Below, piece after piece: positions 1 through 32,000 of a DNA stretch of 32,000 nt. A program made the translations under genes and the position numbers. Where the stretch lies: positions 1,730,603 to 1,762,602 of the forward strand of contig NC_001263.1 in NCBI RefSeq assembly GCF_000008565.1. Direction: 5' to 3'. The stretch comes from Deinococcus radiodurans R1 = ATCC 13939 = DSM 20539. Lineage in GTDB: Bacteria > Deinococcota > Deinococci > Deinococcales > Deinococcaceae. Position 1 is the stretch's first letter. Each line of letters starts with the position of its first letter. The notes below the pieces were generated by a model that was given only the letters and a program-made list of their open reading frames with translations, was not told the origin of the DNA and did not search any database.

Positions 1-1724
1 CGGATGTGAAACTCCTCGCCCGCGTACTCGTGAATCTGGGATTCGAGGTCGGCAAGGCGCACCCCGGCCTGAATGGAGAGCGTCTGCAAAAAGTCACTGT
101 CCACCTGCACCCCGCGCACTTCCATGCGCCCCAGCACGCCCGAGAGCGGCTTTTCCATCTCGTCGTACATCTTGCGCCGGGCGTCGTCGAGCAGCGGCGG
201 CAGCTCGCGCAGCAGGTGCCCGGTGATGGCGGCGCGGGTCGGGGCGTCGGCGGGCCACTCGCGGTCCAGATACCGCTTGGCCACCACCGGCATGTTGGTG
301 TTGGCGGGGTCGAGCAGGTAGGCGTAAAGCAGCGGGTCGTCGCCCGGCTCCACCACGGTGCCGCGCACGCTGAGGTGCGCCGCGAGCGCCTTGGCCGCCG
401 CCGCCGTCACCGTGCGCTGCCCGACGAACTCGGCCTCGTCCACCGTCGCCGGGAACTGTTCGCGCAGCTTGGCCCGCGCTTTTTCGGCGTCTTTCTGAGC
501 TTTTTCCAGCGCCTTCTGCTCTTTTTTGGTCAATGGTTTGTCGCTCGGCAGCAGCTCGCCGAACAGGTTCTCCGGGGCCTCCGCCTGCGCCCACTCGTCG
601 GGCTCGGAGACGGGCGCGGGGCGGGCCACACCATCCTCAAAGGTCGCGGCGGCGAGCAGCGCGGCGGTCAGGTCGTCCTCGCGTGACAGGACGTAGCCCC
701 AGACGGCGCCCTCGGCGGGGGTCTGCCACTCGGCCAGCTCGGGGGCGCTGAAGGCGGGCAGCGCGGCGGCCTCGTCCTCCTCGGGGGTCTGCGCGTGTTC
801 GCGTTCGAGCAGGTCGTCGGGGGCGTGTCCATCCTGTTCTGGCCCGTTCAGCCCCAGAATCATCGGGCGCAGCGAGTGAAGCTCAAGTTCGGTGAGCAGG
901 TCCTCGGTCACCAGCGGGTTGTCGGGCAGGCGGCGCACGCCGAATTCGATGTCGAGCGGCAGGTCGGTCACCATGCACGAGAGGTCGTGGCTGAACTTCA
1001 CGTTCTCCTCGGAGTCGAGCAGCTTCTTGCGGGTGCCGTCGGGCTTGAGGGTGCCCGCGTGCGCCGCCTCGTACACCTTCTCCAGCGTGCCGTATTCCTG
1101 CAAGAGCTTGGCCGCCGTCTTGGGGCCGATGCCCTTGGCGCCGGGGATGTTGTCGGAGGCGTCGCCGGTGAGGGCGCGGTAGTCCACCCACTGCCGCACG
1201 GTGACGCCGTATTTTTCCTCGACCTGCGCCGGGCCAATGAGCGAAAAGTCGTTGGCGATGACCTTCACGTGCTCGTCGAGCAACTGATACGCATCGCGGT
1301 CGCTCGTCACGATGCGGACTTCGTAGCCCTTGCCCTCGGCCATGCGGGTCAGCGAGGCGATCACGTCGTCGGCCTCGTAGCCGGGTTCTTCGAGCCGGGG
1401 AAAGCCGAGCGCGTCCACCAGCGCGCGGATGCGGTTGATCTGGCCGGGCAGGTCTTCGGGCGTCTGGGCGCGGCCCGACTTGTAGCCCTCGTACTGTTCG
1501 TGCCGGAAGGTCTTGACCGGCGGGTCGAAGACCACGATGACCTGATTGGATTTTTGCCGCGCCAGCCGCAGGAGCAGCTTCATGAAGCCGACAATCGCGT
1601 GGGTCATCTCGCCCTTGGAGTTGTTGAGCGGCGGCAGGGCGAAATACGAACGGAACGCCAGCGCGTGACCGTCAATCAGCACCAGCGTGTCTGGCTTGGA
1701 GGGATCTGGGGAAGCGTCGGCCAT
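1..1724 (-). CDS. polA: DNA polymerase I, N-terminal part (5'-3' exonuclease/FEN-like domain plus the start of the central region); truncated by the left window edge
   Basis: The reverse-strand frame is open from the ATG at 1724-1722 to position 1. My translation reads MADASPDPSKPDTLVLIDGHALAFRSYFALPPLNNSKGEMTHAIVGFMKLLLRLARQKSNQVIVVFDPPVKTFRHEQYEGYKSGRAQTPEDLPGQI...LTGDASDNIPGAKGIGPKTAAKLLQEYGTLEKVYEAA, which carries classic Pol I 5'-nuclease motifs. It is absent from the ORF track because there is no in-window stop. The + strand ORFs 6..686 and 795..2147 are shadows of it. Confidence 0.9.
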   Translation of the reverse strand, partial: MADASPDPSKPDTLVLIDGHALAFRSYFALPPLNNSKGEMTHAIVGFMKLLLRLARQKSNQVIVVFDPPVKTFRHEQYEGYKSGRAQTPEDLPGQINRIRALVDALGFPRLEEPGYEADDVIASLTRMAEGKGYEVRIVTSDRDAYQLLDEHVKVIANDFSLIGPAQVEEKYGVTVRQWVDYRALTGDASDNIPGAKGIGPKTAAKLLQEYGTLEKVYEAAHAGTLKPDGTRKKLLDSEENVKFSHDLSCMVTDLPLDIEFGVRRLPDNPLVTEDLLTELELHSLRPMILGLNGPEQDGHAPDDLLEREHAQTPEEDEAAALPAFSAPELAEWQTPAEGAVWGYVLSREDDLTAALLAAATFEDGVARPAPVSEPDEWAQAEAPENLFGELLPSDKPLTKKEQKALEKAQKDAEKARAKLREQFPATVDEAEFVGQRTVTAAAAKALAAHLSVRGTVVEPGDDPLLYAYLLDPANTNMPVVAKRYLDREWPADAPTRAAITGHLLRELPPLLDDARRKMYDEMEKPLSGVLGRMEVRGVQVDSDFLQTLSIQAGVRLADLESQIHEYAGEEFHI

Positions 1725-1731
1725 AGGGAGG

Positions 1732-1737
1732 ATTCTA
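1732..1737 (-). promoter_or_regulatory. Putative -10 box (TAGAAT) placed 7 nt upstream of the polA ATG, implying a leaderless mRNA
   Basis: The minus strand reads GAGTAGAATCCTCCCTATG. There is no GGAGG-type SD before the ATG. The -10-like hexamer sits at the distance expected for a leaderless transcript. Confidence 0.4.
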
Positions 1738-1820
1738 CTCTGGACGTAATTGCCGGAACGGCCTCGCAAGCAGCAAAGGGCGAAGTCAATGGACTCACAA
1801 GACAGACCACCGTCACCACA

Positions 1821-1855
1821 AAAAACCATAAAAAAGGAGCCCCCGCAGAGGCTCC
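1821..1855 (-). terminator. Intrinsic terminator of the 1873..2382 gene
   Basis: The stem is GGAGCC (1836-1841) / GGCTCC (1850-1855) with an 8-nt loop. On the minus strand it is followed by TTTTTTATGGTTTTT (the plus-strand A-run at 1821-1835). Confidence 0.65.
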
Positions 1856-1872
1856 CGCAAAAGGTCCGAACT

Positions 1873-2382
1873 TTACTTCACGCGCACGCGCAGGTTGCAG
1901 TTCACCGTCTGGCTGGCGGCGAGGCTCGGCAGTTCCCAGCGCACGTTGGTGTACTCGCTGGGGCTGGCGGGCACGGTGCGCTGCGTCGCCTTGCCGTTTT
2001 CGGTCACGGTCACGGTCTTGGTGGGGTTGGCCGAAAAGGTCTTGCCGCTGTCGATGGAAAACAGGGTGTTGGTCTTGGCCGCGTCGCAGGTGGCGGACTG
2101 GTAGATGGTGGCGGGGTCCACGCGCATGTTCAGGCGCAGGCCGTTGACGCTGCGCGCACTCACGTTCTGGACCTTCTGGGTCATTTGCAGCAGGCTGCCG
2201 GGCAGGGCGCCCTTGCCCGAGGCGTCCACGAGGCGCTCGGTGGTCTTGCCGTTCTCGGTCACCTGGGCCACGGAGTAGGTGGCGCCGCTGAGCTTGATGG
2301 GCGAGGTCGCAGCGGGCGCGGCCTGGGCAGCGAACGAAACAGAGGTCAGGGCAAGGGCGGTCAGGGTCAGATGGGTTTTCAC
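1873..2382 (-). CDS. Secreted hypothetical protein (169 aa), beta-rich, possibly a DUF11-like/Ig-like fold
   Basis: The ORF is 1873..2403. I prefer the GTG at 2382 because GGAGGA lies 6 nt upstream (minus strand: CCAGGAGGAACAACCGTGAAAACC). It then gives a clean signal peptide, MKTHLTLTALALTSVSFAAQA. I have no confident family assignment. Confidence 0.6.
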   Translation of the reverse strand: MKTHLTLTALALTSVSFAAQAAPAATSPIKLSGATYSVAQVTENGKTTERLVDASGKGALPGSLLQMTQKVQNVSARSVNGLRLNMRVDPATIYQSATCDAAKTNTLFSIDSGKTFSANPTKTVTVTENGKATQRTVPASPSEYTNVRWELPSLAASQTVNCNLRVRVK

Positions 2383-2543
2383 GGTTGTTCCTCCTGGAAA
2401 CACAGTTACAAAGAGCCTCTAGCAAATATGTGACAGCACCCTGAAAACCAGATGACCCAGCGTGACGGAATCTGACTGGATCTTGGGAAAGAGGCATTTT
2501 TCACAAAAAAGTCGGCCTTTAAGACGAACTCAAGCCCACGCCG

Positions 2544-2573
2544 TTGGACAACTATTTTAGTCGCGCCTAAAAT
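2544..2573 (+). promoter_or_regulatory. mntH promoter (-35 TTGGAC 2544-2549, 18-nt spacer, -10 TAAAAT 2568-2573) with an overlapping 20-bp palindromic operator (2554-2573), a putative DtxR/MntR-type metalloregulator site
   Basis: ATTTTAGTCGCGCCTAAAAT has 7-bp perfect arms, ATTTTAG/CTAAAAT, around TCGCGC. The -10 box ends 7 nt before the ATG at 2581, implying a leaderless transcript. Confidence 0.5.
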
Positions 2574-2580
2574 AAAGGCC

Positions 2581-3891
<1,311 letters not shown>

Positions 3892-3904
3892 AGCACGGCA
3901 AAAA

Positions 3905-3949
3905 GGCAGCCCGGGCCATTTCCTGTACGGATGGCCCGGGCTGCCTTTT
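3905..3949. terminator. Bidirectional intrinsic terminator between mntH (+) and the 3967..4251 gene (-)
   Basis: A perfect 15-bp stem, GGCAGCCCGGGCCAT (3905-3919) / ATGGCCCGGGCTGCC (3931-3945), encloses an 11-nt loop. It is flanked by AAAAA upstream and TTTTAAA downstream. Confidence 0.8.
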
Positions 3950-3966
3950 AAAGGTAAAGGACGCTC

Positions 3967-4251
3967 CTACTCGCTCTTTTCCTCCGTTCCCCAGAATTTC
4001 TCGGCCTCGGCTTCCATCTTTTCCAGCCGGGTGTAGTAGTCGGGGAACTCTTTGAGGTGCGCCAGCGCAATTTTGCCCGTCATCACGGGGTCGTCGTGGG
4101 TCACGTCGGTCTGCGGGTCGTGGGAGCCGTGCTCGAATTCGACATCCAGGCCGCGCCGAAACTCTTCGAGGTCGAACTTGTCCCAGTCCACACCAATCTG
4201 ATCCCCGATGCGGCGGGCTTCTTCAGGAGAGATGTCACGGTTTTCGCTCAT
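3967..4251 (-). CDS. Small acidic conserved hypothetical protein (94 aa)
   Basis: The ORF is 3967..4272. I prefer the ATG at 4251, since GAGGA lies 7 nt upstream and the upstream TTG start is less likely. The sequence is MSENRDISPEEARRIGDQIGVDWDKFDLEEFRRGLDVEFEHGSHDPQTDVTHDD...LAHLKEFPDYYTRLEKME. It looks like a conserved small domain, but I cannot name the family with certainty. Confidence 0.6.
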   Translation of the reverse strand: MSENRDISPEEARRIGDQIGVDWDKFDLEEFRRGLDVEFEHGSHDPQTDVTHDDPVMTGKIALAHLKEFPDYYTRLEKMEAEAEKFWGTEEKSE

Positions 4252-4297
4252 GTGAATATCCTCGCGGGCCAAGTCAAGGCGGCCGCCCCAGGGAGTT

Positions 4298-5460
4298 TCA
4301 GCTCGCCGTCAATGCCCGCGCCGCGCCCACGTAGATCTGCACGCCCTGTTCCAGCGCCGACTCGTCGATCATGAACTTGGGGTGGTGGTGAGGCGCCGTC
4401 ATGCCTTTTTCCGCGTTGCCCGCGCCGATCAGGACGAAGGTGCCGGGCGCGCGCGTCAGGTAGGCGCTGAAGTCCTCGCCGCCCATCAGCGGCACGCCGT
4501 CGCTGACGGTCACCTCGGGCAGCACCTCGCGCACGACTTTCCGCAGGCGCTCGGTGGTCGCCGGGTCGTTGTTCACCGAGCGGTAGCCGCCGTGGTACGT
4601 GAAGGTGTAGGTGGCCCCATACGCCTCACAAATGCCGCGCAGCAGGGTTTCGAGGCGCCCCGGCATCTGCGCGCGCAGCTCGTCGCTGAAAGTCCGCACG
4701 GTGCCGCCGAGCGTCACGGTGTCGGGGATGACGTTGTGGGCGCTGCCGCCGTGAATCTGGGTCACGCTGACCACGCCGGGGTCGATGGGGTCACGCAGCC
4801 GCGACACCGCCGTCTGGAACGCCATGACCACCTGCGCGGCAATGACCACCGGGTCCACCGTCTGGTGCGGCATGGCCCCGTGCCCGCCTTTGCCCTGGAT
4901 GGTGATGTCGAAGGCGTCGGGCGCGGCCATCAAGGCTCCGTCGCGCAGCACCACCGTGCCCACCGGCACCGAGGTCATGAGGTGCGTGCCCACCGCGAGG
5001 TCCACCCCGTCCATCACGCCCGCGTCCACGAGTTGCTCGGCGCCGCCGGGAAAGACTTCCTCGGCGTGCTGGAAGATGAACCGCACCTCGCCGTGCAGGT
5101 CCGCCGCCTGCGCGGAAAGCTGTTTGGCCGCGCCGAGCAGCATTGCCGTGTGCCCGTCGTGGCCGCAGGCGTGCATGACGCCGGGCGTCTGCGACTTGAA
5201 CTCCACGTCGGCTTCTTCCTCGATGGGCAGGGCGTCCATGTCGGCGCGCAGCAGCACGGTGCGGCCCGGCTTGCCCCCCTTGAGAACCGCCAGCACGCTC
5301 GTTTCGGTGGGGCGGCTGAGGTGCAGCCCCGGCATGTCGCGCAGTTGCTCCTCGACGTAGCGGGCGGTCTGGTGCTCCTGAAAGCCGAGTTCGGGGTGCT
5401 GGTGCAGGTGACGGCGCCAGGCCACCACCTGTTCGCGCAGGCCGTCGCCCAGAACGGCGC

Positions 5461-5464
<4 letters not shown>
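4298..5464 (-). CDS. M20/M20D-family amidohydrolase (N-acyl-L-amino-acid amidohydrolase / hippurate hydrolase-like)
   Basis: The 388-aa ORF has ...WRRHLHQHPELGFQEHQTARYV..., ...GVMHACGHDGHTAMLLG... and ...GGEDFSAY..., which are typical of the AmaA/HipO/ILR1-like metallo-amidohydrolase family. Confidence 0.85.
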
Positions 5465-7047
<1,583 letters not shown>

Positions 7048-7153
7048 GAAAACCTCCGAAGTTCAGGACATTGAAGTGAGGCCCTGAGCCTAGAGTGTTT
7101 GGCCTGGTCAAGGCGCCCTCTGAGCAGACAACGTGGGCGGGGCTACAGAGAAG

Positions 7154-7786
7154 TCACAACTCCACGTCCAGCGCAAGCGCCCGCCGCAGCAGGCGCCGGT
7201 ACTCCTTGTCGGTGACTTCATATACGCCGAGGGTGGCGAGGTGCGGGTTCTGAATCTGCGCGTCGAGCAGCGCGAAGCCCTGGCGGTCAAGGTGCTCAGC
7301 GAGGTGAATGAGCGCCGCCTTGCTCCCGTTGGTGAGGCGGTGAAACTTGCTCTCGGCGATGAAGGCGCCCCCGAGCGCCAGCCCCAGCACACCCCCGGCG
7401 AGTTCGTCGCCCTGCCAGACCTCGAAGGAGTGCGCCAGGCCGGTGGTATGCAGGTGCTGGTAAATCTCGACCAGCTCGTCGGAAATCCACTCGCCGTCAC
7501 GCTCGGGGCTGCCCGGCAGGTGGCCCCGGCAACCGGCGATCACCTCGTCGAAGGCCAGGTCCACGCTGGGCCGAAAGTGCTTCAGCTCGCGCCGCATTCG
7601 GCGGGCCACATGCAGCCCGGCGTCCTCGGTGAGCGGCACCAGCGCCCGACCCGGCACGCCGTACCACCGCAGGCCGTCGCCGTTGTCCATCAGAAACGAC
7701 CCCCCCGCGTAGCCCTCCGCAATCTCGCGGGTCAGGGGGTCGGGGTGCTGCAAAAAGGTGCGGGCGGCGGGCATGTGCGCCAGCAT
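7154..7786 (-). CDS. aat: Leucyl/phenylalanyl-tRNA--protein transferase
   Basis: The 210-aa ORF contains ...WISDELVEIYQHLHTTGLAHSFEVWQGDELAGGVLGLALGGAFIAESKFHRLTNGSKAAL..., which aligns with the E. coli Aat core (...HSIEVW..ELVGGMYGV..G..F.GESMFSR..NASK.AL). An alternative start is the ATG at 7774. Confidence 0.8.
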   Translation of the reverse strand: MLAHMPAARTFLQHPDPLTREIAEGYAGGSFLMDNGDGLRWYGVPGRALVPLTEDAGLHVARRMRRELKHFRPSVDLAFDEVIAGCRGHLPGSPERDGEWISDELVEIYQHLHTTGLAHSFEVWQGDELAGGVLGLALGGAFIAESKFHRLTNGSKAALIHLAEHLDRQGFALLDAQIQNPHLATLGVYEVTDKEYRRLLRRALALDVEL

Positions 7787-7935
7787 AGCCGCGCCGCCCT
7801 TGCAAAAAAGTTGCGGCAGAGGCGTTCAAACAGGGCCGAGTGACCAGCAGAACAGACGTGCCGCGGCAGCCGAACTCTTCAACCCAGCGCCGCGCATATC
7901 AGCCTGCGGTCATCCCGGCCCGCTACCCTGCGAGC

Positions 7936-8502
7936 ATGAACCTGCGTGCCCTTTTGCTGCTGCCCCTGCTCGGCCTCGCCGCCGCGCAGTCCCCGGCGAC
8001 CCCGGCTGCCCCCACCACGGCGCCTGCCCTGGTGGAAACGCCGATAACGCCTGAACCGGCCACCCCCGCGCCCGCCACCGAATCGGTCGAGGTGCCCGCC
8101 GCCGTGCAGCCCGCCCGACTCGACGACGTGAGCGCCACCCTCAGCGCCCCGCGCACCGTGAAGGGCAAGCTGCCGCTCACGCTGACGGTCAAGAGTAGCC
8201 GCGCCGCCGCCTTTAAACTCGACGTGCCGCGCGACAACGAGCAGAACTGCGTCACCGCCCCCACCGTGCGGGTGCTGCGGGTCGGCAGCCGCGACGTGGT
8301 GTACCCGATTGCTGGCGCCAGCCCGCGCCTGTGCGCTCAGGACCTCCGCAGCGATGCGGTGGCTGCCCGTGGACAGGTGAGCTATACCCGCGACCTCGAC
8401 TTGCCTGCCGGGGACTACATGGTGGAAGGCTGGCTGACGGGCTTTGCCGACGGGCTGCGGGTAAAGATTCCTGCCAAGCCGGTGCGGGTGACGGTGCGCT
8501 GA
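7936..8502 (+). CDS. Secreted hypothetical protein (188 aa) with a Pro/Ala/Thr-rich linker and a beta-sandwich-like C-terminal domain
   Basis: The ORF is 7840..8502. I prefer the internal ATG at 7936 because it gives the signal peptide MNLRALLLLPLLGLAAAQS. The C-terminal half has alternating beta-like patterning. Any resemblance to BsuPI/Ig-like inhibitor folds is speculative. Confidence 0.55.
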   Translation: MNLRALLLLPLLGLAAAQSPATPAAPTTAPALVETPITPEPATPAPATESVEVPAAVQPARLDDVSATLSAPRTVKGKLPLTLTVKSSRAAAFKLDVPRDNEQNCVTAPTVRVLRVGSRDVVYPIAGASPRLCAQDLRSDAVAARGQVSYTRDLDLPAGDYMVEGWLTGFADGLRVKIPAKPVRVTVR

Positions 8503-8794
8503 GAGGAGCGCTGGTTCTGAAGCTTTAGCTTGAGCGTTTGGCCCCAACCCCCCGCCCCTTACCCCAAAGGAGACAGGGGGCTGACGTTGGCACTGGGCAA
8601 ATGGCGGTGATGTCGCGTGTCGGGCGGCGTTTCCCCGTTGGGCGGGCGGGTCTGGATGCTCGTGATTTCTACGGACGCGAGGCCCGTGCGCCGTTGGCGC
8701 CCGACGGCCTGGCGTTCTGCGTTTCACGATTCTTCGTGAGGGGGCGAGAAAGCCACAGCCAGAGCAGTTTTTAATCCTCTGTGCTTCGTTCTCC

Positions 8795-8817
8795 CCGCTG
8801 GGCAGCCCGGCGGTTTT
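8795..8817 (+). terminator. Terminator-like GC hairpin plus a T-run, 13 nt upstream of the ACT-gene ATG
   Basis: CCGCTGGG (8795-8802), loop CAG, CCCGGCGG (8806-8813) form 8 bp including one G-U pair. TTTT follows at 8814-8817. Confidence 0.4.
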
Positions 8818-8829
8818 AGACTCGCGGGC

Positions 8830-9207
8830 ATGAGCCTGAGCCTGTCCACCATTCCCGGCGAGTACGCCGTGTGCCGCCTTGACCCACACACTGCGCCGCC
8901 CGCGTGGGCCTTTGCCGGGGAGTTGTGGAGCGTGACTCGCACCCCGGACGAGCTCTCGGTTGTCTGCGCGGCGGGGCAGGTGCCGGCGGGGGTACAGGCC
9001 GCAAAAGGGTGGGCATTGTTGAAACTGCATGGCCCCTTCGACTTCGGGCTGACGGGCATTCTCGCCAGTGTGCTCAATCCTCTGCGAGACGCGGGCGTCG
9101 GGATTTTTGCCCTGTCCACCTATGACACCGATTACGTGCTGGTGGCGCAGGAGCAGTTGGATAAAGCGGTGGCGGCCCTGCGAGACGCCGGGCATCACGT
9201 CGACTGA
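8830..9207 (+). CDS. ACT-domain-containing protein (ACT_7 / COG3603-like small-molecule-binding protein)
   Basis: The 125-aa ORF has ...EYAVCRLDP...ELSVVC...GWALLKLHGPFDFGLTGILASVLNPLRDAGVGIFALSTYDTDYVLV..., the pattern I associate with stand-alone ACT_7 proteins. TAGACT lies 7 nt upstream of the ATG and there is no SD. Confidence 0.65.
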   Translation: MSLSLSTIPGEYAVCRLDPHTAPPAWAFAGELWSVTRTPDELSVVCAAGQVPAGVQAAKGWALLKLHGPFDFGLTGILASVLNPLRDAGVGIFALSTYDTDYVLVAQEQLDKAVAALRDAGHHVD

Positions 9208-9220
9208 CAGAGCCCATGAA

Positions 9221-9255
9221 AAAGACCCTTCCAGCAATCACCGGAAGGGCTTTTT
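9221..9255. terminator. Bidirectional-looking intrinsic terminator after the ACT gene
   Basis: The stem is CCCTTCC (9226-9232) / GGAAGGG (9243-9249), flanked by AAAAAGA and CTTTTT. Confidence 0.55.
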
Positions 9256-9303
9256 GATGGTGGAGGAAGCTCACGCTTTAGCCCAGGGCATTTGACACAA
9301 AAA

Positions 9304-9355
9304 GACCCCCTCACCCCTTGCTTCGCAAGGCCCTCTCCCACCAGGGTAGAGGGTC
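9304..9355. repeat. Deinococcus-type small noncoding repeat (SNR-like), copy 1
   Basis: CCCCCTCACCCCTTGCTTCGCAAGGCCCTCTCCCA (9306-9340) recurs almost identically at 28365-28400. It contains the hairpin CCTTGC-ttc-GCAAGG (9316-9330) and a second CCCTCT...AGAGGG hairpin. Confidence 0.6.
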
Positions 9356-9453
9356 AAAAATTCGCAATATCTTTCCGTCAAATGCTCTGCGCAGCTCGTC
9401 GGCCACCAGTTCGCTGACGTTGACACCCTTACATCCCATCCTGCTGAGAGCGG

Positions 9454-10008
9454 CTACATAGACTTTGAGAGACGCAGCCAGTCCTCCCGCCGCGCCTCAT
9501 ACCGCACCAAGGGAACCTGAGCCCCCCGGTACAGGTCAGTCCCACTCTCCCCCACCGGAATAAACCCCAGCCGCTGCATCAGCGCGTGCGAGCGGACGTT
9601 GGGCGCGTGGACCTTGGCGCGCAGGACGGACAGGCCCAGTGGCCCGAAAGCGTGAGCGAGAAGCAGTTGCCCAGCGCGGGTGCCCGTGCCTTGCCCCCAG
9701 CGGTGCGGCTCCCCGATGGCGATGCCGAATTCGGCGCTCCCCGCCGTGATGTCGCCGAGGTCCACGTAACCGACCAGCTCGCCGCCCTGCCCCTCACCCC
9801 TCTGCTCGATGCCCAGGCGCAGGAAATCGGGGGAACGGTCCGCGATGATGGCCTGCCAATGCCGCCGCAGCACGCGGGGGGCGAGGCCGGGTGTCCAGCC
9901 GCTGGCGAGGCAGAACTCACGCTCGGCGCCCCAGCGCACGGCGGTTTCCTCGTCCCCAGGACGCAGCGGGCGCAGGGTGAGGCCCACCGCTGGAGATTCA
10001 GAGGCCAT
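9454..10008 (-). CDS. GNAT-family N-acetyltransferase (RimJ/RimL-like)
   Basis: The 184-aa ORF has the acetyl-CoA-binding motif ...HRWGQGTGTRAGQLLLAHAF... and ...NVRSHALMQRLGF.... Confidence 0.8.
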   Translation of the reverse strand: MASESPAVGLTLRPLRPGDEETAVRWGAEREFCLASGWTPGLAPRVLRRHWQAIIADRSPDFLRLGIEQRGEGQGGELVGYVDLGDITAGSAEFGIAIGEPHRWGQGTGTRAGQLLLAHAFGPLGLSVLRAKVHAPNVRSHALMQRLGFIPVGESGTDLYRGAQVPLVRYEARREDWLRLSKSM

Positions 10009-10032
10009 CGGTGACGGGCAGACCGGCCATGC

Positions 10033-10857
10033 TTAGCCTTCCTGCGGCAGCGCGGCGAGCGGCAGGTCGCGCTGCGCCGCCACGTATAACCAGTGGGCGG
10101 TCGTATTCGTCCGCAGCGTGGCGGCGGCGTCCTCGCCCAGCACTTCGGCCCAGCGGGCAGCAAACCCAGGTTCGAGCGGCGCGGCGGCCACCCAACCGTC
10201 GGCAGTCGGGTACAGGCGGTAGTTGTCGTAGGCGCCCGACAGCAGCCCGCCCGGCGCGGTCAGACCCACCCGGTAGGGCGCGGCGGCAAAGCGGGCGGCG
10301 TCACCCAGACCCACCATGCACTCGCGTTCCGGCTGCCCGCGCTCGCGGCTCAGCAGCAGGCCCAGCGCAGCGGCGTAGGCTTCGCGGCTGCCGGTCAGGT
10401 CGGCCACCAGCGTGCGCGGCATGGCGGGGCGGGCGGGGTCAATCAGGCCCGCTTCGGCCTGGTAAGTCAGGTCGTGGCCCGGCGCGTCGGGCTCGCGGGT
10501 ATCGCCCACGATGGTCACGCGGCACAGCCGGGGAAAGTCGCGCCCCAGCCGCTCAGGCGCCAGCCCCAGCCGGGCGAGCGCAGCGGGGCGCGAACTGGTG
10601 AGCAGCAGGTCGGCCCCGGCGAGCAGCGCGTCGAACTCGGCCTTGCCCGCTTCCGCTTTCAGGTCGATGACCCGCACCTCGATGTCCCGGTGCAACTCGG
10701 CGTACCACGCGGGCGACATCTGCGCGAGGGGATCGCCCGCCGGGCCTTCCACCTTGATGACGGTCGCTCCCGCGTCCCGCAGCGAGGCGGCGGCGAGTGG
10801 GCCGGGCACGTTGGGCGCGAGGGTGATGACCGTCCATCCCTGAAGAGGCTGAAACAT
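10033..10857 (-). CDS. CoA-transferase family III (CaiB/BaiF-like) protein, short form (274 aa)
   Basis: This is trimmed from the 593-aa track ORF to the ATG at 10857. The sequence MFQPLQGWTVITLAPNVPGPLAAASLRDAGATVIKVEGPAGDPL...IDLKAEAGKAEFDALLAGADLLLTSSRPAALARLGL matches the family III N-terminal Rossmann-like signature. The upstream 320 codons of that ORF overlap gdhA out of frame. Confidence 0.75.
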   Translation of the reverse strand: MFQPLQGWTVITLAPNVPGPLAAASLRDAGATVIKVEGPAGDPLAQMSPAWYAELHRDIEVRVIDLKAEAGKAEFDALLAGADLLLTSSRPAALARLGLAPERLGRDFPRLCRVTIVGDTREPDAPGHDLTYQAEAGLIDPARPAMPRTLVADLTGSREAYAAALGLLLSRERGQPERECMVGLGDAARFAAAPYRVGLTAPGGLLSGAYDNYRLYPTADGWVAAAPLEPGFAARWAEVLGEDAAATLRTNTTAHWLYVAAQRDLPLAALPQEG

Positions 10858-10904
10858 GCCTCCATCATGCCTGCTATGGAGAGAAAAACGGGGCGGTGCG
10901 CCGA

Positions 10905-12179
10905 TTACAGCACGCCCTGTTCGCGCATCGCCGTCGCCACTTTGACGAAGCCCGCAATGTTGGCGCCGTCGAGGTAGCTGACGTGGCGGTCCGGGCGGCG
11001 GCCATACTCCAGGCACGAATCGTGAATGGCCGACATGATGCTGCGCAGGCGCTGGTCCACTTCCTCGCGGGTCCAGGAGAGGCGCTGGGCGTTTTGCGAC
11101 ATTTCCAGGCCCGAGGTCGCCACGCCGCCCGCGTTGGTCGCCTTGCCCGGTGCGTAGAGCACGCCCGCTTCCTCGAAGGCCTGGATGGCTGCGAGGTCGC
11201 ACGGCATGTTGGCGCCCTCGGCCACCACGCGCACGCCGCCTGCAATCAAGGTGCGGGCGTCGTCGGCGCCGAGTTCGTTCTGGGTCGCGCAGGGAAGCGC
11301 CACATCCACCGGCACGTCCCAGGGGCGCACGCCGGGGCGGAACTCGGCGCCGACCTCGCGGGCGTAGTCCTCCACCCGGCCCCGGCGCTCGTTCTTGATG
11401 TCCATCAGGACGGCGAGCTTGTCGTAGGTAAAGCCGTCCTCGTCCACCACCGTGCCGCCCGAGTTGCTGGCGGTCAGCACGTGGGCGCCGAGGTGCAGCG
11501 CCTTTTCGATGGCGTACTGCGCCACATTGCCCGAGCCCGACACCGACACGCGCAGGCCCTCCATCTCCATCCTCTGGTCGCGCAGCATGTGCTCCACGAA
11601 ATACACCGTGCCGTAGCCGGTCGCCTCGGGGCGCAGCAGCGAGCCGCCGTAGCTCAGGCCCTTGCCGGTAAATACCCCACCCGCGTGGTTGGCGAGCTTT
11701 TTCATCATGCCGGCGAGGTAGCCGACCTCGCGCCCGCCCACGCCGATATCGCCCGCCGGAACGTCGGTGTCGGGACCGAGATGCCGCCACAGCTCGGTCA
11801 TCAATGCCTGACAAAAGCGCATGACCTCGCCGTCGGACTTGCCCTTGGGGTCGAAGTCGCTGCCGCCCTTGCCCCCGCCGAGCGGCAGGGTGGTGAGGGC
11901 ATTTTTGAAGGTCTGCTCGAAGGCCAGAAACTTGAGGATGCTGAGGTTGACGCTGGGGTGAAAGCGCATCCCGCCCTTGTATGGCCCGATGCTGGAACTG
12001 TGCTGCACGCGGTAGCCCCGGTTGACCTGCACCTGCCCGGCGTCGTCCACCCAGGTCACGCGGAAGCTGATGACGCGCTCGGGCTCGATAAGGCGCTCAA
12101 GCAGCGCGTGCTCGGCGTACTCGGGGTGCGCCTGCACAAAGGGCCAGATGCTGGTCATCACCTCGGTCACCGCCTGCAA
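10905..12179 (-). CDS. gdhA: NADP-specific glutamate dehydrogenase. This is the uninterrupted frame. A probable true ATG at 12234 is in another frame (see finding).
   Basis: ...SSIGPYKGGMRFHPSVNLSILKFLAFEQTFKNALTTLPLGGGKGGSDFDPKGKSDGEVMRFCQALMTEL...GANMPC... is near-collinear with E. coli GdhA. The track start at 12179 is a TTG. Confidence 0.9.
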   Translation of the reverse strand: MQAVTEVMTSIWPFVQAHPEYAEHALLERLIEPERVISFRVTWVDDAGQVQVNRGYRVQHSSSIGPYKGGMRFHPSVNLSILKFLAFEQTFKNALTTLPLGGGKGGSDFDPKGKSDGEVMRFCQALMTELWRHLGPDTDVPAGDIGVGGREVGYLAGMMKKLANHAGGVFTGKGLSYGGSLLRPEATGYGTVYFVEHMLRDQRMEMEGLRVSVSGSGNVAQYAIEKALHLGAHVLTASNSGGTVVDEDGFTYDKLAVLMDIKNERRGRVEDYAREVGAEFRPGVRPWDVPVDVALPCATQNELGADDARTLIAGGVRVVAEGANMPCDLAAIQAFEEAGVLYAPGKATNAGGVATSGLEMSQNAQRLSWTREEVDQRLRSIMSAIHDSCLEYGRRPDRHVSYLDGANIAGFVKVATAMREQGVL

Positions 12180-12328
12180 AAACTCGGGCTGGTGCGGGTT
12201 GCGGGCGGAACTGCGCGAGCTGGGTGCTGGTCATGGGGCCTTTAGCCTAAACGCTGCCCAGACAGGGCGCCGGGGGCCGGGATGCACAAGTCACCCTCGC
12301 CCCACCTGTCGCCGCTGTCCCCAAAACG

Positions 12329-13171
12329 TCAGCCGCTCACCGCTCCGCGCAGCGTCAGCACCGCTTTTTTGAGGTCGTCCGAGGGTTCGCCCCGCGCCAG
12401 AATCTCGCCCGTCGCCTTGCTCATCACGCGGGCCACGGCGCGGGGTTCGCCGCCCGGCCCCTGCTCGATGACGAGTTCGAGTTGCTGCTCGCCGTCCAGA
12501 TGCTCGGCGGCGTAGGCGATAAACCAGTCGGCCCAGTTCACCCGCTCGCGGGGCGGTTCCTGCGCTTTGGCCGCCTGTTTCTCGTGGTACGCCTGCGCCT
12601 TCTGGTTCACATGCTCGCGGATGACCTCGTAACGCTGCGGGGGCGAGAGCGTGCCCAGTTCCACTTCGGCGCCGCTTTCGGGGTGGTAGACGGTGGCGTC
12701 CGGCCCCAACTTGCGGACCACATTCGCCGTAATCCGCAGCTCCGGCGCGGCGCGTTCCTCCCAGGGGGCGAGGTCGTCCGATTCACTCTCGCGGCGCTCC
12801 TCCACCAGCCGGGCCACGAGCCGCTGCTGCTCGGGTTCGAGTTCTTCCACAATCCGGGCGGCGGGCCGGAAGCTGCGGGCCTGCGCCTCGTGCCGGGGGG
12901 AAATGCCGAGCGGTTCGAGTTGCTTGGCGACCTGCGCCGCGTCAATCAGACGGTCGGCCTGCCGCACCCCGAAGCCCCAGCGGTCTTGCAGGTACGCCTC
13001 GAAGGAGTCGTGCGTGGCGCGGTAGAGCTCGTTGTCCCGAATCTCGCTCAGGGCCTGCCCGGTGCGCTGAAAGTCGCGCAGGCCGCCCTCCACCGTCTGT
13101 TCGAGGTCATCTAAGCGCTGCTGCTCGTGCGGGGCGAGGGCCACGGGAAAAGGCAGGTCAAGGTCAGTCAT
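12329..13171 (-). CDS. Hypothetical protein (280 aa) with a possible ParB-type helix-turn-helix-like segment
   Basis: The ORF is 12329..13192. I prefer the ATG at 13171 (MTDLDLPFPV...). The segment ...LSEIRDNELYRATHDSFEAYLQDRWGFGVRQADRLIDAAQVAKQL...HEAQARSF... resembles DNA-binding regions seen in ParB-like and phage/plasmid proteins. This is pattern recognition only. Confidence 0.55.
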   Translation of the reverse strand: MTDLDLPFPVALAPHEQQRLDDLEQTVEGGLRDFQRTGQALSEIRDNELYRATHDSFEAYLQDRWGFGVRQADRLIDAAQVAKQLEPLGISPRHEAQARSFRPAARIVEELEPEQQRLVARLVEERRESESDDLAPWEERAAPELRITANVVRKLGPDATVYHPESGAEVELGTLSPPQRYEVIREHVNQKAQAYHEKQAAKAQEPPRERVNWADWFIAYAAEHLDGEQQLELVIEQGPGGEPRAVARVMSKATGEILARGEPSDDLKKAVLTLRGAVSG

Positions 13172-13706
13172 AGGCGTAGGGCAGCCTAACAAAGTGGGCA
13201 GCGGCGGCCTCTTTCAGGGAACCTCTCCCCTTTCCGAGCATGGTTCGCCAGGAGAGCATGACCTGGTTTTCGCCTTTTTCAGAAAGGGCCGCAACTCCGT
13301 CTCGTGACGGTCAATGTCACCGCTGAGGTGCAGTCTGTTCTTGCCTTGCAGGGTGATGGGCTGCTTCTCCGTGCCCCAGGGATTGCCGACGTTGATGTCC
13401 TTACCGTTGATACGGTTTCAAATTGAGTCCCGGACATGTCCGGGCGAAATTTTGCGCGGAGCGCATGGAAAAATACGGTTTTAAGGAGATGGCCGGGCAT
13501 CCGGTGCCTTTCCGGATGTTCGGGAATCGGATTAAAGCCGTATCAGACCCGCCTGTCGCCAGTGCCGCTTCCGCTGTTGTCTCTAGGGTTGTTACAAGAC
13601 TTTTCTTCGTGCCTGCCCCGGTGACGGCTGCCTCAAGGGCTCAGCAGCTTATGATAAAGACCAGCGCCCCCAACAACCCATTTTGGTGGGCAAGGAGGAT
13701 TTACCC

Positions 13707-16427
<2,721 letters not shown>

Positions 16428-16453
16428 GCGTAGACTTCAAGAAATAGAGCAGT

Positions 16454-16491
16454 AACAAGCCCCCGCCTGGGAAACTGGGCGGGGGCTTGTT
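16454..16491. terminator. Hairpin H1: terminator shared by acnA (+) and the AT-rich gene (-)
   Basis: A 14-bp perfect stem, AACAAGCCCCCGCC (16454-16467) / GGCGGGGGCTTGTT (16478-16491), encloses a 10-nt loop and is followed by ATTTATT. The stem core is identical to H2 and H3. Confidence 0.75.
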
Positions 16492-16493
16492 AT

Positions 16494-17498
16494 TTATTGC
16501 CCTGAATCTAATTTATTTAGCGCATTTTTCAGAAGAACAGTTTTTTGATATGCTGAAAATGAATTAAGTCTTGTGCCACTAACTGCGGAGTTATCATATC
16601 TGATAGCCTCAAAAACCTTTCCTATAATATCCCTAATCGGTTTTAGGGTTTCATCTAGACCCATGAGCATCTTGATTATTTCGGCCATCCCATCGTTCCT
16701 GTCTAAATATATCTGCCTATCGCAATTATTGATTATTGTACTCCAGACCGAATATGCTTCAGACGTATCGAACGGAACTATTAAATTATCTATATCCGCT
16801 TTTTCTGGGAAATGCAATTTATCGTAAAGAACGAGTATATGCTTACTATCAATGGGAAATACCATTTTCATTCCCATATTTGGCATGAATCCAATATCTC
16901 TTTTCAAAAGATAATGACTAAGCATAGGATTTTCACTATCAAAAGAGAAAACGACTGGATTATCACTTGTGAAAACAGTTTGCTCGCCCACCATTTCATA
17001 AATTATCCAAAAGCTAGACAAACAAACATTTAGGAATTTAGAGGATGTTTTCTTATCTATAAGGCCATATATTTGTGTCAATTTCTGAAAATCTGGATGC
17101 TGTGAATTTGAGGGGGTTCCTATCCCTGCCCTGAATTTCTCCGTTCTTATGAATTGGAGATACATATACCAAGCTATTGCAGGCTTCGCATTGTCAGGTA
17201 TTACCCTATTTTCTATAATAGCAGAGTCAATTATCTCTAGTGCTGCGTAAAACTTCTCCTCTTCTATCCTCAGAAGATTTTCAAGTCCATGCCTATCAAA
17301 TTCTGCAATACTCTCGTCTATTTCTGAATCATAAAACCCATCTCGCGATGATACTGTTTGGATTGGTACATTAAACGGTTGTTCAATATTTCTATCAACG
17401 ACCCAAATTCTTGCAACTTTTTTATTAGAATTAGGACTTTGAAACCGTCTTAAATAGCCCTGCGGGACATAATGTTGGCGTTTAATTCGCTCGCCCAT
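16494..17498 (-). CDS. DUF4238-like protein (334 aa) encoded in an AT-rich island; candidate single-gene defence protein
   Basis: The ORF is 16494..17504 with a GTG start. I prefer the ATG at 17498, which has TGATAAAAT (an extended -10) 6 nt upstream. The N-terminus has ...KRQHYVPQGYLRRF... and there is an internal ...VFTSDNPVVF..., the motifs I associate with Pfam DUF4238. The GC content is far below the flanks. Confidence 0.7.
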   Translation of the reverse strand: MGERIKRQHYVPQGYLRRFQSPNSNKKVARIWVVDRNIEQPFNVPIQTVSSRDGFYDSEIDESIAEFDRHGLENLLRIEEEKFYAALEIIDSAIIENRVIPDNAKPAIAWYMYLQFIRTEKFRAGIGTPSNSQHPDFQKLTQIYGLIDKKTSSKFLNVCLSSFWIIYEMVGEQTVFTSDNPVVFSFDSENPMLSHYLLKRDIGFMPNMGMKMVFPIDSKHILVLYDKLHFPEKADIDNLIVPFDTSEAYSVWSTIINNCDRQIYLDRNDGMAEIIKMLMGLDETLKPIRDIIGKVFEAIRYDNSAVSGTRLNSFSAYQKTVLLKNALNKLDSGQ

Positions 17499-17504
17499 AT
17501 TCAC

Positions 17505-17510
17505 ATTTTA
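17505..17510 (-). promoter_or_regulatory. Putative -10 (TAAAAT, with an upstream TG) for a leaderless transcript of the DUF4238-like gene
   Basis: The minus strand reads GCTTGATAAAATGTGAATATG, so 6 nt separate the -10 from the ATG. Confidence 0.45.
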
Positions 17511-17518
17511 TCAAGCTC

Positions 17519-17560
17519 AAAGCCCCCGCCTCTACTTCCCAATGGAGTGGGCGGGGGCTT
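17519..17560. terminator. Hairpin H2: terminator of the Uma2 gene and upstream boundary of the AT-rich cassette
   Basis: The stem is AAGCCCCCGCC (17520-17530) / GGCGGGGGCTT (17550-17560) with a 19-nt loop containing an inner CTCC/GGAAG pairing. The minus strand continues CTTTG. Confidence 0.6.
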
Positions 17561-17570
17561 GGTTTAGGGG

Positions 17571-18116
17571 TCAGAGCTGAGTGCCGTCGTAAAAATCTGC
17601 GAGATTGAGTGTGACGGCAGGACAAGGCAAATCGAAGGTTTCCCCCAGCACCTCAAACACCCACTCTTGGCCTTCTCTGCGCCAGATGGCGGCGCTGCGG
17701 CTGCGGCTGTCCACCAGCAGGTAGGCTTGCAGGCTGGGCAGCTCGCGGTAACGCTCGGCCTTATAGTTCTGGTCGGCCATACGGGTGCTTTCGCTCAGGA
17801 CTTCCACAATCAGACACGGCTCAGCTTCGGTGTAATCGTCGTCCTGTCCGCCTGCGCAGCTCACCACGAGGTCGGGGTAGTGATAGCGGGTGGGCGAAAC
17901 CCGGACCTTCATATCGCTCTGGTACACCTGGCACCCCGACTTGCGAGCGGCGGGGTGGAGCAGCACATGGATATTGCTGGTAATGACGTTGTGGGCGCGG
18001 CTGGCTCCGGCCTGGGCGTACAGAAAGCCGTCAATGTAGTCGTGCCGCGTGGGGTTATCCCGCTCTGAACGCAGGTAGTCCTCCACGGAAACTCGTTTGA
18101 AAGCAGGCCCGGTCAT
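17571..18116 (-). CDS. Uma2-family (DUF820) putative restriction-endonuclease-like protein (181 aa)
   Basis: ...RHDYIDGFLYAQAGASRAHNVITSNIHVLL...YHYPDLVVSC...PCLIVEVLSESTRMADQNYKAERYRELPSLQAYLLVD... carries the PD-(D/E)xK-like Uma2 pattern (PD...EVLS.sT...D...K...Y). Confidence 0.8.
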   Translation of the reverse strand: MTGPAFKRVSVEDYLRSERDNPTRHDYIDGFLYAQAGASRAHNVITSNIHVLLHPAARKSGCQVYQSDMKVRVSPTRYHYPDLVVSCAGGQDDDYTEAEPCLIVEVLSESTRMADQNYKAERYRELPSLQAYLLVDSRSRSAAIWRREGQEWVFEVLGETFDLPCPAVTLNLADFYDGTQL

Positions 18117-18122
18117 ACAGGT

Positions 18123-18128
18123 ATTTTA
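18123..18128 (-). promoter_or_regulatory. Putative -10 (TAAAAT) for a leaderless transcript of the Uma2 gene
   Basis: The minus strand reads TCTGCATAAAATACCTGTATG, so 6 nt separate the -10 from the ATG at 18116. Confidence 0.45.
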
Positions 18129-18138
18129 TGCAGACCAA

Positions 18139-18177
18139 AGCCCCCGCCCACTCCACTCAGGAGCGTCGGCGGGGGCT
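18139..18177. terminator. Hairpin H3: terminator of the P450 gene and upstream boundary of the Uma2 cassette
   Basis: The stem is AGCCCCCGCC (18139-18148) / GGCGGGGGCT (18168-18177) with a 19-nt loop containing an inner CTCC/GGAG pairing. It lies 13 nt downstream of the P450 stop codon. Confidence 0.6.
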
Positions 18178-18190
18178 GAAAGTTGGCCGC

Positions 18191-19528
18191 TCAATGCACC
18201 AGAAACACCGGGTTGTGCCGCACGGCGTTGACGCGCAATTGCAGCTTGTTGTCGAGGCTGGGGGTGGGCTTAGCGGTCTGCCGCAGGACGTAGTCGGGCT
18301 CCAGGCTCAGGTCCAGGGTCCGCAGCGCGGCGGCGGCGCCCAGCATGATCAGCCCTTCGGCCATGCCGCTGCCCGCGCAGGTGTGGCTGCCGACACCGAA
18401 GGGGGCGTAGGCGCCCGGCTGACGGTGCTCGGCGCGGCCCGGCGCAAAGCGGCCTGGGTCGAAGTGCTCGGGGTCGGGGAACAGTTCGGGCAGGCCATGC
18501 GGCACGGTGGTCCCGATGATGACGGGGGTGCCGGCGGGGATGCGGTGCCCGGCGAATTCCACGTCCTCGGTCAGCGTGCGGCTCAGGGCGGGGGCGATGG
18601 GATGGACACGCAGCGTTTCCATCACAAAGCGGTGCAGCAGCGGCGAGCGGCCCAGGGCCTCGGCGGTGGGGGGACCGTCCCTGAACAGCGCGTCGGCCTC
18701 GGCCCGCAGCGCCGGCAAAAATTCGGAATGCAGGTGCATCCGGTACAGGACGAAAGCGAGGCTGTTGGCCGCCGTGTCCATGCCCGCGATAAAGGCGCCC
18801 AGCGCGGCGAGGCGCACGTCGGGATGCTCCCAGCGCTCGGGGTTGACCTGCTGATCGGCCAGCACGTCGTCAATCAGGTCGGGGGCGCGTCCGCTCTTTT
18901 CCGGCGGGTTCTGGCGGTGGTCCTCGATCAGGTCGTCCACCATCTGAAAGATGCGGGCTTTGGCGCGGCGGTATTTGGGCAGCCGCAGCACGGCGGGGGG
19001 CAGTTGCCGGTTGACCGTGACCTGAAGGGCGGTCTGGATGAAGTGCAGCAGGTCAGGCAGGTAGGGCCGGACGGTGCCGCCCACCGCCATGCGTGCGAGC
19101 TGTTCGGTGATGGTTTTCTTGCACCAGGTCGCCACCGGCAGCACGTCACCGGGTTGGAAGGGAGCCAGGTCTTCAGCCAGCACCGCGAGCGCGGGCCGCA
19201 GCCCCGCCGCAAAGAACGAACGCGCGAAGGCGCGGCCCTCCACCCGGCGGTAAGCGCGGTGCTCGGCCCCGTCGAGGCTGATCATGGAGCGGTCACTGCC
19301 CATCTCGTGGTCATTGTCGCGCCACGCCTCCAGCGAGCGCAGCACCCGGTGGCCTTCCTTCATGGCGAACAGGTTGGCTTCGGGACCGGCGAGCACGGTA
19401 ATTTTCTGGCCCGGCACCGTGAGTTGAAAGACCGGGCCGTACGCCTGATAGCAGCGGGTGAGAAAGGGACGCAGTTTGATGGTCCCCATCTCCGCCGCGT
19501 GGCCGAGAAAGGGAGGAGCAGGTACCAC
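18191..19528 (-). CDS. Cytochrome P450 monooxygenase (445 aa)
   Basis: The Cys-ligand loop is FGVGSHTCAGSGMAEGL (FxxGxHxCxG), the I-helix is IAGMDTAANS, the K-helix ExxR is METLRVHP, and the N-terminus has PPFLGH. The start is the GTG at 19528, with an in-frame stop 11 codons upstream. Confidence 0.88.
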   Translation of the reverse strand: MVPAPPFLGHAAEMGTIKLRPFLTRCYQAYGPVFQLTVPGQKITVLAGPEANLFAMKEGHRVLRSLEAWRDNDHEMGSDRSMISLDGAEHRAYRRVEGRAFARSFFAAGLRPALAVLAEDLAPFQPGDVLPVATWCKKTITEQLARMAVGGTVRPYLPDLLHFIQTALQVTVNRQLPPAVLRLPKYRRAKARIFQMVDDLIEDHRQNPPEKSGRAPDLIDDVLADQQVNPERWEHPDVRLAALGAFIAGMDTAANSLAFVLYRMHLHSEFLPALRAEADALFRDGPPTAEALGRSPLLHRFVMETLRVHPIAPALSRTLTEDVEFAGHRIPAGTPVIIGTTVPHGLPELFPDPEHFDPGRFAPGRAEHRQPGAYAPFGVGSHTCAGSGMAEGLIMLGAAAALRTLDLSLEPDYVLRQTAKPTPSLDNKLQLRVNAVRHNPVFLVH

Positions 19529-19612
19529 CGGGACAGCAGAAGCAGAGGTCAGCCGACAATATTAACGTGTCTTAATGACCAGGCTCAGCAGCGCGGGGTG
19601 GGGCTGCTCGGG

Positions 19613-20938
19613 TTACGCGCCACGTGGCCGGCTGAGCACTTCAAGGTCGCCGAGAATAGCCGCCGCCGCCTTTTCCCCGCCTTCCAGGGCGCCCTGAATG
19701 CCGCTGAGCGAGTTGGCCTCACTCGCCAGAAAGACGTTCGGCAGCGGCGTCGTGTGGCCGGGGAGGGTGGCGGCGTACCCGGCGGGCTGCGGGAACTGGG
19801 TGTGAGGGATGCGGTCCACCGAGAGCAGGCGGAGCTGCTCCACGCCGCCTCCGTACCAGGGGCGCAGTTCGTCGAGGACCTGAGCACTCAGCGTGGCGTC
19901 GTCCACCTCGGGCACGCCCCAGACCGAGACGATGAGCAGGCCGTGACCAACAGGTACACGGTTGGGGAATTCCTCCTGCAACCAGAAGACCTGATTGAGC
20001 TGTCCGGTCGGCAGGGCGCCCAGTTGCAGCCGCCGCTGACGCTCCAGCGGTTCGGGCGCGGCGTAGTGCAGGTAGGTGCTGCCGAGGCTGCCGCGCGCGA
20101 TGGGCCGGGGAGCGCCGGGCTGCTCACCGACGAGCCGCGCCGCCGTGTTCGGGTCGGTGGCGACGATGACCTGCGCGGCGTGCAGCGTGTCGCCTGCCTC
20201 CGTCTGCACGCTCACGCCGTCCGGCCCGGAATGAATGTCCGTTACCGTCACGCCGAGGGTCACGTCCAGCTCCTGGGCGAGTTGCCGGGGCAGTTCGCTC
20301 ATGCCCGCGCGGGGAATGGACACGTCGCCGGTCAGCAGCATCCTGAAGTAGTAGCGAAACAGCCCGGCGCTCGTTTCCAGCTGGCGGTCGAGCACCAGCC
20401 CGCCGAAAAACGGGGTGAAGAAACGTTCGAGCGAGCGTTCGGAAAAGCCCTGTTCCAGCAGGTACGCGCGGGTGGTCTGGTCGGGGCCGTTCAGGAGTTC
20501 ATGGGCGGGCCGGGCGAGCAGTTCTGCCGCCAGTTTCGCCGCCACGACCCGGTCTTTCACTGTGAGCGCCGCCGCGCTCAGGTCACCGGGCAGCGCCGCC
20601 GGGTCGCGCAGGGGGTCGCCCACCAGTTCGGCCCGTCCGCCTTCCTGCCGCAGCACCGCCGAGGGCTTGAGCCGCACGAGGTCGAGGGCGTCGTAGTCGA
20701 ACTGCCGCCTGGCCGCCGGGTACGCCGTGAACATGCCAATAAAGCCCACGTCGAGCGTGTAGCTGTCCACCTGCTTGCTCCACACGCGCCCCCCCAGGTG
20801 CTGCGAACTCTCCAGCACCCGCACGGTTTTCCCCGCCCGCTGCAACGTGCGGGCGGCGGTCAGGCCCGCGAGTCCGGCCCCCACCACGATGATGTCGGCA
20901 CCCGTGCTCTCGGCGCCCCTGCTTCCGGTGAGTGTCAT
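19613..20938 (-). CDS. NAD(P)/FAD-dependent oxidoreductase of the amine-oxidase / phytoene-desaturase / protoporphyrinogen-oxidase superfamily (441 aa)
   Basis: The N-terminal dinucleotide fold is ADIIVVGAGLAGLTAARTLQRAGKTVRVLESSQHLGGRV. The C-terminus, ...VFLASEANSLSGIQGALEGG..., is typical of this superfamily. Confidence 0.8.
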   Translation of the reverse strand: MTLTGSRGAESTGADIIVVGAGLAGLTAARTLQRAGKTVRVLESSQHLGGRVWSKQVDSYTLDVGFIGMFTAYPAARRQFDYDALDLVRLKPSAVLRQEGGRAELVGDPLRDPAALPGDLSAAALTVKDRVVAAKLAAELLARPAHELLNGPDQTTRAYLLEQGFSERSLERFFTPFFGGLVLDRQLETSAGLFRYYFRMLLTGDVSIPRAGMSELPRQLAQELDVTLGVTVTDIHSGPDGVSVQTEAGDTLHAAQVIVATDPNTAARLVGEQPGAPRPIARGSLGSTYLHYAAPEPLERQRRLQLGALPTGQLNQVFWLQEEFPNRVPVGHGLLIVSVWGVPEVDDATLSAQVLDELRPWYGGGVEQLRLLSVDRIPHTQFPQPAGYAATLPGHTTPLPNVFLASEANSLSGIQGALEGGEKAAAAILGDLEVLSRPRGA

Positions 20939-21052
20939 AGGAGGCAGGGTAGGGCATGGAGCGGCGGGGGGCTGTCGCGGGTCATCCTTTCCTGAATGCC
21001 CTGTCCATGAAGGCTCTGTTTCCGAATGTCGTCTGCCGCTCGCCGGGTCGCT

Positions 21053-21844
21053 TTACTTTCCCTCGCGGGCGAAGCGCTCCAACTGCGCCCCGGCCCCGGC
21101 GCTGTCAACCTTGCCGCGCACCTTCAGCAGTTGGCTGGTGGCGGCGTCGTACTCGGCCAATCGGCCCGCCACGTCATAGACCAGGGCGCGGCGACCATCC
21201 GGCGCGAGGCGGGCGTCGGCGGCCCCAGCCCCGCCTGTTTGCAGGGCGCCCGGCGGATACGGCACCCGCGAGAGGGTCGCGATGGGGGCGCCCGTAGCAG
21301 CGTCGTAGACCGCAGCGGCCTGGCCCCCGAAGAAACGGAAGGAAGCGGTCACCATGCGCTTGCCCGCCGCGTCGAAGTGGACGTTGCCGCTGTAGCCGAT
21401 GTCCCAACCCTTGCCGTCCAGGGTGCCGAGCCGTTGCAGCGGCTCCAGGGACCAGAACGATGACCGTGTGCCCTGCCAGAAGTTTGTAGGCGTGGAGTCG
21501 CCCCAGAAGTTCAGCAGCAGTCGCGTGCTGTCGGGCGTGAAATCGGCGTTCAGGACGCGGGCAAAGGGCGCGAGGAAGGTCTTGACCCGTTCGCCCTTGT
21601 GCACGTCCCACAGTTGCACGTAGCCCTGGTCGGTCAGGTTGACCAGCCAGCGTCCGTCGGGGCTGAACTTGCTGGCCGTCACGGCGCTCAGGCCCCGCGT
21701 CGTCGCCTGAAACAGCAGGGTTTGGCCGTCGTAGACCTTCATGGCGCCGTAGCCGTGGGGCGTTCCTTTGGTGATGTCAGCGCGCAACTCTGCTGAGGCG
21801 GAGGCACACAGCAGCAGCGCGAGCAGCGGAATCAGTCGGGGCAT
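21053..21844 (-). CDS. Secreted protein with WD40-like/PD40 beta-propeller repeats (263 aa)
   Basis: The signal peptide is MPRLIPLLALLLCASASA. The repeated ...FSPDGRWLV... and ...LAPDGRRALV... motifs are typical of TolB-like PD40 repeats. Confidence 0.6.
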   Translation of the reverse strand: MPRLIPLLALLLCASASAELRADITKGTPHGYGAMKVYDGQTLLFQATTRGLSAVTASKFSPDGRWLVNLTDQGYVQLWDVHKGERVKTFLAPFARVLNADFTPDSTRLLLNFWGDSTPTNFWQGTRSSFWSLEPLQRLGTLDGKGWDIGYSGNVHFDAAGKRMVTASFRFFGGQAAAVYDAATGAPIATLSRVPYPPGALQTGGAGAADARLAPDGRRALVYDVAGRLAEYDAATSQLLKVRGKVDSAGAGAQLERFAREGK

Positions 21845-22013
21845 GGGTCAGGGTAGGTCAGGAGTAGGCGCGGGGGCGTCCGCCTTTTGGTGGAGAGGCA
21901 GGCACCCTTCATTTCGGTACAGGCTTGAATCTTGAGCACGCTGGGCAAACGTCAGCGGGCCAAACTCTTTGTTCACCAGCGGGGGTAGAGGCGGCGTATC
22001 GCGGACAGCAAGT

Positions 22014-22739
22014 TCAGTGTTGGCCTCTCCCCAGCATGGCCCGCAATTCTTCAGGTGTATACGCAGGTCGCCGCTGGTGAAGCATGGCATGACAGTTCGG
22101 ACAGACGGGAATCAGGTCGGTCAGTGGATTCACTTCGTACTGTCTGCCCACCTCGGCCAGTGACCGCAGATGATGAACCTGGATATAGCCCCGCGCTACT
22201 TCACCATAAATCGCCACCAAGTCTGTCTCGCATACCCGGCATACTGTTCCAAAATGCGCGATACATGCGGCTCTCGCCCCTGCATTGCGCTCATAGGCAT
22301 TGACGAAAATCTGGCGCGTTGCTCCTTCTACAAATGTTCTGGCTTCCTCCGCTGAAACGCCTTCCGCCTCGTTATCAAGCGACTCGCTGCTTTGCCACCC
22401 CAGAGTCAGAAGAGCATCCTTGAGTTGTGGCCGCAACGTCCAGTAAAAGCGCCCGCCATCCCAGCGTCCCGACGCGATATAGCGCCACCAGTGTGGGTCG
22501 CCGTCTCCCGCGTCAGGCAAAGACCCCAGCACAGGGGCAAACTTGCGCGAGAGTTCGCCAATTCGCAGATTCGCCGCCGACCAACCACCCGCCACATTTG
22601 CCGCTGCCGCCAGAGAATGCGCGGTCAGGGTCTGTTCGGGCGCGTCCAGAAAGGCTTGCAAAATGCGCCGATTGTTCTCAGTCAGCGGCATCTGCTCCAG
22701 GGCAAAGGCGAATTGTTCGGGAGGCCAGGAGAGAGGCAT
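22014..22739 (-). CDS. HNH endonuclease with an uncharacterised ~150-aa N-terminal domain (241 aa)
   Basis: The C-terminus, ...VCRVCETDLVAIYGEVARGYIQVHHLRSLAEVGRQYEVNPLTDLIPVCPNCHAMLH, is a canonical CxxC...HH...N...CxxCH HNH/McrA-like motif. The local GC is visibly lower than the flanks (about 52% in 22201-22260 by hand count). Confidence 0.8.
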   Translation of the reverse strand: MPLSWPPEQFAFALEQMPLTENNRRILQAFLDAPEQTLTAHSLAAAANVAGGWSAANLRIGELSRKFAPVLGSLPDAGDGDPHWWRYIASGRWDGGRFYWTLRPQLKDALLTLGWQSSESLDNEAEGVSAEEARTFVEGATRQIFVNAYERNAGARAACIAHFGTVCRVCETDLVAIYGEVARGYIQVHHLRSLAEVGRQYEVNPLTDLIPVCPNCHAMLHQRRPAYTPEELRAMLGRGQH

Positions 22740-22822
22740 GAACCATTTTGTAATAGAAAACCCCCACCCAACCGGTCAGGGGCCTTCTTTCCATCACCCA
22801 TCACCTGTCAACCATCGGCGCC

Positions 22823-25165
<2,343 letters not shown>

Positions 25166-25288
25166 GCGTTTTCTCCGTTGGCGTGGGTTGAGACGCCGCG
25201 CCGCTTGGGGGGATTTGTGTTGCCTTACCGCCCAAGTTTAACCGAGTGCAGACGCGGGGGCGCGGGGGTTTGTCTGAGTGAGGTGGAC

Positions 25289-26122
25289 ATGTCAGGCTGG
25301 GGTATGCCCCGTCCCGTGTTCATCGTGTCCGACCACACCGGCCTGACCGCCGAGAACATCGCCCGTGCGCTGCTCACGCACTTTCCGGGTCAGCCGCTGC
25401 GGTACCTGCGCCGGCCTTTCACGTCCGACGCGCAGGCCGCGCAGGCGGTGGTAAGTGAGGTGGAGGCGCTGGCGGCGAGCGGCGAGCGGCCCCTGATTTT
25501 CACGACCACCACGCAGCCGGACGTGCTGGAAGCGTTGCAGACGGCCCCCGCGCAGGTGTTCGACCTGCTTACCGAGAATCTACGGCTGCTGGAAGGGGAA
25601 TTCGCCGAGCCGCCGCAACTCGGCGCGGGCGGGCACCACGACATGCAGGACTCGGAGGCGTACCTCTCGCGCATGGAGGCGCTCGACTTCGCCCTCGCCA
25701 CCGACGACGGCATCGGCGACAAGCAGTACGGCCTGAGCGACGTGATTCTGGTGGGCGTCTCGCGCGCCGGCAAGACGCCCACCAGCCTCTTTCTGGCGCT
25801 GCAACACGGCATCCGCGCCAGCAATTACCCGCTGGCCGAGGACGATTTCGAGCGCGAGGGCCTGCCCGCGCCGCTGGAACAGTACCGCAGCAAACTGTTC
25901 GGGCTGACGATTGACCCCCGGCGCCTGCACGCCATTCGCACCCAGCGCAAGCCGGGCAGCAAGTACGCCAGCATCGAGCAGTGCGAGTACGAGGTCCGGC
26001 GGGCGAGTGCGCTGTTTGCTCGGCTGGGCCTGCCGGTCAAAGACACCACCAGCGCCAGCGTGGAAGAGATCGCGGCGGGGGTGCTCGCGCTGCTGCGCCA
26101 GTCGGGGCGGCTGGAGGGGTGA
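25289..26122 (+). CDS. ppsR: PEP synthase regulatory protein (bifunctional kinase/pyrophosphorylase, DUF299/PSRP), 277 aa
   Basis: This is trimmed from track ORF 25178..26122 to the ATG at 25289, where TGAGG lies 5 nt upstream. Motifs are ...[24 protein letters not shown]... and the P-loop [17 protein letters not shown]. It is divergent from ppsA, as in E. coli. Confidence 0.88.
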
Positions 26123-26249
26123 GCCGCCCGCTGTGTCAGGCCCCCGCTCTCGTAGGTCTGAAACTTCGCGCAGCTTGACAAGTCCGCTGCGTCCAGACCC
26201 GGAGTTTCTCTTGCTCGCTTCGTTCGGAAAAAGTGCTTGCCTGTGCCAA

Positions 26250-26948
26250 CTATTTTTCAGAGGGGAAGAAGTGGGCGTAGTGCCGCTCGAAGACTGTGGT
26301 CGTGGTGGTCGGTACCTTCAGGCCGTAGAGCCGGGCGAACGAATTGCGGAAGGCGAGCAGTTCGGGACGCAGCTTGTCCAACGTCTTGGACGTGGGGTAT
26401 TCGTCGTTGATGTCCGCCGCGTCAAAGCCGTCGGCGAGGCCCAGCGTGGCGCCGGCAATCATTTCCCAGATGTCGGTCCCCACACCGTTGTCGGTGAACA
26501 CCTGCCCCGTTTCCCAGGCCCGGTTGAGGTAGCGGAAGGTCATGTCCACGGTGGGCTGGCTCAGGCCCGCGAACGGCGAGCCGCGCTGCGAGGGCCGCGC
26601 CACGTTCATGTTCGCCATCGGGTCCAGGTACACGTCGGCGGCGGCGAACATAAAGCGCAAAGAGTCGGCGTCCGTGATTTTCCCTGCCGCCGCGCCCTTG
26701 CTGGCGGCGAAATACAGGGCGAGCGCCGCTTCCTGAAGCGTGGGCTTGGGCTTGGCGGCCAGTGCGAGCGCCTGTTCGTAGCTGCCGGCCCGCAACTTGT
26801 CCAACAGAGGAAGATAGTCGGCCCAGCGCCCTGCGGGGAGCTTTAAGCGGTTGCCCGCGTTGTCGCGCAACTGCTCCAGCGTGTAGGCGTGGGCCGACGA
26901 CGTGCTGCACGCCAGAAGCGCCAGAGCACCCAGCAGGATTTTGTTCAT
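26250..26948 (-). CDS. Hypothetical lipoprotein / secreted protein (232 aa)
   Basis: The signal peptide MNKILLGALALLACSTSSAHA has a lipobox-like LLAC. I recognise no family. Confidence 0.6.
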   Translation of the reverse strand: MNKILLGALALLACSTSSAHAYTLEQLRDNAGNRLKLPAGRWADYLPLLDKLRAGSYEQALALAAKPKPTLQEAALALYFAASKGAAAGKITDADSLRFMFAAADVYLDPMANMNVARPSQRGSPFAGLSQPTVDMTFRYLNRAWETGQVFTDNGVGTDIWEMIAGATLGLADGFDAADINDEYPTSKTLDKLRPELLAFRNSFARLYGLKVPTTTTTVFERHYAHFFPSEK

Positions 26949-27066
26949 GGCGTCACTTTAGGCGGTCAGGACAACGGTGTGCGGCGCCGCTCTTCATCGG
27001 CCTTGTAGAGAACTCCCCTAACCTCTCCCCCTTTCTGCCCCGCCCCGGCGGCCTATCCTCTCCCCC

Positions 27067-28344
27067 ATGAACCATGACATCCCCGCCCTCGCCCTCGGCC
27101 CCCAGGGGGAGGTGATGGCCCACGCCATAGACGCCTGCGTGCACTGCGGCTTTTGCCTGCCCGCCTGCCCGACTTACGCGCTGCTCGGCGACGAGATGGA
27201 CAGCCCGCGCGGAAGAATTGTGCTGATGAAGGAAGTGCTGGAAGGTTCGCTCGAACTGGAAGACGCCGCCCCACACCTCGACCGCTGCCTGGGCTGCCAG
27301 GGCTGCGTGACCGCCTGCCCGAGCGGGGTGCCCTACGGCGAACTGATTACCAGTTTTCGCGGCTGGAGCGAGCCGCAGCGGGAACGCACGCCCCTGGACC
27401 GTGCCAAGCGCTACGCGATTCTGAAGGCGCTGCCCGCTCCCAAACTGTTCAGCGTGGCCGCCCGAGTCGGACAGTTTGCAAAGCCGCTCGCCCCCGCGCT
27501 GCCCGCCGCCCTGAAAGCACCGCTGGACTTGTTGCCTGAGCATGTTCCGGCGATGCAGCCGCAACCGCGCGTGACGCCCGCGAGGGGACAGCGCCGGGGC
27601 CGGGTGGCGTTCCTCGCCGGGTGCGCTCAGCAGGCATTGACGCCGAATTTCAACGCAGCGACCTTGCGCGTCCTGAGTCGCAACGGCATCGAAGTCGTGA
27701 TTCCCGAGGGCCAGGGCTGCTGCGGGGCCGCCGCGCTGCACACCGGGGCACGTGATGAGGCGCTGCGGCTGGTGCGCGCCAACCTCGCAGCCTTTAATCC
27801 CGACGAGTACGACGCCATTCTGTCCAATGCGGCGGGCTGCGGCGCGGGCCTCAAGGAGTACCCGGTGGTGCTGCACGGCCTGCCCGACGAAGCGCAGGCG
27901 CAGGCGTTCGCGGCGAAGGTGCAGGACATCAGCGAGTATCTGGCCGGGCTGCTGCGAGACGGCGAACTCGCGCCGCTGATGCCCACGCGGGAGCCGGTCA
28001 AAGTCGCCTACCACGACGCCTGCCATCTCGCCCACGCACAGGGTGTCCGCTCGGCGCCGCGTGAGCTGCTGCGGGCCATTCCGGGCGTGACGCTGACCGA
28101 GATTCCCGAGGGCGACCTGTGCTGCGGCTCGGCGGGGACGTACAACCTGGAGCAGCCCGAACTGGCAAACCAGTTAGGTCAGCGTAAGGCGAAGAACATC
28201 CTGGGCACGCAACCCGACCTGATCGCCAGCGGCAACATCGGTTGCCACACGCAGATTCAGAGCCATGTAAGACGACAGGGCAGCCCGGTGCCGGTGATGC
28301 ACACGGTGGAAGTGCTGGATTTGGCTTATCGGGGGGAGCTGTGA
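27067..28344 (+). CDS. glcF: Glycolate oxidase iron-sulfur subunit
   Basis: It has two 4Fe-4S motifs, [14 protein letters not shown] and [15 protein letters not shown], followed by two CCG-type repeats ([13 protein letters not shown] and [11 protein letters not shown]). The N-terminus is collinear with E. coli GlcF. Confidence 0.85.
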
Positions 28345-28363
28345 AGGCGGCGCTGGTCTGGAC

Positions 28364-28500
28364 GCCCCCTCACCCCCTTGCTTCGCAAGGCCCCTCCCCC
28401 GCGGGTGGGGAGGGGAAAAAGACCCTCTCCCCTTGCGGGGGAGGGCGCTGCAAAGCAGCGGGAGGGGGGGCGTGTGACCACTCCACCCTCACCCCCGGAG
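28364..28500. repeat. Deinococcus-type small noncoding repeat (SNR-like), copy 2, a composite of about four GC hairpins, located between glcF and glcD
   Basis: It shares CCCCCTCACCCCCTTGCTTCGCAAGGCCCCTCCCCC with 9306-9340. The hairpins are CCTTGC-ttc-GCAAGG (28376-28390), CCCCTCCCC...GGGGAGGGG, CCCTCTCCCC-ttgc-GGGGGAGGG and CGCTGC-aaa-GCAGCG. Confidence 0.6.
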
Positions 28501-28507
28501 GCCCCCA

Positions 28508-29944
<1,437 letters not shown>

Positions 29945-29947
29945 TGG

Positions 29948-30658
29948 GTGATGGAAAAAGACATGCACGCTGAGGCTCAAGTCCTCATCAACAATCAACA
30001 ATCAACCATCCACGTCTCCCCCGACGACCAGACCCTCACCGTTTCCGCCGATACCCCGCTGCTCGACGTGTACGCCGCACTGCCCCCCGGCCTGTTTCCA
30101 CCGTTTCCCCCGGTGGAATTACCGGGCGGCGTGGGTGGCCTCGTCTCACGCGGCGGCTTCGGGCAGAATTTCTTTTTCGGAGCGGAGGTGCTGGGCGTGA
30201 CTTTCCGCGCCCCAAGCGGGCGGGTCGTGAAGGCCGGCGGGCGCACCGTGAAAAACGTGCAGGGCTACGACCTGACGCGGCCTTTCGTGGGCAGTTTCGG
30301 CGCCCTGGGCGAGGCGTTGGAGATTCACCTGCGCCTGCGCCCCGGCCTCTGCATGCGCCACGTCGCGGCTTCGGGGCGGCTGGCCGACTTGCCGCCGACC
30401 TCCGCCCGCTTCGTGTGGGAAGCGCAGGGACAGGTTCACTTGCTGCATTTCGGTCACGAGCGCGAGGTGGAGCGGGCGCTGAGCGTGCTGCCGGGCGCAG
30501 TGGAAATCACAGGCGGGCAGGACTTGAGCGCTCCTTTCCCAGACGGCGTGGGCGTCGGTGAAGGTGGCCCACTCCGCGACCTGCGGTTCGGCTGGGTGAA
30601 CGGTGCAGCGCGGCCTGAGGTTCCGGCGTTGTTCGGGCGGCTGGCGGCGAGTTTGTAA
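29948..30658 (+). CDS. glcE: Glycolate oxidase FAD-binding subunit GlcE-like, short form (about 232-236 aa)
   Basis: It follows glcD by 3 nt. Possible starts are the GTG at 29948, the ATG at 29951 or the ATG at 29963. ...[13 protein letters not shown]...[55 protein letters not shown] is typical of GlcE, but the protein is shorter than E. coli GlcE. Confidence 0.7.
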
Positions 30659-30671
30659 GGCACTTCGCACC

Positions 30672-30708
30672 AAAAAAAAGGCCCTGCTCTACTTGCGAGC
30701 AGGGCCTT
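30672..30708. terminator. Intrinsic terminator between convergent glcE (+) and the CsgG-like gene (-); the T-run is on the minus strand
   Basis: The stem is AAGGCCCTGCTC (30678-30689) / GAGCAGGGCCTT (30697-30708) with a 7-nt loop. The plus-strand A8 run at 30672-30679 gives U8 for the minus-strand transcript. Confidence 0.7.
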
Positions 30709-30721
30709 CTGGCAACGGGCT

Positions 30722-31360
30722 TTACTCCTTGTAATAGGAAGCCGGCACCTTGAGGAGCAACTGCTGAGCGGCGTTGTTCAGCATCTGCGAGATAGCGGCT
30801 TCAAGCTGAGGGCTCGACTGCGCGCCGACATTCACGGGCAGCAGGCCGCTGACGTTGAAGTTGTTGCCTTCCGCCTTGCCCTGCACCTGGGTCGCGCCGA
30901 TGATGCGGCGGGTCTTGGCGTCTACGATGCGCAGGTCCATGGCGATGGTGCTGCTCTTTTTGCCGACTGACACGCCCATGAACGACAGCCCACCGCTGGA
31001 CGCCTGGGGTTCGTACTGCGTGATGGCACCGAAAATCAGCACGTCCGCACCCTGGAAGGTCGCGCCGCCGTTGAGGAAGGCTTCTTCGGTCAGCTGAGCT
31101 GTGTTTTCACGCTCGTACACGGCGAATTTGCCAGTGTTGAGCAGAGCGGTGGTCAGGGCGTCGCCGATGCCCTCGCCCAGGCCGCCGTAGCACTTCTCGG
31201 CCTTGCACTTCAGGCTACCGACGGCAATGTTGACCTGGCCCTGGGGCAGGGCGGGGGCCGCCGCCACCGGAGCGGGGGTAGGGGCCGCCGCCGTCTGAGC
31301 AACGGCAACAGGGGCGACGAGGAAGGCGGTAGCGAGGACAGCAGTCAAGACTTTTTTCAT
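30722..31360 (-). CDS. CsgG/HfaB-family (curli-transport-component-like) periplasmic/outer-membrane protein, 212 aa
   Basis: This is trimmed from track ORF 30722..31552 to the ATG at 31360, where GGAG lies 8 nt upstream. The signal peptide is MKKVLTAVLATAFLVAPVAVAQ. ...GLGEGIGDALTTALLNTGKFAVYERENTAQLTEE...GADVLIFGAITQYE...GGLSF...IAMDLRIVDAKTRRIIG... follows the CsgG-family pattern. Confidence 0.62.
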   Translation of the reverse strand: MKKVLTAVLATAFLVAPVAVAQTAAAPTPAPVAAAPALPQGQVNIAVGSLKCKAEKCYGGLGEGIGDALTTALLNTGKFAVYERENTAQLTEEAFLNGGATFQGADVLIFGAITQYEPQASSGGLSFMGVSVGKKSSTIAMDLRIVDAKTRRIIGATQVQGKAEGNNFNVSGLLPVNVGAQSSPQLEAAISQMLNNAAQQLLLKVPASYYKE

Positions 31361-31395
31361 AACAGACTCCAGAAGGAAGTGAGAAGGCGAAAGGT

Positions 31396-32000
31396 TCAGA
31401 AATCCCCGGTCAGACCGGGCGCAGGCAGAGGAAAACCGGGAAGTGGCAGGCCGCCGCCACCTTCGGGGAAGCCACCAGACAGGCCGGACGCACCCGCCGC
31501 AGCCGCCGCGCCGCGCTGGTCGAGCGGCAGTTCGTAGCGCGACACGACGCACAGGCCCTGCTCGCCGAGGCTGACGAGGCGGTGCCCGGTGATGCGCCCG
31601 CCGCGCAGCAGGGCTTCCGAGCGGGCGGACGTGGCGCTGTAGACGGTCTCGACGGCCACGTTGGAGAGGTTGAGTTCGTTGTTCCTGACGGTGGTCGCGG
31701 TGCTGTCCACGCTGCCTTCGCCCTTCACCGTCCGCACCCGGACCCCGTTCAGGGCTTCGGCGGCGGCGCCCATGGCTTTCAGATCGGCTTTCTGCACCGC
31801 TGGGGTCAGCGCCATCACGCCTTTGGCCTTGTACAGCACGGCGGGCACGACCCCGAATCCGTAGACCCGCAACGTGTCGTTTTTGCCGTCGTGGTCGGCG
31901 TCATACGGCGTGGTGGCCGGGGCCATGCACTGCATCAGCATGTTCAGGGCATCTACTGGAGTGATTTGCTGCTGCTGCACGGTGTAACTCTGCTTGATGC
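31396..32000 (-). CDS. Hypothetical protein, C-terminal part, with a Gly/Pro-rich tail; probably truncated by the right window edge
   Basis: The track start at 31980 is a GTG, but the frame stays open to position 31998 (upstream codons read IKQSYT). The protein ends ...GASGLSGGFPEGGGGLPLPGFPLPAPGLTGDF. It lies 35 nt upstream of the CsgG-like gene on the same strand. Confidence 0.5.
   Translation of the reverse strand, partial: IKQSYTVQQQQITPVDALNMLMQCMAPATTPYDADHDGKNDTLRVYGFGVVPAVLYKAKGVMALTPAVQKADLKAMGAAAEALNGVRVRTVKGEGSVDSTATTVRNNELNLSNVAVETVYSATSARSEALLRGGRITGHRLVSLGEQGLCVVSRYELPLDQRGAAAAAGASGLSGGFPEGGGGLPLPGFPLPAPGLTGDF

Follow-up and report, generated by a model that had tools for sequence, protein, structure and literature searches.

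Three hairpins built on one stem, each placed where one gene gives way to the next, raise the question of whether they delimit mobile gene cassettes or belong to the neighboring genes and stay in place while the DNA between them is exchanged. The stretch of DNA analyzed here, a 32-kb segment of Deinococcus radiodurans chromosome 1 (hereafter, the window), poses this question between acnA and a cytochrome P450 gene, where genes encoding a DUF4238 protein and a Uma2-family protein are separated from each other and from their flanks by hairpins H1, H2, and H3 (Table 1). Our results favor the latter answer. Specifically, we read the locus as holding paralogous modules, each a terminator coupled to a leaderless promoter, at a gene-turnover hotspot free of mobile elements, and give this reading a probability of roughly 0.6. 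The locus is most likely a neat example of a gene-turnover hotspot of a kind already known, rather than a new mobile-element system.

Hairpins, genes, and junctions

All three hairpins are present at the gene boundaries named in the original prediction, with matching coordinates, and the stem AGCCCCCGCC/GGCGGGGGCT is common to them. Each begins 10-26 nt after a stop codon. The 9-mer GCCCCCGCC occurs nine times in the window versus 2.2 copies expected, a number that none of 100 shuffles reached, and the arms of H1-H3 make up six of the nine copies. Predicted RNA energies are -33.9 kcal/mol for H3, -28.6 kcal/mol for H2, and, for H1, -38.5 kcal/mol on the plus strand and -30.6 on the minus strand, with z-scores of -3.7, -3.6, -5.5, and -8.1 for energies of -34, -29, -31, and -38 kcal/mol, respectively. 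Matches in an Rfam scan were all well below family thresholds. The loops of H2 and H3 share the start CACTCCA, as had been proposed, and the inner CTCC/GGAG pairing ascribed to both is clear in H3 (6 bp) but weak in H2. The claim that CTGC is kept at a shared offset in the H1 flank comes down to a 4-nt match, for which the relatives give no support.

Table 1. Features of the acnA-P450 interval (positions within the 32-kb window)
Feature	Position	Strand	Description
acnA, aconitate hydratase, 906 aa	13707-16427	plus	Pfam Aconitase and Aconitase_C; conserved flank
H1	16453-16492	both strands	15-bp perfect stem TAACAAGCCCCCGCC, 10-nt loop; between acnA stop (16427) and DUF4238 stop (16494)
Segment without homology to L033	16486-17517		blastn breakpoints
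Segment without homology to closest relative L170	16492-17545		blastn breakpoints
DUF4238 protein gene, 334 aa	16494-17498	minus	Pfam DUF4238 E = 2e-25; cargo gene
-10 box TAAAAT of DUF4238, putative leaderless promoter	17505-17510	minus	6 nt upstream of ATG
H2	17520-17560	minus	11-bp stem, 19-nt loop, then TTTG; 3' of Uma2, between DUF4238 ATG (17498) and Uma2 stop (17571)
Uma2-family gene, 181 aa	17571-18116	minus	Pfam Uma2 E = 4e-32; P450-proximal
-10 box TAAAAT of Uma2, putative leaderless promoter	18123-18128	minus	6 nt upstream of ATG
H3	18139-18177	minus	10-bp stem, 19-nt loop with 6-bp inner stem, then TTTGG; 3' of P450, between Uma2 ATG (18116) and P450 stop (18191)
Cytochrome P450 gene	18191-19528	minus	Pfam p450 E = 2e-56; other flank

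Read on the minus strand, the H3 junction in front of Uma2 is GGCGGGGGCTTTG-GTCTGC-ATAAAAT-ACCTGT-ATG, and the H2 junction in front of the DUF4238 gene is GGCGGGGGCTTTG-AGCTTG-ATAAAAT-GTGAAT-ATG. The repetition of this 35-nt unit, reported from the start as 26/35 identity, stands as a count but does not extend beyond the motif blocks: the stem arm, the -10 box, and the ATG hold 23 of the 26 matches, and the spacers match at 3 of 12 positions, which is the chance level. The DUF4238 -10 box has a TG one base upstream, making it an extended -10, and the Uma2 box reads TAAAGT, TAGAAT, or TAAAAT in relatives (L032, L170/L172, L033). In the window, 13 ORFs that are 100 aa or longer, Uma2 and DUF4238 included, have the layout TAnnnT-N5-7-ATG at their start, and both GGCTAAAATACGCCTATG and GGGTAAAATCAGTCATG are present in locus L035 without any hairpin. 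Going by these sequences, what repeats in the promoter half of the junction is a leaderless layout generic to Deinococcus. In D. deserti, 60% of mRNAs are leaderless, preceded immediately by a -10 motif and lacking a -35 (2014, PMC4007540). We infer that Uma2 and the DUF4238 gene use the putative leaderless promoters listed in Table 1. The -10 boxes follow the H2 and H3 stems within 6 nt and lie 6 nt before the ATG, so that these intergenic regions would be compact modules, each a terminator plus a promoter.

Relatedness of the hairpins and their putative role in termination

Across lineages, the 19-nt loops of H2 and H3 are identical at 14-16 of 19 positions, against a maximum of 13/19 in 20,000 shuffles; when flipped, the H3 loop matches the H2 loops of L170 and L033 at 16 and 14 of the 19 positions, respectively, and blastn also pairs H3 with the L170 H2. 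Since this identity exceeds the highest value of the null, the sequences identify H2 and H3 as true paralogs, copies of one module, and the duplication initially suspected is genuine.

Orthologous hairpins have conserved stems and divergent loops. The H2 loop agrees with its L033 ortholog at 12 of 19 positions and the H3 loop with its L032 ortholog at 10 of 19, and the stems of H2/H3 orthologs are invariant or have single mismatches, with nothing further seen. In L170, the 3' arm of H2 has been destroyed and not regenerated (-12 kcal/mol). H3 is kept in L032, L172, and L170 and is absent in L031. H1 and H3 both have their loops in opposite orientations in D. radiodurans and its close relative L170, with the stems unchanged.

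Orthologs of H1 adjoin the acnA stop codon in L170 and L033, and, in D. arcticus, the acnA terminator has the stem CCCCCTCC/GGAGGGGG followed by TTTTTT at the place where D. radiodurans H1 has CCCCCGCC/GGCGGGGG. The double change between them is compensatory and keeps the stem paired, the pattern expected of a structure under selection as a terminator. Because the D. arcticus ortholog carries both this compensatory change and the T6 tail, we read H1 as the ancestral acnA terminator, bearing the same stem as H2 and H3. Stem identity would be upheld by selection for stable G+C stems, and probably also by short gene conversion; how similar the 17 nt behind the stems are to one another does not decide the question of conversion either way.

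Most likely, then, H1-H3 are putative terminators of the Rho-independent type, one per transcription unit. H3 would end the P450 transcript and H2 the Uma2 transcript, while H1, lying between the convergent acnA and DUF4238 genes, would stop transcription both ways. Downstream of the stem, H1 has TTGTTATTTATTG on the plus strand, and H2 and H3 have only TTTG(A/G), a 3-T tract; neither H2 nor H3 was called by a simple terminator scan, which asks for 5 T or more and accepts loops of up to 8 nt.

Turnover of the gene between H1 and H2

The slot between H1 and H2, next to acnA, holds four different cargos among D. radiodurans, L170, L033, and L040. The D. radiodurans cargo, the DUF4238 gene, is foreign by composition, given its GC content of 36% versus about 65%, which agrees with its proposed status as an incoming gene. 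In its place, L170 has an NB-ARC/TPR gene of 38% GC, even though its Uma2 is 98% identical to that of D. radiodurans and its acnA flank matches at 97% of nucleotides. L033 has a gene for a SEC-C-motif protein (326 aa, 47% GC) in the opposite orientation, and the cargo in D. arcticus is a 92-aa ORF. Hence, the expectation of strain-variable content between the hairpins was borne out: the H1-H2 interval differs in close relatives, and the hairpins stay put. The companion proposal, that each incoming gene has its own leaderless promoter, likewise agrees with the sequences, as each cargo gene, in D. radiodurans and in relatives, shows a -10/N6/ATG candidate leaderless start. The gene downstream of P450 also differs among relatives. 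The cargos may be defense-related. Uma2 is a PADLOC candidate (PDC-S03, E = 3e-21); PADLOC gave no match for the 92-aa ORF, the SEC-C protein, or DUF4238, and describing the slot as a defense island is for this reason only suggestive.

The ends of the exchanged segments coincide with the hairpins (Table 1). Relative to L170, the breakpoint falls within the loop or the 3' arm of H2; relative to L033, it coincides with the end of the 3' arm of H2, and the sequence beyond may hold remnants of the promoter module; and on the H1 side, breakpoints fall at the outer edge of the stem, 0 to 6 nt into it or beside it. All breakpoints thus lie in a hairpin or no more than about 6 nt from a hairpin stem, a closer coincidence than a purely passive model would call for. 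Identity to L170 is unequal in the two flanks (92.5% versus 97.0%), a difference that is compatible with a mosaic history and does not constitute a recombination test.

No remnants of an older cargo common to the alleles were found. The exact AcnA protein is present in D. radiodurans assemblies, and the contigs encoding it all carry DUF4238, with or without an IS, such that no empty slot was seen among them; the IS630-family element seen in assemblies of the R1 lineage entered the DUF4238 cargo gene later. The original prediction had counted against itself the finding of one three-hairpin layout in all relatives with no empty sites, and half of that picture emerged, in that the hairpins are kept and no empty-slot allele was found, with the content between them varying as described. 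No recombinase or transposase Pfam domains were detected in the window ORFs scanned. A genome-collection search based on P450 yielded only two distant species, D. yunweiensis and D. xinjiangensis, which had neither synteny nor a Uma2 gene or hairpin after P450 and hence carried no information on empty sites.

D. radiodurans is a naturally transformable bacterium. In the history that we favor, the DNA between H2 and H1 would have been replaced repeatedly by low-GC foreign genes, most likely in two steps, with an illegitimate insertion creating a new allele that would then spread by homologous recombination in the conserved flanking genes. The hairpins would mark the borders because they belong to those conserved flanking genes and are retained with them, the DNA beyond being free to vary.

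Alternative readings and known systems

The hairpins could themselves be recombination substrates, acting through annealing of arm microhomology or cruciform breakage and host repair, with no dedicated recombinase, such that single genes would be inserted, excised (H1 x H2), or inverted in an integron-like logic. This would make use of the 10-11-bp G+C-rich arms that H1-H3 share in both orientations and would account for the L170 and L033 breakpoints lying within H1 and H2 or at their edges, for three unrelated single-gene cargos (one inverted) filling the exact hairpin-to-hairpin interval, and for the loop inversion of H1 and H3 between close relatives, taken as showing that the arms recombine or template-switch. 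Further, 3 of the 120 loci listed with the stem, all on unrelated metagenome contigs, have a second copy, and two of these pairs flank one small gene. We nevertheless consider it unlikely. The breakpoint position varies from the loop or 3' arm (L170) to the 3'-arm end (L033) and the outer edge (H1), the lost arm of the L170 H2 was not regenerated, the AcnA-matching contigs include no empty site marked by one hybrid hairpin, and selection keeping the flanking terminators yields the same picture. Homologs of the cargos also occur elsewhere without these hairpins, both for DUF4238 (loci L166-L169) and for Uma2 (82% identical at the nuo locus, L035-L039); therefore, the genes do not travel with the hairpins. 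Along with the shifting breakpoints and the lack of a recombinase among the window ORFs scanned, this speaks against the attC-like or hairpin-targeting cassette mechanism proposed at the outset. DUF4238 was also considered as half of a two-gene system and rejected; its upstream neighbor in L168 and L169 is dnaE. Deinococcus annealing and repair machinery is unusually active, and a bolder variant, which we hold to be decidedly unlikely, has it use same-stem terminator hairpins as recombinase-free docking sites for single-gene cassettes. Arm microhomology or cruciform breakage would swap the gene between the hairpins, with loop flips as a by-product, and the newcomer, insulated by terminators on both sides, would supply or inherit a leaderless promoter.

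Two other readings concern the origin of the shared stem. Copies of a dispersed REP/MITE-like palindromic family, propagated by a RAYT or IS200/IS605-type enzyme whose gene lies elsewhere, would have identical stems, related H2/H3 loops, and an intergenic location, and D. radiodurans does encode IS200/IS605 elements and have small noncoding repeats. REPs, however, number tens to hundreds of copies per genome, and the search revealed no further same-stem hairpin in 255 kb of D. radiodurans DNA (the 32-kb window plus 223 kb of plasmids pMP1 and pSP1 from R1 dM1) or, orthologous sites excepted, in approximately 100 kb from other Deinococcus loci. None of the 120 listed metagenome hairpins with the stem has a related loop, and H1 has its ortholog in the acnA terminator of D. 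arcticus, compensatory change included, all of which makes a repeat family very unlikely. The H3 region gave only chance Haloferax matches in a BLAST search against plasmids. The poorest prospects fall to independent convergence, in which GCCCCCGCC would be a favored terminator stem in G+C-rich bacteria and be shared by chance. C-run/G-run stems are indeed common in the sampled Deinococcus DNA, and GCCCCCGCC-N8-22-GGCGGGGGCTT occurs in at least 120 metagenome loci with 47 to 75% GC and unrelated loops. Yet the H2/H3 loop homology is far beyond chance, a second same-stem hairpin is found in only the three listed loci already mentioned, and all other hairpins found in the 255 kb of D. radiodurans DNA leave this stem unused. 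Convergence is thus highly improbable, and the loop statistics have already largely refuted it. The related worry that the stem might simply be the commonest terminator, unlinked to variable genes, does not hold in the DNA sampled (window and plasmids).

Taken as a turnover hotspot with terminator-promoter modules, the locus offers a small, well-resolved example of a transformable, G+C-rich bacterium swapping single accessory genes without mobile-element machinery. A terminator fused to a leaderless promoter would allow a new arrival to be expressed and insulated at once, and the H1-H2 slot looks naturally permissive and insulated as an insertion site in D. radiodurans. Terminator palindromes emerge as genetically active sites, because the breakpoints coincide with hairpins and loops are inverted between close relatives. 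If the hairpins were in fact to direct integration, this would be a new recombinase-free cassette mechanism.

Set beside known systems, H1-H3 resemble intrinsic terminators as stable G+C-rich stem-loops (stems of 10-15 bp) directly 3' of stop codons, with structure conserved over sequence in the case of H1, and H1 further resembles bidirectional intrinsic terminators in serving convergent genes with T-rich tails on both strands; H2 and H3 depart from them in their long loops (19 nt) and only 3 T after the stem. The TAAAAT-N6-ATG starts of Uma2 and DUF4238, with a TAnnnT 5-7 nt before the start and neither a Shine-Dalgarno sequence nor a -35 box, are like the D. deserti leaderless promoters (PMC4007540) but unlike plain ones in that the -10 lies only 6 nt (plus TTTG) past a terminator stem, in one compact module. 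Loop flip-flop inversions between inverted-repeat arms are well documented in plastid genomes (e.g., PMC6342102), and the reversal of the H1 and H3 loops relative to L170 on unchanged stems is of this kind, except that it concerns bacterial terminator hairpins, where we infer arm recombination or template switching. The hairpins resemble REP/BIME elements as short palindromes, extragenic and rich in G+C, that sit at gene ends and may terminate or stabilize mRNA, but they differ in having no extra copy in the D. radiodurans DNA sampled and no RAYT gene nearby.

The likeness to integron attC cassettes consists of single-gene units split by imperfect palindromes whose ends are conserved and whose centers vary, and of cargo that differs among strains. 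The differences are that no IntI, attI, or Pc accompanies the array (no integrase was found in the 32-kb window), that the R/L box structure and GTTRRRY core are absent, that the hairpins are not mobile with the genes (L166-L169, L035-L039), and that the breakpoints are not fixed and the genes have their own promoters, in contrast to a fixed crossover and promoterless cassettes. For the slot itself, the counterparts are mobile-element-free hotspots, in which turnover proceeds by recombination at flanking core genes, especially in transformable species (Oliveira et al. 2017, PMC5635113), and core defense hotspots (Johnson et al. 2023, PMC10250203). Compared with these, the slot is tiny (a single gene) and has same-stem hairpins on both sides, and, relative to the core defense hotspots, only Uma2 matches a candidate defense family. 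It is like them in its conserved acnA and Uma2/P450 flanks, in the differing low-GC accessory genes that occupy one slot in relatives, in window ORFs that, as scanned, include no integrase, transposase, or prophage genes behind the turnover, and in its naturally transformable host.

Hairpins, stem and junctions

The common stem proposed for the three intergenic stem-loops between acnA and the P450 gene, AGCCCCCGCC/GGCGGGGGCT, was confirmed in H1, H2 and H3. Its 9-mer occurs nine times in the window against 2.2 expected, a count that none of 100 shuffles reached, and six of the nine copies are arms of these hairpins, whose predicted folding energies range from -29 to -38 kcal/mol (z-scores -3.6 to -8.1). 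The window belongs to chromosome 1 of D. radiodurans: exact Uma2 and AcnA proteins are present on D. radiodurans contigs, including CP031500 and CP150840, and NCBI assigns the P450 to D. radiodurans.

Genes and hairpins of the acnA-P450 interval, in window coordinates
Feature	Position	Strand
acnA	13707-16427	+
H1	16453-16492	both strands
DUF4238 gene	16494-17498	-
H2	17520-17560	-
Uma2	17571-18116	-
H3	18139-18177	-
P450	18191-19528	-
Amine-oxidase-type gene	19613-20938	-

Across bacteria, this is a generic terminator-type stem: the pattern GCCCCCGCC-N8-22-GGCGGGGGCTT matched at least 120 metagenome loci (47 to 75% GC), and among the matches listed loops span 5-22 nt, 3 of 120 loci have a second same-stem hairpin, and none of the 120 has a loop related to H2 or H3. 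Within Deinococcus, cataloguing perfect G+C-rich hairpins gave no further same-stem copy in the remainder of the 32-kb window, none in 223 kb of the D. radiodurans plasmids pMP1 (CP031502, strain R1 dM1, same assembly as CP031500) and pSP1, and none in ~100 kb from other Deinococcus loci, orthologous sites excepted. RNIE predicts 283-506 intrinsic terminators on D. radiodurans chromosome 1 (PMC3152330), and the sampled DNA should therefore include dozens of terminators. The stem is not common in this sample, and a REP-like repeat family behind the hairpins is unlikely. Unrelated metagenome contigs carry GCCCCCGCC-stem hairpins in pairs (L122 929-1880, L131 2224-2720, L161 940-1100), two of these three pairs lying on either side of a single small gene; the L122 gene is low in GC, with a weak ToxN-like match (E = 8e-4, below cutoff) and repeats upstream, and the 129-aa ORF of L131 has no Pfam match.

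The original prediction also described a repeated hairpin-promoter-ATG junction, of which the likeness is real and the promoter half proved generic. The two minus-strand junctions (H3-Uma2 and H2-DUF4238) are indeed 26/35 identical, with 23 of the 26 matches within the stem arm plus TTTG, the ATAAAAT box and the ATG, while the spacers match at 3 of 12 positions, which is chance level. The exact TAAAAT-N6-ATG occurs in the window only at the Uma2 and DUF4238 genes; the looser TAnnnT-N5-7-ATG precedes 13 window ORFs of at least 100 aa, these two included. Hairpin-free instances of the leaderless layout occur in the compared locus L035 (GGCTAAAATACGCCTATG and GGGTAAAATCAGTCATG) and at a TACACT-N6-ATG start in D. 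arcticus, and leaderless transcripts account for 60% of D. deserti mRNAs, with a -10 motif immediately 5' of the start and no -35 (PMC4007540). Because the layout is generic in the window, in relatives and in D. deserti, the ATAAAAT-N6-ATG block calls for no special cause.

Ancestry of the hairpins

That H2 and H3 are paralogs, as had been proposed, is borne out by loop identities of 14-16/19 in relatives, and judged from these sequences we consider the question settled. In gene-sense orientation, the H3 loops are GACGCTCCTGAGTGGAGTG (D. radiodurans), GGCGCTCCTGTGTGGAGTG (L172) and CACTTCACATAGGAGCATC (L170), and the H2 loops are CACTCCATTGGGAAGTAGA (D. radiodurans), CACTACGCACAGGAGCGTC (L170) and CAGCCCACTGGGGAGCATC (L033). 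Against the flipped D. radiodurans H3 loop, the H2 loops of L170 and L033 are identical at 16/19 and 14/19 positions, respectively, and within L170 the H2 and H3 loops agree at 15/19 in the same orientation, versus a null maximum of 13/19 (20,000 shuffles, better of two orientations); blastn independently found the same pairings. Over its full length the H2 loop of D. radiodurans agrees with that of L033 at 12/19 positions, and the D. radiodurans H2 is therefore resident rather than hybrid. Tandem Uma2 paralogs with near-identical CTACACTGTNCCCATGAC starts lie beside acnA in D. arcticus (L040 9369-10546), and on the short contig L173 (683-2410) three Uma2 paralogs are arrayed in much the same way, with an HNH gene after them; such arrays suggest unit duplication as one possible source of the H2/H3 paralogy.

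H1 is the old putative acnA terminator. In both L170 and L033 its ortholog adjoins the acnA stop and has an almost unchanged 10-nt loop, and D. arcticus has at this site CCCCCTCC-CATTGC-GGAGGGGG, then T6 on the acnA strand, with a stem that differs from CCCCCGCC/GGCGGGGG by a double, compensatory substitution.

Loops have also been inverted. For H1, D. radiodurans has the loop CAGTTTCCCA where L170, read in the same orientation, has TGGGCAACTG, and the H3 loop occurs in L170 and L171 as the reverse complement of its D. radiodurans and L172 form (15/19 flipped versus 5-7/19 direct across those lineages). The stems are unchanged around the inverted loops (window 16463-16482 and 18149-18167; L170 3951-3975 and 950-988). 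The hairpin arms therefore recombine or template-switch, and loop orientation is unusable for inferring history. Loop inversion between inverted-repeat arms is well known from plastid genomes (PMC6342102), whose flip-flop loops resemble the H1 and H3 loops inverted between D. radiodurans and L170.

A variable slot and its cargo

Gene content between the hairpins varies, as predicted. The slot between H1 and H2 holds in D. radiodurans the DUF4238 gene (36% GC versus 61-69% in its neighbours), and in L170, L171 and L172 a 768-aa NB-ARC/TPR gene of STAND type (38% GC; the STAND NTPase gene at L170 1635-3941), in a group whose Uma2 is 98% identical to that of D. radiodurans and whose acnA and P450/Uma2 flanks are 97.0% and 92.5% identical in nucleotides. 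L033 and L034 (Uma2 88% identical, acnA 89% identical in nucleotides) carry in opposite orientation a gene (47% GC) for a 326-aa protein in which a SEC-C motif is weakly matched, starting against H1 as GGCGGGGG-TAAAAT-CTCCAC-ATG, and D. arcticus (L040), where Uma2 identity is 72%, has two tandem Uma2 paralogs, then a 92-aa ORF, then acnA. After P450, L032 retains H3 and the Uma2 start, whereas L031, with an equally similar P450 (84% identical), lacks a hairpin there and is followed by a Uma2 paralog of just 43% identity; variation therefore extends to the P450-proximal position. In L031, 25 nt with TACAAT-N6-ATG separate the two genes (1375-1400). No hairpin and no Uma2 follow P450 in D. yunweiensis or D. 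xinjiangensis. The anticipated empty alleles with a single hairpin were not found among contigs with the exact AcnA protein, every one of which is D. radiodurans with DUF4238.

Breakpoints sit tight on the hairpins, yet not at one fixed position. Homology (blastn) to L170 stops at window 17546, inside the H2 loop, and restarts at 16491, the outer H1 edge; that to L033 stops at 17518 and restarts at 16485. The 3' arm of L170 H2 is degenerate (AGCGTAGGCC, -12 kcal/mol), the L170 cargo carries its own TATAAT-N6-ATG, and in L033 the ~13 nt that follow the H2 stem (TTTGGCGTAAGGT) look like the sequence flanking the L033 H3.

DUF4238 homologs at L166-L169 (43-59% identical; 39-41% GC within 57-67% GC DNA) have no shared-stem hairpin, and an 82% identical Uma2 adjoins a nuo operon without hairpins; the hairpins therefore do not accompany the genes. 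In L168 and L169 the DUF4238 gene begins 3 nt past the dnaE stop (L168 3-1793, 1796-2815), and low GC is maintained in diverged copies at different loci. Two antisense sigma-70-like promoter matches in the DUF4238 gene (17191-17219, 11/12; 16600-16628, 10/12; + strand) are probably by-products of its low GC. R1-lineage assemblies (CP150840, CP031500, CP094462, CP050120, JMLF01) carry an IS630-family (DDE_3) element, absent from the window, ~8 codons past the start of this gene (window about 17470-17480, minus strand, after GGCGAGCGAATTA; L001-L005 10646-11654, L175-L176 9824-10832); the gene is intact in the window and in metagenome contigs L006, L008-L010, L177-L179 and L182-L183. The locus is only weakly linked to defence. 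In PADLOC, Uma2 hits the candidate PDC-S03 (E = 3e-21), the hits of the NB-ARC/TPR protein are all weak (first ~120 residues to the candidate PDC-M34B, E = 9e-7), and the DUF4238 protein has none.

Gene turnover between conserved genes

The best-supported reading takes the hairpins for parts of paralogous modules, each a putative terminator with a leaderless promoter, at a hotspot of gene turnover that has no mobile-element genes. Termination at the hairpins, use of the promoters and the route of recombination are our inferences. The hotspot would be situated between conserved genes, and hairpins would mark cargo borders because they are part of the conserved flanking transcription units. Selection for stability would keep the stems identical, and short gene conversion probably does so as well; the H2 of L170 resembles H3 more than it does the remaining H2 copies.

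The attC-like cassette logic to which the original prediction loosely likened the arrangement fails three tested defining features: homologs of the genes at other loci are hairpin-free, breakpoints are not fixed, and the window ORFs scanned hold, as had been noted, no recombinase or transposase domain. Recombinase-free gene exchange mediated by the hairpins themselves, which both the breakpoints tight against them and the H1 and H3 loop inversions suggest, is rather improbable.

Such turnover of genes has counterparts elsewhere. D. radiodurans is naturally transformable. Hotspots without mobile-element genes between conserved genes have been described in transformable bacteria (PMC5635113), core defence hotspots also lie between conserved genes (PMC10250203), and the present locus resembles both in its slot between conserved genes without mobile-element genes.
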